Source: Candidatus Hermodarchaeota archaeon | GTDB lineage: Archaea > Asgardarchaeota > Thorarchaeia > Thorarchaeales > Thorarchaeaceae | Length of the DNA: 62,814 nt | Assembly (NCBI GenBank): GCA_048885865.1 | Contig: JBHLLF010000010.1 | Coordinates: 1-62,814 of the forward strand | Direction of reading: 5' to 3' | Part shown: one piece after another, positions 1 to 62,814 of the stretch | Layout of the letters: each line of letters opens with the position of its first letter | How positions within the stretch are numbered: position 1 is the first letter of the stretch | Translations under genes and position numbers: made by a program | Notes under the pieces: model-generated | The model's database searches: none | Seen by the model: the letters and a program-made list of their open reading frames with translations, nothing else | What the model was told of the DNA's origin: nothing

Positions 1-88
1 CACCACGTCTTTTATTCTAGCACTCGCAGTCAGTATAACGCGATGCTATCAGCCAGTGAGATAAGCCTGACGGTCTTCTACAATCAAG

Positions 89-1063
89 CTAGTATTTGAC
101 ACCAAGCTTCTTTGAGAGCTTATCAAGCATCTCTTTGACCATGGCAGGAAGGTCGTAGTCTGGCTTCCAGCCCCACTCTTCTTTGGCAACACTGTCGTCC
201 AAAGACATTGGCCAAGAATCAGCTATCGCTTGGCGGAAGTCAGGCTCGTAATCAATCTCAAACTCAGGAATGTGCTTCTTGATTTCCTCAGCCAATTCAG
301 CTGGTGTGAAGCTGAATGCAGTGACATTGAATGTGCGGTGTTTCAGCTTCTCGTTATCCGCCTCCATGAGATCGATTGTTGACTTGATGCAATCAGGCAT
401 AAACATCATGGGCAATTTGGTATCAGGTCCTAGGAAGCAGGTGTACTTTTTCTCTTTCAAAGCTTCATAGAAGATTGCAACCGCATAATCTGTGGTGCCG
501 CCTCCTGGAAGCGCCTCGGCGCTAATGACTCCGGGGTAGCGCAGCGAGCGGAAATCAATGCCATATCTCTGATTGTAGTACTCACCGAACAGCTCGACGA
601 AAACTTTGGTCACACCATACATGCTAGTGGGTCGAGTAATCACATCATTTGGGGTGTTATCGCGTGGTGTTGATGGACCAAAGGCCGCAATGGAGCTAGG
701 CACTAAGGCTTGTCCGAGGCCTAGAATCCGTACAGCCTCCATCACATTGTAGGTCCCTTCGACGTTGGTGCGATAGGCAAGCTGGGGATTTTTCTCTCCT
801 GTGGCTGATAGTACAGATGCATTGTGAATGACTATGTCGACATCATAGTCAACCAGCATGCTATGGAGTTGATTCTCGTCAAGGATATCCAATCTATAGT
901 AAGGTCCATCTTCCGTTAGAATTGCGGGAGGTTTTTTTCTCCCAGTTGCGAGAACGTTCTCTCCTCCATACTTTTTCCTTAGAACTCCGACTAGTTCGGT
1001 TCCAATTTGTCCATAGCTGCCAGTTACAAGTATACGCGTCATATTGCCACTCACCCGTTTCAC
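89..1063 (-). CDS. tdh: L-threonine 3-dehydrogenase (extended SDR / NAD-dependent epimerase type)
   Basis: TGSYGQIG Rossmann motif, YGVTK catalytic motif, and PGGGTTDYAV plus RQAIADSWP typical of SDR-type Thr dehydrogenase; true start may be MTRILVTG. Confidence 0.85.
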   Translation of the reverse strand: MKRVSGNMTRILVTGSYGQIGTELVGVLRKKYGGENVLATGRKKPPAILTEDGPYYRLDILDENQLHSMLVDYDVDIVIHNASVLSATGEKNPQLAYRTNVEGTYNVMEAVRILGLGQALVPSSIAAFGPSTPRDNTPNDVITRPTSMYGVTKVFVELFGEYYNQRYGIDFRSLRYPGVISAEALPGGGTTDYAVAIFYEALKEKKYTCFLGPDTKLPMMFMPDCIKSTIDLMEADNEKLKHRTFNVTAFSFTPAELAEEIKKHIPEFEIDYEPDFRQAIADSWPMSLDDSVAKEEWGWKPDYDLPAMVKEMLDKLSKKLGVKY

Positions 1064-1303
1064 TTGGAAGCATACGATACTGCCGCCAATCTCGACTCTG
1101 AGGCCAAAGGAGCCTAGATAAAAAGCTTAGGGGGCATATTGTTCATGCGTTGCGCGCGGATTAGAGCTGCTTTTCGCGATTTACTCTGTTCTAAAGTTAG
1201 TCTCTTATCTCCTTCTACAGCCAAGTCCTTTTGAGGCTAATTATAATCACGAACCTCTCTCTGTTTCCTTCCGTAGGAGGGGGGTACTAGAGGGGTATGT
1301 GAA

Positions 1304-2644
1304 CTACCATCGTCCCATTTCATCTATCAGGTATACTAACCTAAGCATGCCCTTTCGAAAGTTCTCGATTTTGATGCTTTCATTTGGTGAATGACCCTTT
1401 GAATCAAAATCAGACACCCCAATTGATACCATTGGTACATAGTCCTTGAAGATATACAATGGCCCAGAACCCGGACTTGTCGGATGTACTCGAAGCTTGT
1501 CAAACACTTTCGCATTTGCTCTCCGCACCACATCTACGAAAGGATGGTCCACAGGAGTTTTTCCGGCAGGGTACCCCTCATACCAAAGAAACTTGATATC
1601 AGAAAAGCCATGGTCATCAAGATGCTTCCTGAATTTTCTCCTGATATCCTCAGGATCCATCCCCTCAACAAGTCTGAAGTCTATTTTTGCGGAAGCCTTC
1701 CCTGGAAGCACAGTCATCGACCCCTCACCCTGGTAGCCACTTGTTAGCCCGCAGATAGTACACGTGGGAGCATTATAATAGGCTTCCTTGAAATCCCGCC
1801 CAGTCATGTCATTAAGAAACTCCTTGATCCCATAGTTCGCTTTGATGTCTTCCTCTCGCAGGTCGATTTTGTCTATTGCATTCCATTCAGCATCAGTGAG
1901 GGGTTTTATGCCATCATAGAATCCGTCAATCAGGATCTTGTGGTCTGCAGCTTTTAGTGATTCCAGAGCCATCACTAGGCGTTGAGGTGCTGACGGAAGG
2001 ACACACCCCATACTTGAGTGCACGTCTCTAGTAAGAAGTTCAATCTCCAACTGAACATAGAAGATGCCCTTTAGTCCCAGCCATGCCTCCTGAACGCCAT
2101 CATAACCCTCACCCCCAAACTCCCAAACGCCGCCATCGGCATTCATGAATTCTTTGTTCTTCTCTACAAATTCTGGAAAGTGAATGCTACCAATCTCCTC
2201 CTCGCCTTCGAAGATACACTTGATGTTCACTGGGAGATCCGTACCGGTGTCAATGTACGCCTTGAGTGCCCAAAGCCTAGATATCGTGTCACCTTTATTG
2301 TCAGCAACACCGCGGCCATAGATTCGTCCCTCTCGTATGTCTGGCTCGAATGGCGGGGTCTCCCATAGATCGAATGGCTCTGCAGGTTGAACATCATAGT
2401 GATCGTAGAACATCAGGGTTCTTTCGGCATCAACATCAAGAAATCCAGTAACAACCGGTGCCCCTGTAATCTCATGGATCTCGGCTTCAAGCCCTAGTGC
2501 TTCCAATTTCCCTCTGAGAAACTCTGCGGTCTCATAGAGACCTTCGTTCTTTGCCGCAACTGAAGGGATTCGAACAATCTCCTTCAATTCCTCAATTGCA
2601 TTGTCAATGTTCTTTTCTATGTGCTCGAGGACTTCCACGATCAT
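1304..2644 (-). CDS. M20/M25/M40 metallopeptidase (ArgE/DapE-like dipeptidase)
   Basis: HYDVQP, GRGVADNKG, EGEEEIGS and C-terminal HSPNE metal ligands. Confidence 0.9.
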   Translation of the reverse strand: MIVEVLEHIEKNIDNAIEELKEIVRIPSVAAKNEGLYETAEFLRGKLEALGLEAEIHEITGAPVVTGFLDVDAERTLMFYDHYDVQPAEPFDLWETPPFEPDIREGRIYGRGVADNKGDTISRLWALKAYIDTGTDLPVNIKCIFEGEEEIGSIHFPEFVEKNKEFMNADGGVWEFGGEGYDGVQEAWLGLKGIFYVQLEIELLTRDVHSSMGCVLPSAPQRLVMALESLKAADHKILIDGFYDGIKPLTDAEWNAIDKIDLREEDIKANYGIKEFLNDMTGRDFKEAYYNAPTCTICGLTSGYQGEGSMTVLPGKASAKIDFRLVEGMDPEDIRRKFRKHLDDHGFSDIKFLWYEGYPAGKTPVDHPFVDVVRRANAKVFDKLRVHPTSPGSGPLYIFKDYVPMVSIGVSDFDSKGHSPNESIKIENFRKGMLRLVYLIDEMGRW

Positions 2645-2684
2645 ATGAATCGACCGCAGGGTCTATGCCATCGGCAGATGAAAT

Positions 2685-4004
2685 ATGCTCTTGTTCATGC
2701 CGCCTGCATTGATGGACAGATTTACCTGCATTTGTATTCTATTTGAGATGAATCGTATGAATCTCAATACTGTGTACGCTGTCCTAGCCACTATTCTGCT
2801 CATAGCTCCGATGACGCTAGGAACCGACATGGTAATTCATACATCAGCGGCTTACCCTGACTACTTTCCACTGGATGAATGGAGGACTTCGACACCAGAA
2901 CTTCAGAACATGGATCCCGCGATATTGCATAATATGCTGGAATACTATCAGACCAACAATGTCAGCATCGATGGCATTGTGATTGTGAAGAATGGTTATG
3001 TGATCATGGAAGAATATCCATCTGCCTACGGACCGAATTCAACTCATCAAATCTTCTCATGCACCAAAAGCATCACTTCAACGCTTTTCGGGATTGCGAT
3101 TGATTATGGTTACATAAATGGAGTAAACGAAAGCGTGCTTGATTTCTTCGATGACCGACCTATTGAAAATATGGACAGTCGAAAGAATTCAATAACCGTA
3201 AAGCACCTTCTTACAATGACTGCAGGCTTTGAATGGGCCGAACTATACCGAGAGAGTGAAAGCGACTTTGATCAGATGACTAGAACATCAGACTGGGTGC
3301 AATATGTTTTGGACCGTCCAATGGAATCTGAGCCCGGTCTGAAGTTTGTGTATAACTCGGGAGCATCACATCTTCTTTCTGCAATTCTGCAAATTGCCAC
3401 AGGAGTAACAATGTCAGAATTTGCCCGGACGCATCTATTCAGCCTCCTTGGAATTCAAGATTTCGAATGGTCTGAGGATTCCGAAGGGATTACAAATGGC
3501 GGCACACAGCTGAGACTCCGGCCTCTTGACATGGCCAAGATAGGCTATTTGCATCTTAGAAATGGTCAATGGGATGGAGAACAGATTCTATCGCCTGGAT
3601 GGATTGATGATGCAACATCACCTTTTGTAAATACGACATTGAGAGAAGCTCCTGGACTCATTGAAAGTATCGGATACGGTTACCAATGGTGGGTTCATTC
3701 AGAATTGGGTGCGTACTCTGCGTTTGGATGGGGCGGACAAAGCATCATAATAGTCCCTGAACATGATATCGTGGCAGTTGTAACTGCAAGAAGTTCTGAT
3801 CCTTCTATATACGCTAGCAGGATTCTTGCTCAATGGATTCTACCTGCAGCTGGAGAGGAAGTCAACGAGCCGAAATACTCTGATCCATTGGCGCAGTATA
3901 TTTTTGGTAGCTCTGCAGCACTATTCTTCAGCCTCATAATAATCACAATGCCATTACCTATTGCTCTGGTCCTTGTCAAAGAATTGCCTGAAGATTCCAC
4001 ATGA
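2685..4004 (+). CDS. Secreted, C-terminally anchored serine hydrolase (beta-lactamase/S12 family)
   Basis: SCTK (SxxK), LLTMTAG, YNS, YGYQWW; signal peptide and C-terminal TM; start likely downstream (MNRMN/MNLN). Confidence 0.85.
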   Translation: MLLFMPPALMDRFTCICILFEMNRMNLNTVYAVLATILLIAPMTLGTDMVIHTSAAYPDYFPLDEWRTSTPELQNMDPAILHNMLEYYQTNNVSIDGIVIVKNGYVIMEEYPSAYGPNSTHQIFSCTKSITSTLFGIAIDYGYINGVNESVLDFFDDRPIENMDSRKNSITVKHLLTMTAGFEWAELYRESESDFDQMTRTSDWVQYVLDRPMESEPGLKFVYNSGASHLLSAILQIATGVTMSEFARTHLFSLLGIQDFEWSEDSEGITNGGTQLRLRPLDMAKIGYLHLRNGQWDGEQILSPGWIDDATSPFVNTTLREAPGLIESIGYGYQWWVHSELGAYSAFGWGGQSIIIVPEHDIVAVVTARSSDPSIYASRILAQWILPAAGEEVNEPKYSDPLAQYIFGSSAALFFSLIIITMPLPIALVLVKELPEDST

Positions 4005-4114
4005 TGATTCTTATGAGCAATTCCCACAACTTCTTGTTTCGACTCACGCTGATGGCAAAAGAAACCTCCGAGAATCCTTATCAGTCGAGGTTCTACCTCT
4101 GGATCTAGTACAAA

Positions 4115-4924
4115 TTGGGCGGCTTGGCTGTGCGTATACTGCAAGGTAGCTCCTTTGACATGGATAGTGTAATCACTTTCATGCAACAACAGGCTCAAAG
4201 AAAAGGAGTCCTTAGAAGAGAGCAGGTGGAAGAAATAGCGATTTCCCCTCCGTTGTTAAGACCCTTTAGAGAAGTCCTATGGGATTTGAGGGAGGACGTT
4301 TCTGATTGTAGGTCATTAATCGACGAATCCATCTCACATGTGTCTCTCACGCCAGACCAGCAACTACTTCTTTGGAGACCTCGATACGCACATTTTGACT
4401 GGATTGATGATGATAGCGCACATAACATGGCCAATTTCAATCCTGATGATTCTTATGTCCAGGCTCTAATTGACGATCTATTGGAACGCAGAATGACTGC
4501 GCTGAGAGACCTAGACGAATCTGAAGTTGAAGTTAGGAAATCGCAAGCTGCTAAAAAATCGGCTTTGGCTTTCCTTATTCCCAGGTCCCCCGGCTCTATT
4601 AGGAAACAGGAAGAAATGGAAGAAGGACGCCGACCTAGTCAGGGAATTCTTGTCGCATCATCATTAGTCATGAATTGTCCACAGAACAGCAGAGTAGTAC
4701 GAGGCAAGCTCGGACCACGCTTTTGGGTGCGCACAATGATGACAGAGTTTCGGAACCTTGAAACACAAACTTCAAGATTCGTATTTCTAGAATCGCCAAC
4801 CTCCTCTTCATTGCGGGAAGCAGTTTCATTCGGTCGAGCACTGACTCGTCTTTGCCAGCTGAATGAGAACGCTAAGAGTCTTGTTCATCGACAATTTTCA
4901 GTCCTTGGTTCGACAGATTCCTAG
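4115..4924 (+). CDS. Hypothetical protein
   Basis: 269-aa ORF with no recognisable motif; likely start ATG 4160. Confidence 0.6.
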   Translation: MGGLAVRILQGSSFDMDSVITFMQQQAQRKGVLRREQVEEIAISPPLLRPFREVLWDLREDVSDCRSLIDESISHVSLTPDQQLLLWRPRYAHFDWIDDDSAHNMANFNPDDSYVQALIDDLLERRMTALRDLDESEVEVRKSQAAKKSALAFLIPRSPGSIRKQEEMEEGRRPSQGILVASSLVMNCPQNSRVVRGKLGPRFWVRTMMTEFRNLETQTSRFVFLESPTSSSLREAVSFGRALTRLCQLNENAKSLVHRQFSVLGSTDS

Positions 4925-5073
4925 TATTATCTTACGCAGAACGAAAGTATATTGAGGATTGGAATGTTCGAAATCCTTAAACATGTGGTTTACACTTGTT
5001 TTCTACTGCATTCCTGGGAAGGCCTGTTCTTTCCGGTTCTTTCCGGTGAGTCGCAGGAGTGGAGAGAAAATTA

Positions 5074-6843
5074 ATGAAAAAGCAACAGATTGCATGTCTT
5101 GTTCTAGCAGCTTTCCTAGTCCTTCCTGTTGCAGGTGTGCCCGTTGTAGCGCAATTAGACGTTACACCCGAGTTGAGCTTCCCGTTGTGGACGCTTTCCT
5201 GGGATGATATCAGCGTGGCAACTGGCACAGGAATCAAAGTACTGCTTGACGACATAGGCATCAATGTAAACGTCGAGATCAAAGATGATGATCCGATGTA
5301 TGAAGGAATCTATCAGGAACCCAGAGTGTTCCAGATGTATGAGATGAGTGAAGGTTTTGGCAGCGTGCCCGACCGACTCTGGTCCTTCTGTCACTCGGAG
5401 AACATCGTTGACTGGGGTAGCAACCCATTCGGTCTGGACAATGCAACATTTGACGCAGCCATAGAAGATTTTCTGGGCGCAACACCGTCCGAGGTTGCAG
5501 AGAAAGCTAGAGTGATTCAGGTGATGGCAAAGGAGAATATTGCATACATTCCCCTATTCCTATCAGATGACACTCACGCAATAAGAAATGAATGGACCAA
5601 CTACACATTGAAGAATGGTGGAATCTTCACCTCGTTCAACCCACAGACCATGATCTTCATGTACAACACAAGCAATGTGAGAGTGGATACAGGACTTACA
5701 AACACCTTCATCATGGCATTTCCATCAGACATCGCTGAGCTAAATCCATTCTTCTGGCGCAGCGAGCGATCACATTGGTATGATATGTTGGTGTACGACA
5801 CGCTGATATCATACGATTTGGAACTCAATCCAATTCCCTGGTTGGCTGAATCATATGTGGTTGCTGACGACGGTATGGAGGTCAACTTCACACTCAGGTC
5901 AAATGCATTTTGGCATGACGGCAACCCGGTGACACCAGAGGACGTCAAGTTCTCATTTGAGTATATGAGAGACGGTCCCGAAGATGGTGTTGCATGGACC
6001 TTCATGCAGCATGTCACGGAAGTAAACATAGATGGTATGGTCATATCTGTGGAAATTGACACACCATGGGCTTTTGCCCTCAATGAGCTTGGCGAAATCT
6101 ACATCCTGCCAAAGCATATACGTGAAGGAATCCCATCTGATGATATCGGTTGGGATGATCCCGATAACGCCACCAAGCACATTGGTTCTGGACCATTCGA
6201 GTTCTATGCCCGTGTGGAGGATGAGTACACAACTGTGATCAGAAATGATCTATGGTGGGGTCCAGACAATCCTAACGTTGGACAGAGGCCCAACATCGAA
6301 GAGGTGCGGATTGACGTAGTCAGAGGACAAGATGCTCGGATACTTGCCATGAGGAACGGAGACGCTGATACTGAAAGGTATGAGGTCTTTGGAGCCTATG
6401 TGAATACTATCCTGAATGCCCCCGAGCTTGATCTCGTCACAGGACTGCCATCTCAATGGGACTACTACATTGGATTCAACCTGACCATTCCAGGCCTCGA
6501 CGACATTGAAGTACGACGTGCAATAGCATACGCCATGGACAGAGAATACCTAGTTCAAGTAGGAAGACTTGGATTTGGGACTATCACAAACAACACGATG
6601 CCAACCACATTCTATCCTGCCTACTATCATCCTGATGGAGCCTGGCCGGATATAGATGTCGACATGGCAAATCAGATTCTGGATGACGCTGGTTATCTTG
6701 ACATAGACAACGATGGCATCCGAGAATTTCCAGGCGCATCACTTCCTGAACCAGGTCCTGATCTTCTCCTCATTGCAGGCATAGGAGCAGGAGCGCTCTT
6801 GGTAGGTGTTCTCGTAACATACATCTTCTTGAGAAAGAAGTAG
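5074..6843 (+). CDS. oppA: Peptide ABC transporter solute-binding protein (family 5), circularly permuted, C-terminal TM anchor
   Basis: VYDTL, PWLAESY, WHDGNPVTPEDVKFSF, GSGPF, VRRAIAYAMDRE; first gene of oppABCDF; signal peptide after ATG 5074. Confidence 0.9.
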   Translation: MKKQQIACLVLAAFLVLPVAGVPVVAQLDVTPELSFPLWTLSWDDISVATGTGIKVLLDDIGINVNVEIKDDDPMYEGIYQEPRVFQMYEMSEGFGSVPDRLWSFCHSENIVDWGSNPFGLDNATFDAAIEDFLGATPSEVAEKARVIQVMAKENIAYIPLFLSDDTHAIRNEWTNYTLKNGGIFTSFNPQTMIFMYNTSNVRVDTGLTNTFIMAFPSDIAELNPFFWRSERSHWYDMLVYDTLISYDLELNPIPWLAESYVVADDGMEVNFTLRSNAFWHDGNPVTPEDVKFSFEYMRDGPEDGVAWTFMQHVTEVNIDGMVISVEIDTPWAFALNELGEIYILPKHIREGIPSDDIGWDDPDNATKHIGSGPFEFYARVEDEYTTVIRNDLWWGPDNPNVGQRPNIEEVRIDVVRGQDARILAMRNGDADTERYEVFGAYVNTILNAPELDLVTGLPSQWDYYIGFNLTIPGLDDIEVRRAIAYAMDREYLVQVGRLGFGTITNNTMPTTFYPAYYHPDGAWPDIDVDMANQILDDAGYLDIDNDGIREFPGASLPEPGPDLLLIAGIGAGALLVGVLVTYIFLRKK

Positions 6844-6856
6844 AGTCTAATGAAAA

Positions 6857-6881
6857 GGAGGAGCAGAAGGTCTGCTCTTCC
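6857..6881 (+). terminator. Stem-loop after oppA (terminator or mRNA stabiliser)
   Basis: GGAGGAGCAGA-AGG-TCTGCTCTTCC followed by a pyrimidine tract. Confidence 0.55.
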
Positions 6882-6982
6882 CTTCTCTTATTTTCTGGAA
6901 CATCATGTATCTACGTTGTCCGATATCCTTTAAGGGGCAAGTTCCATCTTTATCGAACCCATAGAGAGAGAGGTAATGCAAG

Positions 6983-7975
6983 ATGGCTAGCCGAAAATCA
7001 CTAGGTACAAGACGCTATATCCTTCAACGCCTAGGACAGACAGTATTGATCCTATTCGTCATCATAACTGTGAATTTCTTCATATTTCGAATAATGCCCG
7101 GCGATCCAAGAGCGTCTCTCATTCGTGAAAACATGCCTCCCGAACTCCGGCAGGCAATAGTAAGTAGATTCGGGCTAGATAGACCTCTCCTGGAGCAATT
7201 TGTGCTCTATATTTCCAATCTCCTCCAAGGCGATTTGGGCTTCTCATTCTCACATTTCGGTGAACCTGTTATGGAAACTATTTTCGGACATAGGTTCATG
7301 AATACCTTTGTATTGATGGGAGCCTCGCTAATCATCTCAACCATTGTTGGTATGTTCTTCGGTGTCATTGCCGCAGCGCGAAGAGATAGTAAACTTGACA
7401 CAGGTTCAACAGTGTTCTTTCTCGTAGCCTACTCCATCCCGGTGTTCTGGATAGGCTTGTTGATGCTCCTGTTCTTCGGATTCTATTTCAATCTAATCCC
7501 CATCGCAGGGACCATAACCCGAGGCTATGTTCATGTCAATTTCCTGGACTTCATCCGTGATTACGCCTGGCATATGGCTGGTCCGTGCATTGTACTCACC
7601 CTGTCGTTTATAGGAGGCTTCTATCTGATAATGCGTGATACAGTCCTAGACGTATTTACTCAGGACTATATGTTGGCCGCGCGTGCGAAAGGGCTCAAAG
7701 AGCGCACTATTCTCTATGGTCATGCCATGCGCAATGCTATGCTGCCTATGGTTAGTGTAATCGCGGTAAACATTCCATATCTCATTGGCGGGGCAATTAT
7801 GACTGAGTTCGTGTTTAGCTGGGAAGGATTGGGATTGCTGACATATGACTCAGTTCTTTCAAAGGACTATCCAGTATTGCAGGGAATATTCCTATTCTAC
7901 ACTGCTGTGACTGTCATAGCAAACCTTGCTGCGGATCTCATCTATCTCTACCTGGATCCACGTATACGATATTAG
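6983..7975 (+). CDS. oppB: Peptide ABC permease OppB/DppB
   Basis: PGDP, FGLDRPL, ARAKGL EAA loop, HAMRNA, DYPVLQG, DPRIRY. Confidence 0.92.
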   Translation: MASRKSLGTRRYILQRLGQTVLILFVIITVNFFIFRIMPGDPRASLIRENMPPELRQAIVSRFGLDRPLLEQFVLYISNLLQGDLGFSFSHFGEPVMETIFGHRFMNTFVLMGASLIISTIVGMFFGVIAAARRDSKLDTGSTVFFLVAYSIPVFWIGLLMLLFFGFYFNLIPIAGTITRGYVHVNFLDFIRDYAWHMAGPCIVLTLSFIGGFYLIMRDTVLDVFTQDYMLAARAKGLKERTILYGHAMRNAMLPMVSVIAVNIPYLIGGAIMTEFVFSWEGLGLLTYDSVLSKDYPVLQGIFLFYTAVTVIANLAADLIYLYLDPRIRY

Positions 7976-7988
7976 GAGGAGGAAAGTC

Positions 7989-9533
7989 GTGACGGATTCT
8001 GATACCCAAGCAGCCACTCTTGATTACCAGCCACAGCAAATGCCCGAGATACCACCCAAGGCATGGCATGTTCGTCTAGTGGGCATTGGTGCTGTTATTC
8101 TTATGGCTGCATTCACCGTCTTCGCTACAGACGCAGCCATTGGCTATGCCGCGCAATGGGTGGCAGTTGCGTTTGCAGGATTGAACTTTGCTAATGCATC
8201 AGCCTATACTCTTGTGGTTCGCATCATAGGGATTATTCTGATTGTGATGGTATTATGGATTGGATTCCTGGGTAGACAGGTCTATGAGAAAAGACCGGGA
8301 AGAATTGCATCCAAGCTATTGCAGGCTGGTATCGCCTGGTTTGTTGTTATTACAATAAGCACAGGGGCGGGGTTGATTACATTCTTTGGATTGTTCCTTT
8401 GGACGCCGCGACAGATATCTCATTGGTCAACAAGGAAATTGTCGTACTACCATTTCTCGGTCGTTGGTATCATAGGCACTTGGATTGGATTAGAGATGTT
8501 CCTCACCCAGGATGTTGTCGGTGCTAATATTCTCCCAAGGATTCTATCACCACCATTGGGTGTTCTTCTGTCCCGAGTTGAATTGGAGATTATCTCCTTG
8601 AGTGCTATGTTTCTCGTGATACCACTGTTCGTGCTATTGCCCAGAGTATTGAAGAGCATATACAGTCTACGACGAGGGATCGAATCGTTCTGGGCAGACT
8701 TCGTTAGAGACCGTATGGGTCTGTTTGGGTTTGCAGTGATACTGGCAATCGTGCTTCTTGCCGTATTTGCTCCTTTTATCGCACCATATCACTGGTCATA
8801 TGTGTCGACCAACCCAGCGGACTTCTATGGACCTCCTACTCCTGAGCATATATTTGGAACAAACCAAGATGGTTCAGACATTTATAGCAGAGTGATCTGG
8901 GGTACGCAAATCTCTCTCATTGTTGGATTCTCAGCAAGCATTGTGGCTGTCTTAATTGGCACCATAATAGGACTGGTTTCAGGCTACTATGGTGGCTTCC
9001 TCGATTCAATTCTGATGCGGATTACAGACATATTCCTATGCCTGCCTTATCTTCCACTGATGTTGATTTTCCTAGTGTTGTTCGGGCAAGGACTGCAGAA
9101 TGTGATTTTGGTTATCGCGATTCTTGGATGGACCGGAACAGCACGAATGGTCCGGAGTGAAGCGCTTTCATTACGCGAACGGCCCCTTACAGAGGCGGCT
9201 CATGCGATAGGGGCATCAGACAGTTACATTCTATTTCGTCACATTCTGCCCAACACTCTTCCGCTTATACTGGCAAATGTAATCATAGGCGTTGTGGCTG
9301 CTATTCTTAGCGAAGCTGGTATTGCTTTCCTTGGATTTGTAGACATTCATGGTCAGCCTAGCTGGGGAATCGTACTCCATTGGGCATCCAAAGGTGGCGC
9401 ATTAGTGAATCACAGCTGGTGGTGGATCATCCCCCCTGGGGTCATGATCATGCTTACAACATTGGGTTTCGCCTTCGTAAGTCACGCAGCCGATAAGGTC
9501 GTCAATCCGCGTCTTCGAGGGAGGGGAGGATAA
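7989..9533 (+). CDS. oppC: Peptide ABC permease OppC/DppC with extra N-terminal TM domain
   Basis: HIFGTNQDGSD, EAAHAIGAS, RHILPN, NPRLR; GTG 7989 follows AGGAGGAGG. Confidence 0.88.
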   Translation: MTDSDTQAATLDYQPQQMPEIPPKAWHVRLVGIGAVILMAAFTVFATDAAIGYAAQWVAVAFAGLNFANASAYTLVVRIIGIILIVMVLWIGFLGRQVYEKRPGRIASKLLQAGIAWFVVITISTGAGLITFFGLFLWTPRQISHWSTRKLSYYHFSVVGIIGTWIGLEMFLTQDVVGANILPRILSPPLGVLLSRVELEIISLSAMFLVIPLFVLLPRVLKSIYSLRRGIESFWADFVRDRMGLFGFAVILAIVLLAVFAPFIAPYHWSYVSTNPADFYGPPTPEHIFGTNQDGSDIYSRVIWGTQISLIVGFSASIVAVLIGTIIGLVSGYYGGFLDSILMRITDIFLCLPYLPLMLIFLVLFGQGLQNVILVIAILGWTGTARMVRSEALSLRERPLTEAAHAIGASDSYILFRHILPNTLPLILANVIIGVVAAILSEAGIAFLGFVDIHGQPSWGIVLHWASKGGALVNHSWWWIIPPGVMIMLTTLGFAFVSHAADKVVNPRLRGRGG

Positions 9534-9534
9534 C

Positions 9535-10512
9535 GTGCCCGTTCTTGAGCTTCGAAACCTGACCACTCACTACTACCTAGGAGGAAAGCCAGTTAGAGCT
9601 GTCGAGAACGTATCACTCAATATTGACAGACAGGAAACATTGGGCCTCGCAGGAGAATCAGGGTGCGGCAAGACCACGACAGCTTACAGTATCTTGCGAA
9701 TACTTCCTGAGAATGGCAAGATTGTCGACGGACAGATTATACTGGATGGAGAAGACCTCATCAAGAAGACTATGGAAGAAATGAGACAGATTCGATGGAG
9801 AAGTGCATCAATCGTATTTCAATATGCTATGAACGCATTCAATCCTGTCTTGCGCATTGGGGCTCAGATAATCGAAGTGATGCGGGAGAAAGGGAATATC
9901 TCAGAAGAGGATGCTTCGGCCAAAGTCAAGTCGCTCTTTGATGAAGTCGGACTGGAACCCAAACGAGTCATGGATTATCCTCACGAGTTCAGTGGCGGGA
10001 TGTTACAGCGTGCTATCATCGCTCAAGCTCTAGCATGTGATCCAAAGCTAATCATAGCCGATGAACCGGTGACTGCTCTTGATGTTGTGGTGCAAAACAA
10101 GATTCTCGACTTGCTTAGAAAGCTACAGAAGAAATACGACCTTGCAGTTCTCTTCATAACCCATGATCTGTCAGTCGTGGCCGAAAACTGCACAAACACT
10201 GGGATCATGTACGCCGGCAACATTGTGGAGCTGGGAACAACAAAAGCAGTGTTCAAAGAGTCGTTTCATCCCTACACCTACAAACTGATTGGGGCTTTCC
10301 CAAGCATAAAAGGACCCAAGCGTCATCTCGAGTTCATACCAGGTTCGCCGCCCAATCTGCTTTATCCTCCACCTGGCTGCAAATTCCATCCTAGATGCCC
10401 TTATGCCCAAGACATATGCAAGGTAGAGTTTCCCGAATTCAGAGAGCTTGAACCAGGACATTTCGCTAGATGCCATTTCGCAGGGCAGCTTGATTTCGAG
10501 AGTGATGCATAA
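9535..10512 (+). CDS. oppD: Peptide ABC ATPase OppD/DppD
   Basis: GESGCGKT, FSGGMLQR, IADEP, ITHD, C-terminal Cys cluster. Confidence 0.93.
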   Translation: MPVLELRNLTTHYYLGGKPVRAVENVSLNIDRQETLGLAGESGCGKTTTAYSILRILPENGKIVDGQIILDGEDLIKKTMEEMRQIRWRSASIVFQYAMNAFNPVLRIGAQIIEVMREKGNISEEDASAKVKSLFDEVGLEPKRVMDYPHEFSGGMLQRAIIAQALACDPKLIIADEPVTALDVVVQNKILDLLRKLQKKYDLAVLFITHDLSVVAENCTNTGIMYAGNIVELGTTKAVFKESFHPYTYKLIGAFPSIKGPKRHLEFIPGSPPNLLYPPPGCKFHPRCPYAQDICKVEFPEFRELEPGHFARCHFAGQLDFESDA

Positions 10513-11498
10513 TGACTTCCAAGACAATTCTCAAGGTTCGAAACTTAAAGAAGTGGTTCCCGGTACGCACGGGCATATTCTCCTTCTTTGGAGAAACCAA
10601 ATACGTCAAAGCTGTTGACGACGTGAGCTTTGATGTAAGAGAAGGTGGCTCGGTTTGCATTGTTGGTGAAAGCGGGTGCGGGAAGACCACACTTGCAAGG
10701 ACCATACTTCGTCTCATCGAGCCCACTGCAGGATCTGTTGAGTTCCAAGATGAGAGCATATATGACATGACTCGCGAAGAGCTTAGTGACCTGCGATTAA
10801 AGATGCAGCTGATTTTCCAGAATCCTTTCGAAGTGCTCGACCCAAGACTTCCTGTGGAACGCCTAGTAGGAGAAGGCCTTGAAATACATTCGATTGAAGA
10901 GGAGGAGAAAACCGTTCGGGAAAGGGTCTTGGAAGTACTTGACGATGTTAGACTTGTGCCAGCAGAGGACTTTGCCCGACGGTATACACATGAACTCAGC
11001 GGAGGACAACTTCAACGTGTAGCTGTTGCGCGCTCCTTGATACTCAAACCTAGGCTCATTATAGCTGACGAGCCTGTATCAATGCTGGATGCGAGCATCC
11101 GTACCGAAATAATGAATCTGATGGATGAATTGCAGAAAGAACATGGTCTAACTTACATCTTCATAACACATGATCTCGCCCAAGCCAGATACATTGGTGA
11201 CTTTTGCATTGTCATGTATTTGGGACGCATCGCAGAAATGGGACCAATGGAAACCGTAATCCAAGAGCCGATACACCCATACACCAAGGCACTAGTTTCC
11301 AACATCCCGATACCAGACCCAACAGTGGAAAGAGATAGGATATACCTCCCTGGAGAAACGCCTACTCCCATTGACCTTCCAGAGGGCTGCCGCTTTAAAC
11401 CAAGATGCCAAGAGTATGATGAGGGATACTGTAAAGCGGAGGAACCGAATCTAATCGAGGTCTCTCCAGGCCACTGGGTAGCCTGCTATGCGCTCTGA
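10512..11498 (+). CDS. oppF: Peptide ABC ATPase OppF/DppF
   Basis: GESGCGKT, LSGGQLQR, DEPVSMLDAS, ITHD, C-terminal Cys cluster. Confidence 0.93.
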   Translation: MTSKTILKVRNLKKWFPVRTGIFSFFGETKYVKAVDDVSFDVREGGSVCIVGESGCGKTTLARTILRLIEPTAGSVEFQDESIYDMTREELSDLRLKMQLIFQNPFEVLDPRLPVERLVGEGLEIHSIEEEEKTVRERVLEVLDDVRLVPAEDFARRYTHELSGGQLQRVAVARSLILKPRLIIADEPVSMLDASIRTEIMNLMDELQKEHGLTYIFITHDLAQARYIGDFCIVMYLGRIAEMGPMETVIQEPIHPYTKALVSNIPIPDPTVERDRIYLPGETPTPIDLPEGCRFKPRCQEYDEGYCKAEEPNLIEVSPGHWVACYAL

Positions 11499-11510
11499 TT
11501 CTATAGGAAG

Positions 11511-12779
11511 TTGGAAGGCGCAACGGTGATGATTAAAGAGCGAAAGAGTGATTGGGCTGCACTCAGATCTGTCTATCACTCAGCTATCTTCTGCAGTCTT
11601 GGCTTCTTTCTGGTAAGATTCCTGATTCCAATCATCGCCTACACAATAATGGGAGTTTCAGCAACTGAAGTTGCGTTGGTTTTCTCGATGCTAACATTGG
11701 GATCTGCAGCATTCTCTCCAATTGCAGGCAAAATCGCAAAGCGTGGACGGAGAAGAGAATCAATTGCACTTGGTGCGATGGTAAGAGCTCTTGCTTACTT
11801 TGGCATGACTGTCGCCATATTCCTGAATAGCATAGAACTACTAATCTTGAACAGTCTAGTCTGGGGATTAGGTGCAGCCTTCTACCGAGTAGGTAGTGAT
11901 GCAGAAATCTCAGAGAGAGTAATCAGGGATAACAGAGCGGAGGCATTTGGGAGAAGAGAGTCATTTAGCGCAACGGGCAGCGTAATTGGGGCATTTATAG
12001 GCTTCATCATAATCCTAACGATAAGCCTTGAGGCAGTGTTTCTTTTCTTTGCAGTCATGAATGTCTTTGGTGGACTCATCGTAATCAGACATCGTCCTAT
12101 ACTTGAGCCATTCAAGGAGAATACTCTCCTTCCAAGTGCTAAGAAGGCAGTAGGCGCAGGAATCATTGCACTAGTTATAGCAGCATCACTTGATACATTC
12201 ATCGCAGCTCTGCTTTCACCTTTTGTTGAGATTTTCATTCTTCACCATTACCCAGGATTGGACCTCTCTCTACTTGCTCTGGTCTATCTCCCAGCTGGAA
12301 TTATCTCAGGCCTATTTGGAGCTCCACTTGGCAAATATGCGGACAAGAGAAACAAGGTCAAGATTGTATCTGGAGCAGTCTTTGTTGGAGCAACAGGCAT
12401 GCTTGTTCTGGCATTTGTGCCTGCCATTTTTCCTACGACGTGGCATGGACTTCTCGCGATTTCTATTCTCTTCACAATTGGTAGTGTCACTGGTGTTATG
12501 GCATACACTGTGATGTCCTCTGTGCTTGGCACAGCATATGAAGGGAAAGCTGGGGAAGGCTTTGGGATGTTTGAAGCGGCAATGGGTCTCTCTCGCTTCT
12601 CAGCTCCGCTGATTGGCGGCTTATTGTGGGACTTCATCGATCCAGTAATCCCATTCTTATTCGTGGGCATGTCTGGCTTTCTTCTTATACCAATCTACAT
12701 CCATGGCATGCGGAAATATGAACAAGCAATCTCTCTCAGAGATGAAACATCTTCTGTCATTGATACGCAAGAATTATAG
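11511..12779 (+). CDS. MFS transporter
   Basis: About 12 TM helices; motif A-like loops GKIAKRGRRR and GKYADKRNK. Confidence 0.85.
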   Translation: MEGATVMIKERKSDWAALRSVYHSAIFCSLGFFLVRFLIPIIAYTIMGVSATEVALVFSMLTLGSAAFSPIAGKIAKRGRRRESIALGAMVRALAYFGMTVAIFLNSIELLILNSLVWGLGAAFYRVGSDAEISERVIRDNRAEAFGRRESFSATGSVIGAFIGFIIILTISLEAVFLFFAVMNVFGGLIVIRHRPILEPFKENTLLPSAKKAVGAGIIALVIAASLDTFIAALLSPFVEIFILHHYPGLDLSLLALVYLPAGIISGLFGAPLGKYADKRNKVKIVSGAVFVGATGMLVLAFVPAIFPTTWHGLLAISILFTIGSVTGVMAYTVMSSVLGTAYEGKAGEGFGMFEAAMGLSRFSAPLIGGLLWDFIDPVIPFLFVGMSGFLLIPIYIHGMRKYEQAISLRDETSSVIDTQEL

Positions 12780-12828
12780 CGATGTAGATTGCCCCATGCT
12801 TCAATAACGGCCTAGTAGGTGTAATCCA

Positions 12829-13836
12829 ATGACTGTGCGTGTCGGTATCAATGGTTTTGGAAGAATTGGGCGAGGCTTTCTTAGGTCCGCCCTCGGGAAG
12901 AAGGAGTTCGAGGTTGTTGCACTAAATGACCTGATGGATCTTGAGTCACTTGCGCATCTAATGAAATATGATACAGTGATGGGAAGGTTCGAAGGTAGTG
13001 TTGAGGCTGGCGATAATACTCTGACAGTTGAAGGTCATAAGATGAGTGTGGTTTCTGAGAGAGACCCCGCTAATCTGCCTTGGAAAGATTTGGGTGTTGA
13101 TATTGTAGCAGAATGTACGGGCTTCTTCAGAAAGAGAGTAGATGCAGAGAAGCACATCTCAGCTGGAGCAAAGAAAGTAGTATTGAGTGCTCCTGGCAAG
13201 GGAGGAGAGATGAGAACAGTAGTTCTAGGAGTGAATCATGAGGACTATGACCCAGCGAAAGATGATGTGATATCAAATGCATCTTGTACCACCAACTGCC
13301 TAGCTCCTATGGTCAAAGTTATCGACGAGAGCTTTGGACTTGTAAGAGGCCTCATGACGACAATACATGCAGTGACGAATGACCAAGTCATGCTTGACGG
13401 CCCGCATAAAGACCTAAGACGGGCAAGAGCAGCATGTTGGAATATTGTGCCTACAACAACTGGTGCGGCAAAGGCAATAGGACTAGTATATCCCAAAGCT
13501 GCAGGCAAGTTAGATGGTATGGCTTTGCGTGTGCCTGTTATGGATGGCTCAATAGTGGATCTTAATGTCATCGTAGAGAAAGAAACTGATGTTGCATCGG
13601 TAAATGCAGCATTCAAGAAGGCTTCTGAAAAAGGACCATTGGCAGGTTATCTTGCTTACACTGAAGAACCTATTGTGTCGTCTGATGTAATTGGCGATAC
13701 ACACTCATGCACGTTCGATTCATTGACGACGGCCGTCTCTGGCAATATGGTCAAAGTTCTTGGATGGTATGACAACGAGCAAGGATACAGTCAGCGCCTA
13801 GCTGATTTAGTTGGTATCATAGCTAGTAAGATGTAG
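12829..13836 (+). CDS. gap: Type I (bacterial/eukaryotic class) glyceraldehyde-3-phosphate dehydrogenase
   Basis: GINGFGRIGR, SNASCTTNCLAP, PTTTGAAKA, WYDNE. Confidence 0.96.
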   Translation: MTVRVGINGFGRIGRGFLRSALGKKEFEVVALNDLMDLESLAHLMKYDTVMGRFEGSVEAGDNTLTVEGHKMSVVSERDPANLPWKDLGVDIVAECTGFFRKRVDAEKHISAGAKKVVLSAPGKGGEMRTVVLGVNHEDYDPAKDDVISNASCTTNCLAPMVKVIDESFGLVRGLMTTIHAVTNDQVMLDGPHKDLRRARAACWNIVPTTTGAAKAIGLVYPKAAGKLDGMALRVPVMDGSIVDLNVIVEKETDVASVNAAFKKASEKGPLAGYLAYTEEPIVSSDVIGDTHSCTFDSLTTAVSGNMVKVLGWYDNEQGYSQRLADLVGIIASKM

Positions 13837-13845
13837 AGAGTTCCC

Positions 13846-14967
13846 TTGGGATCTCTCGACTCTGGGAACTTGCAAAATTCAGACTTGAGTCAAGTGATCA
13901 TCGTGTCGGAAGAACCAATAAGCAAGATAGATGCAGAGCAGGGAAAGCTCTACTTCAGAGGAATTGAAGCAACCAAATTGGCACGAACAAGAAGCTTTGA
14001 GGATGTAACTTATCTTCTCATCTATGGGAAGCTCCCTAGTAGGAGCGAGAGTGTGAACTTTCAGGAACGAATGCTAACATACAGGAGATTGCATGAACAG
14101 GAATTGCCTCAGATTCTTTATGAGCTAGCATCATGTACTGGTCAGCCGGCTCAGCGGGTAGTTGACAATATTGATAGAACTGAAATGATGGGATTGAAGC
14201 CCCTTGCATTCCGAGTCAGTCATTTCTCCCGGAAATATGATCTTGATGCTCTGGATTCACTACTTGCCTTTGTCTCGCTTGCTCCAGTGGTGCTAGCGGC
14301 AGGATGGCTGTATCTCATGGGCAAGCCCATTGTCATTCGCAATGAGATTCTTGGACACGCACACAACTTCTTCTGGATCCTGAAAGGAACCGAGTTGCCA
14401 CCCAATGACGAAAGAGCCCTTGAATCATGTTTCATTCTTCATATGGATGATCCAAGCAACCCATCTCTTAGCGCGCTGGAGAAATCTATCAAGGATGGCA
14501 GCTCCCTTTCTGAGTCGCTCACAATAGCATTAGACCACCATATCGACCCTTTGCATCATGGAGCTGGTGAAGCTATGATGAAAGCAATGATAGAGATTGG
14601 AGATATCAAGAACGTCGAGGACTATCTCACAAAAGCCATTGAGAGCGGTGAGCGCATCTACGGACTTGGTCATAGGATCTACAAGACGACTGATCCGAGG
14701 GCAGTTATGCTAAGAGATATTCTGAAAGAAAGAACTGACAACCAGGCAACATTATCTCTCTACGAGAGAATAGAGGAAACCGCCAGAATAGGCGCGGAAC
14801 TAATTCTTCAGCGAAAAAACAGGATTGTCCATCCCAATGTGGATCTCTACAACGCAGCAGTCTACCATTCATTTGGAATTCCGTATTATTTGAACACGGA
14901 ATTGTTCGCGGTTTCTAGAACAGCTGGTTGGGCCGCTCACATTGCTGAGTGGATGAATCTCGTTTGA
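13846..14967 (+). CDS. Citrate/2-methylcitrate synthase family protein (divergent)
   Basis: GKLYFRG, PLHHGA, GLGHRIYKTTDPRA, PNVDLY, RTAGWAAH. Confidence 0.85.
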   Translation: MGSLDSGNLQNSDLSQVIIVSEEPISKIDAEQGKLYFRGIEATKLARTRSFEDVTYLLIYGKLPSRSESVNFQERMLTYRRLHEQELPQILYELASCTGQPAQRVVDNIDRTEMMGLKPLAFRVSHFSRKYDLDALDSLLAFVSLAPVVLAAGWLYLMGKPIVIRNEILGHAHNFFWILKGTELPPNDERALESCFILHMDDPSNPSLSALEKSIKDGSSLSESLTIALDHHIDPLHHGAGEAMMKAMIEIGDIKNVEDYLTKAIESGERIYGLGHRIYKTTDPRAVMLRDILKERTDNQATLSLYERIEETARIGAELILQRKNRIVHPNVDLYNAAVYHSFGIPYYLNTELFAVSRTAGWAAHIAEWMNLV

Positions 14968-15034
14968 TGAGATTATGACTCCATCTTGTCAGGGTTTATA
15001 GGTGGACAAATGAAGGAAGAAGCAGTGATACAAA

Positions 15035-15487
15035 GTGAGTAATAGCTCAAGCTCAGGATGTAAGATTGGTGGAGTCATTGGACTTAGTTTCTGTCTCCCT
15101 ATGATTTTTGTATTGGTGCTTTTCCAATTTCTCGGGATTGCTGAATATGTATTCCCAATTGTCATTCCAATCTTCCTAGGTACTGGGCTGATTTTCGCTA
15201 TTGTATTCGGGATAATCATGTTTGCAGTCCAGTCCGCTACAAGAAGAACTATGCAATTTGACCAAACGGTCGCTCGGTCCTACGAAGTAGGAATGATTTC
15301 CGATACCGACTACATGGATGGCGATTTCATGGACCAATATCCCTCGGGAGCGAAATATCAGATTCCCGTCTACTGTCCCTACTGTCGGAGCACGATTGAG
15401 CTTGATGTGGTAGAATGGAGTGGGACCAGCAGTCTTGTGTGCCCAAGCTGCAACAGTCATGTGAGAGTTGAGATTGCAGAGGATTAA
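15035..15487 (+). CDS. Two-TM membrane protein with C-terminal zinc ribbon
   Basis: Two hydrophobic helices; CPYC...CPSC. Confidence 0.75.
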   Translation: MSNSSSSGCKIGGVIGLSFCLPMIFVLVLFQFLGIAEYVFPIVIPIFLGTGLIFAIVFGIIMFAVQSATRRTMQFDQTVARSYEVGMISDTDYMDGDFMDQYPSGAKYQIPVYCPYCRSTIELDVVEWSGTSSLVCPSCNSHVRVEIAED

Positions 15488-15531
15488 GGGCCAAGTCAAT
15501 TTTCCATATTGCTCACTGTAGTATCACCCGC

Positions 15532-15783
15532 ATGATACTCCGGGTTATGAACGCAGCCTCTGTATCGCAATATATGCAAGCTCCTAACCAAGCACCTTCG
15601 ACGGATGTCGGTTTTACTTCTTTAACAAAAAGTCTAGTGGATACCTCAAGGGCGAAACCACATTGTCCAGAGTGCAATGCAGAGATCGATTTTAGTCGGG
15701 ATATTGAATGGGTGGGCCCCACTGCCTTCATTTGCAGGCACTGTGAAAATGTGATTGAGCTTCACCGACTTATGGACATCTAA
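15532..15783 (+). CDS. Small zinc-ribbon protein
   Basis: CPEC...CRHC; ribbon similar to that of the upstream gene. Confidence 0.6.
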   Translation: MILRVMNAASVSQYMQAPNQAPSTDVGFTSLTKSLVDTSRAKPHCPECNAEIDFSRDIEWVGPTAFICRHCENVIELHRLMDI

Positions 15784-15791
15784 TTCTGTTA

Positions 15792-16715
15792 TCAGACGAA
15801 CTTGAGATCCCATCCTTCAGTTGATTCTATTGCCGCGCTTCGCTCCTCCTCACTTAAGGGATGAATTGGAGCCCTGCAACGCCCTCCAGCTAGTCCTACA
15901 TAATCCAGAAGTGCTTTGATTACCGGTACATTGTTTGCAGCACCCCTTCCCTCTCTGAGGAATTCCAGCTGCGATATCATAGATTGCACCCGCATTGCTT
16001 CATCAAAGTTGTTCGTCTTCAACGCTTCAAACATCTGCTTGGAAACGTGAGGTGCAAAATTCCCAAGTCCAGAAGTGAACCCTTGGGCACCTGCTAGCCA
16101 GAAGAATGGAGCAAACCTCTCAGCGGTGCCACATGACCAGATAATCGATCTCCCTAGTTTCTGAACGGTGTTGGCAAAGTCGACAATCCGTCCGAATGCA
16201 TACTTAACACCAACCAGATTCTTGTTACTGATTAGTTTGCTGAGAACTGCATCACTAAGAAGAGGTCCTTTTTTGTATAGAACCACGCCGATGCCTTTCG
16301 AATCATCAAGGATTTGCTGATAATAGCGAAGGATGCCTTCTTCCGAGGAGAAAACATGCTGGGGATACATTATCATTACACCCTCAGCACCCAGATTCTT
16401 AGCCTGATTCATCATGTCAATAGCTGTCCCGATAGAATGGCCCACTCCTGCCATCACTGCCAATTTGCTTCCTGCAGCCTCAATCGTGGTTTGAACCACA
16501 TCAGTCCACTCTCTCTCAGAGAGGGAATAAAACTCGCCTGTGTTGCCACAAGGCACAACCATTCCAATTCCTTCCTCGACAAGAAATCTCAGGTTCTTTT
16601 TAATTCCATCAAGGTTCAAGTCCTTGAGATCCTCGGAAAACGGAGTTGCAGTTGTAACAGATACCCCTGCAAGGGCATCCCGTAGCTTAGTATGCTCCAT
16701 CTTGAATTCCGCCAA
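15792..16715 (-). CDS. Dihydrodipicolinate synthase (DapA/NAL) family aldolase/dehydratase
   Basis: TPF, GNTGEFYSLS, Schiff-base GVKYA, CRAPI. Confidence 0.88.
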   Translation of the reverse strand: MAEFKMEHTKLRDALAGVSVTTATPFSEDLKDLNLDGIKKNLRFLVEEGIGMVVPCGNTGEFYSLSEREWTDVVQTTIEAAGSKLAVMAGVGHSIGTAIDMMNQAKNLGAEGVMIMYPQHVFSSEEGILRYYQQILDDSKGIGVVLYKKGPLLSDAVLSKLISNKNLVGVKYAFGRIVDFANTVQKLGRSIIWSCGTAERFAPFFWLAGAQGFTSGLGNFAPHVSKQMFEALKTNNFDEAMRVQSMISQLEFLREGRGAANNVPVIKALLDYVGLAGGRCRAPIHPLSEEERSAAIESTEGWDLKFV

Positions 16716-16803
16716 TGGATATTCATCTAGTCCGGACTCATATATGCGGCGATTTGTGGGAGAGCAAAGTCAGGGAGTCATCCCTGCACGGTTGAAAATG
16801 AAT

Positions 16804-17646
16804 CTAGGGGAATGATTGTGCAATCTTCTGCCTTTCGATAGGTGGCAATGAGAAGTCCACCTCAATCTCTTGGAAAGTATTGCTGCATGGATTACCTCTT
16901 GCCACATGCATCCTGATATCGAACTCTTCAGCCTTTGTCTTTAGAACTTCAAGTATATAGCTATAGGAGGTTTCACCCAGAAGTGGGTCATCGGGGTCGC
17001 TTGCTTTGTGTCTACATATCGAATTGAAGCCTCGCGATTCGCTGTGAGTACAAACTATTTCAATCATGTCGCCAATAGAGGCAGCCGAGTCGAGCATCCT
17101 CGAAGCTACTTGGCGTCTGTGCTGACTATCTTGAATGGGACCTGCAGCCTCACGCTCCTCACGACTGGCTGCCTTTAGAGATTCCATGGTAGGAAGCTTG
17201 AGATGATGATTCGCGCGTGTTATCATTACTGGCAGTTTCTCGGTCTCCATGATACCATCCCCAATTTCGATGGCACCGACTTCTTCAGGGGTTGACAGTA
17301 TGAAGTTGCACCACTGATACTTGTTTCCAGTGTTCAGGTCAGACCTAACTAGTTCCGCGGCCTCGTCAAAGGTTTTGCATTCCCTGAGAACCCTTTCAAG
17401 CAACACATCATAGGCTGTGTCGGAATTTGCCAACACAGTTGAACTGCAGACAGAGAGGCCCCATCTATTCACACCAATCGACACGCCCATCGGATCACCA
17501 GTACCTATGTGGACACCAGTCACTGCAAAAATAGTATCATCAAACACAGCATGATCCTGGTAGTCTGGATAGACAAGATCTCGATTCTTCAGCATGAAAT
17601 ACCGCGGACCAATTATCTTGGCAGCAAGAGTGCAGCCATCGTTCAT
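16804..17646 (-). CDS. Ntn-hydrolase, C45/C69 peptidase-like
   Basis: N-terminal GCT nucleophile, KNRD, GVNRWGL, RANH, SICRH, GNPC. Confidence 0.75.
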   Translation of the reverse strand: MNDGCTLAAKIIGPRYFMLKNRDLVYPDYQDHAVFDDTIFAVTGVHIGTGDPMGVSIGVNRWGLSVCSSTVLANSDTAYDVLLERVLRECKTFDEAAELVRSDLNTGNKYQWCNFILSTPEEVGAIEIGDGIMETEKLPVMITRANHHLKLPTMESLKAASREEREAAGPIQDSQHRRQVASRMLDSAASIGDMIEIVCTHSESRGFNSICRHKASDPDDPLLGETSYSYILEVLKTKAEEFDIRMHVARGNPCSNTFQEIEVDFSLPPIERQKIAQSFP

Positions 17647-17766
17647 GATGACAGGATAACTCTACTCTTATTTCAAAGTGGTGGTATAACATTCAACACG
17701 GGGTATCAAATTCAACCAATCATCATATATGACGAATTGACTTGCATTTCACTCAACTCACTATAG

Positions 17767-19101
17767 GTGGCTTCGACAAAGATGAGTCTAGAGGAAGTGA
17801 CAAAGCAGTACAAGCAGAAGACAGACAAATCCGCGGCATTATTTCAGAAATCAATTGTCCGGTTACCGGGTGGCATAGGAGGCTCAGCTCCGACATTCAA
17901 TCCATATCCTATATTTATCGAAAGGGGTGAGGGCCCCAAGGTCTGGGATGTGGATGGCAATGAGTATCTAGACTTCAATCTTTGTTGGGGTGTGCTAATC
18001 GTTGGACATAGGCATCCAAAGATTGTAGAGGGATTGCAGGATCAGCTCGAGAATGGCACGATTTTCGGACTACCTCATAAGGAGAGTATTGAGGTAGCTG
18101 ATGCGCTTGCTGCTCGATTCCCAATTGATAAGGTCAGATTTGTGAATTCAGGATCAGAGGCAAATTTGTACGCTATTAGATTGGCAAGGCGCTACACAGG
18201 AAAAGACAAGATAATCAAGATTGAAGGTGCGTATCATGGGGTGGCCGATTCTCTGCATATCAGCAAGAGACCTACATTAGGTGAAGCTGGGCCTTATCAC
18301 CGGCCAAGTAATGTGCCATATGGACACGGCATCACCAATCATACAGCGAAAGACACAGTCATTGCACCATTCAACAATATTGACATAATCAAGAGCCTTC
18401 TAGATAAGTATCTTGGCGAAGTCGCGGCACTCATTGTGGAGCCAGTTATGATGAATGCAGGGGTGGTTCCTCCTAAGGAGGGATATCACAAGGCATTGAG
18501 AGAGCTAACTGATGACCATAATGTCGTCTTCATCTTCGATGAAGTTAAGACTGGAGTCAAGTTGGCACCTGGCGGCGCAACTGAGTACTTTGATGTAAAG
18601 CCCGATCTAGTCTGTCTGGCTAAAGCAATTGGCGGAGGGTTGCCAATTGGTGCGTGTGGGGGGAAGGGTGAGATAATAGATGGAATTGACTCAGAAGGGC
18701 TGTTTGGAACATATTCAGCAAACCCGTTATCGATAAGAGCCGCCAAGATTACGCTGACTGAGATTCTCACCGATGAAAGCTATACGAAGATAGAGAAGCT
18801 AGGTAAAACCCTACTCAAGGGATACCAAGATATCATCACGGATTGCAAACTAGCAGCAATTGTTCAAGGCATCAACGCAAATGGCGGGATTCTATTCACC
18901 AAAGACCCAGTTAGAGATTATAGAACATGGACGAAAGTTGACAAAGCCAAAACCCATCATTATTGGCTCGCTATGGCAAACGAAGGGATTATTCCAATGG
19001 CTTATGGGGCTGATGAAGAATGGCTCATTTCGGTTCAACATTCTGAAGAAGATATCAACAAGCATCTTGAGGCGTTCAAAAAGGTGGCACCAGACCTATA
19101 G
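17767..19101 (+). CDS. Class III PLP aminotransferase, glutamate-1-semialdehyde aminomutase-like
   Basis: DVDGNEYLD, VRFVNSGSEA, GAYHG, FDEVKTG, LAKAIGGGLP. Confidence 0.88.
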   Translation: MASTKMSLEEVTKQYKQKTDKSAALFQKSIVRLPGGIGGSAPTFNPYPIFIERGEGPKVWDVDGNEYLDFNLCWGVLIVGHRHPKIVEGLQDQLENGTIFGLPHKESIEVADALAARFPIDKVRFVNSGSEANLYAIRLARRYTGKDKIIKIEGAYHGVADSLHISKRPTLGEAGPYHRPSNVPYGHGITNHTAKDTVIAPFNNIDIIKSLLDKYLGEVAALIVEPVMMNAGVVPPKEGYHKALRELTDDHNVVFIFDEVKTGVKLAPGGATEYFDVKPDLVCLAKAIGGGLPIGACGGKGEIIDGIDSEGLFGTYSANPLSIRAAKITLTEILTDESYTKIEKLGKTLLKGYQDIITDCKLAAIVQGINANGGILFTKDPVRDYRTWTKVDKAKTHHYWLAMANEGIIPMAYGADEEWLISVQHSEEDINKHLEAFKKVAPDL

Positions 19102-19136
19102 AAGATAGATTGATCGAATCTAATCATTCTCCACAC

Positions 19137-20345
19137 TTACTGATCAGGCTTTGAAGCTAAGGTTGTGGCTTCCTGAGAAACAAGACCTGAGCCCAAAATT
19201 CCTAGTAGCGATACTCCTAGAGCCAATGCTACAAAATTGAACACCATCATAATCCATGCAACTGGTTGCACCAATCCAAAGACAAACTGAGCGAAGAGTC
19301 CGCCAACAACTGGACCAATTGCAGTGCCAGTGGTTTGAGCTCCACTAATCAATGACATAGCTCGTCCTCGCTCATCTTCACTGGATATCATTGATGCCAA
19401 TGCAAATGCAGCTGTAGATGCCAGCGGGTAGATTGGGAGCGCCCACATGATGGTAGCAGTTATCGGATCAGAAACCAAGGCAAAAGCGAACCCAAATACT
19501 GTGTAGGACAGCATCGCCAGAATCAGTATCTTGACTGGACCTCTCCGGTCTACAACCTTACCAATATAGCCAGTGACTACAACCGCAATCAACGTCGCGA
19601 CTGAGTTTGCGAGACCAACATACAGCGCTAATCCACCAAGCTCGTCCACGATGATTATTGCATGCATAAATGAGATAGAACCTATTCCTATTTGACTCAA
19701 TGCTACAAGAAGTGAAAGGCGGGCAATCCCAGGCTTCCTAATGAGTGTGATGAAGCTAGTCTTCTTCTCTTGTGGAATCTCTTGCACTGGCAGGTCTTGA
19801 ACGAATAGTATAGCTATGCCTGTGGCAAACACACAAGCTATGGCCGCAATTCTGTAGAGTGTGAACATTCCTATAGCATCATAGAGCAATCCACTGAGCA
19901 GTGCCCCAGCGAACCAACCCGCTGATTGAACTGATATGAAGTATCCCATTCGCTCTCCCTTGCTCTTCGTTCCTGTTGTTAGATGAGCGGTGCCGGCAGG
20001 TAATGATGCTGATGAGAGTATAGCTCCAAGGACTCCAACAACTAGAAATTGAAGGCTGGTGGTTACGAAGGAATAGAGCGCGAATGTATAGGCATATCCA
20101 AGAAAGCCAACGATCATGAATGGCTTTCGTGCCCTTGAACGATCTGAGAATGCTCCCCAGAGGTTTACGGCTGCTATGGTAACGAAGGATGGAGTTGCGT
20201 AGACAATGGTAAGAGTAAGAAAATCTGGGGCGCCTAATTCATGCTTGACAAACAATGTGGCAAATTGCCAGCTGATTGCCATTCCAGTTGACTGAAGTCC
20301 ATAAACCAGATATACTGCAACCGTTGCTCTATCGCGTAGTCCCAT
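19137..20345 (-). CDS. MFS transporter
   Basis: About 12 TM helices; WGAFSDRSRARKPF, GKVVDRRG, ERGRAM. Confidence 0.88.
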   Translation of the reverse strand: MGLRDRATVAVYLVYGLQSTGMAISWQFATLFVKHELGAPDFLTLTIVYATPSFVTIAAVNLWGAFSDRSRARKPFMIVGFLGYAYTFALYSFVTTSLQFLVVGVLGAILSSASLPAGTAHLTTGTKSKGERMGYFISVQSAGWFAGALLSGLLYDAIGMFTLYRIAAIACVFATGIAILFVQDLPVQEIPQEKKTSFITLIRKPGIARLSLLVALSQIGIGSISFMHAIIIVDELGGLALYVGLANSVATLIAVVVTGYIGKVVDRRGPVKILILAMLSYTVFGFAFALVSDPITATIMWALPIYPLASTAAFALASMISSEDERGRAMSLISGAQTTGTAIGPVVGGLFAQFVFGLVQPVAWIMMVFNFVALALGVSLLGILGSGLVSQEATTLASKPDQ

Positions 20346-20438
20346 CAGGCAGTTGCTCCTAGAGTGGAATGCAAACCTCGTGATGCAAGTTTTAACAATT
20401 TTGGAGAAGGTATCGGATTCGAGCGATGTAGATATCTA

Positions 20439-20609
20439 TTGGATTGCCTGCTTGACATATTCTCTATTGCAACATTGGAAGCATTTGGAGAGGGAATCTG
20501 GGTGGTAATTGGGTATTCGCTTGTCAACCTGGCAGTAACAATCAGTGGAGGAGTGTTGTGGTACAAGGGAGAAGTGATTGCAAGAGAAGGGTATACGAAC
20601 TCTCAATAG
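20439..20609 (+). CDS. Possible small single-TM protein
   Basis: TTG-start portion of ORF 20364-20609; hydrophobic helix followed by WYKG tail; fills an otherwise empty gap. Confidence 0.35.
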   Translation: MDCLLDIFSIATLEAFGEGIWVVIGYSLVNLAVTISGGVLWYKGEVIAREGYTNSQ

Positions 20610-21792
20610 CGACTTAACTGCGTACGCCGTAGAGTATTTGAGAGGTGAAGATAGACTATCGACCATGCTCAAGAATGCTGAGGAATATGTACTCAAGGTA
20701 GAGAATCTAAAGGCCTTCTACACATCTAGGAAGGGATTAGTAAAGGCAGTGAATGACATCAGCTTTGGTATTCGCAAGGGAGAATCAGTAGGGCTCTTTG
20801 GGGAATCAGGATCTGGCAAGACTTCAGTTGCGCTAGCTATCATAGGCATATTCGATGAGCTTTCGCGCTACTATGCGTCAGCTTCAAGTGATCCAGAGAA
20901 TAAGAAACTCTGGGAAAAGAAGGACGAGGCTAGAAAGAAGGGCCTTACTTCCAAAGACTTGGGAATAGAGCTACCGGGTATCGAAGGTCGCATTTTATTC
21001 AAAGGTAAGGACTTGGTGACACTAGACGAAAAGGAATATCGGAAAATTCGGGGGATGGATATAACCTATGTTCCGCAGGGAACAATGAAATCTCTGAACC
21101 CCTACACCCAGATTGGCATACAAACCGCTGAAACATTATGGTCTCATGATGAAGACAATCTATTGATAGAGAGGGAAGTGCTTCGCAAAGTGCTCGAAAC
21201 ACTTGACCTTGTGGAGATTGGTGACTCGGACCTACGTCAATTCATGAAACCTGGCGAGTTCTCAATGGGAGAAGACCAGCGTATACTACTGGCCATGGCA
21301 CTAATCTCGGATCCAGGTCTTCTGATAGCCGATGAGCCCACGACTGCTGTCGATGTGGGTGTGCAACGTCGGATTCTTGATGCCCTGGGAATAATCCGTC
21401 GCGAACTTGATCTAGCATTGCTTCTCATTAGTAATGACCAAGGTCTGGTCGCAGAAATCTCAGATCGAATAGCAGTCATGAGTGCTGGACGAATTATGGA
21501 ATTCGGCACAAGTGAGAGGGTACTGAATTCGCCTGGCCATCCATTCACTCGAGCATTCATAATGAGCAATCCAAGTATGGAAGTGATGCGCAAGATACGT
21601 GAAAAAGGGCTACGGCTCAAGGGAATCCCCGGAGCACCTCCTGATATGACAAATCTCCCATCTGGCTGTCCGTTTCATCCTCGATGTGAATACGCAAAGG
21701 ATGTCTGCAAAACTGACATTCCAGAGTATCGAGAAGTTGGGGAAGACTATTGGATATTCTGCCATCGATATGAGGAGCTGCCATCCTGGTAA
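20578..21792 (+). CDS. Orphan OppD/DppD-like ABC ATPase with degenerate motifs
   Basis: GESGSGKT, IADEPTT, C-terminal CPFHPRC cluster; signature FSMGE, H-loop ISND; likely start MLKNAEE (~20665). Confidence 0.85.
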   Translation: MQEKGIRTLNSDLTAYAVEYLRGEDRLSTMLKNAEEYVLKVENLKAFYTSRKGLVKAVNDISFGIRKGESVGLFGESGSGKTSVALAIIGIFDELSRYYASASSDPENKKLWEKKDEARKKGLTSKDLGIELPGIEGRILFKGKDLVTLDEKEYRKIRGMDITYVPQGTMKSLNPYTQIGIQTAETLWSHDEDNLLIEREVLRKVLETLDLVEIGDSDLRQFMKPGEFSMGEDQRILLAMALISDPGLLIADEPTTAVDVGVQRRILDALGIIRRELDLALLLISNDQGLVAEISDRIAVMSAGRIMEFGTSERVLNSPGHPFTRAFIMSNPSMEVMRKIREKGLRLKGIPGAPPDMTNLPSGCPFHPRCEYAKDVCKTDIPEYREVGEDYWIFCHRYEELPSW

Positions 21793-21821
21793 GGTCTGAA
21801 TATGGCACACGGGATAAACGG

Positions 21822-22922
21822 CTAGAAGACAGAACCTACAAGCTCATGCACTGAGCTGAACTCATGAAGACTTCCTTCGAATCTCTCAATGATAGGACCA
21901 AAGATGAGATCAAATTTGTCAGTGAACTCTTGAACCTTAGAAAGCAGAATGTGGTAGGCCTTGCGCGAAATCAGAACTGATGAGAAACTCTCACCATGTG
22001 CGAAGAGAATCTCATAATCCCCGATTGAAACCACATTAAGTCCTTCTTCACTCTTAGTGATTTCCTGAAAGAGAGATTGGACACCAGAGATTCCTGCAGC
22101 AGTAAGGACTTGGTCGATGTCTTGGACTTCTTCGAAGTGATGGTGAAAGACTAACAAGCCGCCTTCTTGGATGATATACAGCTCGACCAATTGATGGCGC
22201 CAGTCAAGTTCATCCAGAGCTGGTGACATGATCAAGGCATAGCCGAATATGATGAGCCCTATTACCATAAGCGCTGCACCGAGGGTGTATATCATTTCGC
22301 CAAATGCATAATAGGAGATATCGCTCCTGCCCAAGAATCCTACAAATCCTATGAGAAATCCTGCAACGATTTGACCAATGCTTCTTCGAACTGCGCCACT
22401 GGTATTTCGTATCGAAAAAGTGAGGAAAATCATGACGCCAATCAAAGTGATTATTGAAATGAACAAGGCGACTGCCTCAATATAATCACTTGGAGAAACT
22501 ACGGTAAGTCCTGCAGAAGCTAGACCCGTAAGGGAAAAGACATGGTGGAGCCGATATGGCAGCATTCTTTCTATCGTTGAGAAGAAGGCGACTAGAGCGA
22601 GAATTAGGCACATGTAACCTATTTTGACCCAGAAGATGTTAAGCGGATCCTCTGTAAAGTAGAAGTCAGCAAGCATAAACGCGGACGTATTTCCAACCAT
22701 CCCAATGAAGAAGAGACCCCATGCAAGCTTCACGTCGACTGCCTTTCGAAATGGACTCCTGTACCACTGGCCGAGTAGGACAATCCCCAGGAGAAATGAG
22801 TAGAAGACAATGGCACCATCCAAAAGTAAAATGATGTCACGAACTATGTCACCTGGCGGAAATAGCGGCAGTAGCATAACACCCCTGTTCAGGTCACTTC
22901 CTATGGGGATTAGTGCTGCCAC
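21822..22922 (-). CDS. Multi-pass membrane protein with C-terminal longin-like domain
   Basis: About 7 TM helices, then LYIIQEGGLLVF...DQVLTAAGISGVQSLFQEI...FTDKFDLIF, a pattern typical of Asgard longin domains. Confidence 0.7.
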   Translation of the reverse strand: MAALIPIGSDLNRGVMLLPLFPPGDIVRDIILLLDGAIVFYSFLLGIVLLGQWYRSPFRKAVDVKLAWGLFFIGMVGNTSAFMLADFYFTEDPLNIFWVKIGYMCLILALVAFFSTIERMLPYRLHHVFSLTGLASAGLTVVSPSDYIEAVALFISIITLIGVMIFLTFSIRNTSGAVRRSIGQIVAGFLIGFVGFLGRSDISYYAFGEMIYTLGAALMVIGLIIFGYALIMSPALDELDWRHQLVELYIIQEGGLLVFHHHFEEVQDIDQVLTAAGISGVQSLFQEITKSEEGLNVVSIGDYEILFAHGESFSSVLISRKAYHILLSKVQEFTDKFDLIFGPIIERFEGSLHEFSSVHELVGSVF

Positions 22923-22964
22923 TTAATAGTCAATCTTGGATGGCTGTATGGATTAGTATGCCGT

Positions 22965-23480
22965 CTAGCATTCATCCATTAAGGCTCTCACTATCTCCAG
23001 AGGAGAATCAACTGCCTTCCCCCACAGGTTCTCTGGTGCAGGCTGCAATTCCTTTGCACCAATCATTCGACGTATTTTAGCAATTTGCCCTGTATGGTAT
23101 ATCCCATGCTGACAAGTCCTCAGAACTGCCCAAGCTATAGATGGCCCACCTTCATTTGGAGGGATGACGTGAAGCTGTTCCTCAGGACACTCACGCACAA
23201 TCTTCGTAATCTTCTCAGTGTTCTCTTTAATTCGAGCTAGTACCTCTTCGAATGTATCTGCAATGACAGGAGGCCCAATTGAATTGTTAGCTTTGTGAAA
23301 CCAGTAGGTTTCAGCGGTACCGATGTGCATTACGATTCCGGCGATTGACCTTGAGTATTCCTCGGAAGTTACCTGTTTGACTAACTCGTCATAGGTCAAA
23401 TCCATCAAAACATGATGGAGATGCGCTCTCATATTCTCATGCGTTTGGATCACTTTATCTCTAAACCATGCTGGGATCAT
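22965..23480 (-). CDS. DinB/YfiT family protein
   Basis: SIAGIVMHIGTAETYW and HGIYHTGQI His triad. Confidence 0.85.
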   Translation of the reverse strand: MIPAWFRDKVIQTHENMRAHLHHVLMDLTYDELVKQVTSEEYSRSIAGIVMHIGTAETYWFHKANNSIGPPVIADTFEEVLARIKENTEKITKIVRECPEEQLHVIPPNEGGPSIAWAVLRTCQHGIYHTGQIAKIRRMIGAKELQPAPENLWGKAVDSPLEIVRALMDEC

Positions 23481-23491
23481 ATAGCCCCCTC

Positions 23492-24688
23492 CTAGTCTTC
23501 ACCTGGCCTCTTGGGTGGTTCTTTAGTGATTGTCACGAGTTCGTACTCTCTGCTTCCCAGACCCATTTTCTCAGCATGAGCCAATTGGAGTTCTGCAAGT
23601 TCCAGGATTTCACCAGTTTCAGGATTCTTACATGCATGCACCATGGCAAACTTGCAGGCTCCACATTCAAGATCAGCTGCTGGAGAGTCAGGATTTGCTG
23701 GAGCATCCTTGATAGCCTGCAGTGTAGCTTGGTCAATTGCCAAAGGGTCTCTTGATCCAAAGATGCCAATATCATGAACCAGTAGAGGTGCACCTACATT
23801 CCAGCAGTCGCACTTGTCGCTGATATCGATCGCCAGATTGATGTAGTAGAATTTGTCAGCTCCAATCGAATCGATCACTCCAACAGAATTCTCAACGAAA
23901 ATTGGACTTTGCTCATGGTTTGGCCTCCATGACATTTTTGTTGCTTTAGCCTCAACCTTTCTGCAGACATCTACACAATGGTGGCAGCGGATGCATCGTG
24001 ACTCATCGACCTCTGCTTTCTCGTTCATGATAATGCATCTTGTCGGACAGACCTTCAAGCATTTCGAGCACTCTGGCCCAAGACATTTCTCTGGATCAAT
24101 CTTGATGTCGCCCATGAAATGCATAGCAGCTTTGCCCCTTTTGCCTACAAGCCCAATACCTAGATTCTTGAGTGTTCCACCAATTCCCCCGAGACCATGG
24201 CCTTTCGCATGAGTGAGTACAATCACCTTGTCACAGTCAAGCAGGGCAGCTGCAACGTCCACGTTCTGCACGTGATCGCCATTCACTTCAACATCGTAGA
24301 TGTCTGTCCCCCAGTATCCATCTGCCATGATAAGCGGGGCACCTACTGAAGCTTCAGTATAGCCATGGAGTGTTCCCATTCCCAGATATTCAGGTGCTGT
24401 AGTACGACCTCCATATGTTCCTCCGCCACCATAGCCAAGACCAGTTGTTTCAGCGACAAATGGCTCTCCGCCTGCAGCTCTTACAAGATCCACAATCTTG
24501 CGTGCATAGGCCGGTCTCAAGTAATTGGTGTTGCCCCACTGGCCAAAGTGGGTCTTGACCATAACTCTCTCACCAGGTTTGATATCCTTGTCAAGGCCGA
24601 GCTCCTTGAAGATATGCTCGAGCTTGTCAATCATGTTGTAGTCCGGTCGCGCTTGACGATCTGTGAAGTAGACCTTTGATTTTCCCAT
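23492..24688 (-). CDS. DUF362 domain Fe-S protein with 2x[4Fe-4S] ferredoxin insert
   Basis: SKVYFTD, VKTHFG, THAKGH, LKNLGIG, CIRCHHCVDVC, CDC, DPLAIDQA. Confidence 0.85.
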   Translation of the reverse strand: MGKSKVYFTDRQARPDYNMIDKLEHIFKELGLDKDIKPGERVMVKTHFGQWGNTNYLRPAYARKIVDLVRAAGGEPFVAETTGLGYGGGGTYGGRTTAPEYLGMGTLHGYTEASVGAPLIMADGYWGTDIYDVEVNGDHVQNVDVAAALLDCDKVIVLTHAKGHGLGGIGGTLKNLGIGLVGKRGKAAMHFMGDIKIDPEKCLGPECSKCLKVCPTRCIIMNEKAEVDESRCIRCHHCVDVCRKVEAKATKMSWRPNHEQSPIFVENSVGVIDSIGADKFYYINLAIDISDKCDCWNVGAPLLVHDIGIFGSRDPLAIDQATLQAIKDAPANPDSPAADLECGACKFAMVHACKNPETGEILELAELQLAHAEKMGLGSREYELVTITKEPPKRPGED

Positions 24689-24766
24689 TGCAAAGCCTCA
24701 AGAGGCCGATGAGAAGCTAGGTATTAATGGTTGCGAATTTCATATATCTAGTCCAGAAATTTCGTG

Positions 24767-25624
24767 CTAGTTCGTCACCCGGCGTTCTACAATGCGTCTG
24801 GCCTGCAACTCTGCATACCACACTATGATAAAGCCGGCAATTAGGATAAGAATTGCAGCAGGATTGAATCTATATCCTGACTGTATAATTGCCGCCCAAC
24901 CGAATGCAAGGATGATTGACCCGGGTATAATAGCGCGGGGTTTTGGTTTATCCCGGGAAGTGAGATACATAATAGCAAGTAGAAGGGCCGAGAGAAATCC
25001 CCAAGTGAAAAGAAGATTAGGATTCAGTAGGATGAGCAAGGCTGAGATATCTATCCATGGGGCAATTGGAGCAGGCGTTGTTGAAGTTGGAGAGGTTGCA
25101 GTTGTGTTAGATGATACAGGAGTAGGTGTTGAGGTGACAACTATCACTGAAATCTGAGTTGAATTGCTTCTTCCCGCGTTTGCCGCAATGAAGAACCACA
25201 ATGTGTATGAACCAAGGGTAGATGGAACAATGACTTTGTATTCGACATCTATCTTACCCACTTCGGTATTAAGATCTGCAACGTCGCCATCACGGACACT
25301 TCCCTCGTCATCTAGTGCTTCATAGACAAACGCACTATTGTCAACCAATTCACTGGGAAATTTGCATAGCTCTCCGCTAGCAGAGATGTTCAGCTCGATA
25401 GTTGTACCCGGATTTACTTCAAAGGATGAAGAACTTACTTGGATTGCCATCCCTGTGTCGTTTGTATGGCATCCAGAGGTTGAGCAATCATTGGAAATAG
25501 ATGGGAACCCTCCAGCAAGGAATTGAGTGGACAAAATGAAAGCGGCCAGAACTACCAGAATTGGAAAACAGATGCGCTTCTTGTCATATGACATGAGCCT
25601 CATATTCCCCTTCGATTCGAGCAA
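24767..25624 (-). CDS. Secreted/membrane protein with CX4CH motif, beta-rich domain, S/T/P linker and 3 TM helices
   Basis: Signal peptide, CSTSGCH, TSTPTPVSSNTTATSPTSTTP, C-terminal TM helices. Confidence 0.65.
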   Translation of the reverse strand: MLESKGNMRLMSYDKKRICFPILVVLAAFILSTQFLAGGFPSISNDCSTSGCHTNDTGMAIQVSSSSFEVNPGTTIELNISASGELCKFPSELVDNSAFVYEALDDEGSVRDGDVADLNTEVGKIDVEYKVIVPSTLGSYTLWFFIAANAGRSNSTQISVIVVTSTPTPVSSNTTATSPTSTTPAPIAPWIDISALLILLNPNLLFTWGFLSALLLAIMYLTSRDKPKPRAIIPGSIILAFGWAAIIQSGYRFNPAAILILIAGFIIVWYAELQARRIVERRVTN

Positions 25625-25722
25625 AGGTAGGAGCTATGAGCCATTTATCTTTAGCGGGGAGGCTTCAATTGATGAATCTTTGAGAGAATCAAACCTGAGT
25701 ACTAATGATAGGAATCCAGAAC

Positions 25723-26862
25723 CTATCCATGGGGAGAGCCATCCGGTTTTGCTCGAGATAAAGCGAGTAATTTGTATTGAGTTGTTCCGAGTCCTATTTT
25801 CTCACCATGCTCGAAGATTCTAGTAGACCGCTCCACAAGATTCGCAAATTCAGATATCCCGGATGATTGAGGGTTCAAAGCAGCTTTCTTCATGACCTCA
25901 AGTGTTGCATGGTCAATTGCCAAAGGGTCAGTTGATCCCAGAATCCCAAGGTCATGCATGAGCAGAGGTGCTCCAACACAGATGCAGTCACAATGGTCAG
26001 AGATATCGATTGCAAGATTGATATAGTAAAACTTGTCAGCTCCAATTGATTTTGTCACACCTAGTGAGTTCTCTACGATTCGCTCAGCCATGTTTGATCC
26101 TGACCAAGGCATAGCAATCGTGTTGGTTTTAGTTGACCTGCAGACAGATGCACAGTGCCCACAGGTGACACATTGGTCCATGTGGATCGTGACAACCTCT
26201 GAAACCTCTATGCATCGCTTTGGGCAGACAGGCACACACTTGGAACACTCAACACCAAGGCAATTTTCAGATTTGATTTGAAGGCCATCAGGACAGTGGA
26301 CTGCAGCCTTTCCCTGCTTGCCGACCATTCCAACACCCATATTCTTGATAGTTGCAGCGACACCAATGTGATGGAATTTCGCATGGCTGAGCAGAATGAC
26401 TTTGTCGCAATCGAGAACGGCACCAGCAACAGGGACAGACTTTAGATGGTCACCATCAATCGGAACCGAATAGGTATCGACTCCCCAGTATCCATCTGCA
26501 ATGACCATAGGTGCGCCTAAGACTCCAGGCGTGAATCCGTTGAGAGCAGCACGCATCAAGTACTCAGGTGCAGTAGTCCGGCCCCCATATGGTCGTCCAG
26601 TCCCGTATGCAAGAGACGCGGTGTCTGCAACGAAGGGGAAACCTCCAGCGCTCTTGACTAAATCCACAAGCTTCCGGACATATGCTGGTCGTATGTGGTT
26701 TGTATTCCCGTAGAGACCGAAGTGAGTCTTGATCATCACTTTTTCATCAGCCTGTATTGCATCAGGAAGGCCCATTTCAATGAAGACATGTTCCAGCTTG
26801 TCAAGCATATTGTAGTCAGGCCTAGCCTGTCTGTTTGCAAAATAGACTTTCAATTCCGTCAT
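25723..26862 (-). CDS. DUF362 domain Fe-S protein (paralog of 23492-24688)
   Basis: Shared RQARPDYNM, YGGRTTAPEYL, ADGYWG, IGADKFYYINLAIDISD. Confidence 0.85.
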   Translation of the reverse strand: MTELKVYFANRQARPDYNMLDKLEHVFIEMGLPDAIQADEKVMIKTHFGLYGNTNHIRPAYVRKLVDLVKSAGGFPFVADTASLAYGTGRPYGGRTTAPEYLMRAALNGFTPGVLGAPMVIADGYWGVDTYSVPIDGDHLKSVPVAGAVLDCDKVILLSHAKFHHIGVAATIKNMGVGMVGKQGKAAVHCPDGLQIKSENCLGVECSKCVPVCPKRCIEVSEVVTIHMDQCVTCGHCASVCRSTKTNTIAMPWSGSNMAERIVENSLGVTKSIGADKFYYINLAIDISDHCDCICVGAPLLMHDLGILGSTDPLAIDHATLEVMKKAALNPQSSGISEFANLVERSTRIFEHGEKIGLGTTQYKLLALSRAKPDGSPHG

Positions 26863-26956
26863 GTTTCCAACCTGACATTGGGTTAACAGGGCATGACTTA
26901 ATCGTTGTCTTTCCCTGCTCTTTCAAAACTGTTTATTACACAATCGCTCGCCAACA

Positions 26957-28063
26957 GTGTCGGTGAATCCTTTGCCAAAGGGTGACGAGCTCCTCATCGT
27001 GGAGAACCTAAGAGCATACTATCCCTCCTCCAAAGGACTTGTCAGAGCTGTAGACGATGTTTCACTCGAAATCCGAGAAGGAGAGGCAGTAGGTCTCCTT
27101 GGAGAGAGCGGATGTGGGAAGAGCTCGCTAGCCCTCGCAATTATGGGGCTTTTTGAACGAGTGGCTCGTTTCCAAGCAGGAGCATCAAGCGATCCCACTC
27201 TACTGAAACAGTTCAAGGCAGGAAACAGATCCCTTGCGGAGGACCGACCAGGTATCCAAGGGAAGGTGATGTTCAGAGGAAAGGATCTGACATCAATGAA
27301 GGAGGAGGACCTGGTCGAGATTCGAGGAAAGGAGATCTCACTTATTCCTCAAGGTCTCACTCATGCACTCAACCCACAGCACAGCATCGGTCATCAGACT
27401 GCAGAACCCATAGACATTCACGAAGAAGATGTACGCCTGATTGACATGAAGCGGCGAGTGCTTGAATACCTCGGCATGGTCCAGCTTGCAGACGCAGGTA
27501 TTCGATATGTGCTCGATCCAGGAAGTTTCTCTGGAGGCGAGAGCCAAAGGGTTTTGATTGCAATGTCACTCATATCAGGCCCATACCTTGTGATTGCAGA
27601 CGAGCCGACGTCTGCACTTGATGTAACTATCCAGCGCCAAATTATGGACCTGTTGAGAATGGTGAAGGAAGATTTCGATGTGTCCACTCTTCTCATCAGC
27701 CATGACGCTGGAGTTATCGCTGAGCTATCTGACCGAGTTGCAGTGATGTACGCGGGAAAGATTCAGGAATATGGTGATGCCGTTCAGATGTTTCATCATC
27801 CTAGCCATCCATATACCATGGGGCTCATGGCCTCTTTCCCCACCATTGCAATGATGCAGATGAAGGCCGGCAGAAAAAGACCTCGGCTAAGGGGTATAAG
27901 AGGAAGCCCTCCCGACCTCACAGACCTTCCGTCTGGGTGCCCATTTCACCCAAGATGCGACTACTGTATTGAAACCTGCAAAACGGAAGTTCCAGAGTAT
28001 AGAGAAGTTGAACCTAGGCACTATGTCAGATGTCATAGATGGGGTGAGATTGAGAAAGAATGA
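26957..28063 (+). CDS. Orphan OppD/DppD-like ABC ATPase
   Basis: GESGCGKS, FSGGESQR, IADEPTSALD, ISHD, C-terminal Cys cluster. Confidence 0.88.
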   Translation: MSVNPLPKGDELLIVENLRAYYPSSKGLVRAVDDVSLEIREGEAVGLLGESGCGKSSLALAIMGLFERVARFQAGASSDPTLLKQFKAGNRSLAEDRPGIQGKVMFRGKDLTSMKEEDLVEIRGKEISLIPQGLTHALNPQHSIGHQTAEPIDIHEEDVRLIDMKRRVLEYLGMVQLADAGIRYVLDPGSFSGGESQRVLIAMSLISGPYLVIADEPTSALDVTIQRQIMDLLRMVKEDFDVSTLLISHDAGVIAELSDRVAVMYAGKIQEYGDAVQMFHHPSHPYTMGLMASFPTIAMMQMKAGRKRPRLRGIRGSPPDLTDLPSGCPFHPRCDYCIETCKTEVPEYREVEPRHYVRCHRWGEIEKE

Positions 28064-28064
28064 A

Positions 28065-28181
28065 GTGTGAGCGCGCATCGGCGCCCACGAGTGATATCCT
28101 CCACCAAGCCTTTGACGCAGGCTTGACTCGGTTCACGCATCTTGTCCAGTTTCCGTCCTCCCGGCTTTGGCTCAAGACGCG
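28065..28181 (-). ncRNA. Candidate structured ncRNA of unknown family
   Basis: GC-rich, three stems whose G-U pairs work only on the minus strand, with a TATATAT box about 20 nt upstream. Confidence 0.5.
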
Positions 28182-28198
28182 ACAATCCTCTCTGAAGC

Positions 28199-28205
28199 AT
28201 ATATA
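28199..28205 (-). promoter_or_regulatory. Archaeal TATA box for the candidate ncRNA
   Basis: Minus strand reads GAAGGCC-TATATAT-GC. Confidence 0.45.
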
Positions 28206-28268
28206 GGCCTTCCCTCGAAAATAACCGCCTATTTTTCCGAAGCACCAAAACGCGCCAAACTGAGATTC

Positions 28269-29156
28269 CTACTCATAGTTGAGTTGCAGTTCCATCTCCA
28301 TGAGGGTTCGGATGGTTTCGAAGCCTGCTTCGATGAAGGGCTGTTTCTCCAGGAGGTCGCCATCTACTTCGGTTCGAATTTCCTTCACACCATCTAGGTG
28401 TAATCGAGCAGCAAGGTGAGAAATGAGACTGGAGTCAGGCACCTCGATTAAAGCTGCTCCTGCCTTCAATGGAGTGAGGTCAATCCAGCCCATTTGTCTA
28501 TTAGCCTCGGACCTATATGCAACAGCCAGCGTGGTTTCATAATCCCGAGAAAGCAAGGTGAATCGTGGCTCCCACTTGTAAGCAGCTTCGTCTCTCAATT
28601 CGTGTAGATCAAGAGGTCTCGAGAAAAGCCCGCCGAAGAGATCCATGAGTCGCTGAGCTGGTCCCTTGCTCTCCCACTCTCTCACGCGACTTATCAGGGT
28701 TTCATCAATCGACAACTCAGAATCAATCTCGAGCTTCAGACTGACTAAGACTCTACGAGCTTCAAAGGTGTATTCACTAAGGACATCCGGTACCTTGATA
28801 GCTGATAGAGGTGTCCAAGCTGCAATTCGTTTGGCTCGGATATCACGAGCCCAGTCCATGACAAATTCAATAATACACTGTAGACCCTCAGTCTTTCCAG
28901 ATATAATGCTGATATCAGACATGAATGCAGATTGAGAGTCATCAGACCCAATGTAACGAGCAACAGCAGTGGCAATACCATCCTCAAGACCTAGAAGAGT
29001 TCGTTCAGGATTGACGACTCCTTGCTTGATGAGGGCTTTAAGCTCATGAGGCATGAGTGGATGAAACTCAGGGATATTCCCTTTGCCTTCATTATACACT
29101 CTTAACCAATCATCAATCCTTTCATCAGTGAGCTGAGCAATAGAGGCCTTAGTCAT
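28269..29156 (-). CDS. Tandem GNAT-like fold hypothetical protein
   Basis: Two repeats ending in YTFEARR and FIEAGFETIRT, GNAT-like strand order; weak. Confidence 0.55.
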   Translation of the reverse strand: MTKASIAQLTDERIDDWLRVYNEGKGNIPEFHPLMPHELKALIKQGVVNPERTLLGLEDGIATAVARYIGSDDSQSAFMSDISIISGKTEGLQCIIEFVMDWARDIRAKRIAAWTPLSAIKVPDVLSEYTFEARRVLVSLKLEIDSELSIDETLISRVREWESKGPAQRLMDLFGGLFSRPLDLHELRDEAAYKWEPRFTLLSRDYETTLAVAYRSEANRQMGWIDLTPLKAGAALIEVPDSSLISHLAARLHLDGVKEIRTEVDGDLLEKQPFIEAGFETIRTLMEMELQLNYE

Positions 29157-29285
29157 CGGATTCTCGATTGTATATCTAATCTCGCTTTTGAACCTAATGG
29201 GTTGGGCAGATTTTCTCGTTGAAAGGCTTGGTTTCTCAAGTCAGCCTTAGGGGAGGCCGCGAGGCCTCCTCTGCCTAGCATTCTT

Positions 29286-30323
29286 CTATTTGCCCATTGT
29301 CAAAGCCATGATCGCCTTTTGAACATGTAGACGATTCTCCGCCACATCGTAGACAATTGACTTGGGGCTATCACAGACCTCATCAGTCACTTCTGCGTTT
29401 CTGTCCACAGGACCACAGTGAGTGAAGTAGGCATCATTAGTCTTCGCCATCCATCCCTTGGTTGTGATCCAGTCATCATATTTCGCGGCAATCTCAATCT
29501 CTTTGCTCTTGGCTGCATCAATACCGTGCTTGTTCATATCATCATAGAAGCCCGCTGTCATCCAATTGCGGGAATAGACGAAGTCAGCTCCCTCATATCC
29601 TTCCTCGAGATCATGGACAATCTCGAACCTGCCGCCAGCATCGTCAGCGTTCTCCTCACACCACTTCATGACCTCAGGATCCAAATCATAGCCTTTTGGA
29701 TAGGCAAGGGTGACATCCATTCCTAGGCGAGTGTTGATTAAGACACTCTCTTGGACTGAGCACCATGACCTCACCAGGGCGCCCTTTCCCCAGACTTGGA
29801 GGAATTTCTTGCCTTTGAGGTTCTTTCCTCCGTGCATCCTGTAGCCCATGACATCAGCTAGTCCTTGACAAGGGTGGAATCGATCATGAGCCATGCTAAT
29901 AATTGGAATGCTTGCATATTTCGCATATTCTTCAAGCATCTCATGACCCTGTCCATAGTACTCCAAGGCGGTCTCAAGAACTCTAATGCCAATACCCACT
30001 CCATAGCGACTCATGACCTCGGCTGCATCCTGAATGGTCTCTCCAGCAGTCTTGGCTGACTTGAGTCGCATAGACTTCGGCTCCAGGAATTGAGCGTGAC
30101 CACCCAGCTCTGAGGCTGCAGCCTCGAAAGATTGTCTGGTTCTTACTGAAGGATTATAGAAGAACATCATGAAAGTACGGCGGTTGAGACAATTATTCAT
30201 GGGATGGTCATATCTATTGGCCTTCATCTCAAATGATAGGTCAAGAGTCTTCTCGAGCTCCTCAACACTCCAGTCCTGTGTACATAGTAGGTCCTTTCCA
30301 TGTAGACTATTCATGGTACTCAC
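29286..30323 (-). CDS. Ornithine/N-acetylornithine carbamoyltransferase-family protein (divergent)
   Basis: SVRTRQSF, HPCQGLAD, HCGPVDR, AENRLHVQKA. Confidence 0.88.
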   Translation of the reverse strand: MSTMNSLHGKDLLCTQDWSVEELEKTLDLSFEMKANRYDHPMNNCLNRRTFMMFFYNPSVRTRQSFEAAASELGGHAQFLEPKSMRLKSAKTAGETIQDAAEVMSRYGVGIGIRVLETALEYYGQGHEMLEEYAKYASIPIISMAHDRFHPCQGLADVMGYRMHGGKNLKGKKFLQVWGKGALVRSWCSVQESVLINTRLGMDVTLAYPKGYDLDPEVMKWCEENADDAGGRFEIVHDLEEGYEGADFVYSRNWMTAGFYDDMNKHGIDAAKSKEIEIAAKYDDWITTKGWMAKTNDAYFTHCGPVDRNAEVTDEVCDSPKSIVYDVAENRLHVQKAIMALTMGK

Positions 30324-30448
30324 ATCTCGCGGATGGGTCCATTCTTTGTTTTAGGTCTATCGGGATATGTATTGATTTGCTTCGTGAGCGAAAGATGTCA
30401 TTAGCGAAAGGGTTTTGAGAGCACATCTTGGTTTGAACTTGTTCCGAA

Positions 30449-31279
30449 ATGATGATTGGTCAATCCGAAGCAGTATTCAGAGAATTCGCTGAAACGTATG
30501 GAGTTGAGTTCTCCTTCACTCCTAAACAACGCGCCATGTTTCAGGATGAGAAGGTGGTTATACTCGAATCTGACCAATTGAATTACATTATAGATCACAT
30601 GTCACCAGAGGGGGGAATTCCAAATTTCCTTCAAGATTATGCATCGCATATTCCCACCGTGTGCATGTCGCTTTATGTCGTTAATGATGCATTGTGGAAA
30701 TTGATGGAGCGAAAGCCTTGGGACCAAGAGAAAATGCTAGCCATGACTACGATGCCATACTGCTTCTGGCATCAGGATGAGGAGAAGACTTCGAATATCA
30801 AGGCTGTAAGGAGATGGAGCCTGGGGAAGAATATCCTCAGGTATTCGAAAACCAACAACACACTTGAGATTAACGGAGAAGGTGGAGACTTTGGAGGTTT
30901 TATTAATAGGAGTCAAATCACCATGCGAAAGTTCGGAATACCTGACAAGAGAGAGCTTATTCCAAACTACATCTATCAGAAATTCAATCTTGTCATTCAC
31001 CTAGAAGCAGCAACAGCCGATGCTCATCCTTTACCTCTAGATTATCTGGACTATGATTTTTCTAGCTCAGCTAAGGAATTCCACGACCATGGAATTCACA
31101 TCAGCGTTCCAGGCGAAAGTGTGACATTGCAAATAGAGAAGAGAAAACCTTCAAAGCTTAACGGCGTTGTGCATCTATTTGTGGGATACGTCCTAGAATC
31201 TGGAGCCGATGCACTGACAGCACTACTGGCTGACATATGGTTCTGGGCATTGCAAAGACTACTTGAAGAGCGTAACTAA
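30449..31279 (+). CDS. Hypothetical protein
   Basis: 276-aa ORF with plausible composition, no motif recognised. Confidence 0.7.
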   Translation: MMIGQSEAVFREFAETYGVEFSFTPKQRAMFQDEKVVILESDQLNYIIDHMSPEGGIPNFLQDYASHIPTVCMSLYVVNDALWKLMERKPWDQEKMLAMTTMPYCFWHQDEEKTSNIKAVRRWSLGKNILRYSKTNNTLEINGEGGDFGGFINRSQITMRKFGIPDKRELIPNYIYQKFNLVIHLEAATADAHPLPLDYLDYDFSSSAKEFHDHGIHISVPGESVTLQIEKRKPSKLNGVVHLFVGYVLESGADALTALLADIWFWALQRLLEERN

Positions 31280-32054
31280 GATGCTAATGACAATAGCCCT
31301 CACACTTCTTGGACTTCTTGCGGTTGGAATTTCTCTAATGTGGTGGAATAGAGTAGGAAGAATGGAAACTTTGCTCTCAACATTTGAAGAGCGATTTGAT
31401 GTCAATGATGTTGATATCAGCGGCAACAAGAAATACACGAATTGCTTGTCGCACCACTGGGTCATAAGGAATGTAGTTCGTGGCGACTATTTGAAGTCAG
31501 GAGAGTCACTGAGCGATTTCATTGGTGAGAACACGATGGTGGGCACTATGTTGGTTGGCTTAGGCATGGGAATTGGTCCAGTCCTTCTAGTCTTAGTCAT
31601 GTTTGAGAGTTTCTTTATTGCAGGAGCTGCTATGGTGACTGTCCTCATTGCAGTCTTTATCATTCGTCCATCGGGCGAGGTGGGAGTGTCATATGAACTT
31701 CTTACATACCTCGTTGAACAAGAGCCAACTGAATTCAAGATGGGAGATTGGGCATACGCTATGGTGTCGTCAAATCGAATAAAGAGATGGGCATACACTC
31801 TGATCCTAATCGCTGTTTTTTCGTTTGCCCTCGCTCCAATAGGCGATATTCTTCCAGACGCTGTGGGACTCGCAATAGCCACATATTTCGCAGTTTTTAT
31901 GCAACAAATCTATTTCCCATTGGCCGCAATCTCGCCTCCGCTTGCACTAGTGTCCTTCATTATCAGTGTTCCTCTTGTTCCACTGCTAGCATATGCTCTG
32001 TTTCAGGTCGCACAGAAACATTTAGGATCTCAATCAGACGTGGATGGAATTTGA
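31263..32054 (+). CDS. Hypothetical membrane protein
   Basis: Multiple TM helices; paralog of 32157-33011. Confidence 0.75.
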   Translation: MKSVTKMLMTIALTLLGLLAVGISLMWWNRVGRMETLLSTFEERFDVNDVDISGNKKYTNCLSHHWVIRNVVRGDYLKSGESLSDFIGENTMVGTMLVGLGMGIGPVLLVLVMFESFFIAGAAMVTVLIAVFIIRPSGEVGVSYELLTYLVEQEPTEFKMGDWAYAMVSSNRIKRWAYTLILIAVFSFALAPIGDILPDAVGLAIATYFAVFMQQIYFPLAAISPPLALVSFIISVPLVPLLAYALFQVAQKHLGSQSDVDGI

Positions 32055-32156
32055 TTAGCGAGCCCTGGCATTCTCACCTGATTCTACTGAAAAGGTAGGA
32101 TTCAAGAACACCCTAACTTCTCTTTTCTGAAGCAATAACTCTGAGGAATCTTGTAG

Positions 32157-33011
32157 ATGTACATGACGCTAGCAACAATCCTGCTTGGAATTCTATCATT
32201 TGTTATGGCAGTGATATGGCGCAAGCGTTTGATGAGCCGTGAAGAGATAACTATCTATCTCGAAGCCAGGTTTGGCTCTGAAAAGGTCGATACTTCAGGC
32301 AAGACACACTACTCTAATTGTCTATCCTATCAGTGGGTAATGAGGAATGTCATTCAGAACAAGCTTGGCAAGGGTGGTGAGATCATCCGTACAGCTTTAG
32401 TAGAAAGGACTACTGAGGGTGCATTAGCACTTGCAATATTGGGGACAATGGTTTCATTTATGGCGGCGTACTTGGTCTTTTTCAGTTTTACACTAGTTGG
32501 AGGCTCTGTTGTAATCCTCCTTCTGGCAATCCTTTTGATTCAAGCGCCTTTTGATGTGGCGGCATCTGATGGTCTTTTGAAATGGCTATTAAAGCAGGAC
32601 CCAGCCGATCTGAAGGTAGACGACTTCGCATACGCCAAGGTTTCATTTGGGGCAATCTCGAGATGGGTGCGTGTGCTACTAGCAATAGGAACTGCTGCAA
32701 TTGTGATAGCGCCGTGGAGTGACTTGCTACTGGAAGGAGCGACCTATGCAATTACAATGTTATTCACTTTCATCCTGGCTACTGTATATACCCCTCTTGG
32801 TGAAATCAATCCGGCTCTGGCTTATGGATTGTTCGTTGTCACCGTTGTTCTAATCGTAGTTCTAATCTTCCTCATCCCAGGAAGAGTATACGGTCTAATC
32901 CAGAAAGACATCGACATCTTTTCTTCAGAACCCGAAGCTAGCCCCGATGACATTGATGATGAAACCGTAGAGAAAGAGAAAGATCGCGGCGACCATGAGG
33001 TCAAGACCTAG
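32157..33011 (+). CDS. Hypothetical membrane protein
   Basis: Multiple TM helices; shares DxSG...YxNCLSxxWVxRNV with the upstream gene. Confidence 0.75.
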   Translation: MYMTLATILLGILSFVMAVIWRKRLMSREEITIYLEARFGSEKVDTSGKTHYSNCLSYQWVMRNVIQNKLGKGGEIIRTALVERTTEGALALAILGTMVSFMAAYLVFFSFTLVGGSVVILLLAILLIQAPFDVAASDGLLKWLLKQDPADLKVDDFAYAKVSFGAISRWVRVLLAIGTAAIVIAPWSDLLLEGATYAITMLFTFILATVYTPLGEINPALAYGLFVVTVVLIVVLIFLIPGRVYGLIQKDIDIFSSEPEASPDDIDDETVEKEKDRGDHEVKT

Positions 33012-33263
33012 TAGTGCTCGTTTCCAGACAGAAGTTGGAGTCCCATCAGATTCTAGCCTCTTCTCATCATCAAGTGGTTGTCGTGCGAAGAGACAGCCAC
33101 CAAGGAGCAAAAGGATTCCGCTGCCTAGGAATGTGAGAACGCCTGCAATGTAGAAGAATACCATGGCCTGTGCTATAAGTGAAGCGACAACGCCTGTAGA
33201 TAGAATGAGTGCAGTGAGCACGGTGCCCCACACTAAGCCGCCTTTAAGGGCGTTCATCCACAC
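32925..33263 (-). CDS. Small 3-TM membrane protein
   Basis: Hydrophobic helices; co-oriented tail of the opp operon; 3' end overlaps the convergent gene. Confidence 0.6.
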   Translation of the reverse strand: MWMNALKGGLVWGTVLTALILSTGVVASLIAQAMVFFYIAGVLTFLGSGILLLLGGCLFARQPLDDEKRLESDGTPTSVWKRALLGLDLMVAAIFLFLYGFIINVIGASFGF

Positions 33264-33279
33264 GTGTATTCACTCCGCT

Positions 33280-33474
33280 TTACGGCATTAGAGCAAACAG
33301 GAATCCTATAGAAACAAGCACAATTGCCAATATCACAAGCGGAAGAAATATTGACTGAATCGATGCAATGAACAAAGCAACGTAGTCAGTCTTATCAAGG
33401 GGCATATGAGTGCCGCTCTCATGGTCACCATATTGAGACCAATCAACGCTCTCTTGTTTCTCTTCTTCAGTCAT
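33280..33474 (-). CDS. Small membrane protein
   Basis: GAGGT ribosome-binding site upstream; acidic N-terminus and C-terminal TM; follows oppF. Confidence 0.65.
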   Translation of the reverse strand: MTEEEKQESVDWSQYGDHESGTHMPLDKTDYVALFIASIQSIFLPLVILAIVLVSIGFLFALMP

Positions 33475-33538
33475 TCGTTATACCTCGCTTACTTTTCTGC
33501 TTCGTTTTAGCAATTAGATATGTGGTTCAGAGCAAAAT

Positions 33539-34573
33539 CTATCTTCCTGCAACCGGAGCCTCTTGTGCCTCTATTTGGGATTTGTAATCAAGGTCCAAGT
33601 CTCCTGCAAAGTGACAAGCCACGAGGTGGCCATCACCCATGTCACGAAGTTCTGGAATCTCTTCCTTACAGACTTCCTTGGCAAATCTGCACCTGGGATG
33701 GAATCTACATCCAGTTGGAGGATTAATTGGACTTGGCACTTCACCAGCTAGAATCTGTGTCCGACCCCGATATTCAGGGTTCGGTACAGGTACGGCGGAC
33801 ACCAGAGCAGCTGAATAGGGATGCATTGCTTCTTGGAAAATATCCCGTGGGGTCATCTCCATTATTTTCCCTAGATACATCACAGCAACTCTGTCACTCA
33901 TGTGCTTCACAACGCTCAAGTTGTGAGAGATAAACAGATATGTTAAGTCAAATTCTTGCTGCAGGTCTTTCATGAGATTGAGAGTCTGCGCCTGAACAGA
34001 CACATCAGTGCTGGATGTGGGCTCGTCCATCACAACGAGCTTTGGATTCAATGCAAGGGCGCGTGCAATACAGATACGTTGTCTTTGCCCACCGCTAAAT
34101 TCGTGTGGAAATCTGTTGAGGTGGTCCTCATTTAGACCAACCTTTTCGAGTAGTTCGATAACCATCCGTCTCAACCCGTAGCCGCGAGCAATACCGTTTA
34201 CTAGTAATGGTTCTCCGACTGCGTTCTTAATGGTCAACCGCGGATCAAGTGAGGCCATGGGGTCTTGAAACACGATGCCCATGTTGCGACGGAGGAACCG
34301 TAGATCCTTTGATTTGAGTTCACTGATGTCTTGTCCCTCAAAGATCATAGTGCCTGATGTGGGAGGGATGAGCCTCAATAAGGTTCGGCCGGTAGTTGTC
34401 TTCCCACAACCAGATTCCCCGACAAGCCCAAGGGTTTCACCTTTCAAAATGTCAAAGGAGATGTCGTCAACCGCTCTAACATACCCAAGAACCTTACGGA
34501 ATACTCCACCAGTCAAAGGGAAGTATTTCTTCAAATTCTTAACTTGCACCAGAGGTACATCTTCGTTCATCAT
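33539..34573 (-). CDS. oppF: Peptide ABC ATPase OppF/DppF
   Basis: GESGCGKT, FSGGQRQR, DEPTSS, ISHN, Cys cluster. Confidence 0.93.
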   Translation of the reverse strand: MMNEDVPLVQVKNLKKYFPLTGGVFRKVLGYVRAVDDISFDILKGETLGLVGESGCGKTTTGRTLLRLIPPTSGTMIFEGQDISELKSKDLRFLRRNMGIVFQDPMASLDPRLTIKNAVGEPLLVNGIARGYGLRRMVIELLEKVGLNEDHLNRFPHEFSGGQRQRICIARALALNPKLVVMDEPTSSTDVSVQAQTLNLMKDLQQEFDLTYLFISHNLSVVKHMSDRVAVMYLGKIMEMTPRDIFQEAMHPYSAALVSAVPVPNPEYRGRTQILAGEVPSPINPPTGCRFHPRCRFAKEVCKEEIPELRDMGDGHLVACHFAGDLDLDYKSQIEAQEAPVAGR

Positions 34574-34576
34574 AAA

Positions 34577-35815
34577 TCACCCCTTCTTCTTCATGGAACC
34601 CTGTGGATGAAAACACTCCACCCAGTGATTGGGCTTCATCTCCTCTCTCGGAGGTCGTTCTTCTGAGCAAATGCTTGTGGCGAATTCACATCTTGGATGG
34701 AATCTGCATCCTGTAGGCGGTGTAATTAGATTAGGCACCATTCCTTTAATCTGCAAAAGCCGGTCAGTCTTCTCAGTCAGTTTCGGGATCGCTCGAAGCA
34801 GACCCGAAGTGTAGGGATGTATTGGGTCTGAGAAAAGCTCATCAGTTGAAGCATATTCAACAACTACTCCGGCGTACATCACCGCAACATGTGTGCAGGT
34901 TTCTGCTACAACACCCAAGTCGTGAGTAATGATGATAATTGAAGAGTCAAACTCTGACTTGAGCTCATTTAGAAGATTTAAGACTTGAGCCTGAACAGTC
35001 ACATCCAGTGCTGTTGTAGCTTCGTCGCAAATTAAAATCTGAGGATTGCAGGAAAGAGACATGGCAATGAGCGCTCTCTGTCTCATACCTCCAGAAAGTT
35101 CATGGGGATACTGATCGGCTATCTCCTCAGGAGAGGGCATCCGGACCATTTTAAGCATTTCAACCGCTTTCTTCTTGGCCACCTGCTTCTTGTCCTCATC
35201 TGTTGGCGGCGGGGGATCATCGAGTTGACTTCGGTATTCATTGATCTTCTCTTTGATTTGATCTGCATTTGGAGCCGCTGGATTCTCTGCTAATGTGGCA
35301 TCCAGGCGATTAATCTTCATCATCAGAGCCTCCTTTGCAAGATCTTGGTGAAGAGATATGACCTCAGCAATCTGGTCCCCGACCCGGAACACTGGATTTG
35401 GATATGTAGCAGGGTCTTGGAACACAATGGCTATGCGGTTGCCTCTGATATGACGCATCTCATCTTCAGACACTTTCAATAGATCAGTGATAATTTCATC
35501 TTTGCCTCGTGTACGGTCTCTGAAGATAACCTCACCAGCCTCAATTACTCCTGGTGAATCCACAAGACGCATAATCGATTTCGCAGTAACGCTCTTTCCG
35601 CATCCTGTTTCACCCACGAATGCCAATGTTTGCCCTTTCTTGAGCTGAACAGAAACTCCATCAAGTGCCTTAACGACTCCTTCATATGTGTAGAAGGAAG
35701 TCTTGAGCCCTCGAACATCAAGGATCACATCAGTTTCAAGCGTGAGGGTTTCATCTTGGGAATCTTGATGCTCATTTTTAGATTCAGTCATAGCAATTAT
35801 ATCTCCTGCCATCAT
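34577..35815 (-). CDS. oppD: Peptide ABC ATPase OppD/DppD with helical insertion
   Basis: GETGCGKS, LSGGMRQR, CDEATTALD, ITHD. Confidence 0.92.
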   Translation of the reverse strand: MMAGDIIAMTESKNEHQDSQDETLTLETDVILDVRGLKTSFYTYEGVVKALDGVSVQLKKGQTLAFVGETGCGKSVTAKSIMRLVDSPGVIEAGEVIFRDRTRGKDEIITDLLKVSEDEMRHIRGNRIAIVFQDPATYPNPVFRVGDQIAEVISLHQDLAKEALMMKINRLDATLAENPAAPNADQIKEKINEYRSQLDDPPPPTDEDKKQVAKKKAVEMLKMVRMPSPEEIADQYPHELSGGMRQRALIAMSLSCNPQILICDEATTALDVTVQAQVLNLLNELKSEFDSSIIIITHDLGVVAETCTHVAVMYAGVVVEYASTDELFSDPIHPYTSGLLRAIPKLTEKTDRLLQIKGMVPNLITPPTGCRFHPRCEFATSICSEERPPREEMKPNHWVECFHPQGSMKKKG

Positions 35816-37095
35816 CGCCTTCTAAGTTTTGGATCTAGGATGTCTCTCACTCCATCTCCGACTAGATTGAAAGCAAGTGCACACAGTAGTATCGCAATGC
35901 CAGGGTAGAAGACCAACCAGTACAAGATAAAGTGGTCCTGCCCTGTAGCGATCATGAGCCCCCATTCTGCTGTACCTGCTTCTGCGCCGAAACCAATGAA
36001 GCTCAGTCCGGCTGCTGTTAAAAGAACGCCACCTAGGTCAAGGGTAGCTTGCACTATGACAGGCTGTACTGTATTAGGTAGGATGTGTGTCAGTAATATC
36101 CTGAAGTCTGATGCACCTACAGACCGAGCAGCCTCGACATACAACCTCTCGCGCTCAATTAGCACTTGACCCCTTACAAGACGGGAATATGTGGGCCACC
36201 AGACAACCATAAGAGCTATGGCAATGTTGTCAAGGTTTCTCTCACCAAGGGCAGACACAATTGCCATTGCTAGGATGAGACCGGGGAAAGCAAAGAAGAC
36301 ATCTGTGATTCGCATCACAACCTCGTCAACTGCGCCGCCAAAGTAGCCAGCAGCAGCGCCAATTATTGTACCAATGATTAGTGCAACTCCAACCACTGAG
36401 AAAGCAATTCGCAGGTCAATTCGAGTCGCCCACATGACCATGCTGAAAATGTCTCCACCATTCTGGTCAGTCCCCCATATATGAGTCGGGCTAGGTGGCG
36501 CCAGAGTTTCGGTCCATATTCTCTCGGTAGGGCCATAAGGAGCCCAGTAGTGAACGGTCAAGGCAATAATAACATAGCCAATGATGATTGCCAATCCCAC
36601 TACCACCAATGGACTTCTTCTAATCAGGTAGAGACTATACCGTAGTTCTTTCATCCTTGGACCTAAATCTTCTCTGAAGAGCTGCCACCAATAAGATCTG
36701 GTACTAGGAATGAATAGAAGCAGAATTGAGATGAGACTACCGATAGCCAAGTATGGCACGAAGCCGCCTATCAAGAAGAGCAGTCCCACGTATATGATAT
36801 TAGCGTAAATGATCCATGGAAATACATGAGCCTCCACCCTGTAGACCGACCTGCCGATATTGAACAGCCATAAACCGAATAGCGCCATCGGGCCCGTATT
36901 CAGAATCAGTCTACCCAGAATAGCGGTAAAATTAATCGTCCCCAGCATGAAGGGTTCCACGAGAGGGACCAGGAGCAACACACCTGCTGCAACCCCCACT
37001 AGACCAAGGATAGCCTGGAAGATACCGAGGATTCTCACCGTCTGAGGTGCCTTCTCTTCAACAACTTCTACTTCAATTTGTGTTAATTCGCCCAC
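35812..37095 (-). CDS. oppC: Peptide ABC permease OppC/DppC with extra N-terminal TM helices
   Basis: HIWGTDQNGGD, EAARSVGAS, HILPN, GDGVRDILDP. Confidence 0.9.
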   Translation of the reverse strand: MGELTQIEVEVVEEKAPQTVRILGIFQAILGLVGVAAGVLLLVPLVEPFMLGTINFTAILGRLILNTGPMALFGLWLFNIGRSVYRVEAHVFPWIIYANIIYVGLLFLIGGFVPYLAIGSLISILLLFIPSTRSYWWQLFREDLGPRMKELRYSLYLIRRSPLVVVGLAIIIGYVIIALTVHYWAPYGPTERIWTETLAPPSPTHIWGTDQNGGDIFSMVMWATRIDLRIAFSVVGVALIIGTIIGAAAGYFGGAVDEVVMRITDVFFAFPGLILAMAIVSALGERNLDNIAIALMVVWWPTYSRLVRGQVLIERERLYVEAARSVGASDFRILLTHILPNTVQPVIVQATLDLGGVLLTAAGLSFIGFGAEAGTAEWGLMIATGQDHFILYWLVFYPGIAILLCALAFNLVGDGVRDILDPKLRRR

Positions 37096-37106
37096 TTCTC
37101 TTCACC

Positions 37107-38132
37107 TCATCCATAGCGTATTCTTGGGTCTAGCCCGGCATATATGAGATCAACAATCAGATTAGCTGTAACAAATACTATAGCCACTAGAATTGTGAAC
37201 GCATTGATACTCGGTATATCCGATGTGAGGATGGACTGTACTGCCCACCGACCAAGTCCAGGCCAGCTGAATATTGTTTCAGTAAGAACAGCTCCAGTAA
37301 TGAGTCCGCCAAAGGCAAGGCCAATGACTGTCACAGTAGGAATCATGGCATTTCTGAGAGCGTGCCTGTAGATGACGACTCTCTCCCTCAAACCCTTTGA
37401 ACGCGCCAGCGTTATGTAATCCTCTTTCAAAACTTCAAGCATGCTGGAACGCATCATCCTGGTGATAACGGCTAGATAGATGTAGCCAAGACACATTGCA
37501 GGCATCACAAAGTGAATGAGAGCATCAAAGAATAGAACGGGATTCAAAGTCAATATGGAATCCACTAAGATGAAGTTAGTTACCGGAACATAGTCGATGT
37601 AATAGAAGGAGTACCGACCTCCCTCCGGTAGAAATGGTAATCCCCACATGAAGAACTGGTAATAGAACAGATACTTGAGCATAAGAGCAAACCAAAAGAT
37701 GGGCATCGATACTCCAGCAAGAGCAATCACTCGAGTTGCATGATCTGTCATCTGGTCCTTCCTTGTAGCTGAAACAATGCCAAGTGGGATGCCAATTACA
37801 ACTGCAATGATCATTGATACAATAGCCAACTCTATTGTGGCAGGAAACAGCCTCTGGATTGAGGGGATTACATCCATCCTCATTGTATTGGAATATCCCC
37901 AATCGCCTGAGAACAGATTTCTTAGATAAAGGAAGAACTGAATGTAAATGGGTTCATTAAGCCCATGTAGTCTTCTGATTGCATCATAGGTAGCTGGATT
38001 AGTCCTCTCGTCAATGTATAATGAGAGAGGATCTCCGACCATATAAGCCAAGACGAAGGTTATGGCTAGGACTCCAATTACTACAGGAATAGACAAGAAT
38101 ATCCTTCTTATCACATAATCTCTTAATCTCAT
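37107..38132 (-). CDS. oppB: Peptide ABC permease OppB/DppB
   Basis: GDP, PATIELA, ARSKGL, HALRNA, DPRIRYG. Confidence 0.92.
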   Translation of the reverse strand: MRLRDYVIRRIFLSIPVVIGVLAITFVLAYMVGDPLSLYIDERTNPATYDAIRRLHGLNEPIYIQFFLYLRNLFSGDWGYSNTMRMDVIPSIQRLFPATIELAIVSMIIAVVIGIPLGIVSATRKDQMTDHATRVIALAGVSMPIFWFALMLKYLFYYQFFMWGLPFLPEGGRYSFYYIDYVPVTNFILVDSILTLNPVLFFDALIHFVMPAMCLGYIYLAVITRMMRSSMLEVLKEDYITLARSKGLRERVVIYRHALRNAMIPTVTVIGLAFGGLITGAVLTETIFSWPGLGRWAVQSILTSDIPSINAFTILVAIVFVTANLIVDLIYAGLDPRIRYG

Positions 38133-38510
38133 GGTCGACCACTTCCTATGCCTATAATGGGGGTTAGCCGGATTGTGTCAAACTGATTTCAAAGGGCGCA
38201 GCACTTTTGACAGTCATTTAAGCCTTTGGATGTCAGAAAAGAAAGATATTTTCTGTCGCAATCTGCATGATTCGTCGAAAGCAGAGTATGGATAGCTTTG
38301 AAATCTCCTCAAAGCCGCGGAAGGTTTTGCGACTTCAAAGTGCATATTTCTGCTTTGTTGTGTACGTCAATACACGATGATTTGCCCGTAAGCTATATTA
38401 GACAATGAATACCCAAATTCATTCCACTGTGGCATACATTTTGTATTGCCATGGCAAGATTTCAGTGTCTCTGACACACACTTCTTGCAAGAAGGAGGAA
38501 GTTATTTCCT

Positions 38511-40445
38511 ATGGAAAGAAACCAGATGTACGCTATCATAGTCATCGTGATTGTGGTTGCGGGTGCTGGCGTTGCTTTTGTCTTCCTATCACAACCTACT
38601 CAGACTCCTGAGGACCAGTTGATCATAGAGACCATAGGCAACCCTGTAAGCTTGGACCCGCACGTCAATTATGAGACACGTGGTGGCGCCATACAAGAAC
38701 AAGTATACGAAACACTATACTACTATCCGTTTGGGACAGCTGATACGGTGCCTAGTGTACCACTATTGGCTGCATCGGCTCCAGAAATATCAGCAGATGG
38801 AAAGCAGTACAACATCACTCTCCGCCAGGGCATCACTTTCCACGATGGAACACCATTCAATGCGAGTGTTGCCAAATGGAACTTTGAGAGAGCAGTCAAG
38901 GCCTTCCGCCTTGCAGGTCCTGTTTGGATGATTATTGAGCCAATATTGGGCGGTCTAGCACTCGAGGATATTGCCTACGACCCAGACCTTGGTCCTGCTA
39001 GTCCAGAGTTCGCGGCAGCGTTCGACAATTGGACAGCAAACTCAGGCGCAATTGTGGTCTTAGACAACTACAAGATCCAGTACAACCTGGCAGAAGCATT
39101 TGCCCCATTCATTCCAGCGATGACCTACCGTGTTGGTGCCATGATGAGTCCAACCTTCGTACTCTCCAATCCATGCAACGACTCAGTTCCTGTTGGTGGC
39201 GACTGGAGAGAGCACTATGGTAACGACTACGGTGAGTGGCAATCCGTCTATATGGAGGACCACATGTGCGGTACTGGCCCATACATGCTAGATGAGTGGC
39301 GATCAGGCGAATACATCCACTTGTACCTCTATGAGGAGTACTGGAGAGCAGACGCCACTGAGGCACAGATTAGGCCTCCAGCCTATGCAGGCTCAATCAA
39401 GGAAGTCTGGAGTAGGACCAACGAGGACACAACTGGCAGACATCTCAATCTCAGAACTGGTCTGGCTGATATTGTCTATTGGCCAACTACCCATGCTGAT
39501 GAGATTTGGGACAATGTCACATTGGGTTCAAGCGATCCGAACATTGACGTCAGTACAGGCGGATTCAGCTTTACGCTGATGGCCTTCACCTTCCTGTTCC
39601 ACGACCTAAACATCACTCGTGGAGGAGGAGCTCCTGTGGAGATCCAAAGCCCATTCACCTATTGGGCCCTGAGGAAATGTCTAACATATGCGTTTGACTA
39701 TGACTCAGCAATCGATGCTATTGTCAGAGGTTGGGGCTTCAAGGCACATGGGTTCATCCCACAAGGCATGTTCGGTCATAACTCGTCTTACTGGACGGAG
39801 ACATACGACATCGATACGGCTGTTGATTATTGGAACCAGGCAATGAATGAGCCAGGATTTGTAGACATCATCAATACCCTAGATGGGTACTTTGAATTGA
39901 TCTACAACTCAGGCAACGTTATTCGTGAACAGGGTTCACTCCTACTGAAGGACGGCCTTCAGAAGGTCATGGACCATCCCAGCGCTAACCTTACAGGCAT
40001 CACTGCGACCATGACCAATGGTGAGCCGGGTGTTGAGATCAGAGTCAGTGGTATGGAATGGTCAAACATGATCATTAGGATGGACAACCACGAGCTGCCT
40101 ATGTGGCTCATTGGTTGGGCTCCTGACTATGCTGATCCGGACAACTACGCCCTTCCGTTCGTGAAGTCAACTGGTACGTTCATGCTTGCGAGCGGCTACA
40201 ACAACTCAGTTGTAGACGATCTTGTCAACGCAGGTAAGACTGAAACAGACCCAGTGATTAGGCAGCAAATCTACAACGACATGCAAGAGATTATTGCGCA
40301 TGACCAGCCCAGTATCTACATGTACCAACCCTCTGAATTCAGAGTTAGGAGAGCATGGCTGGCTGGCTCCGGTATCAATTGGAGTCCTATGCCCAGTACC
40401 ACATACTACTGGTATCACATACACAAGGTCTATCCAACAACCTAG
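38511..40445 (+). CDS. oppA: Peptide ABC solute-binding protein (family 5), N-terminal membrane anchor
   Basis: SLDPH, VYETL, FHDGTPFNA, GTGPY, GWAPDYADPDNY; AAGGAGG ribosome-binding site; divergent from oppBCDF. Confidence 0.92.
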   Translation: MERNQMYAIIVIVIVVAGAGVAFVFLSQPTQTPEDQLIIETIGNPVSLDPHVNYETRGGAIQEQVYETLYYYPFGTADTVPSVPLLAASAPEISADGKQYNITLRQGITFHDGTPFNASVAKWNFERAVKAFRLAGPVWMIIEPILGGLALEDIAYDPDLGPASPEFAAAFDNWTANSGAIVVLDNYKIQYNLAEAFAPFIPAMTYRVGAMMSPTFVLSNPCNDSVPVGGDWREHYGNDYGEWQSVYMEDHMCGTGPYMLDEWRSGEYIHLYLYEEYWRADATEAQIRPPAYAGSIKEVWSRTNEDTTGRHLNLRTGLADIVYWPTTHADEIWDNVTLGSSDPNIDVSTGGFSFTLMAFTFLFHDLNITRGGGAPVEIQSPFTYWALRKCLTYAFDYDSAIDAIVRGWGFKAHGFIPQGMFGHNSSYWTETYDIDTAVDYWNQAMNEPGFVDIINTLDGYFELIYNSGNVIREQGSLLLKDGLQKVMDHPSANLTGITATMTNGEPGVEIRVSGMEWSNMIIRMDNHELPMWLIGWAPDYADPDNYALPFVKSTGTFMLASGYNNSVVDDLVNAGKTETDPVIRQQIYNDMQEIIAHDQPSIYMYQPSEFRVRRAWLAGSGINWSPMPSTTYYWYHIHKVYPTT

Positions 40446-40475
40446 ATGCGTTTGTAGAATCGGATATAGTAAACC

Positions 40476-40502
40476 GCAGAGGGTCTTGACCCTCTGCTTT
40501 TC
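40476..40502 (+). terminator. Hairpin plus T tract after the second oppA
   Basis: GCAGAGGGTC-TT-GACCCTCTGC followed by TTTT. Confidence 0.65.
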
Positions 40503-40660
40503 CTTTTATTTTCTGTAGTCAATTCAGCTATCTAAAACAAGACGATATGCTATGAATCAAACAATATGCTGATTTAGCAAATAACCTTCAAGGATTGATT
40601 ACCCAGAAACCAATCGTTATATGTAAGCCTCAAAAGATGAGTGTGTGACTGGGAAGAACA

Positions 40661-41530
40661 ATGAAGTATATGGACTCAATCACAACTCAGGAACTTATCA
40701 CGACTTGGTGGAGTAAGGCTTGGATTCGAAATCTAGTTCTCATGCTGATTCCAATCGGAATCATCGATGTGGCGTACACTCTAGCTGCTACAGCTGAATT
40801 TGGAGTAGCTGTCGAGTTCAATCCCATTACACGGTTCTTCTTGAGCAACAATCTGTGGCTGCCTTGGTCAATCATTAACATTGTTGGATTTGCACTTTTC
40901 TGCATGCTGGCTGGTTCGTATTATTTGAAATCCAGACACGAAGCGGCTGGGCCAAATACGATGTGGCTATCCCTTGTCCTTGCTCTCAGAATAGGACTAG
41001 CTTCCTACAATGTCACTTACTTCTATGTCCCCTTCTTGATCACAATCTATCCGCCACTATGGGTAGGTCTCTTCACGTTCACGGTCACCTTTATCATGAT
41101 GGACAGATTGCTGACGAGGAGAGATGATATAACCCGGCGCTCTATCAAGAGCTTCTTTACAGTGAGAATCAGCAATTTTCAGGATAGGAAGCTCATCAGA
41201 ACAGCAGGCGGAGGAAGAAAGGCCACAGACAGTGTCAAGCGAGAAGTGTTGAAGACCACCTTGCAGAAAAGCGTGTGGGCGAAGAGAGCAGCCTATCTCA
41301 CTCTAGCAGTTCTAATGATTGTTGCGATGGCAGGGTCCATTGAGTTAATTGGTGTTTCCTTTGGCTTGTTTGGATGGAGTGACGCGCCTTACTTTGTTTT
41401 CACTGAATTCACTGCCCGAGTGTTTCTGCTTGCAGTTGTGGGGATTATGATCTGCCTCTCATTTTCGATGTACTTTATAGTCAAGGCATTTGACACGACA
41501 GAAGAGTTGCTCTTGGATCCTGGCAAGTAG
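40661..41530 (+). CDS. Membrane protein (DUF5658-like N-terminus)
   Basis: DVAYT...EFNP motif in a TM hairpin; about 6 TM helices. Confidence 0.65.
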   Translation: MKYMDSITTQELITTWWSKAWIRNLVLMLIPIGIIDVAYTLAATAEFGVAVEFNPITRFFLSNNLWLPWSIINIVGFALFCMLAGSYYLKSRHEAAGPNTMWLSLVLALRIGLASYNVTYFYVPFLITIYPPLWVGLFTFTVTFIMMDRLLTRRDDITRRSIKSFFTVRISNFQDRKLIRTAGGGRKATDSVKREVLKTTLQKSVWAKRAAYLTLAVLMIVAMAGSIELIGVSFGLFGWSDAPYFVFTEFTARVFLLAVVGIMICLSFSMYFIVKAFDTTEELLLDPGK

Positions 41531-41848
41531 CCAGAAAATGGTCAGTTTGGAGTGGTTCTGAAGGTTCAGAGAAGATCTTGCGCCAAGAGTAAGCCAGATA
41601 TAGTTTCTGCTTCGCGCGGCCAATGGGGCCAGAAGTGCACATTGCTTGCGGTGATTCCCAGCCTTATATTCAATCTGTATATGACTTCGTGAATGAAGGA
41701 CAATGAATCATCATCGTCACTTCATAGTGGGATGAACAACGAAATCACATTCATTGCATCATCTCCAACGACGGGTTAAGTTCACCGTAACATGTGGTGT
41801 GCTTGCTCGGGAATTATTAGCCTTCCAAATTGGATCTTTTTGGAGATC

Positions 41849-41874
41849 GTTGCAGGGGTCTTATCCCCTGCAAC
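41849..41874. terminator. Perfect 10-bp hairpin between convergent genes
   Basis: GTTGCAGGGG-TCTTAT-CCCCTGCAAC. Confidence 0.5.
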
Positions 41875-41907
41875 ACCAATTATAGCTTGAGCTTGTGTGG
41901 CGAAAAA

Positions 41908-42507
41908 TCAAACAGAGAGCTTGGCGGCAAGCTCGTCGCAGTAGAGGTCAACCATTCCTTGGACTCGTTGCTGAGTCGGTTCGGAAGCATAGAGAGTTGT
42001 CAAGAACCTGAGCAAGCAGAGATTATGGAGCATCGACACGGTTGAATCATTTCTGGAAAAGAAGTCAGATATTCTCTCATCAACGATTGCCTTGGCGTCA
42101 CTCGTTCCGATTCGCTCAATTGCAGCTCGCTTGGTCTCAGCAATGCACGCTTCAAACTCTCTAATATGAAGTGCAGTCCTTATGGGTCCAATAAGGAAGT
42201 TGGCAGCTAGTTCATCTGTGAGATTGTGGCTTCCCAATTCGCGAATGCTATCATTGAACTGAAGAATGACAGACTCAACGTCGTATGGGATTCTTTCTGC
42301 CACTGCTTCTAGAAATGCAAGGTACTCCTTTGTCCTAATGAGATGAAGATGACTCTTGAACTCCTCTTCAAACGCGGCTACTACGGGTCCAATACCTTGA
42401 ATTGAGAGACAGTCCTTCTTATCGCGGCTGTAGAGAACATCCTCCTCCTCAGAATAGAACTGGAGATGGACCAAGTACTTCACCATCAACTCCAGTTGGT
42501 CTGTCAT
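41908..42507 (-). CDS. Hypothetical all-alpha protein
   Basis: 199-aa ORF with GGTGA ribosome-binding site; no motif recognised. Confidence 0.7.
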   Translation of the reverse strand: MTDQLELMVKYLVHLQFYSEEEDVLYSRDKKDCLSIQGIGPVVAAFEEEFKSHLHLIRTKEYLAFLEAVAERIPYDVESVILQFNDSIRELGSHNLTDELAANFLIGPIRTALHIREFEACIAETKRAAIERIGTSDAKAIVDERISDFFSRNDSTVSMLHNLCLLRFLTTLYASEPTQQRVQGMVDLYCDELAAKLSV

Positions 42508-42608
42508 CTATTCACCGCAGATTACCACTGCTCAATTCTGCATATAGCACTAATTCGGGGGTGCACAAGAAAAAGAAGAAGGGGGTAGAACCGAAGTCCT
42601 ACCTACGA

Positions 42609-43655
42609 CTATTTCATAGTCAAAGCCATAACTGCTTTCTGACCATGGAGTCGATTTTCAGCCTGATCGAATGCAATTGACTGCGGACCATCAAGCACAG
42701 AGTTTGTTACTTCAAAGCCTCTGTCTGCTGGAAGGCAGTGCATGTACATCGCCTTGGGTCCAGCAATCTTCATCTTGTCGTCGTCACAGATCCAATGTTT
42801 GTTCTTGTCGAATACAGCCTGTGATTTCTCAAGTTCTGGTTTGTCATTAAATGGAGGTATGAACTCCTTGCAGGTCCATGCTTTTGGATAGACAACGTGA
42901 GCTCCTTCGAAAGCCTCCTCCATGTCATACATGATCTCGAAGCTTGAGTTGCTCTCCTCTGCCATCACCTTGCATTGGTCCAGGATTTTGTCATCGAGCT
43001 CCATGCCCTTTGGATGTGCGAGAACCGTATCACAGCCCATCTTGGTGGCGGCAATGATTGCGCTTTGAGGAACTGCCAGAGGCTTGTGTACTGAGGGAGA
43101 GTAAGCCCAGCTCATGACGAACTTCACATCCTTAAATTTCCCGAACTTCTCCTTTACCGTCATAACATCTGCCAAGCCCTGACAGGGGTGATAGATATCG
43201 TCCTCCATGTTGATAATGGGTATGTGACTCCAGTATGCGAAGTTATTCAGAATCTCATTAGCCCGGCCGTATATCCAGCCTACAGGGTCCCCATAGCAGC
43301 GAATTGCTATCGCATGTCCCATTCTTGCTAGAACACGAGCTACATCTGAAACGCGTTCCGTGGAATAGGCCTTCTCATCGCCCTCAAGTGCCGGAGCATA
43401 AATCTTGCCTGGGTCAAGAAAGTGAGCGTGTCCACCCAGCTGTGTCATCCCAGCCTCGAATGAGTTCCGAGTTCGCAGGCTCTGGTTGTAGAAGATCATA
43501 AATAGCGTCTTAGCATCAAGAAGCTTGTGGGGCTCTCCCATAGCAAACTTCCGCTTGAGGTCTAGAGCAACGTCAATGATGGTCTCCATCTCCTCCTTTG
43601 TATAATCAAGAAGAGTGATGAAGTCTTTACCGCGAAAAGTCTCGGTCTTTACCAT
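42609..43655 (-). CDS. Carbamoyltransferase, knotted AOTCase/YgeW-like (ornithine carbamoyltransferase family)
   Basis: SLRTRNSF, HPCQGLAD, SWAYSPSVHKPLAVPQS, HCLPADRG, QAENRLH. Confidence 0.9.
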   Translation of the reverse strand: MVKTETFRGKDFITLLDYTKEEMETIIDVALDLKRKFAMGEPHKLLDAKTLFMIFYNQSLRTRNSFEAGMTQLGGHAHFLDPGKIYAPALEGDEKAYSTERVSDVARVLARMGHAIAIRCYGDPVGWIYGRANEILNNFAYWSHIPIINMEDDIYHPCQGLADVMTVKEKFGKFKDVKFVMSWAYSPSVHKPLAVPQSAIIAATKMGCDTVLAHPKGMELDDKILDQCKVMAEESNSSFEIMYDMEEAFEGAHVVYPKAWTCKEFIPPFNDKPELEKSQAVFDKNKHWICDDDKMKIAGPKAMYMHCLPADRGFEVTNSVLDGPQSIAFDQAENRLHGQKAVMALTMK

Positions 43656-43809
43656 TGTGATTCACGAGTCACATCTGTGTGAGTGACCTGTAGAAAAAGG
43701 TTCCCAAGAATGGCATTTGGCATTCGAATTTCTGTTGGGGTCTCTCCTAACGCTTAAGTGTCACCCTGTACAACATGTTTGAATACGATTCTACAAGGTT
43801 GGAGAGCGA

Positions 43810-46398
43810 ATGAGGAAAAGAAAAGCAATCAACCTAATCCTCTCCCTCATTGGGCCAATAGCACTAATCGTCATACTAACAATGCCTATTGGTCCTTTGG
43901 CGGGAGGACTTCAGATAATTGCTCCAACTGGAGGCATCTTCGATGTTGGTGTTGGTGTAAACCAACCAGAAATGCAGACAGTCAAATTGCCAGGGCTGGA
44001 TGCGAATGTAGTAGTACTACAGGACCAATGGGGAATCCCCCATGTTTATGGAGATACTGTGGAAGATGCTTACAAGGCAATGGGGTACATACACGCTAGG
44101 GATCGGCTGTTCCAGATGTACATGCAAAACTACCTGGCCGCTGGAAGGATCAGCGAGATAGTTGGTGGATACGCCGCCAGTTCTGATAAATTCCATCGGA
44201 CAATAGGATTCGAAAGAGCAGCCAAGAGGACAATGGCTTGGTTTGAGGCGAACACGAACAATCCAGATGTTGCCTACACTCTTAGTGTGATTGATGCAGA
44301 GGTCGCAGGTGCAAACGCATTCATTGACACAATGACGAGTGTCAACACACCAATAGAATTCAAGATTCTTGGCTTCAATCCACCACACTGGAGGCGTCTG
44401 GACGTCTTCATATTTGCACATTATCAGTGCTGGGGACTCGCAGGTGGCTTCGATGACCTACGTAATCAATGGGTGAGGGCAACTCTCAACAATGATACTA
44501 TGTTTGATGAAGTATTTCCATGGACAATGCCTTATTCAGTGCCAATCATTTCAGAACAATTCAACCTCAGTATCTCTGAGTATCCGGACGCAAACGGGGG
44601 ATACCCTGCTAATCCAAACCCGTCAAGTTTGAAGAGAGGCTTTGTAGCAGAGGAAGCATATATTCCGCAAGAGAAGCTTGAGGTTCTCCTCAAGGCGATT
44701 GACGAAGTTATCAATCCTTTTGGCGACATGGAGATCGTTGGTAGCAACAACTGGGTGGTAAGCGGAAATAGATCTGCAACCGGTGAACCGATTCTGGCCA
44801 ATGATCCGCATCTCTCATTCCAAACTCCATCTCTCTGGTATGAGTCACACATTGTAGTACCTGGGGAGTTGGATGTGACAGGAGTAGGATTTGCAGGTAT
44901 GCCCGGGATTATCCTAGGTCACAATGAACACACTGCATGGGGATGGACCAATGTCGGTGCGGATGTGCTGGACATTTTTGTCGAACAGCTCAACCCCAAC
45001 AACTCAAGCGAGTACATGTACAATGGAGCCTACAGAGCATTCCAAGTCCATGATGAATCAATCCTTACGAAAGAGGGAGACATAATCCCATTCGAAGTCT
45101 TAGAGTCTGTTCACGGACCTCTGATTGATTCAATTACGAACACCTACGATGTTGACTCTGAGGATAGTCCGAATCTTGCTATGAGGTGGACTGGAAATGA
45201 CATAATCCACAATATCATGGCAGTTGGGATGATCAATAAGATGAGCGACCTTGAGAGCTACTTTGACGCTGCCTATTGGTGGGACATCCCTGCTCAGAAT
45301 ATGGTCTATGCAGATGATCAGGGCAACATTGCACTCACAGTGATGGGTCGTTACCCAATAAGAGCAGGCTATGATGGACATTTTCCAGTTCAGGCTTTGA
45401 ATGATTCAGTCGGGTGGGTAAGCAATGTCCCCTATGCGTACATCCCGAGAACAGTCAATCCTTCTCAAGGATACATTCAATCCGCCAATCAGCTTTCAAT
45501 CGACTGGAATACTTACGGTTTTGAACTACTCGGGCCCTATGCTGATGGCTATCGTGGACGTAGGATTGATGCATTGCTTGCAGCTGATGACAGTGTTACC
45601 ATGGACGATATGAAGAGATTCCAAGCAGATGCTCTCGAAGTTAGAGCCCAAGAGATTGTGCCCTATGTCGTCGATGCTTGGAACAATGCAGGAGATGGAA
45701 ATACAACAGTCGATGAAATCATTGGATGGCTGAATGACTGGGACTATGTGATGGATCCGGATGAAAAAGCTCCGACCATTTGGATGTTCCTTCTTAACGC
45801 AATTCACTACGAAACGTTCGATGAAATAAGGAGCATCGACTCCAGTCTGATGTTGTCACGGACACCTGTGTTGGAGAAGTTCATCAAGGATAACAACGTA
45901 TACTACTTCGATGATCACACCACAGCGGGAGTTGTAGAAACACGAGATGATATTCTTGTACGAGCCATATACCGAGCGTTGGATAACCTTGTAGCAGATC
46001 CGGTCTTTGGAAGTAATCCAGCAGATTGGGATTATGGGAACAAGCACAGGGTCTACTATGACCATCTTGCCGATCTCACGTCTGTTGGTGGGATACCTCA
46101 TCGAGGGCAGCTCACGTTAAATGTCGCAAACGGATGGAGAGTGGGCGGTGGACCGTCGTGGCGGCTTGTAGCGGACATGAGTAACATACAGATGAGTTAC
46201 GGCATCTATGCTCCAGGACAGAGTGGAAATCCATTTAGTCCACACTTTGATGACCTCTTCTGGATTCAGTATTCCTACGATGAATTGACTGAGCAGCATG
46301 GATACCATCTAATATACTACTACACTACAGCAGCTGCTTTCCAGGCCGCAGACACGGATGGAACAATGATAGAAGCAGTGATTACATTTATCCCATAG
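43810..46398 (+). CDS. Penicillin acylase family (S45) Ntn-hydrolase, N-terminally anchored
   Basis: DQWGIPH, HARDRLFQM, GSNNW nucleophile, ANDPHL, SANQ, PGQSGNP. Confidence 0.93.
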   Translation: MRKRKAINLILSLIGPIALIVILTMPIGPLAGGLQIIAPTGGIFDVGVGVNQPEMQTVKLPGLDANVVVLQDQWGIPHVYGDTVEDAYKAMGYIHARDRLFQMYMQNYLAAGRISEIVGGYAASSDKFHRTIGFERAAKRTMAWFEANTNNPDVAYTLSVIDAEVAGANAFIDTMTSVNTPIEFKILGFNPPHWRRLDVFIFAHYQCWGLAGGFDDLRNQWVRATLNNDTMFDEVFPWTMPYSVPIISEQFNLSISEYPDANGGYPANPNPSSLKRGFVAEEAYIPQEKLEVLLKAIDEVINPFGDMEIVGSNNWVVSGNRSATGEPILANDPHLSFQTPSLWYESHIVVPGELDVTGVGFAGMPGIILGHNEHTAWGWTNVGADVLDIFVEQLNPNNSSEYMYNGAYRAFQVHDESILTKEGDIIPFEVLESVHGPLIDSITNTYDVDSEDSPNLAMRWTGNDIIHNIMAVGMINKMSDLESYFDAAYWWDIPAQNMVYADDQGNIALTVMGRYPIRAGYDGHFPVQALNDSVGWVSNVPYAYIPRTVNPSQGYIQSANQLSIDWNTYGFELLGPYADGYRGRRIDALLAADDSVTMDDMKRFQADALEVRAQEIVPYVVDAWNNAGDGNTTVDEIIGWLNDWDYVMDPDEKAPTIWMFLLNAIHYETFDEIRSIDSSLMLSRTPVLEKFIKDNNVYYFDDHTTAGVVETRDDILVRAIYRALDNLVADPVFGSNPADWDYGNKHRVYYDHLADLTSVGGIPHRGQLTLNVANGWRVGGGPSWRLVADMSNIQMSYGIYAPGQSGNPFSPHFDDLFWIQYSYDELTEQHGYHLIYYYTTAAAFQAADTDGTMIEAVITFIP

Positions 46399-46409
46399 GA
46401 GGCATGTAG

Positions 46410-46856
46410 ATGAGAAAGATAGATGATATAGTTCCCAATCTTGGGTTTGTACCAGCACTGATCATAGTTATTGTGCTAGGCATTGCTTTGCAACTATCTG
46501 GTGTTTGGATGACAATGCTACTTGCTGGAGGTTTTGGAGGTCTTTTCACTAGACGCCATCGTCACTCGTTCTTGACAGGATTCCTTGGAGTTGGTATTGC
46601 ATGGACAGGAATCTTTGCGTATCTAGCGGCAACCGCTCAAGCAATGGCAGTCGCTGAATTCTTCATTGGCCTGCTTGGACTTTCAGGGATGGGCTGGCTA
46701 GTCATCGTAATCAGTATACTGCTAGGAGCGCTCCTAGGAGGATTTGGCGGGCTGTTTGGAAGGTCTCTTGTGGAAATCATCGACGAGTTCTCTTCTGAAG
46801 CAGAGCAAACCCATGCTCCAGTTCAACCCACCGAAGAAATCGTAATGGAGGAGTAA
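46410..46856 (+). CDS. Gly-rich small membrane protein
   Basis: About 4 TM helices with GxxxG motifs; GGAGG ribosome-binding site; coupled to the acylase gene. Confidence 0.75.
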   Translation: MRKIDDIVPNLGFVPALIIVIVLGIALQLSGVWMTMLLAGGFGGLFTRRHRHSFLTGFLGVGIAWTGIFAYLAATAQAMAVAEFFIGLLGLSGMGWLVIVISILLGALLGGFGGLFGRSLVEIIDEFSSEAEQTHAPVQPTEEIVMEE

Positions 46857-46868
46857 CAATAGAATAAG

Positions 46869-46891
46869 GCTGTGGCATATTCTGCCACAGC
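46869..46891. terminator. Hairpin between convergent genes
   Basis: GCTGTGGCA-TATTC-TGCCACAGC. Confidence 0.55.
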
Positions 46892-46907
46892 AGCTCCCAT
46901 TTATTGT

Positions 46908-47483
46908 TCATCGCCTTTTGTAGTGATAAATGCCAGTGATAAATGCAAATGCGCATACACCTAGGACAAGTAAGCCAACTATGATTATTGAGTTCTGGGA
47001 CAAATGACTGATAGTTCCCTCTACCTGCTTCCCGTATACTGATGAATCATTGTCATAGACTACATACCAGGAACCAGATGACGAAATACCAACACTCCAT
47101 GATAGAGCGGTTAAATCAGTCTTGCTGAGAATTGGAATCGCATCAAGGCCTTGTGACCAGGATTCGTAGTTCTGTTCATTAAAGATATACAGATCAACAC
47201 CGTCACCCCAGCCGGGCCATAGGTCATACTTCTTTTGATCTCCTATGAAGTGATCACCATCAGTTGTGACCGTAAAGCTTCCTTCTAGCGTGTCACCTTC
47301 TTCACATTCGAAGAGAAATACTTCGGAGCTGAGTGGGCTCAACCAGAAGTTATGGGTTGTCAGAGGCATATGATTGGAATTGTAGTTCTCAGCAGAATTG
47401 GAGGTAATAGGCATTGCAGCGAACGCTATCAGAAGACCTAGGACGATAGCTATTTTCACTCGATAGCCTCTGTTAGTCAGCAT
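46908..47483 (-). CDS. Type I membrane protein, GOLD/p24 (emp24)-like beta-sandwich
   Basis: Signal peptide, LEGSFTV...VDLYIF...GSWYVVYDN, C-terminal TM, HYKRR tail. Confidence 0.6.
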   Translation of the reverse strand: MLTNRGYRVKIAIVLGLLIAFAAMPITSNSAENYNSNHMPLTTHNFWLSPLSSEVFLFECEEGDTLEGSFTVTTDGDHFIGDQKKYDLWPGWGDGVDLYIFNEQNYESWSQGLDAIPILSKTDLTALSWSVGISSSGSWYVVYDNDSSVYGKQVEGTISHLSQNSIIIVGLLVLGVCAFAFITGIYHYKRR

Positions 47484-47579
47484 ACTAGCTTTCGTAAAGT
47501 CATATGCTGCTTATGAATTAACTTGATTTTTGGAAGCGGAAAGCAAGACCATTTTAGCAAACAAACTCTATGATTCAGC

Positions 47580-47987
47580 ATGGCCCAGAAGGTAACCCAG
47601 AAAGCAATAGAAACTGGTGTGTATCATGGATACATTTTCACTTTTCTGCTAGCTTTGCCGCTTCAGTTGGTTGGTCATTGGACCTTGATGATTCTGGCAG
47701 GACTTGCTGGGGGAGTAACTGTGAAGACATATAGAAACGCAGTCATCGCTGGATTCCTAGGAGTCGGAACAGCCTGGGCAATCATCTTTCTTTTTCTAAC
47801 CACCTTTGCACAGGCGTACACTATTGGAGAGTTTTTTGCAGCCATTATTGGGTTGCCAGGGTTCGGACGTGCGATAGTATCTATATCCATCCTTATTGGC
47901 GGTCTACTGGGCGCAAGTGGAGCTATTGCAGGGAGGGCAATCGTCGAATTACTCCAAGATATGCGATCTACGCTCCCAGGTGACTAA
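47580..47987 (+). CDS. Gly-rich small membrane protein (paralog of 46410-46856)
   Basis: Shared GFLGVGxAW, EFF, ISILxGxLLG, GRxxVE. Confidence 0.75.
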   Translation: MAQKVTQKAIETGVYHGYIFTFLLALPLQLVGHWTLMILAGLAGGVTVKTYRNAVIAGFLGVGTAWAIIFLFLTTFAQAYTIGEFFAAIIGLPGFGRAIVSISILIGGLLGASGAIAGRAIVELLQDMRSTLPGD

Positions 47988-48027
47988 ACAATAGTTCATA
48001 AATGACAGCTCTTATATTGAAGCGAAG

Positions 48028-49251
48028 TTGGAGAATATCATCGAAATAAGAGGAGAAGGAATTCTTTTGCATCGCAAAATCACCGATGGAGTCTATTATG
48101 TTGGCGTTGATGATCATCACACCGCTCTCTTTGAGAACCTCTGGCCCCTCCCATTTGGTGTATCCTACAACTCATATCTGGTTGTAGATGAGAAGATTGC
48201 GATTATTGATACGGTGAAGAACATCTTCACCCAAGAATGGCTTGATAACATACGAGAGGTTGTAGACCCAGAAAAGATAGACTACATCATTTTGAATCAC
48301 ATGGAACCCGATCACACAGGTTCACTACCTAAGATAGCCGAGCTTGCAAAGAATGCTACTATTGTATTCACTCAGAAGGCTGTTGGAATGGAACAATCAT
48401 TCTACAATGTTGGTCTGAAAACCAAAATAGTGGAAGACTTGGAGGAACTCTCCCTCGGGAAGAAGACCCTAAAATTCGTGCACATTCAATTTGTCCACTG
48501 GCCAGAAACCATGGCCTCATATCTTGTGGAGGACGAGTTTCTCTTCAGCTGCGATGCATTCGGCTCATTCGGTGCCCTCAACGGAAAGCACTTCGATGAC
48601 GAGATTGACATGCGCATGATTGAATCCGAAAGCAAGCGATACCTCTCTACAATCATCACCTCCTACTTCAAGTTCGTCCAGCGGGCTGTCGAGAAGGTCA
48701 AGGGTCTCGGCGTGGGCATCAAGTTCATCGGACCAAGTCATGGACCAATCTACCGCAAAGACCCAATGTGGGTCATAGACCATTTTGATAAATGGAGCAG
48801 TCCTGAACTTGAGAAGTATGTCACTATCGTTTTTGGATCGATGTATGGCTATAACCTTCGTCTCGCCTATACACTCAAGAAAGAACTCGAAGAACTGGGC
48901 GTAGATGTCAAGATACACAATATCTCGTACAGCGGCATGGACATGGTCATCACTGATACCGTGCGTGCTGGTGCCATTGTACTAGGAACACCGACCTATG
49001 ATGCTTTTCCGTTCCCAAGGATGTGGGCATTTGTGAACGAGATGGAAGGTAAGCGCTACGAGAAAAGACCAATCGCACTCTTTGGAACCTATGGCTGGGG
49101 AGGTGGAGGTGTGCGCCGCCTCAGGAAGCAACTCGAGGAGAGCAAGTTTGAGATACTAGAGCCTGTAATCAGGTGCCGAGCTATGCCCACCAAGGAAGAA
49201 AGGCAGGCAATCAAGACACTAGCCAAGAGAATAGCAGAGACGGTCAAGTAG
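48028..49251 (+). CDS. fprA: Flavodiiron protein FprA (A-type flavoprotein)
   Basis: SYNSYL, HMEPDH, HWPE, SCDAFG, PSHG, flavodoxin motifs SMYG and FGTYGW. Confidence 0.93.
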   Translation: MENIIEIRGEGILLHRKITDGVYYVGVDDHHTALFENLWPLPFGVSYNSYLVVDEKIAIIDTVKNIFTQEWLDNIREVVDPEKIDYIILNHMEPDHTGSLPKIAELAKNATIVFTQKAVGMEQSFYNVGLKTKIVEDLEELSLGKKTLKFVHIQFVHWPETMASYLVEDEFLFSCDAFGSFGALNGKHFDDEIDMRMIESESKRYLSTIITSYFKFVQRAVEKVKGLGVGIKFIGPSHGPIYRKDPMWVIDHFDKWSSPELEKYVTIVFGSMYGYNLRLAYTLKKELEELGVDVKIHNISYSGMDMVITDTVRAGAIVLGTPTYDAFPFPRMWAFVNEMEGKRYEKRPIALFGTYGWGGGGVRRLRKQLEESKFEILEPVIRCRAMPTKEERQAIKTLAKRIAETVK

Positions 49252-49386
49252 CAGGTGTGCTCTTTTCCTCGAATGCATTCAACACTGTTTATGAACTGGC
49301 TGGTCCCTAAAGCAAGATTTTTAGTGACTGCACTGTTTGCTGGAGCAGTTGTTCAGCAAATGCAGTGATGTATACTGCATGATAGA

Positions 49387-49992
49387 ATGACGGAGGTAAG
49401 AGAGTTGAAACTCAAGGGAACCAAAACCGAAAAGAATCTCCTGACATCCTTCGCTGGCGAATCACAGGCACGCAATAGGTATACTATGGCATCCAAGACC
49501 GCCAAGAATGAGGGATATCCACATATTGCTGCAATCTTTCTAGAAACTGCAGGACACGAGTTGGAACATGCCAAGAGGTTCTTCAAGTACCTAAAACAAG
49601 GCGATGCAACAGAGGCGATCGAGGTTCAATGGACGTTCCCGACCAGTGGATCATACGAATCCACTGAGGAGAACCTCAGACACGCTGCGGCTGGGGAGAA
49701 GTACGAATATACTGAGATGTATCCTCAGTTTGCGGACATTGCCGAGGAAGAAGGCTTCAAGGAGATTGCTCATCAGTGGAGAATGATAGCCAAAGCTGAA
49801 TCTTGGCATCATGAGCGCTACATTGCTCTAGCAGAGCAGGTCAAGGATGGCTCCATCTTCAAGAAGAAAGAGAAAGTCAAGTGGCGCTGTGATAACTGTG
49901 GTTATATCCACGAGGGAGAAAGTCCTCCAGAAAAATGCCCGGCTTGTCAACATGACAAAGGTTACTTCATGTTGCATTTCGCAGAGTACTAG
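49387..49992 (+). CDS. rbr: Rubrerythrin
   Basis: AGESQARNRY, ELEHAK, GEKYE, ESWH, CDNCGY...CPAC. Confidence 0.95.
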   Translation: MTEVRELKLKGTKTEKNLLTSFAGESQARNRYTMASKTAKNEGYPHIAAIFLETAGHELEHAKRFFKYLKQGDATEAIEVQWTFPTSGSYESTEENLRHAAAGEKYEYTEMYPQFADIAEEEGFKEIAHQWRMIAKAESWHHERYIALAEQVKDGSIFKKKEKVKWRCDNCGYIHEGESPPEKCPACQHDKGYFMLHFAEY

Positions 49993-50007
49993 TTCTACTT
50001 AGTCAAA

Positions 50008-50045
50008 GCCTTGGCTCGTAAAGGGCCGAGGCGCTTCCTATTTTT
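50008..50045 (+). terminator. Hairpin plus T tract after rbr
   Basis: GCCTTGGCTC-GTAAA-GGGCCGAGGC followed by TATTTTT. Confidence 0.55.
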
Positions 50046-50060
50046 AAACACTTATTGAGT

Positions 50061-50702
50061 TTACGTAATAGCTTTTTTGCCCCTTATGAAAGTCCACCAA
50101 AGGGTCAAAGCAATTGTGAATGCAATGAATCCGATATATAGGAATGTAAACAAAAGTCCATAGCCATGCCAATATGGCCATCCGCTCCGCCAAAAGAAAG
50201 GGAGGATTAGCACCAAAACTTCCATCCACATTAGATATAGTCCACAAATGCAGCAGTCATCATATCGACCCTTCATTGAATCGACCCGAGGCCTCAAATA
50301 TTGAGGGACTTCAAGTGATTTGCCCGAGCTAATGGCTAGACTACTCCCTTCATAGGTACGAATTGATCCATTCGAACTCAAGCCCTCCCTAACTCGTTCC
50401 ATCAAATACTCGGCCTGAACTAGGCTACCTTTGTACCTCGCTACTGCAACGCCATTCGGAGAGTCATAGTCTACACGAAGATAAGCACCAATCATTCCGG
50501 TGGTTTCTACATACAGTCCCTGAATTTTCTCTAGCTCGATTGAATGGTGCAGATGGCGGTTATCTTGGAAAATCAATCTCCGCGATGTAACTACAAGCTC
50601 TCCTTTCCACTTCCTGTTATATTCGTCGTAGAAATCACATTTCTCCCTAGCGAGCTCTTGCTCGCTTGAATCAAGACCGTCAAGGTCTGGCACTCGAATC
50701 AC
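50061..50702 (-). CDS. PH-like (GRAM/bPH) domain protein with C-terminal TM helices
   Basis: GELVVTSRRLIF...SIELEKIQ pattern, terminal helix, 2 TM helices. Confidence 0.65.
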   Translation of the reverse strand: MIRVPDLDGLDSSEQELAREKCDFYDEYNRKWKGELVVTSRRLIFQDNRHLHHSIELEKIQGLYVETTGMIGAYLRVDYDSPNGVAVARYKGSLVQAEYLMERVREGLSSNGSIRTYEGSSLAISSGKSLEVPQYLRPRVDSMKGRYDDCCICGLYLMWMEVLVLILPFFWRSGWPYWHGYGLLFTFLYIGFIAFTIALTLWWTFIRGKKAIT

Positions 50703-51109
50703 TCAGATTATCTTCTATGCGGTTTGATTTATCTCTTGGCCTACTACTTGCATAGCAGCAAAATGGCCATTGATCTGGTTGAGAGGAATTCTCAAGAAGT
50801 AAGAAATGAGCGGCCAGCAGCTGCTGTCAATGTTAGGGGGTTTGAGTTTTTTTAGGGGAGAGTGTAAAAAAGATTGTACCTGCCAGCTCGCTCTAAGAAT
50901 TGCAGAGACACTCCTCCTTTTGTAATGGTGTAAGACACGGTCAAATATACCGAGATTCTCTGAATGTGATGCGGTTTTAGTATTTGAACTCATACTCATT
51001 TTGTCCTAGTGTAAGAATGCGCATTGACTAATATTCGACGGCTGAACCTCACTGAATTGTCTGGAAGCTGTAGAAGGAAATTCTGCATAATTCCACATGA
51101 CATAATGAC

Positions 51110-51232
51110 ATGAAGACAATTAGTTCAAAGCCCTTTACACCTCCTCCGGAGCCTTTTGGCCTGAAACCCTTCACTCCACCCCCAGAGCCGTTTAGCTGGA
51201 AACCATTTACACCGCCCCCGGAACCATTCTAA
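51110..51232 (+). CDS. 40-aa microprotein with three KPFTPPPEPF repeats (absent from ORF track)
   Basis: MKTISS-KPFTPPPEPF-GL-KPFTPPPEPF-SW-KPFTPPPEPF-stop; all differences between repeats are synonymous. Confidence 0.85.
   Translation: MKTISSKPFTPPPEPFGLKPFTPPPEPFSWKPFTPPPEPF
51128..51229 (+). repeat. Three 30-nt direct repeats with 36-nt period (coding repeat)
   Basis: Units at 51128-51157, 51164-51193 and 51200-51229. Confidence 0.9.
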
Positions 51233-51240
51233 ACAATTCT

Positions 51241-51283
51241 CTTGAGATTCTGCTTCATGCAGAATTCTCAAGCCTCTATTTTT
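51241..51283 (+). terminator. Hairpin plus T tract after the microprotein gene
   Basis: CTTGAGATTCTGC-TTCAT-GCAGAATTCTCAAG followed by CCTCTATTTTT. Confidence 0.6.
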
Positions 51284-51314
51284 AGGCAGCATAGATAAAG
51301 CATATACGAAGCAA

Positions 51315-53357
51315 TTGAAAATGGTCTTCTCGGAGATTCGTGCTTTGAATGATCTCAGGAAGCTCGCCGTATCGATTCTGGCAGACGGAAAAGCTAATCC
51401 TGCATATCTTAACTATGACAACGGCATACCAATTCTATCTGATATTCAAAGCAAGGGAAAACAATCTACAACGGATGTAGAGCATATTCTGATTCAAGAA
51501 GAAATTATTGTAGATCACCGGGGAATCCGAGAAAAGCGGAAACTGTTGACACCCGCAGAAGTGGTGATAGCACCAATTTCAAGGAAGCAGATGCAATACA
51601 TTCTTGATGGAAGTAGGCCAGAACCTCTTTACCCACCCTCTAGCCAAGGATGGTTTAGCAGGGTTGTGGATGGAGGACGGAGAGCTATTTTTCTTTTGCA
51701 TGACCTGGCAGGCAATGATGGTTTCTGGCTCTCAATTGTTGATACCAGGAATAATGAGTATCTTGAAGCACACACAATTCTTCCATTCGAGAAAGGAGTT
51801 CTAGATGTTTCAGACGAAACTGCGGAACATGAATCAATGTTTGTAAAGCTGTCAGAAAGCACCAGGGCTGAAGTAGAGAGTTGGATGAATAGCATTCTGG
51901 ATGGACCGCCGCCTGAATGGAATGAGCTGGCCCAAATAACAAGTGATGTGTATGTCCCAGGTTTGACTATAGGCGAGAACATGAGGGATACGCTTGAGTT
52001 GTTGGTGCCAAGAATTTACAGGCCGGAAATCAGAAATCAGGTACTGGCTTTCCTAGGAGCCATAGTTAAGGGACATCATCCTGACGAAGATCCGGTGACC
52101 TACTTCGAGAAATTTCACTCGAAACAAGTTCTGAGGAATCTCTTAATGGGGCATTTATACTGTGATGTAAATGACGAGATTCCTCCATCATATGTAAGAA
52201 TTATGCAAGAAGGCGCCTTGCAGCGATTAGGCTCACCTGACAGAGCGGTTAGCGAAACTTGGTCTGATCCTTGGCATCAAACATACTACAAGGTGATGGA
52301 TGGTTTTCCAAAGCTATTCGATACAGCTGTGAAGTATTCAGCAAAATTGAATGCCGCGAAGAGAATTACACTTGGCCTACCAATTTCTGAATCCCAAGCT
52401 GCCAAATCGAAAAAGAAGTGGATTGAAAGATTCAAACTAATGGCAGTTGGCATTATGCTTCGTGCACAACTAAGACCAAATTCAGTAGGATTGAAGAGGA
52501 TTGCCTATACGGGCCATGCTCACCAATGGCCATCAGTCCATATGAAGTGGTCAGCCAAGATTGAAGGCGCTGGCCATCGAGAACCCAGCGTGCAAATAAT
52601 GGAGATGCCCAACGAGAGCTTGGAAGCTACCCTTCATGCTCGACCAAATCTTATGATTGTCGACTGGACTGGAGCTGCCGTCAATGAGCACCTTTATGAT
52701 GAAACCTCAAGGACATGGAGGGTATCAGTCAGTAGAATCATGGGCGGGCTCAGCGGGAGAAGATCAATCAGACGGCTAGGGAATGAATTTGGTGAGTGGA
52801 GAGGCTCAGAAATACACAAGCCCACTCAGACTTGGGCAAAGGCACTTGATGCAACAGCAAATCTGTCCTATTTGGCAGACCTTGGTCAGGACAAATATAT
52901 CGAGTATATGGGCCTAAGCCGTTCACAGCTTCTCTCTTCCCTGAAAGAAATGAATGAGAAAGGAGTCATTAGCATATTGTATGTTCCAAATGTCCTGGAT
53001 TTGATGATGATTGCGGTAATTGCTCAGGGAAAAGCAGGCAACATTTGTTCCCTGGCTAGAGCATTCATGAAGCACTCACCGACTGCAACGGTTCATCTCG
53101 CCCAAAAGGGAAAATGGCTATTAGTGCTCTCCAGACAGCCGACATCAACAGCACACCGTTTGATAGCGACGCTACCCGAAGAATCTGCAAAGGTGGGGAT
53201 AGCCCTTAGATGCAACAGACTTACATCTTTTCGCAGCTACACACGGGGTTTCTACAGACGACTTTTGAGAGATGATGGCACTTGGAAGGATGACGTGACT
53301 CAGATGCTGAGCCAAATCAGGCTGCCATATCACGAGCAAGTGTCTGGAAAAGATTAG
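51315..53357 (+). CDS. Large hypothetical protein with possible C-terminal wHTH and Lrp/AsnC-like domain
   Basis: MGLSRSQLLSSLKEMNEKGVI (wHTH-like) followed by an alternating beta/alpha segment. Confidence 0.7.
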   Translation: MKMVFSEIRALNDLRKLAVSILADGKANPAYLNYDNGIPILSDIQSKGKQSTTDVEHILIQEEIIVDHRGIREKRKLLTPAEVVIAPISRKQMQYILDGSRPEPLYPPSSQGWFSRVVDGGRRAIFLLHDLAGNDGFWLSIVDTRNNEYLEAHTILPFEKGVLDVSDETAEHESMFVKLSESTRAEVESWMNSILDGPPPEWNELAQITSDVYVPGLTIGENMRDTLELLVPRIYRPEIRNQVLAFLGAIVKGHHPDEDPVTYFEKFHSKQVLRNLLMGHLYCDVNDEIPPSYVRIMQEGALQRLGSPDRAVSETWSDPWHQTYYKVMDGFPKLFDTAVKYSAKLNAAKRITLGLPISESQAAKSKKKWIERFKLMAVGIMLRAQLRPNSVGLKRIAYTGHAHQWPSVHMKWSAKIEGAGHREPSVQIMEMPNESLEATLHARPNLMIVDWTGAAVNEHLYDETSRTWRVSVSRIMGGLSGRRSIRRLGNEFGEWRGSEIHKPTQTWAKALDATANLSYLADLGQDKYIEYMGLSRSQLLSSLKEMNEKGVISILYVPNVLDLMMIAVIAQGKAGNICSLARAFMKHSPTATVHLAQKGKWLLVLSRQPTSTAHRLIATLPEESAKVGIALRCNRLTSFRSYTRGFYRRLLRDDGTWKDDVTQMLSQIRLPYHEQVSGKD

Positions 53358-56300
53358 CCCTCCCACTCTCCCGGAAGGCTTCCAACAATTCTACTGACTC
53401 TTCTTCTTGCCAAAACAGCAATAGCTGCGACAATCCCAAGGCCTCCAATCCAGGGGGTGGTTCCTTCATCCATAGGCAAGGATGGTGTGGCACTGCTTGC
53501 CAATAAAGGCAACGCTGAACTCATACTCTCAACCACTGGCAATCCATTGACAACAATGTCAACTATGTACTCGCCCTTAAGTGCAACATAGAACTCGATG
53601 GCTGAATAGCCAACTTGATGCGCAATCAAGGACTGTGTGGCAACCATCATTCCCTGGGGATCAAAGATTGAAATCTCCAAGCCACCTGTCCACTCCCTAT
53701 CAACACCAAGAATACTGTAACTCATATTGAGTGTAGTATTCAGGCCGATTTGAACAGGGATTAGGGGCATCACTTCTAGCAGCAGTAGTGGGGTTACTGA
53801 TAGTGAGAATCTATTCGAGGTGGGTGCATAGATATCTGTCCCATTGAACTGCACTTCAACTGTAAGATTCCCAGCCAAAAGACCTTCGAGTATAGCATCC
53901 ACTCCGCCACGAGTACCAGTAAAGATAGGTAGCTCAAGCATCAACTGTTCATCCATCCAGACACAAATCCTGAGAGATGCATCCGAAATCCGAAAGACAC
54001 CTGAAGAAAGGGTAATAGAGAGAGGTATTGGTTGTCCGAACTCCATAGTTGAGGGATGATCTACATCAACATGGCTCATGTATCGAATAAGAACTGTTAT
54101 GACCTGACTCGTGGCTTGCCAAAAGTCTGTGCCTTCAAACATGAGTGTCAATGTGTAGTTTCCTGTAAAGCTGGGGCTCCACGTTATGACGATGCCATCT
54201 GCACTTACTGGATAAGCAGTTCTTGTGGTGAGGGGTGAACCAAGAATCTCTCTTCCACTTGGCGAGTATAGACTTGCATAGACAATGGCTCCATCAGCAA
54301 CATCACCAATGCTATCCACGAGCGTGAAGCTGATCTCATGATCTTCATCAATAATCCCAGAGAATCTTTCATCTAAGACTAGGAGATCTGTCCATGCCGT
54401 AACGTTGAACTGAACTTGAGCAGTGCAGCCAACCCGCATTGTATTATCAAGCACCACCAAGCTAAGTGTATATAATCCAACTTCGAGTCCTTCTAATGAG
54501 ATACTCATTTCGGTATAAGATGATTGGAGCCGTTCAAACAGGTCCACAATCCCACTAGGTCCAATCAGGTCTATTGATGTACTCAACTCATTCAAATCAA
54601 TTACAGAGCCTTGCTCATCAATAACTGATGCAATTAGATATGAATTCGAGGAGCGCTCAATAGAAGGGGTCACACTAAATGTGATGTTTGTGGTGCCATA
54701 TACCCAGACTCTTAGAGCTGAGTTAGATGCATGATAATGCGTCGTTCCGGCAAAGGATAGGAGAAGAGTGTAGTTGCCCATCCTGTCTAGAGTGATATTC
54801 AGTACAAGAGGCTCCGGACTGGTTTGGACAACACTATCAGTCATCATGAGTCCGATTTGATCATGATATGCATAGTAATCGATTGTGAATCCTTCTAGAG
54901 GACTTCCGCCAGAGTCCGTTAGTAGAACTAAGATTGATGCAGGGACGATTCCAGCTATGATATCATCGGTCGAAATGATAGACGCGTGGATTTCTGTGCT
55001 GTATCTCACACTAACCTCAGTAGAACCTGTGGCTGGAAGGTAAACTCCTAGTCCATCAAAGATTGCAGATATCGACCAAAGACCCTCGTCATCTATCTGG
55101 ACACTCCAATAGGCATGACCTGAGCTGTCTGTCACAACAGGCATCGGTCCGATTGTTGAACCTCCTGGCCCGTTCAATACAATCGTCATATCTCTGCCCA
55201 CCATAGGAGACCCCCGATAATCTGACAGGAGCACTGAGATTTCAAGCATGTCACCTACGTCAAGGAAGGCTTCTGACACACTTACGGTAACACTGCTTTG
55301 TGAATACACAGTGTGAAAGGTATCATCCGTAAAGCTATGCACAGATGTTGCACCTGAACAAGAGAGGTGAACCGAATAGAGACCAGTCATGGTGGGTACA
55401 AAACTCACGATTGCCAGTCCATTGCTAGTTGTGACAGTGATTGAATTGGACCAATAGCCAAGCCTGACTGGATCGCCAAGAGGATCATCGAGTGACACGA
55501 CTACATCTAGATTCTCAACAGGTATGCCTAGCTGGTCAATGATATTGAGGGTGATATTGACATCTTCTCCTGCTCTAGCTGGAACCGGGGCAAGTGTGGT
55601 AGCTATGGTACATGTAGTCATTGCATTGAGCTGCTCCTGGGTGTCACCACCAATCAAGAACTGGTCGGCGGTCGGAGATGCTCGAATAGTAAGAACACCA
55701 TGCGAATCATCGGCATAGTAAAACGCCTCTGCAATCCCACTAGCATTGGTTGCTAGGTCTGCTGACCAGACAGGCACCAAATCGAGACCCAACACTTCGA
55801 AATGAATAACAACTCCGCTCAGTGTCCCCTCAGTCTGGAGAACATACTGGAGGCTCGCAGTGTTGAACATATTCACCGATGACGGTTCGAGAAACAGATT
55901 TGCGCTGACAAGCTCCAAGACTGACACAGTAGACCCAGTCGAGTTTGTATAGTAATAGGGGTCTCCAGCATGAAGGAGAGTTATTGATGCCAGACCTCTA
56001 TCTTCTGGATCCCAATGTACTATGAGCAAACCATCTACTGACTCGACCTCAGTTTCAAATACAATGATGCTGTTTTGTTCGACTGAGAGGAGGAGTGTTC
56101 TTCCAACTACATTCTGTTGATATGCATCAGTGATGCTTACGTAGATCTCAAGCGTTTCTCCTAGCATGCAGGAAGGACTATGACTCAACTGCATGCTAGG
56201 AGTCATATAGACTCTCTGTAGAGATGATGCTGTGGCTGATGAATTAAGGTATTCACCGGCATAGGTTGCATTGATGAGGAAGTCGCCAACAGAATGGAAG

Positions 56301-59300
56301 TTATGGGCAAGTGTGCATTTCCCATCAGCCCCTGTCATCCTCTCGGCTGAATCAATGATTGTGCCATTGGACATTCGGACTTCGATTATGACTTGGGCAC
56401 CATTCAGAGGTACACCGCTCCAATCAGTCAAGGCGACTACAATGCCAATTTGAGTTCCTTGTTCAATAGGAAGACCCGGAGTGGTTAGAGTGATGTCCGT
56501 GGTTCCGAGAATGACATCTGTTGAAGCGGCACTTGCAAACAGCAACCAACCTTGTGCGACAACAGTCACAGAAGTAGATAGTATCCCAGGCACAGATACT
56601 TGAATCATATGAGCAATCGTGCCATCACCCTGAGTTGTATTCGTGACATCAAGCAATAGCTGACCATTGATGGTGAAGATCGTGCGGACTGATACGTCGC
56701 TGACTCCCAGTCCGTGATAATCACTTAGAGAAACAATCACGTTAACCAGTGAAGGAGACTCTTGGCCTAGAGGCACCAAGACATCAATACTTGGCTGTTC
56801 ATAGACCTCTTCGGTCTGAGATGCTAAAGCTGCATCATACCAAGACTGCTGTCCTGAGGCGGCGCTAATGCGGTTCTGCCCTCGAAAGAGAGGGGTCCAG
56901 GTAATCTGAAAGAGGCCTCCAGATGTAGTCCCGGACTCTTGGATCTGAATGACACCCCGAGGATCGCGAACGGATACAGTTACAGAAAGCCCATTAATAG
57001 GAGATCCCAGGTGATCCTCAGCTCTGACCTCAATCAGGGTCTCAACTCCAACCTCTGATGGTTGAGCAATTGAAAGCGCTAGGGTGACAGGAACCCACAA
57101 GGTGAAGCCGCCAGAATCGATCGCACTTCCACGAGAGCCTGTACCTGCAAACTCAGCTTCAAGTCGATACGAACCTGCAGAATCACCAACCCAAGAATCT
57201 TCCACATATCCAGTCGTGTTTGAATCAAGAGTGTATTCAGCCACCACTGTGGATGGAAGGAGTATGACTCTTAGAGTAATTGATTCGCCAGAAATGGGAT
57301 TAGAGAATGAGTCCAGCAGATAAGCCCAAATGGCCCAAGTTGTCCCTACAGAATTATCACCGCTAATTCCCCCGACTATGATTGTGCTATTTGACCATGC
57401 AGTGATTACCTTTGAGTTCATTGATGTTCGAAGATAGTCAGTAGCTGCAAATACAATGTCGAAATCATAGAGCCCATTCTCATCGATTGTCACTTGCACT
57501 GACACATGCCCAGTTGAGTTTGTAGTCATGTCTGTGTCAATTAGAATGGAGAAGGAAGGGCTTGTCACCGTGACATGCACGAGATATCCCGCGAGAGGAG
57601 TTCCGCCAGAGGTTTCTAGCCGGGCTTCAATAGAAACCTCACTATATTGTTCATAGACCCCTTTGGTCAACCAAGTCAGAATCGTGTCCTCATAGACATG
57701 AATCAGACCGGATGATTCGCATCCAACAAGGGGACCATTTCCCAAGAAGCTGATGGTGTAACTGAAGTTGCCTCGTTGAGAGGGAGTCCAGTGAAACACG
57801 CTACCTCCAATCGAGGAAACTCCTTGCGTGGTGTAGACTATTTGACCAAGCTCATCAAGGATTGTAATGGTAGTTTCCTGAGATGCAATATCAGTTCCAT
57901 TTGAGGAGTAATGGAGTGACCAGTCGATGTTTATTTGCTGATCCGCTGTTGCAGTTGTGAATGACGGGGATATTAGATAGGTGCTGACTGGAGCTGATAT
58001 GTCCACTGCATCACGGAGTATAAGCGTCCCGCAATCCTTTCGCTCTAATGTCACTGTCAGATTGTAAGTTCCAGTGGCAAAACCCGATGACGGAACTTGG
58101 AGAGCAAATGGAGATGAATCCTGATACGACCATTGCTGGTATGCGGGCGGGTCTCCCAATCGTACTGTGATGTTAGATGTTCCAGCATCAAGCTCAGGAG
58201 CAATTATCCAAGACACGGTACCATTAATGAAACTCCCCGCAGACACATTTGGAGTATCCAGGGTAAGAGTTCCTTCTAATTCGCCTCGAACTTCGACTGT
58301 TGACATTGCGAACGCACGAGAAAGACTCCAGTCGGTCACCATGGCGTATATTTCTGCGTGCCCGAGGAACTTTGTATCACCAGGGATATCTATTCTCAAT
58401 GTATCACTATTTTCTACATTAGTGAACTTGGTCCATTCATCAAATGCGTAGACTAAGACACTATGACTACTGACGGACGAGCTTACTCCCACATCAATAT
58501 ACAGACTCGATCCAAGACTAACTGTGGCATCAGTTGATATTGAGATTGAAGATCCTGGTACATCAATCAGAAGAGGTCTCATTCCGAGGATTGACACCAT
58601 CTCAAGAGACTCTGCGGTATAGACAGGCTGCCACTGATCAGTCGCATTCAGCCAACCATTTGCATAGGGAGTAGGTCCCAATGCGTTCAATACTTCTGAT
58701 GCCTCGATGCTCTCGAGGTTCACGTCAAAACCTGAAGCGTTGAGCAGCGCAAGGGTTGCCACATCGCAGCTCAGTGCATAGATGTTGTTGTATTGGATAC
58801 GCGAGTTGATAGAGGAAGATATCTCCACAGCCATTGTGGTGTCTACGATGTTGAGTCGCACTGCGGCCCTAGTGCATAGCCAATCGATTGCAGATTGTTC
58901 TCCAGCATAGGGCTTAATGGTCCAGCCGCTCATAGACCACTGTCCACTACTATAATCATTCAGCATTGCAGACTCAAGCGAGGATCTGTATGGAATCGAA
59001 TCTAGGGAGTCCATTAGGTAAAGCGCTTCCACTGCAGCCACACTATGCTGGATGTGCGCAGTTCCGATGAACATAGCAGGTCTAAAGTGGCCCGTCACAA
59101 ATTGAGACAAGGAAATGTAGTTCAGAGCATCAGCCATAACTTCTGACGACGGCACAACTCCTTGAGCCGACGCAGTTGCCACTCCGAAATATTGGGTCCA
59201 GACACTTTTGGTACGGTACTGATTCACACCATATTCTGGAGCAATAACAGCTGTGAAATTATTCCACCAAGGATATTGAGTCCATTGAGAAAACAAGTCG

Positions 59301-61174
59301 AGATACTGAGCCTGTAGTTTTTCATCCACAACTCCTGCTGCATGGTTCATTCTTGAAATGGTGGCGAGCCAGTAGTTCCACATGAGGGAGGGTACCGGGT
59401 CCATTAGTTCAAAACCGATATTTGTCTCAATCGCAATCAGATAGCTTTTGAGCTCTTGCGAAGCAGAAATAGAGGTCTCTGACATCTCATTCAATGCAAC
59501 AGCAACGCAATAGGACTCCTTTGTCTTTGCTACTATGTCACCGTCCTTTGCCTCCAGACCAAAACCTCCAGAATCGAGCTGATTGGATTCAAGCCAGCTC
59601 AGGCCATTTGTCCTATTCTCTGAACTCAAAGTTCCCATAAGTGCCATAGCAGTCAATGCTGAACTAGTCCCAATGGTAATCTCCTCTCCCGGACCGACTG
59701 TGTTACGGAATGAGCCATCACCTATTGCAGTCCGTGTGACTATCCAAGATGTCAGCTTCACTGGGTCATTGTGTGTAGTTCCCAGGATATCAAGAGCTTG
59801 AACGTAGTTTGAGGCGTATTGATTTGTTGGGCTGGTACTGGCCGGGTTAGATCCAATAGACCCCCACAAGTCAGGATCTGAAGTCTTTCCACCATCAATT
59901 ACACATGATCGAAGCCAGGACTCAAGGGCTACTGTGTCAATGGTTCCTAGAGATCCTGCTGATGCCAATGCTTCTGTAACGTGGTAGGTGGTTGTGATAT
60001 GGTTTTCAAAATCTCCGTCCATGCCTTGTCTCGAGGCGAGGTAGGCGACTATCTCTGTAACAGTAAACTGTGGGGATAATCCCATAATCGATAATACCCA
60101 GAGACCTTGAGCAGTGCTCTTGCATCCCACGGAACCATCAGTTTTGGCTGTGAGGAAGCCTGTTTCTGCTCCGAAGTCTACAGCCAAACTATTGAGTATC
60201 GCGAGCACAAGTCCTTGCCTGGCACTCTTCCACAATGCCCACTCTGAAGCACCCATGAGGGCTACTGCCATCTGCACCGCGTAGTAGGTTCCAGCCATTG
60301 TTGGTTCATGAGCATAACTATACCCGCCTGGGAGGAGAGTTGTACCATCAGACTGGGCGGCAGCTAAAGTCTGAGAAACTGCATTCTCTCTGAGTGCTAT
60401 TGCATATGCTAGTGTGTTGACTACGAGTCCTCGACCCTCTGTTGTAAGAAGTAGAGGGTTCTCCGGCGCAAACAGGAATGCTTCTAGTGGCCAAGAATCA
60501 TATCTCAGAGACGCAAGGGATGAAGGTCCAGATCCAGTCAAATCAACGAGACGGGAATTCTCAGTCTGGATGGGATCATCCGGGAGGAGGATGGATGATT
60601 CAGTTGTCAGTGAAGAGCCAAGCGATAGTGGGACGGGACTACTGAGGTAGATCGCTCCTTCCAGCCCGGGTGTGGTACTAAGTTGATAATTGGAAAGAGC
60701 GATCCCTGAGGGCGGACCTCTTCCCCTCAGCAAATGCAAAAGCCAAGCTGCGCGTCCAGTAAGGACTATGCTGACATCCTCCCCTATCAACAGGTCTACT
60801 AGAGCAGCAGGTACATGACTTGCATCATCTGCGCCAAGACTTCCATCAACGAGAATCAACGGTGCAGCGTGAATTATTGTTGGTTCAACCAGCAAATCAG
60901 AAACAGTGACGACACTTGCTGCAACACCTGCGGACTGCAGGACCTGAACCCATGTTGAACCCCTCGCGGGAATAGAATGGCCAGGTAACTCGAGAACAAT
61001 GACTGGACTCCAATCTATGATGACGCCATCATCTGCAGAAACAATATGCGCTGGATTCACATCTAAGTGTGCGGCATCCTGCAGCAATGGGCTATATCCA
61101 CTGCTCAAGACCAAAGGCGAAGTCCATGCGATTGCAATTATGATTATGCCTAACACCAGTCTTCTATGCCTCAA
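53354..61174 (-). CDS. Giant cell-surface protein: prenyltransferase/squalene-cyclase-type alpha-barrel repeats, Ig-like stalk, C-terminal TM
   Basis: Signal peptide; RQGMDGDF, GDGSFRN, NQLDSGGFG; repeated TxxxGxA...GxY strands; TM followed by ARRR. Confidence 0.85.
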   Translation of the reverse strand: MRHRRLVLGIIIIAIAWTSPLVLSSGYSPLLQDAAHLDVNPAHIVSADDGVIIDWSPVIVLELPGHSIPARGSTWVQVLQSAGVAASVVTVSDLLVEPTIIHAAPLILVDGSLGADDASHVPAALVDLLIGEDVSIVLTGRAAWLLHLLRGRGPPSGIALSNYQLSTTPGLEGAIYLSSPVPLSLGSSLTTESSILLPDDPIQTENSRLVDLTGSGPSSLASLRYDSWPLEAFLFAPENPLLLTTEGRGLVVNTLAYAIALRENAVSQTLAAAQSDGTTLLPGGYSYAHEPTMAGTYYAVQMAVALMGASEWALWKSARQGLVLAILNSLAVDFGAETGFLTAKTDGSVGCKSTAQGLWVLSIMGLSPQFTVTEIVAYLASRQGMDGDFENHITTTYHVTEALASAGSLGTIDTVALESWLRSCVIDGGKTSDPDLWGSIGSNPASTSPTNQYASNYVQALDILGTTHNDPVKLTSWIVTRTAIGDGSFRNTVGPGEEITIGTSSALTAMALMGTLSSENRTNGLSWLESNQLDSGGFGLEAKDGDIVAKTKESYCVAVALNEMSETSISASQELKSYLIAIETNIGFELMDPVPSLMWNYWLATISRMNHAAGVVDEKLQAQYLDLFSQWTQYPWWNNFTAVIAPEYGVNQYRTKSVWTQYFGVATASAQGVVPSSEVMADALNYISLSQFVTGHFRPAMFIGTAHIQHSVAAVEALYLMDSLDSIPYRSSLESAMLNDYSSGQWSMSGWTIKPYAGEQSAIDWLCTRAAVRLNIVDTTMAVEISSSINSRIQYNNIYALSCDVATLALLNASGFDVNLESIEASEVLNALGPTPYANGWLNATDQWQPVYTAESLEMVSILGMRPLLIDVPGSSISISTDATVSLGSSLYIDVGVSSSVSSHSVLVYAFDEWTKFTNVENSDTLRIDIPGDTKFLGHAEIYAMVTDWSLSRAFAMSTVEVRGELEGTLTLDTPNVSAGSFINGTVSWIIAPELDAGTSNITVRLGDPPAYQQWSYQDSSPFALQVPSSGFATGTYNLTVTLERKDCGTLILRDAVDISAPVSTYLISPSFTTATADQQINIDWSLHYSSNGTDIASQETTITILDELGQIVYTTQGVSSIGGSVFHWTPSQRGNFSYTISFLGNGPLVGCESSGLIHVYEDTILTWLTKGVYEQYSEVSIEARLETSGGTPLAGYLVHVTVTSPSFSILIDTDMTTNSTGHVSVQVTIDENGLYDFDIVFAATDYLRTSMNSKVITAWSNSTIIVGGISGDNSVGTTWAIWAYLLDSFSNPISGESITLRVILLPSTVVAEYTLDSNTTGYVEDSWVGDSAGSYRLEAEFAGTGSRGSAIDSGGFTLWVPVTLALSIAQPSEVGVETLIEVRAEDHLGSPINGLSVTVSVRDPRGVIQIQESGTTSGGLFQITWTPLFRGQNRISAASGQQSWYDAALASQTEEVYEQPSIDVLVPLGQESPSLVNVIVSLSDYHGLGVSDVSVRTIFTINGQLLLDVTNTTQGDGTIAHMIQVSVPGILSTSVTVVAQGWLLFASAASTDVILGTTDITLTTPGLPIEQGTQIGIVVALTDWSGVPLNGAQVIIEVRMSNGTIIDSAERMTGADGKCTLAHNFHSVGDFLINATYAGEYLNSSATASSLQRVYMTPSMQLSHSPSCMLGETLEIYVSITDAYQQNVVGRTLLLSVEQNSIIVFETEVESVDGLLIVHWDPEDRGLASITLLHAGDPYYYTNSTGSTVSVLELVSANLFLEPSSVNMFNTASLQYVLQTEGTLSGVVIHFEVLGLDLVPVWSADLATNASGIAEAFYYADDSHGVLTIRASPTADQFLIGGDTQEQLNAMTTCTIATTLAPVPARAGEDVNITLNIIDQLGIPVENLDVVVSLDDPLGDPVRLGYWSNSITVTTSNGLAIVSFVPTMTGLYSVHLSCSGATSVHSFTDDTFHTVYSQSSVTVSVSEAFLDVGDMLEISVLLSDYRGSPMVGRDMTIVLNGPGGSTIGPMPVVTDSSGHAYWSVQIDDEGLWSISAIFDGLGVYLPATGSTEVSVRYSTEIHASIISTDDIIAGIVPASILVLLTDSGGSPLEGFTIDYYAYHDQIGLMMTDSVVQTSPEPLVLNITLDRMGNYTLLLSFAGTTHYHASNSALRVWVYGTTNITFSVTPSIERSSNSYLIASVIDEQGSVIDLNELSTSIDLIGPSGIVDLFERLQSSYTEMSISLEGLEVGLYTLSLVVLDNTMRVGCTAQVQFNVTAWTDLLVLDERFSGIIDEDHEISFTLVDSIGDVADGAIVYASLYSPSGREILGSPLTTRTAYPVSADGIVITWSPSFTGNYTLTLMFEGTDFWQATSQVITVLIRYMSHVDVDHPSTMEFGQPIPLSITLSSGVFRISDASLRICVWMDEQLMLELPIFTGTRGGVDAILEGLLAGNLTVEVQFNGTDIYAPTSNRFSLSVTPLLLLEVMPLIPVQIGLNTTLNMSYSILGVDREWTGGLEISIFDPQGMMVATQSLIAHQVGYSAIEFYVALKGEYIVDIVVNGLPVVESMSSALPLLASSATPSLPMDEGTTPWIGGLGIVAAIAVLARRRVSRIVGSLPGEWEG

Positions 61175-61352
61175 CCTCTCTGCTCCTCTCCCAACAATGC
61201 CTCGAAATGAAAAGGTGTCCCGGATCCGAACCTTTTGGGAAAAAGGTCGCGGGGACCATTGGAATAGGTGGGTCTTTGTATACTGAAGCAGGGATATGGG
61301 AAGGATCCGACCCGGGACTTGGATATCTCTTCATGGTTTGCTCTAAGTTCAT
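61164..61352 (-). CDS. Possible small Pro-rich protein
   Basis: ATGA overlap with the upstream gene and overlap with the giant gene start; GSDPxH twice. Confidence 0.35.
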   Translation of the reverse strand: MNLEQTMKRYPSPGSDPSHIPASVYKDPPIPMVPATFFPKGSDPGHLFISRHCWERSREVEA

Positions 61353-61975
61353 ATCAACACCCCTACGACTTGAGTATAGAACAATACCAGAACGGTCATT
61401 ACAGCCAAGAACTCAATGGCACCTTTGCGTGGATTACCTTTGAGTGCGGCTCCGAGAAGGGCAAGGTCCCCACCCTTGAGTGAGCTTGATAGGAGAACTC
61501 CCAGCGAAATATAGGTGCAGAGCAGCACTATCGGCGCACCTGCCAGCATTACTACTGGCACAACCAATAGAGCGAATGCTATGAACACAGAGAAAACAGT
61601 GCTGATGTAGAGAGCTGAAAGCAACACAGCCACCCTAGGCGGCTTGTCTACTTTCAGGAAGAGACTTAGTTCTCCATAGGTCCCGCCGCCGCCTAATCCC
61701 TCAAGGTCAATCCCCATTAGGGAAGTGACCCCATAGCGAACGGCTGTATTAATGACCATTCCTGGAGCGAAAATGATTGTGACAGCTGAGAGAAGAGGAT
61801 TCCGAGTCCATTCCTCGAAAGCTCTTCTCTTTCCAGTGAGCAAGAGAACTGACCTGATGGCGGTAGCAACCACAACGACAAGCGGAGCAACCTGTACTGA
61901 GAATACCAGGTTAGCCATCATCAAGGTCACGATGTCAAACTGCACTTTCATTTCCTCCCTTCTCACCAGAGTCAT
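61349..61975 (-). CDS. Hypothetical membrane protein
   Basis: About 5 TM helices; likely start MKVQF after a GGAGG ribosome-binding site. Confidence 0.7.
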   Translation of the reverse strand: MTLVRREEMKVQFDIVTLMMANLVFSVQVAPLVVVVATAIRSVLLLTGKRRAFEEWTRNPLLSAVTIIFAPGMVINTAVRYGVTSLMGIDLEGLGGGGTYGELSLFLKVDKPPRVAVLLSALYISTVFSVFIAFALLVVPVVMLAGAPIVLLCTYISLGVLLSSSLKGGDLALLGAALKGNPRKGAIEFLAVMTVLVLFYTQVVGVLI

Positions 61976-62194
61976 TTGAGTCCTGATGGAAGTGGTCTTC
62001 TTCTGTAATGACCTATGAAGGAAATTGGCAATAACCTAGTTCAGCTTGACTTTCTTCGCTACTAGGCTTTATAGTACACTCCACATCTGACTTACTCTGA
62101 AAATAGAGCCCCCCTAACAATAATGGAACATTTGGGCGCTAATTGCTCATTAAATAGAGCTCATAATCCCATTTCATCTCGAGAATTAGTAAGT

Positions 62195-62746
62195 CTATGC
62201 AGAAGTGACTCTTGGCTTCTGGATTTCCGCTATCCCTTGTAAATCAGGGGAGGATGATACAAGATGGATTCCGCATTCTTCACAAACAGATCGCAGAACT
62301 CGTAGGGCGGTAGCAGTCCAGCCTGTCACATCCAGCTTTCCTGGAACAGCAAACAGCCGTACTACTCTTCTGAAGGCTTCTCTTTGAGGAGAGGTCAGGA
62401 CCGTCGCCACTGTCTGAATGACAATTTTCCGATCCCAAGGATTGAGGGACCCAGATACTGCAAGTAGTCGCTGCACGGCCTCATAGGTACCATGTGCAGC
62501 TAAGGCTTTGATTCCGGTGAACCAACATTCTTGGTCCCCGCAATTGACTAGATTCTCACAGAACGAAAGTACACCAGGCTCTCTTCTTTGAGCAAGTTCA
62601 ATCAATGCTGGTTCCCTGAGCAGTATATGCAATTCGGAGTTCTTTACTGTGTCCCAGAGACTCTCAGCGGAGGTATTTGAGAATGGAGATGGAGTTGGAT
62701 ATTGCTCTGCTCGCGAGGTAACTAGGACAAGACTATCTTCCCTCAT
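62195..62746 (-). CDS. Hypothetical protein, HEAT-repeat-like
   Basis: LREPALIELA...GIKALAAHGTYEAVQRL helical pairs. Confidence 0.6.
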   Translation of the reverse strand: MREDSLVLVTSRAEQYPTPSPFSNTSAESLWDTVKNSELHILLREPALIELAQRREPGVLSFCENLVNCGDQECWFTGIKALAAHGTYEAVQRLLAVSGSLNPWDRKIVIQTVATVLTSPQREAFRRVVRLFAVPGKLDVTGWTATALRVLRSVCEECGIHLVSSSPDLQGIAEIQKPRVTSA

Positions 62747-62814
62747 GCTAGTCTATGATTCTCTCCTTCTTTTAAGGTCGTAAAATCCTATACCCATAAG
62801 TAGGATGAATCCCA

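Follow-up and report, generated by a model that had tools for sequence, protein, structure and literature searches.

The spacer between two convergent genes of this genome carries what is very probably a real, independently transcribed small RNA gene, here called RNA-1. A short invariant element in RNA-1 is perfectly complementary to the hairpin tip of another small RNA, RNA-2, encoded at an unlinked locus. Judged from its sequence, RNA-1 is a single-copy sRNA gene of about 100-210 nt, specific to one Thorarchaeota family, and it represents a new family of intergenic archaeal sRNA. RNA-2 is a structured, conserved and family-specific RNA gene on the minus strand of another contig. The link between the two RNAs is also new. 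Because an invariant element of RNA-1 exactly complements an invariant hairpin tip of RNA-2, the pair probably acts by base pairing, and we give an even chance to the reading in which RNA-1 is a trans-acting partner of RNA-2, its decoy or an anti-sRNA.

Results

The RNA-1 locus and its neighbourhood

The window, by which we mean the whole 62,814-nt stretch of DNA analysed here, contains a 205-nt spacer (28064-28268) between two convergent ORFs (Table 1). A preliminary description made from the sequence had proposed that this spacer holds a candidate non-coding RNA that stands alone on the minus strand and is served by a TATA box of its own. The placement between convergent genes was accurate, and the TATATAT box and the three minus-strand stems all lie exactly where they had been reported. 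The segment is also richer in G+C than its surroundings, as stated there (59% in RNA-1, against 47-50% in the flanks and 46% in the genome). The stop codon of the convergent ABC gene occupies 28063-28061, the end of stem 3 being 3 nt away, and the predicted RNA-1 tail overlaps the last codons of that gene.

Table 1. Features of the RNA-1 locus and of RNA-2. Positions are counted from the first letter of the window.
Feature	Position	Strand	Remarks
Convergent orphan OppD-like ABC ATPase gene, 368 aa	26957..28063	+	Pfam ABC_tran and oligo_HPY; context, outside the RNA
Predicted RNA-1 transcript, about 120 nt	28055..28178	-	5' end predicted at 28178 +/- 3; 3' end predicted in the U-rich run past the last hairpin
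Terminal hairpin (stem 3), GUGGGCGC (28088-28081)-CGAUGC-GCGCUCAC (28074-28067) and U-rich tail	28067..28088	-	Terminator-like 3' end
3' module, GGCUUGGUGGAGGAUAUCACUC; family consensus GACUUGG-N-AGGAAA-pyrimidine tract	28089..28110	-	Aligned block in alignments A4 and A5; mostly unpaired in partition-function folds
Middle hairpin (stem 2 inner helix), CAAGCCU (28125-28119) / AGGCUUG (28111-28105)	28105..28125	-	In the lineage-variable central domain
5' hairpin P1, CGCGUCUUG (28181-28173) / CAAGAUGCG (28144-28136), inner CC/GG and CCG/CGG	28136..28181	-	MFE fold; presents the invariant motif
Invariant element, GCCGGGAGGA; family consensus GC[C/U]GGGAG[G/A]A	28156..28165	-	Inside stem 1; Shine-Dalgarno-like
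Putative promoter: purine-rich BRE-like stretch, then TATATAT (28205-28199)	28199..28216	-	TATA box conserved in genus alignment A1; function predicted from sequence
Box GTTTGGCGCG and T-run	28247..28260	-	Just past the stop of the 295-aa gene; invariant in genus alignment A1
Co-oriented upstream gene, 295 aa	28269..29156	-	Without a Pfam family; GNAT-like lead only; context
RNA-2 hairpin RNA, about 65 nt	contig C15, about 37862 to 37797	-	TATA-like CTAATAG about 22 nt upstream; U-rich tail follows

In a pattern scan, 51 of 57 homologues showed a TATA-like box, preceded by purine-rich sequence, at a distance of 33-49 nt (median 40) on the 5' side of the invariant motif; for two of the others the scan picked a nearer secondary site, and four carry weaker variants. 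Given the usual archaeal TATA spacing, RNA-1 would begin about 10 nt ahead of the motif, close to 28178. This position is consistent across homologues and agrees with the start near 28180 suggested earlier. The covariance models described below match RNA-1 at 28053-28190 (R1) and 28061-28178 (R2). Across 57-60 homologues, promoter, strand and non-coding nature are consistent with the stand-alone RNA that had been proposed. RNA-1 thus appears to have both a promoter and a terminator of its own, apart from those of its neighbours, which is the mark of a stand-alone sRNA gene.

The gene order around RNA-1 is conserved: a carbamoyltransferase gene is followed, in some genera, by the 295-aa gene, then by RNA-1 and finally by the convergent orphan ABC gene, which is syntenic in most genera. 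The 295-aa gene lies between the carbamoyltransferase gene and RNA-1 in the loci of five genera (among them g1, g3, g4 and g7). It is absent from the largest genus, g5, where RNA-1 keeps its TATA box and comes directly after the carbamoyltransferase gene. The ABC gene, for its part, has been lost in a subclade of four species of this genus (G011, G007, G012 and G005). RNA-1 is retained there with its promoter, motif, 5' hairpin and terminal hairpin, and a remnant of the last ABC codons is still found 3' of the hairpin. These four genomes contain no ABC orthologue elsewhere, the best match being 37-43% identical. A co-directional DUF362 gene begins 46-50 nt downstream of RNA-1 in G011 and G007; the gene that follows RNA-1 is convergent in most genera, and a co-oriented DUF362 gene occurs only in four species of one genus. 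The retention of RNA-1 without the ABC gene, and after two different upstream genes, argues against a role that is purely in cis, whether in termination, as part of a 3' UTR or in antisense control of the ABC gene. On the other side of the spacer, boxes of the form TTGGCGC(C/G) are found in other genera at the place equivalent to that of GTTTGGCGCG. The latter box and its T-run probably form the end of the transcript of the 295-aa gene, and would separate that gene from the RNA-1 gene.

Conservation, range and non-coding nature of RNA-1

A search at the DNA level recovered the spacer from 10 of the 16 genomes of the same genus, and a seven-genome alignment gave 93% pairwise identity for the RNA-1 segment against 82-83% at the flanking CDS ends. 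The covariance model built from genus sequences (R1) gave exactly one match in each of 44 genomes out of the 86 in the family. The second model (R2), built from 37 diverse sequences, extended this to 64 of the 86, again with one copy per genome, and covered 13 of 16 genera; among the high-quality genomes the count was 17 of 23. There was no credible R2 match outside the family in 125 genomes that sample 26 other Asgard families of the phylum; the lone match there (G107, 21 bits) is without the terminal hairpin and looks like coding sequence. When the exact 3'-module pattern was scanned against one genome each of 185,579 species, 24 places were returned. Sixteen lie in MAGs labelled Candidatus Thorarchaeota, Promethearchaeota or uncultured archaeon, and all of these are full-length R2 matches; the other eight are bacterial, match the hairpin only and represent chance matches.

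The preliminary description had noted that conservation of a 71-aa ORF (28033..28248) would argue for a coding sequence. Only the four closest genomes, which are 91-93% identical at the DNA level, retain this frame, and it is broken by insertions of 25 nt or 20 nt in three relatives, lengths that are not multiples of three. The longest sense ORFs of the other approximately 50 homologues are unrelated, and several RNA-1 copies are without any AUG. The loss of the ORF and the frame-shifting indels thus indicate that the element is non-coding.

RNA-1 could not be assigned to a known RNA class. Rfam 15 gave no match in the window at the gathering threshold and none in the region at E <= 10; at 10 loci of other genera, a search of RNA-1 at E <= 5 returned only noise. 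The claim of novelty with respect to Rfam is therefore borne out at gathering and permissive thresholds alike. The tRNA search of the window was negative, as had been anticipated, RNase P RNA sits elsewhere in this genome, and SRP RNA sits elsewhere in five relatives. The family consensus has neither C (RUGAUGA) nor D (CUGA) boxes, and no C/D model matched. The literature searched contained nothing on Thorarchaeota sRNAs, and Rfam holds none.

The preliminary description had left the choice between a novel sRNA and an H/ACA-like guide, and only the former fits the comparative data. The three bases that follow the terminal stem vary among ACU, ACC, CCC, GCC, GCA and UCC (alignments A4 and A5). 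The letters ACA reported after stem 3 can indeed be read in this genome, but they reuse the last two, paired bases of the stem and so do not form a free box. In every one of the 60 sequences the last hairpin forms an unbroken helix of 8-9 bp with no pocket, and no H/ACA model scores.

Architecture of RNA-1

Folding of the minus strand with ViennaRNA recovers the three reported stems at -49.7 kcal/mol (z = -2.25, with 3 of 200 shuffles equal or better), against z = -0.98 for the plus strand. At the 5' end, RNAalifold retained the P1 helices GUCUUG/CAAGA(U), CC/GG and CCG/CGG in 11 genus sequences. A hairpin enclosing the motif is found in many genera with stems that differ from one to another (GUCUUG/CAAGAC, GUCCUC/GGGGC, GUGUC/GGCAC, GCUC/GAGC, UCGAC/GUCGA), and in 40 of 57 sequences the pairing of the motif flanks exceeds that of shuffled controls. 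Within the motif itself, the G, the C and the GGGAG are 98-100% conserved (57 sequences), and the mean unpaired probability of GGAGGA is 0.5-0.75, compared with 0.43 for the body. The central domain is variable, as indicated by the insertions of 25 nt and 20 nt just upstream of the middle hairpin in G014, G001 and G008 and by a total length that ranges from 103 to 209 nt across the family.

The terminal hairpin is the only RNA-1 helix common to all 60 sequences in RNAalifold, the other helices being genus-specific. Its family form has 9 bp, GUG(G/A)G(C/U)GCC-loop-GGCGC(U/C)CAC, and is followed by a U-rich tail. Among the 60 sequences, pair 4 is GU in 30, GC in 16 and AU in 14; pair 5 is GC in 57, AU in 2 and GU in 1; and pair 6 is CG in 52 and UG in 8. 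The ninth pair, in the 37-sequence alignment A4, is CG in 27, AU in 2 and UA in 1. One GC-to-AU double change is present among these variants. Every one of them pairs on the minus strand and would give A-C on the plus strand, in line with the folding strand deduced earlier from the G-U pairs. The loops vary freely and the stem sequence is otherwise invariant. The hairpin occurs once in the genome, and a terminator scan picks it up on the minus strand.

Several further structures were considered and set aside. A family-wide, long-range helix joining GGGAGG to the pyrimidine tract that precedes the terminator reaches 74-79% compatibility when the register is fixed, but this partner ranks first in only 4 of 57 sequences. 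Folding energies give no support to a small local hairpin in which AGGAAA would pair with the same tract (mean z = -0.14). A single consensus fold for the whole of RNA-1 was not recovered either: only the terminal hairpin is kept, and the genus-level folds differ.

RNA-2, a second conserved small RNA

Since the invariant element of RNA-1 resembles a seed, its complements were listed genome-wide. The sole exact 11-mer complement (GUCCUCCCGGC) outside the RNA-1 locus is found at position 37831 of contig C15, inside RNA-2. Another 11 sites in the genome are degenerate, mostly coding and without pattern. Complementary sites are not enriched in the genome, one exact 11-mer being found for about 1.7 expected. 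The spacer of contig C15, which is itself conserved across the family, has a CitMHS transporter gene on one side and a zinc-finger and Zc3h12a-like NYN ribonuclease gene (PF11977, 52 bits) on the other. RNA-2 and this Regnase-like NYN gene are arranged head-to-head.

RNA-2 had no match in Rfam at gathering or permissive thresholds, and a tRNA check showed that it is not a tRNA. Its fold consists of three stacked helices capped by an invariant CGUC[CUCCC]GGCG, in which the five loop bases are unpaired. An RNA-2 covariance model (R3), searched against the 86 family genomes and 125 genomes from other families, detected one copy in 61 of the 86 (13 of 16 genera) and none in the 125. When 60 RNA-2 sequences were aligned, 93.3% of cells paired and 11 of 18 pairs showed double-sided changes; none of 500 shuffles reached this level, and slid controls paired in 39-62% of cells.

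Complementarity between RNA-1 and RNA-2

The apical GUC[CUCCC]GGC of RNA-2 is perfectly complementary to the invariant element of RNA-1. With the register fixed, RNA-1 positions -1 to +6 (G C Y G G G A G) are paired with RNA-2 in 98-100% of 45 genomes, positions +7 and +8 in 87-89%, and position +9 in 71%; six genomes have an A-C mismatch at +7. Core variation is pairing-neutral, with C or U opposite G at two places. RNA-1 therefore has both an accessible, conserved element and, in RNA-2, a complement that is conserved as well.

Beyond the core, an ungapped flank test in the fixed register revealed no universal pairing and no cognate advantage (0.405 vs 0.427). Complementarity extends to 30-40 nt in several genera. 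When cognate duplexes were compared with shuffled RNA-2, bulges being allowed, z was -6.5 for G055, -4.4 for both G094 and G101, -4.1 for G011, -3.0 for G024, -2.5 for G061, -1.8 for G000 and -1.6 for G023. The two representatives of the largest genus, g5, gave -1.3 (G086) and -0.3 (G073), and complementarity in that genus is confined to the 10-nt core (z about -1). Lineage-specific sequence makes up the extended matches; G055, for instance, has AGAACGAGAC-GGA both in RNA-1 and in the RNA-2 antisense. One compensatory exchange between the two loci was observed within the genus, ACUGGACA in RNA-1 going with UGUCCAGU in RNA-2 in six genomes, and ACAGGACA with UGUCCUGU in three. Compared genus by genus, duplex energy favours the cognate partner in 7 of 9 cases, though weakly, by a mean of only 2.5 kcal/mol.

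Both RNAs were detected in 50 of the 86 family genomes, RNA-1 only in 14, RNA-2 only in 11 and neither in 11. RNA-2 was undetected in genera g4, g6 and g25, which have RNA-1, and RNA-1 was undetected in g24, g26 and g27, which have RNA-2. A 13-mer pattern used to look for a diverged RNA-2 in g4, g6 and g25 gave exact matches in g6, located in an apparently coding stretch that is not RNA-2-like. In this genome, CCUCCU forms the 3' end of the 16S rRNA, and the GGGAGG of RNA-1 can pair with it. The RNA-2 loop thus resembles an anti-Shine-Dalgarno sequence and the RNA-1 element a strong Shine-Dalgarno site.

Discussion

A proposed model for the RNA-1/RNA-2 pair

A general scheme may be suggested by the comparative and folding results. 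Transcription of RNA-1 would start about 10 nt upstream of the invariant, mostly unpaired purine element GC(C/U)GGGAG(G/A)A, which in most genera would be held in or beside a 5' hairpin. The variable body and the conserved 3' module would come next, and the RNA would end at the sequence-invariant GC hairpin with its U-rich tail. RNA-1 would then act in trans, its invariant element docking on the apical loop CUCCC of RNA-2 and on the closing pairs, to form a duplex of 10-11 bp that may spread to 30-40 bp in several genera. We hold this docking to be about equally likely to occur or not. Since the RNA-1 element is Shine-Dalgarno-like and the RNA-2 loop anti-Shine-Dalgarno-like, the simplest functional reading is that of a regulator and its decoy: RNA-2 would mask ribosome-binding sites and RNA-1 would be its decoy or anti-sRNA, or the reverse. 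It is tempting to speculate further that the two genes form a Thorarchaeota-specific sRNA/anti-sRNA circuit, in which RNA-2 would repress, or mark for cleavage, mRNAs bearing a Shine-Dalgarno site and RNA-1 would titrate RNA-2 through a perfect Shine-Dalgarno-like decoy and lineage-specific extended complementarity. This full circuit is a tentative proposal and somewhat doubtful. Transcription and physical pairing of the two RNAs and any effect on translation or on the nuclease are all things that we infer from sequence.

The complementarity itself could have other origins: it could be the relic of an inverted duplication, each hairpin having been kept for its own reasons, or it could reflect independent mimicry of Shine-Dalgarno and anti-Shine-Dalgarno sequences. 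The latter idea leads to an RNA-1 that is a stand-alone sRNA without any partnership with RNA-2, its Shine-Dalgarno-like element binding the 3' end of 16S rRNA as a ribosome decoy, or pyrimidine-rich sites in mRNAs, with the match to RNA-2 as a by-product. The ability of GGGAGG to pair with the CCUCCU end, the mostly unpaired state of the element and the fact that complementarity to RNA-2 stops at the core in g5 are all compatible with such a function. We nevertheless regard it as unlikely: the match to RNA-2 spans 10-11 nt, with four to five bases beyond the Shine-Dalgarno core, against only 6 nt for 16S rRNA; the match to RNA-2 grows to 30-40 nt in several genera; and other complementary sites are not enriched (one exact 11-mer, about 1.7 expected). 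RNA-1 might also serve mainly as a protein-binding scaffold or sponge, with GGGAGGA, AGGAAA and the invariant stem as recognition sites. Conservation of the terminal stem in sequence beyond what pairing requires, which is unusual for a plain terminator, and the presence of two exposed GGA-containing elements would fit this. No candidate protein was found, however, the neighbouring genes change between genera, and the exact complement in RNA-2 would be left unexplained, making this function quite improbable. A sponge for a CsrA-type protein was rejected, the genome having no CsrA homologue.

Other explanations dispense with a trans function. RNA-1 could be a cis element: it might form the 3' UTR of the upstream gene or terminate its transcript, terminate transcription in both directions, or regulate the OppD-like gene as a short antisense RNA. 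This might be thought from the hairpin and U-tract lying at a constant spacing of 3 nt from the ABC stop and from the overlap of the tail with the last ABC codons. Such a role hardly accounts for a TATA box at a fixed distance, for about 100 nt of conserved sequence upstream of the hairpin, or for the persistence of RNA-1 with all its features in four species without the ABC gene and behind two different upstream genes; we consider it very unlikely. Conserved unpaired nucleotides and variable peripheral helices followed by a terminator-like hairpin recall instead a riboswitch-like sensor, whose terminator would control read-through: transcription would run antisense into the ABC gene or, where that gene is missing, into the DUF362 gene that lies 46-50 nt downstream and co-directional in G011 and G007. 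The next gene is convergent in most genera, however, and the DUF362 link is limited to one genus; the terminator stem is invariant in sequence and does not covary with an anti-terminator; no Rfam riboswitch matched and no single aptamer fold was recovered. A sensor of this kind is highly unlikely. An H/ACA-like pseudouridylation guide, or another modification guide, is extremely unlikely: RNA-1 is small and rich in hairpins and ACA can be read at the end of its last stem here, but this ACA is neither conserved nor single-stranded, there is no pocket, and neither C/D nor H/ACA models of Rfam score. That the spacer encodes a small protein, of 71 aa or shorter, is barely conceivable, since the open frame at 28033..28248 is restricted to four genomes 91-93% identical and is shifted by the 25-nt and 20-nt indels.

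Comparison with known RNA systems

The arrangement proposed for RNA-1 and RNA-2 recalls the trans-encoded sRNAs of bacteria that are controlled by decoy or "sponge" RNAs, such as GcvB with SroC or AgvB, and ChiX with the chb decoy. As in these systems, RNA-1 is a spacer gene with a putative promoter of its own, a short, invariant and accessible element, a variable body and a terminator hairpin with U tail, and the exact complement is found in the loop of a second, unlinked small RNA. In contrast to them, the promoter of RNA-1 is of the archaeal BRE/TATA type, there is no homology in sequence or structure, and there is no Hfq or ProQ context; the pairing of RNA-1 with RNA-2 is a prediction from sequence, and neither RNA has a known mRNA target. 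A second comparison may be made with antisense pairs in which loop contacts initiate a long duplex, CopA/CopT and RNAI/RNAII of ColE1, which are cis-encoded on opposite strands of one plasmid locus. Here too, a G+C-rich apical loop of 5 nt in RNA-2 faces an exposed complement, and complementarity reaches 30-40 nt in some genera. RNA-1 and RNA-2, however, are encoded by chromosomal genes on different contigs, their extended complementarity is not universal, and they show no homology to these pairs.

Among archaeal RNAs, the intergenic sRNAs of Methanosarcina and Haloferax resemble RNA-1 in size, promoter type, intergenic location and conservation within a single lineage, but show no similarity to it, and RNA-1 has no match in Rfam 15. 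H/ACA guide sRNAs are, like RNA-1, small archaeal RNAs made of hairpins; unlike them, RNA-1 has no conserved ACA box, pseudouridylation pocket, K-turn or model match.

Significance for Asgard archaea

Asgard archaea are the closest prokaryotic relatives of eukaryotes, and to our knowledge almost nothing is known about their regulatory RNAs. Our analysis describes two unlinked, family-wide small RNAs with exactly complementary invariant cores, one of them beside a gene for a Regnase-type nuclease, and it contributes two covariance models, a set of about 60 homologues for each RNA and a specific hypothesis on how they pair. If the proposed pairing is correct, RNA-1 and RNA-2 would be, as far as the literature searched and general knowledge go, the first sRNA-sponge pair described in Asgard archaea, and regulation of sRNAs by decoys would extend to the archaea. 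Nucleases of the Regnase type are best known from eukaryotic mRNA decay. The proposed pair, if true, would thus suggest a substrate or a guide for an archaeal member of this family, and could tie a eukaryote-type RNase family to control by small RNAs.

Neighbourhood of RNA-1

The convergent OppD-like gene (orphan ABC ATPase) that usually follows RNA-1 has been lost in four species (G012, G005, G007 and G011; loci L010, L019, L020 and L021, respectively), and no close orthologue was found elsewhere in these four genomes. All four loci retain a last-codon remnant of the gene (GAGAAAGAAGAT...) immediately after the RNA-1 hairpin; downstream, at a distance of 46-50 nt, there is now a DUF362 gene.

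On the other side, the co-oriented 295-aa gene occurs in some genera of the family only. Its product belongs to no Pfam family and was placed beside GNAT acetyltransferase clusters by a language-model look-alike search (score 0.97, 181 shared features). In g5, the largest genus, the interval separating the stop codon of the carbamoyltransferase gene from the promoter of RNA-1 contains a near-perfect palindrome, CAGAATGCATTCTG, which precedes the TATA box by some 60-80 nt (L022, L025, L026, L032 and other g5 loci). This palindrome may be a site for a regulator, or it may mark where the upstream transcript ends.

Coordinates of RNA-1-associated and RNA-2-associated features
Feature	Position	Strand	Remark
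RNA-1 3' module, this genus	window 28089-28104	minus	reads GGAGGAUAUCAC
295-aa gene	window 28269-29156	minus
RNA-2	C15:37797-37863 (= L114:1398-1464)	minus	same genome as the window; ~65-nt hairpin RNA
Zinc-finger + Zc3h12a-like NYN ribonuclease gene	L114:1480/1556-2031	plus	head-to-head with RNA-2
13-mer GUCCUCCCGGCGG, genus g6	L190:1502-1514 (G021); L191:1502-1514 (G091)
T-loop-like UUCGAAUC motifs	L033 (~1160-1175); L082 (~1680-1695)

RNA-2 and other RNAs of the genome

RNA-2, the unlinked second hairpin RNA, is limited in range to one family, has strong covariation support and carries an invariant apical CUCCC loop. It is preceded by a CitMHS transporter gene. No RNA-2 was detected in genus g6, two genomes of which hold the exact 13-mer GUCCUCCCGGCGG. 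This 13-mer may serve RNA-1 as a site on an mRNA, or its presence may be due to chance; it is embedded in a stretch resembling conserved coding sequence.

The Rfam archaeal SRP RNA model found no SRP RNA in the whole genome of the window (G000, an 87%-complete assembly) and matched all five relatives tested (5/5); the missing gene is probably on an unassembled piece.

Motifs within RNA-1

Some RNA-1 homologues contain T-loop-like UUCGAAUC motifs in their central domain, which is variable. The 3' module of this genus, GGAGGAUAUCAC, agrees at 8/10 positions with the complete Shine-Dalgarno sequence complementary to the 3' end of 16S rRNA (GGAGGUGAUC) and thus represents a second SD-like site in RNA-1 of this genus; in other genera, the module carries AGGAAAAC instead.

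Follow-up and report, generated by a model that had tools for sequence, protein, structure and literature searches.

What is a 40-residue reading frame, built around a decapeptide repeated three times, doing in the genome of an Asgard archaeon, and is it a gene at all? Asgard archaea are the closest prokaryotic relatives of eukaryotes, and, to our knowledge, small proteins are almost unexplored in Archaea and none has been characterized in the Asgard lineages. The window, by which we mean the whole stretch of DNA analyzed here (62,814 nt), lies on contig C10 of a 3.58-Mb MAG (G000; 87% complete, 5.3% contamination), and the public homologs of the protein encoded downstream of the repeat come from MAGs labeled 'Candidatus Thorarchaeota archaeon' or 'Promethearchaeota'. 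The frame (51110-51232, plus strand) opens at ATG 51110, closes with TAA at 51230-51232, and encodes a 6-aa leader (MKTISS), three identical decapeptides of sequence KPFTPPPEPF, referred to here as cores (51128-51157, 51164-51193, and 51200-51229, all plus strand), and two variable 2-aa spacers (GL and SW). The stop codon lies immediately 3' of the third core, proline makes up 15 of the 40 residues, and no signal peptide is visible in the 6-aa leader. In a word-index search of a 5.8-billion protein collection, no called protein of 22-70 aa matched the 40-mer.

A sequence-only reading of this locus had described the three identical cores as differing solely by synonymous third-codon changes between freely varying spacers, and had taken this to mean that the peptide rather than the DNA is conserved. 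Translation and comparison bear out the description exactly, with the 30-nt units differing pairwise at 7, 7, and 8 nt, 100% of them third-position and synonymous. Counting distinct codons per position, the three cores record no fewer than 12 independent synonymous changes and not one that is non-synonymous. As only 22 of the 90 single-base changes possible per core are synonymous, the chance of all 12 being so is ~0.244^12, or roughly 4e-8 under a uniform mutation model. The synonymous sites of the cores are essentially saturated, and the GL and SW spacers differ at 3 of 6 nt, every one of these differences changing an amino acid. Because the synonymous sites are near saturation while the spacers have been replaced, the repeats appear to be old and the peptide sequence appears to be the thing that has been kept. 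Homologs with intact frames and the same synonymous-only pattern, described below, further support the coding of 51110-51232, and together these comparisons confirm both that conservation acts on the peptide and that this is a real small gene, one that is presumably translated. It could still be argued that a frame so short and unannotated is a chance opening over a DNA or RNA repeat and has no product, but the substitution pattern counters this (84 synonymous versus 0 non-synonymous differences between core copies), as do intact frames at more than 60 loci in 16 genera, conserved Shine-Dalgarno sequences, and a greater than 100-fold enrichment above random expectation, leaving this explanation barely credible. 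Two minus-strand ORFs, 51125-51292 and 50715-50999, were also considered as constrained genes and rejected, as the variation is third-position in the plus frame and the upstream region contains 1-nt indels.

A six-frame search of related genomes recovered homologs throughout the genus, with frames intact and in a syntenic order of rubrerythrin, microORF, and a large gene, the last referred to here as the partner gene. For 17 of the 18 partner orthologs and paralogs in the genus, the microORF lies directly upstream on the same strand. The core changes from one syntenic locus to the next, both in sequence and in number: KPFTPPPEPW in three copies (G015), NPFTPPPEPW in two (G014), TPHTPPPEPW in two (G001), PGEIPHPEPW in two that are identical in DNA (G003), two differing PPEPW cores (G016), single copies of RPIAPPPEPF (G002) and GPTSPHPEPW (G008), and at least five copies of RPYSPGPEPF in G010, where a 100-N assembly gap breaks the array. 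Within-gene copies across the genus, with the exception of G016, whose two cores differ from each other, accumulate 55 nt differences in total and 0 replacements. The decapeptide consensus is [KRNT]-P-[FYHI]-[TSA]-P-x-P-E-P-[FW], and the positions that vary between sister species (K/R/N/T, F/Y/H/I, T/S/A, P/G, and F/W) are identical among old copies inside one gene. The spacers, on the other hand, differ both within and between genes (GL/SW, GV/NL, NTD, NK, TFGL, DS), and the leaders are only 5-11 aa long. In the partner tree, the clade {G000, G014, (G015, (G010, G002))} carries 3, 2, 3, at least 5, and 1 core copies, respectively, and the turnover of copy number must therefore be fast. Tryptophan appears to be ancestral at the end of the core, with phenylalanine having arisen in G000 and in G010 plus G002. 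A concerted F/W change across the three cores of the window gene need not be invoked, as the partner tree permits the change from W to F to have preceded triplication in the G000 lineage. A clade of partner paralogs, ~35% identical and including a gene on contig C5 of G000, has a 15-residue microORF upstream. Across seven species the final eleven residues of this microORF, HPGRPF[SY]PEPW, hardly vary, even as nearly every codon is synonymously variable.

The pairing extends well beyond the genus. A profile of the partner matches 75 of 86 genomes of the taxonomic family and all 16 genera (16/16), often in two copies, and when 60 upstream regions from the remaining 15 genera were sampled, 44 carried a microORF of 12-66 aa upstream of the partner. 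These microORFs end in [ED]-P-[WF], rarely G/L/T/Q-P-[WF], 0-5 residues ahead of the stop, and [ED]-P-[WF] is found at that distance from the stop at more than 60 loci overall. For comparison, ORFs of 8-90 aa with an EP[WF]x0-3 ending number just 27 in the window genome (7.15 Mb of strand), which gives an expectation of 0.004 such ORFs per 1.1-kb region of strand. Most members of the family consist of a single core and are only 12-16 residues long, and tandem cores have arisen independently in at least eight further lineages. These include the two-copy cores TPQEPPVEPW, TPTDKPPEPW, DPSDPLTEPF, and DPGNPEGEPF, a unit present in three copies (PPLSPTIPDDPF), and, in G019, a pair of units in alternation; here again, the tandem copies differ by 29 nt, all synonymous. 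One subclade of genus g5 keeps the whole 36-40-residue peptide, with several fixed positions. A scan of metagenomes added just 10 partner loci, all from groups already found. Conservation at the peptide level, claimed at first from a single gene, thus holds across a whole archaeal family, and rather than frameshifts, non-synonymous drift, or a lack of homologs, the search for repeat number and synteny found intact, synonymous-only homologs with 1 to at least 5 cores at rubrerythrin-microORF-partner loci. Our literature searches found no description of such a peptide family, in agreement with the earlier impression that none had been described.

The family-wide comparison also bears directly on the proposal of a multivalent ligand, one bound by a eukaryote-like domain that recognizes proline (EVH1/Homer PPxxF, profilin, GYF, SH3, or WW) in the cytoskeletal or trafficking machinery of Asgard archaea. 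The PPEPF of the window core does fit PPxxF, and the host is an Asgard archaeon, but neither PPxxF nor the FPPPP to which the core had been likened is kept across the family, where only [ED]-P-[WF] is invariant and endings such as VEPW, IEPW, NEPW, DGPW, and TPW occur. The conserved linkage, moreover, is to an apparently Lrp/AsnC-like protein instead. The Pfam models for WH1 (PF00568), profilin, and GYF had no match in the 87%-complete window genome, and the control genomes were silent too. We consider the Homer-type interpretation very improbable.

If the peptide is what has been selected, the next question is whether it acts in cis, on the ribosome that makes it, or in trans, as a finished product. 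The signals surrounding the microORF are informative in this regard. Upstream, a conserved non-coding region of ~300 nt (50805-51109, plus strand), identified in an alignment of 7-9 syntenic loci and a candidate promoter, operator, or 5' leader, is conserved above the level of the coding regions, with long invariant blocks, indels of a single nucleotide, and no sign of codon periodicity. The window genome has just one copy of this region, and an Rfam scan of 49900-51500 returned only a chance-level match (E 0.49). The microORF is co-oriented with the partner gene and lies 112 nt upstream of it, and the interval holds, in order on the plus strand, a 13-bp bulged hairpin (51241-51272; MFE -23.4 kcal/mol, z -2.3) that begins 9 nt past the stop, a T5 run (51279-51283) resembling the oligo-T terminators of archaea, a BRE/TATA-like box AAAG-CATATA-CGAAGC (51297-51312) conserved in 5 species, and a Shine-Dalgarno-like GGAG (51332-51335) 9 nt ahead of the TTG/GTG start. 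A hairpin and T-run stand at the same place, with differing sequences, in 9/9 of the loci orthologous to the window gene (class A). Simple terminator scanning misses the hairpin at 51241-51272, since its T-run begins 7 nt past the stem. Family-wide, a helix of at least 7 bp follows the microORF at 53 of 55 loci, compared with 184 of 300 control ORF ends, and the mean MFE is -20.3 kcal/mol against -15.5 kcal/mol for ordinary ORF ends. The distance from stop to hairpin, which is tight in 6/9 class A loci and for which a fixed spacing had been entertained, ranges from 1 to 54 nt across the family, much as in the controls. The box has the consensus (G)ACAAAG[AC]ATATACGA[AG]GC and is non-coding, because its frame relative to the downstream ORF differs among species, and GGAG-N9-[TG]TG is aligned in 9/9 class A loci. 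Fusion of the microORF with the partner, or read-through into it, is ruled out by the different frames and the intervening stops. Our reading of these signals is that the hairpin and T-run are probably the terminator of the small gene and that the box, GGAG, and TTG are probably the partner's own promoter, Shine-Dalgarno sequence, and start.

It is nonetheless possible to see in this arrangement a cis-acting leader (arrest) peptide, such that the ribosome pauses or fails to terminate at E-P-[WF]-stop, perhaps in dependence on aIF5A, a metabolite, or a ribosome-targeting compound, and the pause controls read-through of the hairpin and T-run or downstream translation, with extra cores acting as extra pause sites. 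Such a mechanism would account for the family invariant being the last three residues, 0-5 from the stop, and for the microORF always being upstream and co-oriented and then followed by a hairpin and T-run. There are also precedents in TnaC and in the AZIN1 uORF, which ends in PPW-stop and pauses ribosomes in an eIF5A-dependent manner (review PMC9788402). In the form in which a stalling leader was first suggested for this locus, with PPP as the element requiring aIF5A, the idea fails, as PPP is missing from the paralog clade and from most other genera; a leader in the wider sense, acting through the terminal EP[WF], is still viable and is the main rival to the explanation that we favor. It is difficult to reconcile, however, with a promoter-like box and Shine-Dalgarno sequence between terminator and partner gene, or with a stop-to-hairpin distance that is unconstrained. 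The identity of old tandem copies at positions that vary between species would be left unexplained by a conserved ribosomal tunnel, and the conservation of the whole 36-40-aa peptide in some subclades also tells against it. On balance, we regard an arrest peptide as possible but doubtful.

An effector acting in trans would need a target, and the candidate that we favor is the product of the partner gene. This gene (51345-53357, plus strand) encodes 670 aa from TTG 51345; the open frame would also permit TTG 51315 or ATG 51321, and the public records begin exactly at the TTG 51345 residue. None of the 22 partner members scanned matched a Pfam or NCBIfam family, the HTH_AsnC and AsnC_trans_reg Pfam models had no match at E <= 1 in any of the 22, no TPR domain was matched by Pfam in the partner, and the same scans (Pfam, NCBIfam) were empty for the neighboring 94-aa and 213-aa proteins. 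Partner representatives number 161 among 1.84 billion proteins. The partner, which is specific to Thorarchaeota, evolves fast, with 57-62% identity between species, compared with 87-95% for the adjacent rubrerythrin. A confident AlphaFold model built on the 22-sequence alignment (pLDDT 85.8, pTM 0.84) has a beta domain at residues 15-153, a helical one at 155-376, and a pair of ferredoxin-like plus helical modules spanning 378-660. Its C-terminal half, ~341-668, matches NirDL (4czc), an enzyme with fused, tandem Lrp/AsnC-like modules, with a Foldseek E of 8.5e-6, and comparison of residues 341-668 with the same structure by VIA gave Z 9.3 over 255 aligned residues (rmsd 5.6). Lower-ranked structural matches include ACT/RAM domains and the AsnC-family proteins PF0864, PH0061, and ST1022, and structural neighbors in the Atlas are archaeal multi-module HTH_AsnC-type proteins at TM 0.4-0.55, which serve as a lead only. 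According to the model, then, the C-terminal half consists of two Lrp/AsnC-like wHTH-RAM modules, a ligand-sensing fold, and on the strength of this fold alone the partner may be a regulator. The N-terminal half (~340 residues) had no clear fold match (best Z 5.3) and, when modeled alone, gave a pLDDT of 62.8 and only small KOW- or PH-like beta similarities, suggesting that it is novel. A complex prediction for the partner, with alignment A1, and the 40-mer returned an ipSAE of 0.01, a value that carries no weight for or against binding.

Further copies of the microORF bear on the choice between cis and trans. The window genome has four such genes: the class A gene of the window, the paralog-clade gene on C5, and two others, referred to here as class B and class C. 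The class B microORF (G000:C5:29572-29652, minus strand) contains one degenerate core and one perfect KPFTPPPEPF, is followed in G000 by a 3' hairpin and then a convergent tRNA-Met gene, and adjoins an Opp/Dpp-type SBP gene. It is syntenic in G000, G002, and G010, and in each of these genomes one of its cores matches the class A core of the same genome exactly at the protein level, the synonymous differences numbering 5, 5, and 1-2, respectively; the other class B cores are degenerate. A second copy in G014 likewise lacks a partner gene downstream. These copies, away from any partner gene, are what would be expected of a product acting in trans, and they are awkward for an arrest peptide, which would have no downstream gene to regulate there. 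The agreement between class B and class A cores could, however, reflect gene conversion, as the 1-2 nt difference in G010 would allow, and together with the degeneration of the remaining class B cores this tempers their value as support for action in trans.

Class C points in the other direction. This microORF, on contig C18, encodes 14 residues ending in RPYSPAPEPW, is preceded by a GGAGG Shine-Dalgarno sequence, and lies 38 nt upstream of a gene for an 82-aa protein, which is followed by a gene for an MFS transporter. The microORF is present in 8/8 genomes with a readable upstream region, and the 82-aa/MFS gene pair in 13/13 genomes checked. Conservation of the 82-aa protein runs at 90-96% across the five closest genomes and at 59-84% in more distant ones; the protein has no Pfam family and was considered as a relative of the partner, a relation for which hhalign finds no sign. 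In bacteria, the control of efflux pumps by leader peptides is a familiar scheme, and the sharing of one microORF type by three gene sets (partner orthologs, partner paralogs, and the 82-aa/MFS operon) has a regulon-like appearance consistent with arrest.

The same transporter module could also be read in terms of export. The sequence-only reading had suggested a multi-core precursor, and in its fullest form this would be a RiPP-, pheromone-, or archaeocin-like 40-mer that is cleaved to decapeptides and, perhaps after modification, exported by, for instance, the MFS module, with the adjacent protein serving as a maturase, immunity factor, or receptor. Identical cores between variable spacers, a copy number of 1 to at least 5 with rapid turnover, species-specific cores, a strong terminator behind the small gene as found for many precursor genes, additional precursor-like copies elsewhere in the genome, and a family member that opens a conserved MFS transporter module would all be in keeping with it. 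The multi-core idea stands to this extent, but scans of the partner and its neighbors (Pfam, NCBIfam) turned up no known family of RiPP maturases, proteases, or RREs, the spacers show none of the conservation expected of cleavage sites, a signal peptide is lacking, and, at 5-11 aa, the leader is very short. Most members of the family have a single core of 12-16 residues, the interchange of F and W speaks against indole-ring chemistry, and the fold of the partner is regulator-like rather than enzyme-like, albeit that NirDL is an enzyme with such a fold. An exported precursor, therefore, strikes us as distinctly unlikely.

Weighing these lines of evidence, we find the best explanation, at a probability of about 0.45, to be that the microORF encodes a separately transcribed, trans-acting peptide serving the neighboring protein as effector or partner; the action in trans, the binding to that protein, the protein's function as a regulator, and any processing are all steps that we infer. 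Under such a scheme, 51110-51232 would be a small gene that is translated and belongs to a peptide family not described before, forming its own short transcription unit, with the decapeptide as the probable functional unit within the genus and the terminal [ED]-P-[WF] as the apparent invariant of the family. The peptide would act in trans on the protein encoded immediately downstream, most likely as an effector ligand of this regulator-like partner, with the aromatic end of the core perhaps filling an amino-acid-type RAM pocket, and having identical cores in tandem would increase the dose, should the peptide be cut, or the valency, should it stay whole. What argues for a trans-acting peptide is, first of all, the family-wide pairing of microORF and partner set against the 0.004 expected per 1.1 kb, and the maintenance of core copies as identical proteins while the spacers change. 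Constraint on the cores that is specific to each lineage fits a lineage-specific, quickly evolving partner better than it fits a conserved ribosome. The transcription signals look separate (hairpin and T-run, then the box and GGAG-N9-TTG/GTG), the spacing from stop to hairpin is unfixed, as it is behind ordinary genes, and the microORFs have translation signals of their own, namely an invariant GGTGAG 8-9 nt ahead of the ATG in the paralog clade and GGAGG in class C. The ligand-sensing fold predicted for the C-terminal half of the partner is also consistent with an effector, as are the copies without a partner gene.

Several observations weigh against a trans-acting peptide. The same type of microORF heads the unrelated 82-aa/MFS operon, as a cis-regulatory leader would, and it is on the final three residues, next to the stop, that conservation is strongest, a pattern shared with known arrest peptides. 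Promoter and terminator are both assigned from sequence alone, the HTH_AsnC and AsnC_trans_reg models miss the partner, and, as the peptide has no signal sequence, any extracellular role would need a dedicated exporter. A bolder version of the trans-acting reading would make this the first gene-encoded peptide signaling or effector system of Archaea, with 'pherotype'-like EP[WF] peptides each matched to a fast-evolving cytosolic Lrp/AsnC-like receptor, the peptide/82-aa/MFS module providing export, and tandem cores acting as a dose amplifier. We offer this as speculation that is rather unlikely to hold in full.

Whichever mechanism applies, the results have implications beyond this locus. A whole peptide family, with more than 60 loci in 16 genera and missed by gene callers, could be defined from sequence, and it shows an unusually clean signature of selection on the peptide together with a fixed genomic partner from an apparently novel protein family. 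Each mechanism considered would, if true, be the first of its kind in Archaea, whether the peptide serves as effector of an Lrp/AsnC-like regulator, arrests the ribosome, or is exported as a multi-core product. The data also indicate that a tandem-core architecture can arise repeatedly, in at least eight lineages, in a prokaryotic micropeptide, and the natural range from 1 to at least 5 cores offers a series in which to ask about the effect of copy number. A synthetic decapeptide and a single recombinant protein should be enough to test the system directly.

Comparison with known systems helps to place the family. Like the multi-core precursors exemplified by cyanobactin PatE, plant orbitides and cyclotides, fungal dikaritins, and yeast alpha-factor, the window gene encodes several identical or similar cores whose copy number varies between relatives. 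In those precursors, however, the sequences that flank the cores for recognition or cleavage are conserved and the protease or maturase is known, whereas the cores here are set between variable spacers behind a 5-11 aa leader, with no known maturase family. TnaC and the AZIN1 uCC (PPW-stop) share with the present family a short upstream ORF, a conserved Pro/Trp C-terminus beside the stop, and a terminator-like element before the main gene; they differ in that the motif here is E-P-[WF] rather than PPW or a terminal Pro, that there are copies without a downstream gene, and that promoter-like and Shine-Dalgarno signals stand ahead of the main gene. We know of no tandem identical modules in arrest peptides and of no archaeal arrest peptide.

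On the side of the partner, the closest comparison is with the Lrp/AsnC ('feast/famine') regulators and the siroheme decarboxylase NirDL/AhbAB, to which the modeled C-terminal half would be alike in its tandem wHTH plus RAM arrangement. The partner differs from them in having no AsnC-type Pfam or NCBIfam match and in its ~340 extra N-terminal residues, and those proteins have free amino acids or siroheme as their known effectors rather than a peptide encoded by a gene. The ComX/ComQ/ComP pherotypes of Bacillus offer a parallel for the peptide itself, being built on a short C-terminal active peptide whose invariant aromatic residue lies 0-3 positions short of the end, and on peptide sequences that diverge between close strains alongside the neighboring genes. 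ComX, though, requires prenylation of its Trp by ComQ and a membrane kinase receptor, whereas here Phe replaces Trp in several lineages, there is no adjacent ComQ-like gene, and the partner is predicted to be cytosolic. The RRNPP cassettes of Firmicutes and their phages (Phr/Rap, SHP/Rgg, AimP/AimR) are unlike the present system in several respects, as the partner here lacks a TPR and is unrelated in sequence and in its Lrp/AsnC-like fold, the peptide has no signal sequence, the host is archaeal, and tandem identical cores are absent from RRNPP systems. In their general layout, however, the two are alike, each having a tiny gene beside a gene for a cytosolic HTH protein, species-specific peptides with a quickly evolving partner, and an active part that lies, or in the present case would lie, at the C-terminal end of the small product.

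Across species, the non-coding stretch of approximately 300 nt immediately 5' of the microORF (50805-51109) shows stronger conservation than the genes that flank it. This region, which is present in single copy, contains a GAGCGG...CCGCTC pairing over a long range as well as a hairpin of the form CAGC-loop-GCTG, and a search of Rfam returned nothing matching it. It could serve as an operator/promoter region or, at the RNA level, as a structured leader. Two minus-strand ORFs drawn over the module look spurious: one of 94 aa (50715-50999), because the conserved non-coding region it overlaps has 1-nt indels, and one of 55 aa (51125-51292), because it consists of the Pro codons of the repeat read in the reverse frame. 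The mechanical ORF start of the large partner gene downstream, TTG 51315 or ATG 51321 (within 51315-51347), is probably wrong as well. A conserved GGAG-N9-TTG/GVG pattern and agreement with public records favor TTG 51345, which would give a product of 670 aa.

A further candidate element precedes the paralog of the partner gene (G000:C5:49617-51608, minus strand, in the window's own genome; locus L041, also L039 and L040). Here, a stretch of approximately 35 nt (GCATGGATAATCTAATATTCGACCCAAAG) is nucleotide-invariant in seven species. In G000 and the related genomes G015 and G002, a 1-nt indel shifts the ATG of this stretch into a different reading frame from the large gene. The stretch is thus not the N-terminus of the paralog but a conserved, TATA-like DNA or RNA element.

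Two further classes of the microORF occur in different settings. The class C copy, a plus-strand microORF of 14 aa ending in PEPW (G000:C18:18003-18047; locus L141, 1503-1547), is followed by a highly conserved 82-aa gene of no known family (L141, 1586-1834) and an MFS transporter (L141, 2105-3613), and this three-gene order is conserved. The microORF is present in all eight genomes with a readable upstream region, and each of the 13 genomes checked within the genus has the 82-aa/MFS pair. The class B copy, which lacks a partner gene, is convergent with the C-terminal part of an SBP_bac_5 gene (locus L002, 101-1213, on G000:C5), the product of which has a membrane anchor and a linker rich in Thr. 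An Opp/Dpp-type peptide-binding gene beside a peptide gene is notable, and the adjacency may be coincidental. In G010, the repeat array (G010:C100, ~7180-7460; locus L004/L027) consists of RPYSPGPEPF-GL units that are nearly identical at the DNA level, with at least five cores; a 100-N scaffold gap splits it, showing that such arrays break assemblies.

Directly upstream of the module in the window (48028-49992, plus strand), the DNA encodes a rubrerythrin and a flavodiiron-type protein that combines an ODP beta-lactamase fold with flavodoxin. The rubrerythrin is the conserved left neighbor within the genus, making an oxidative-stress context possible. Between it and the module lies a minus-strand gene (50061-50702) for a 213-aa protein with C-terminal hydrophobic helices and a weak, below-cut-off N-terminal match to Vps36/GLUE (E 0.0028). 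This insertion is confined to G000 and G002; in other species, approximately 350 nt separate rubrerythrin and microORF. On the other side, convergent with the partner gene, a 2606-aa protein (53354-61174, minus strand) matches Big_1, MG2/MG4, filamin, and prenyltransferase alpha-alpha-toroid domains, a combination that amounts to an alpha-2-macroglobulin-like architecture.
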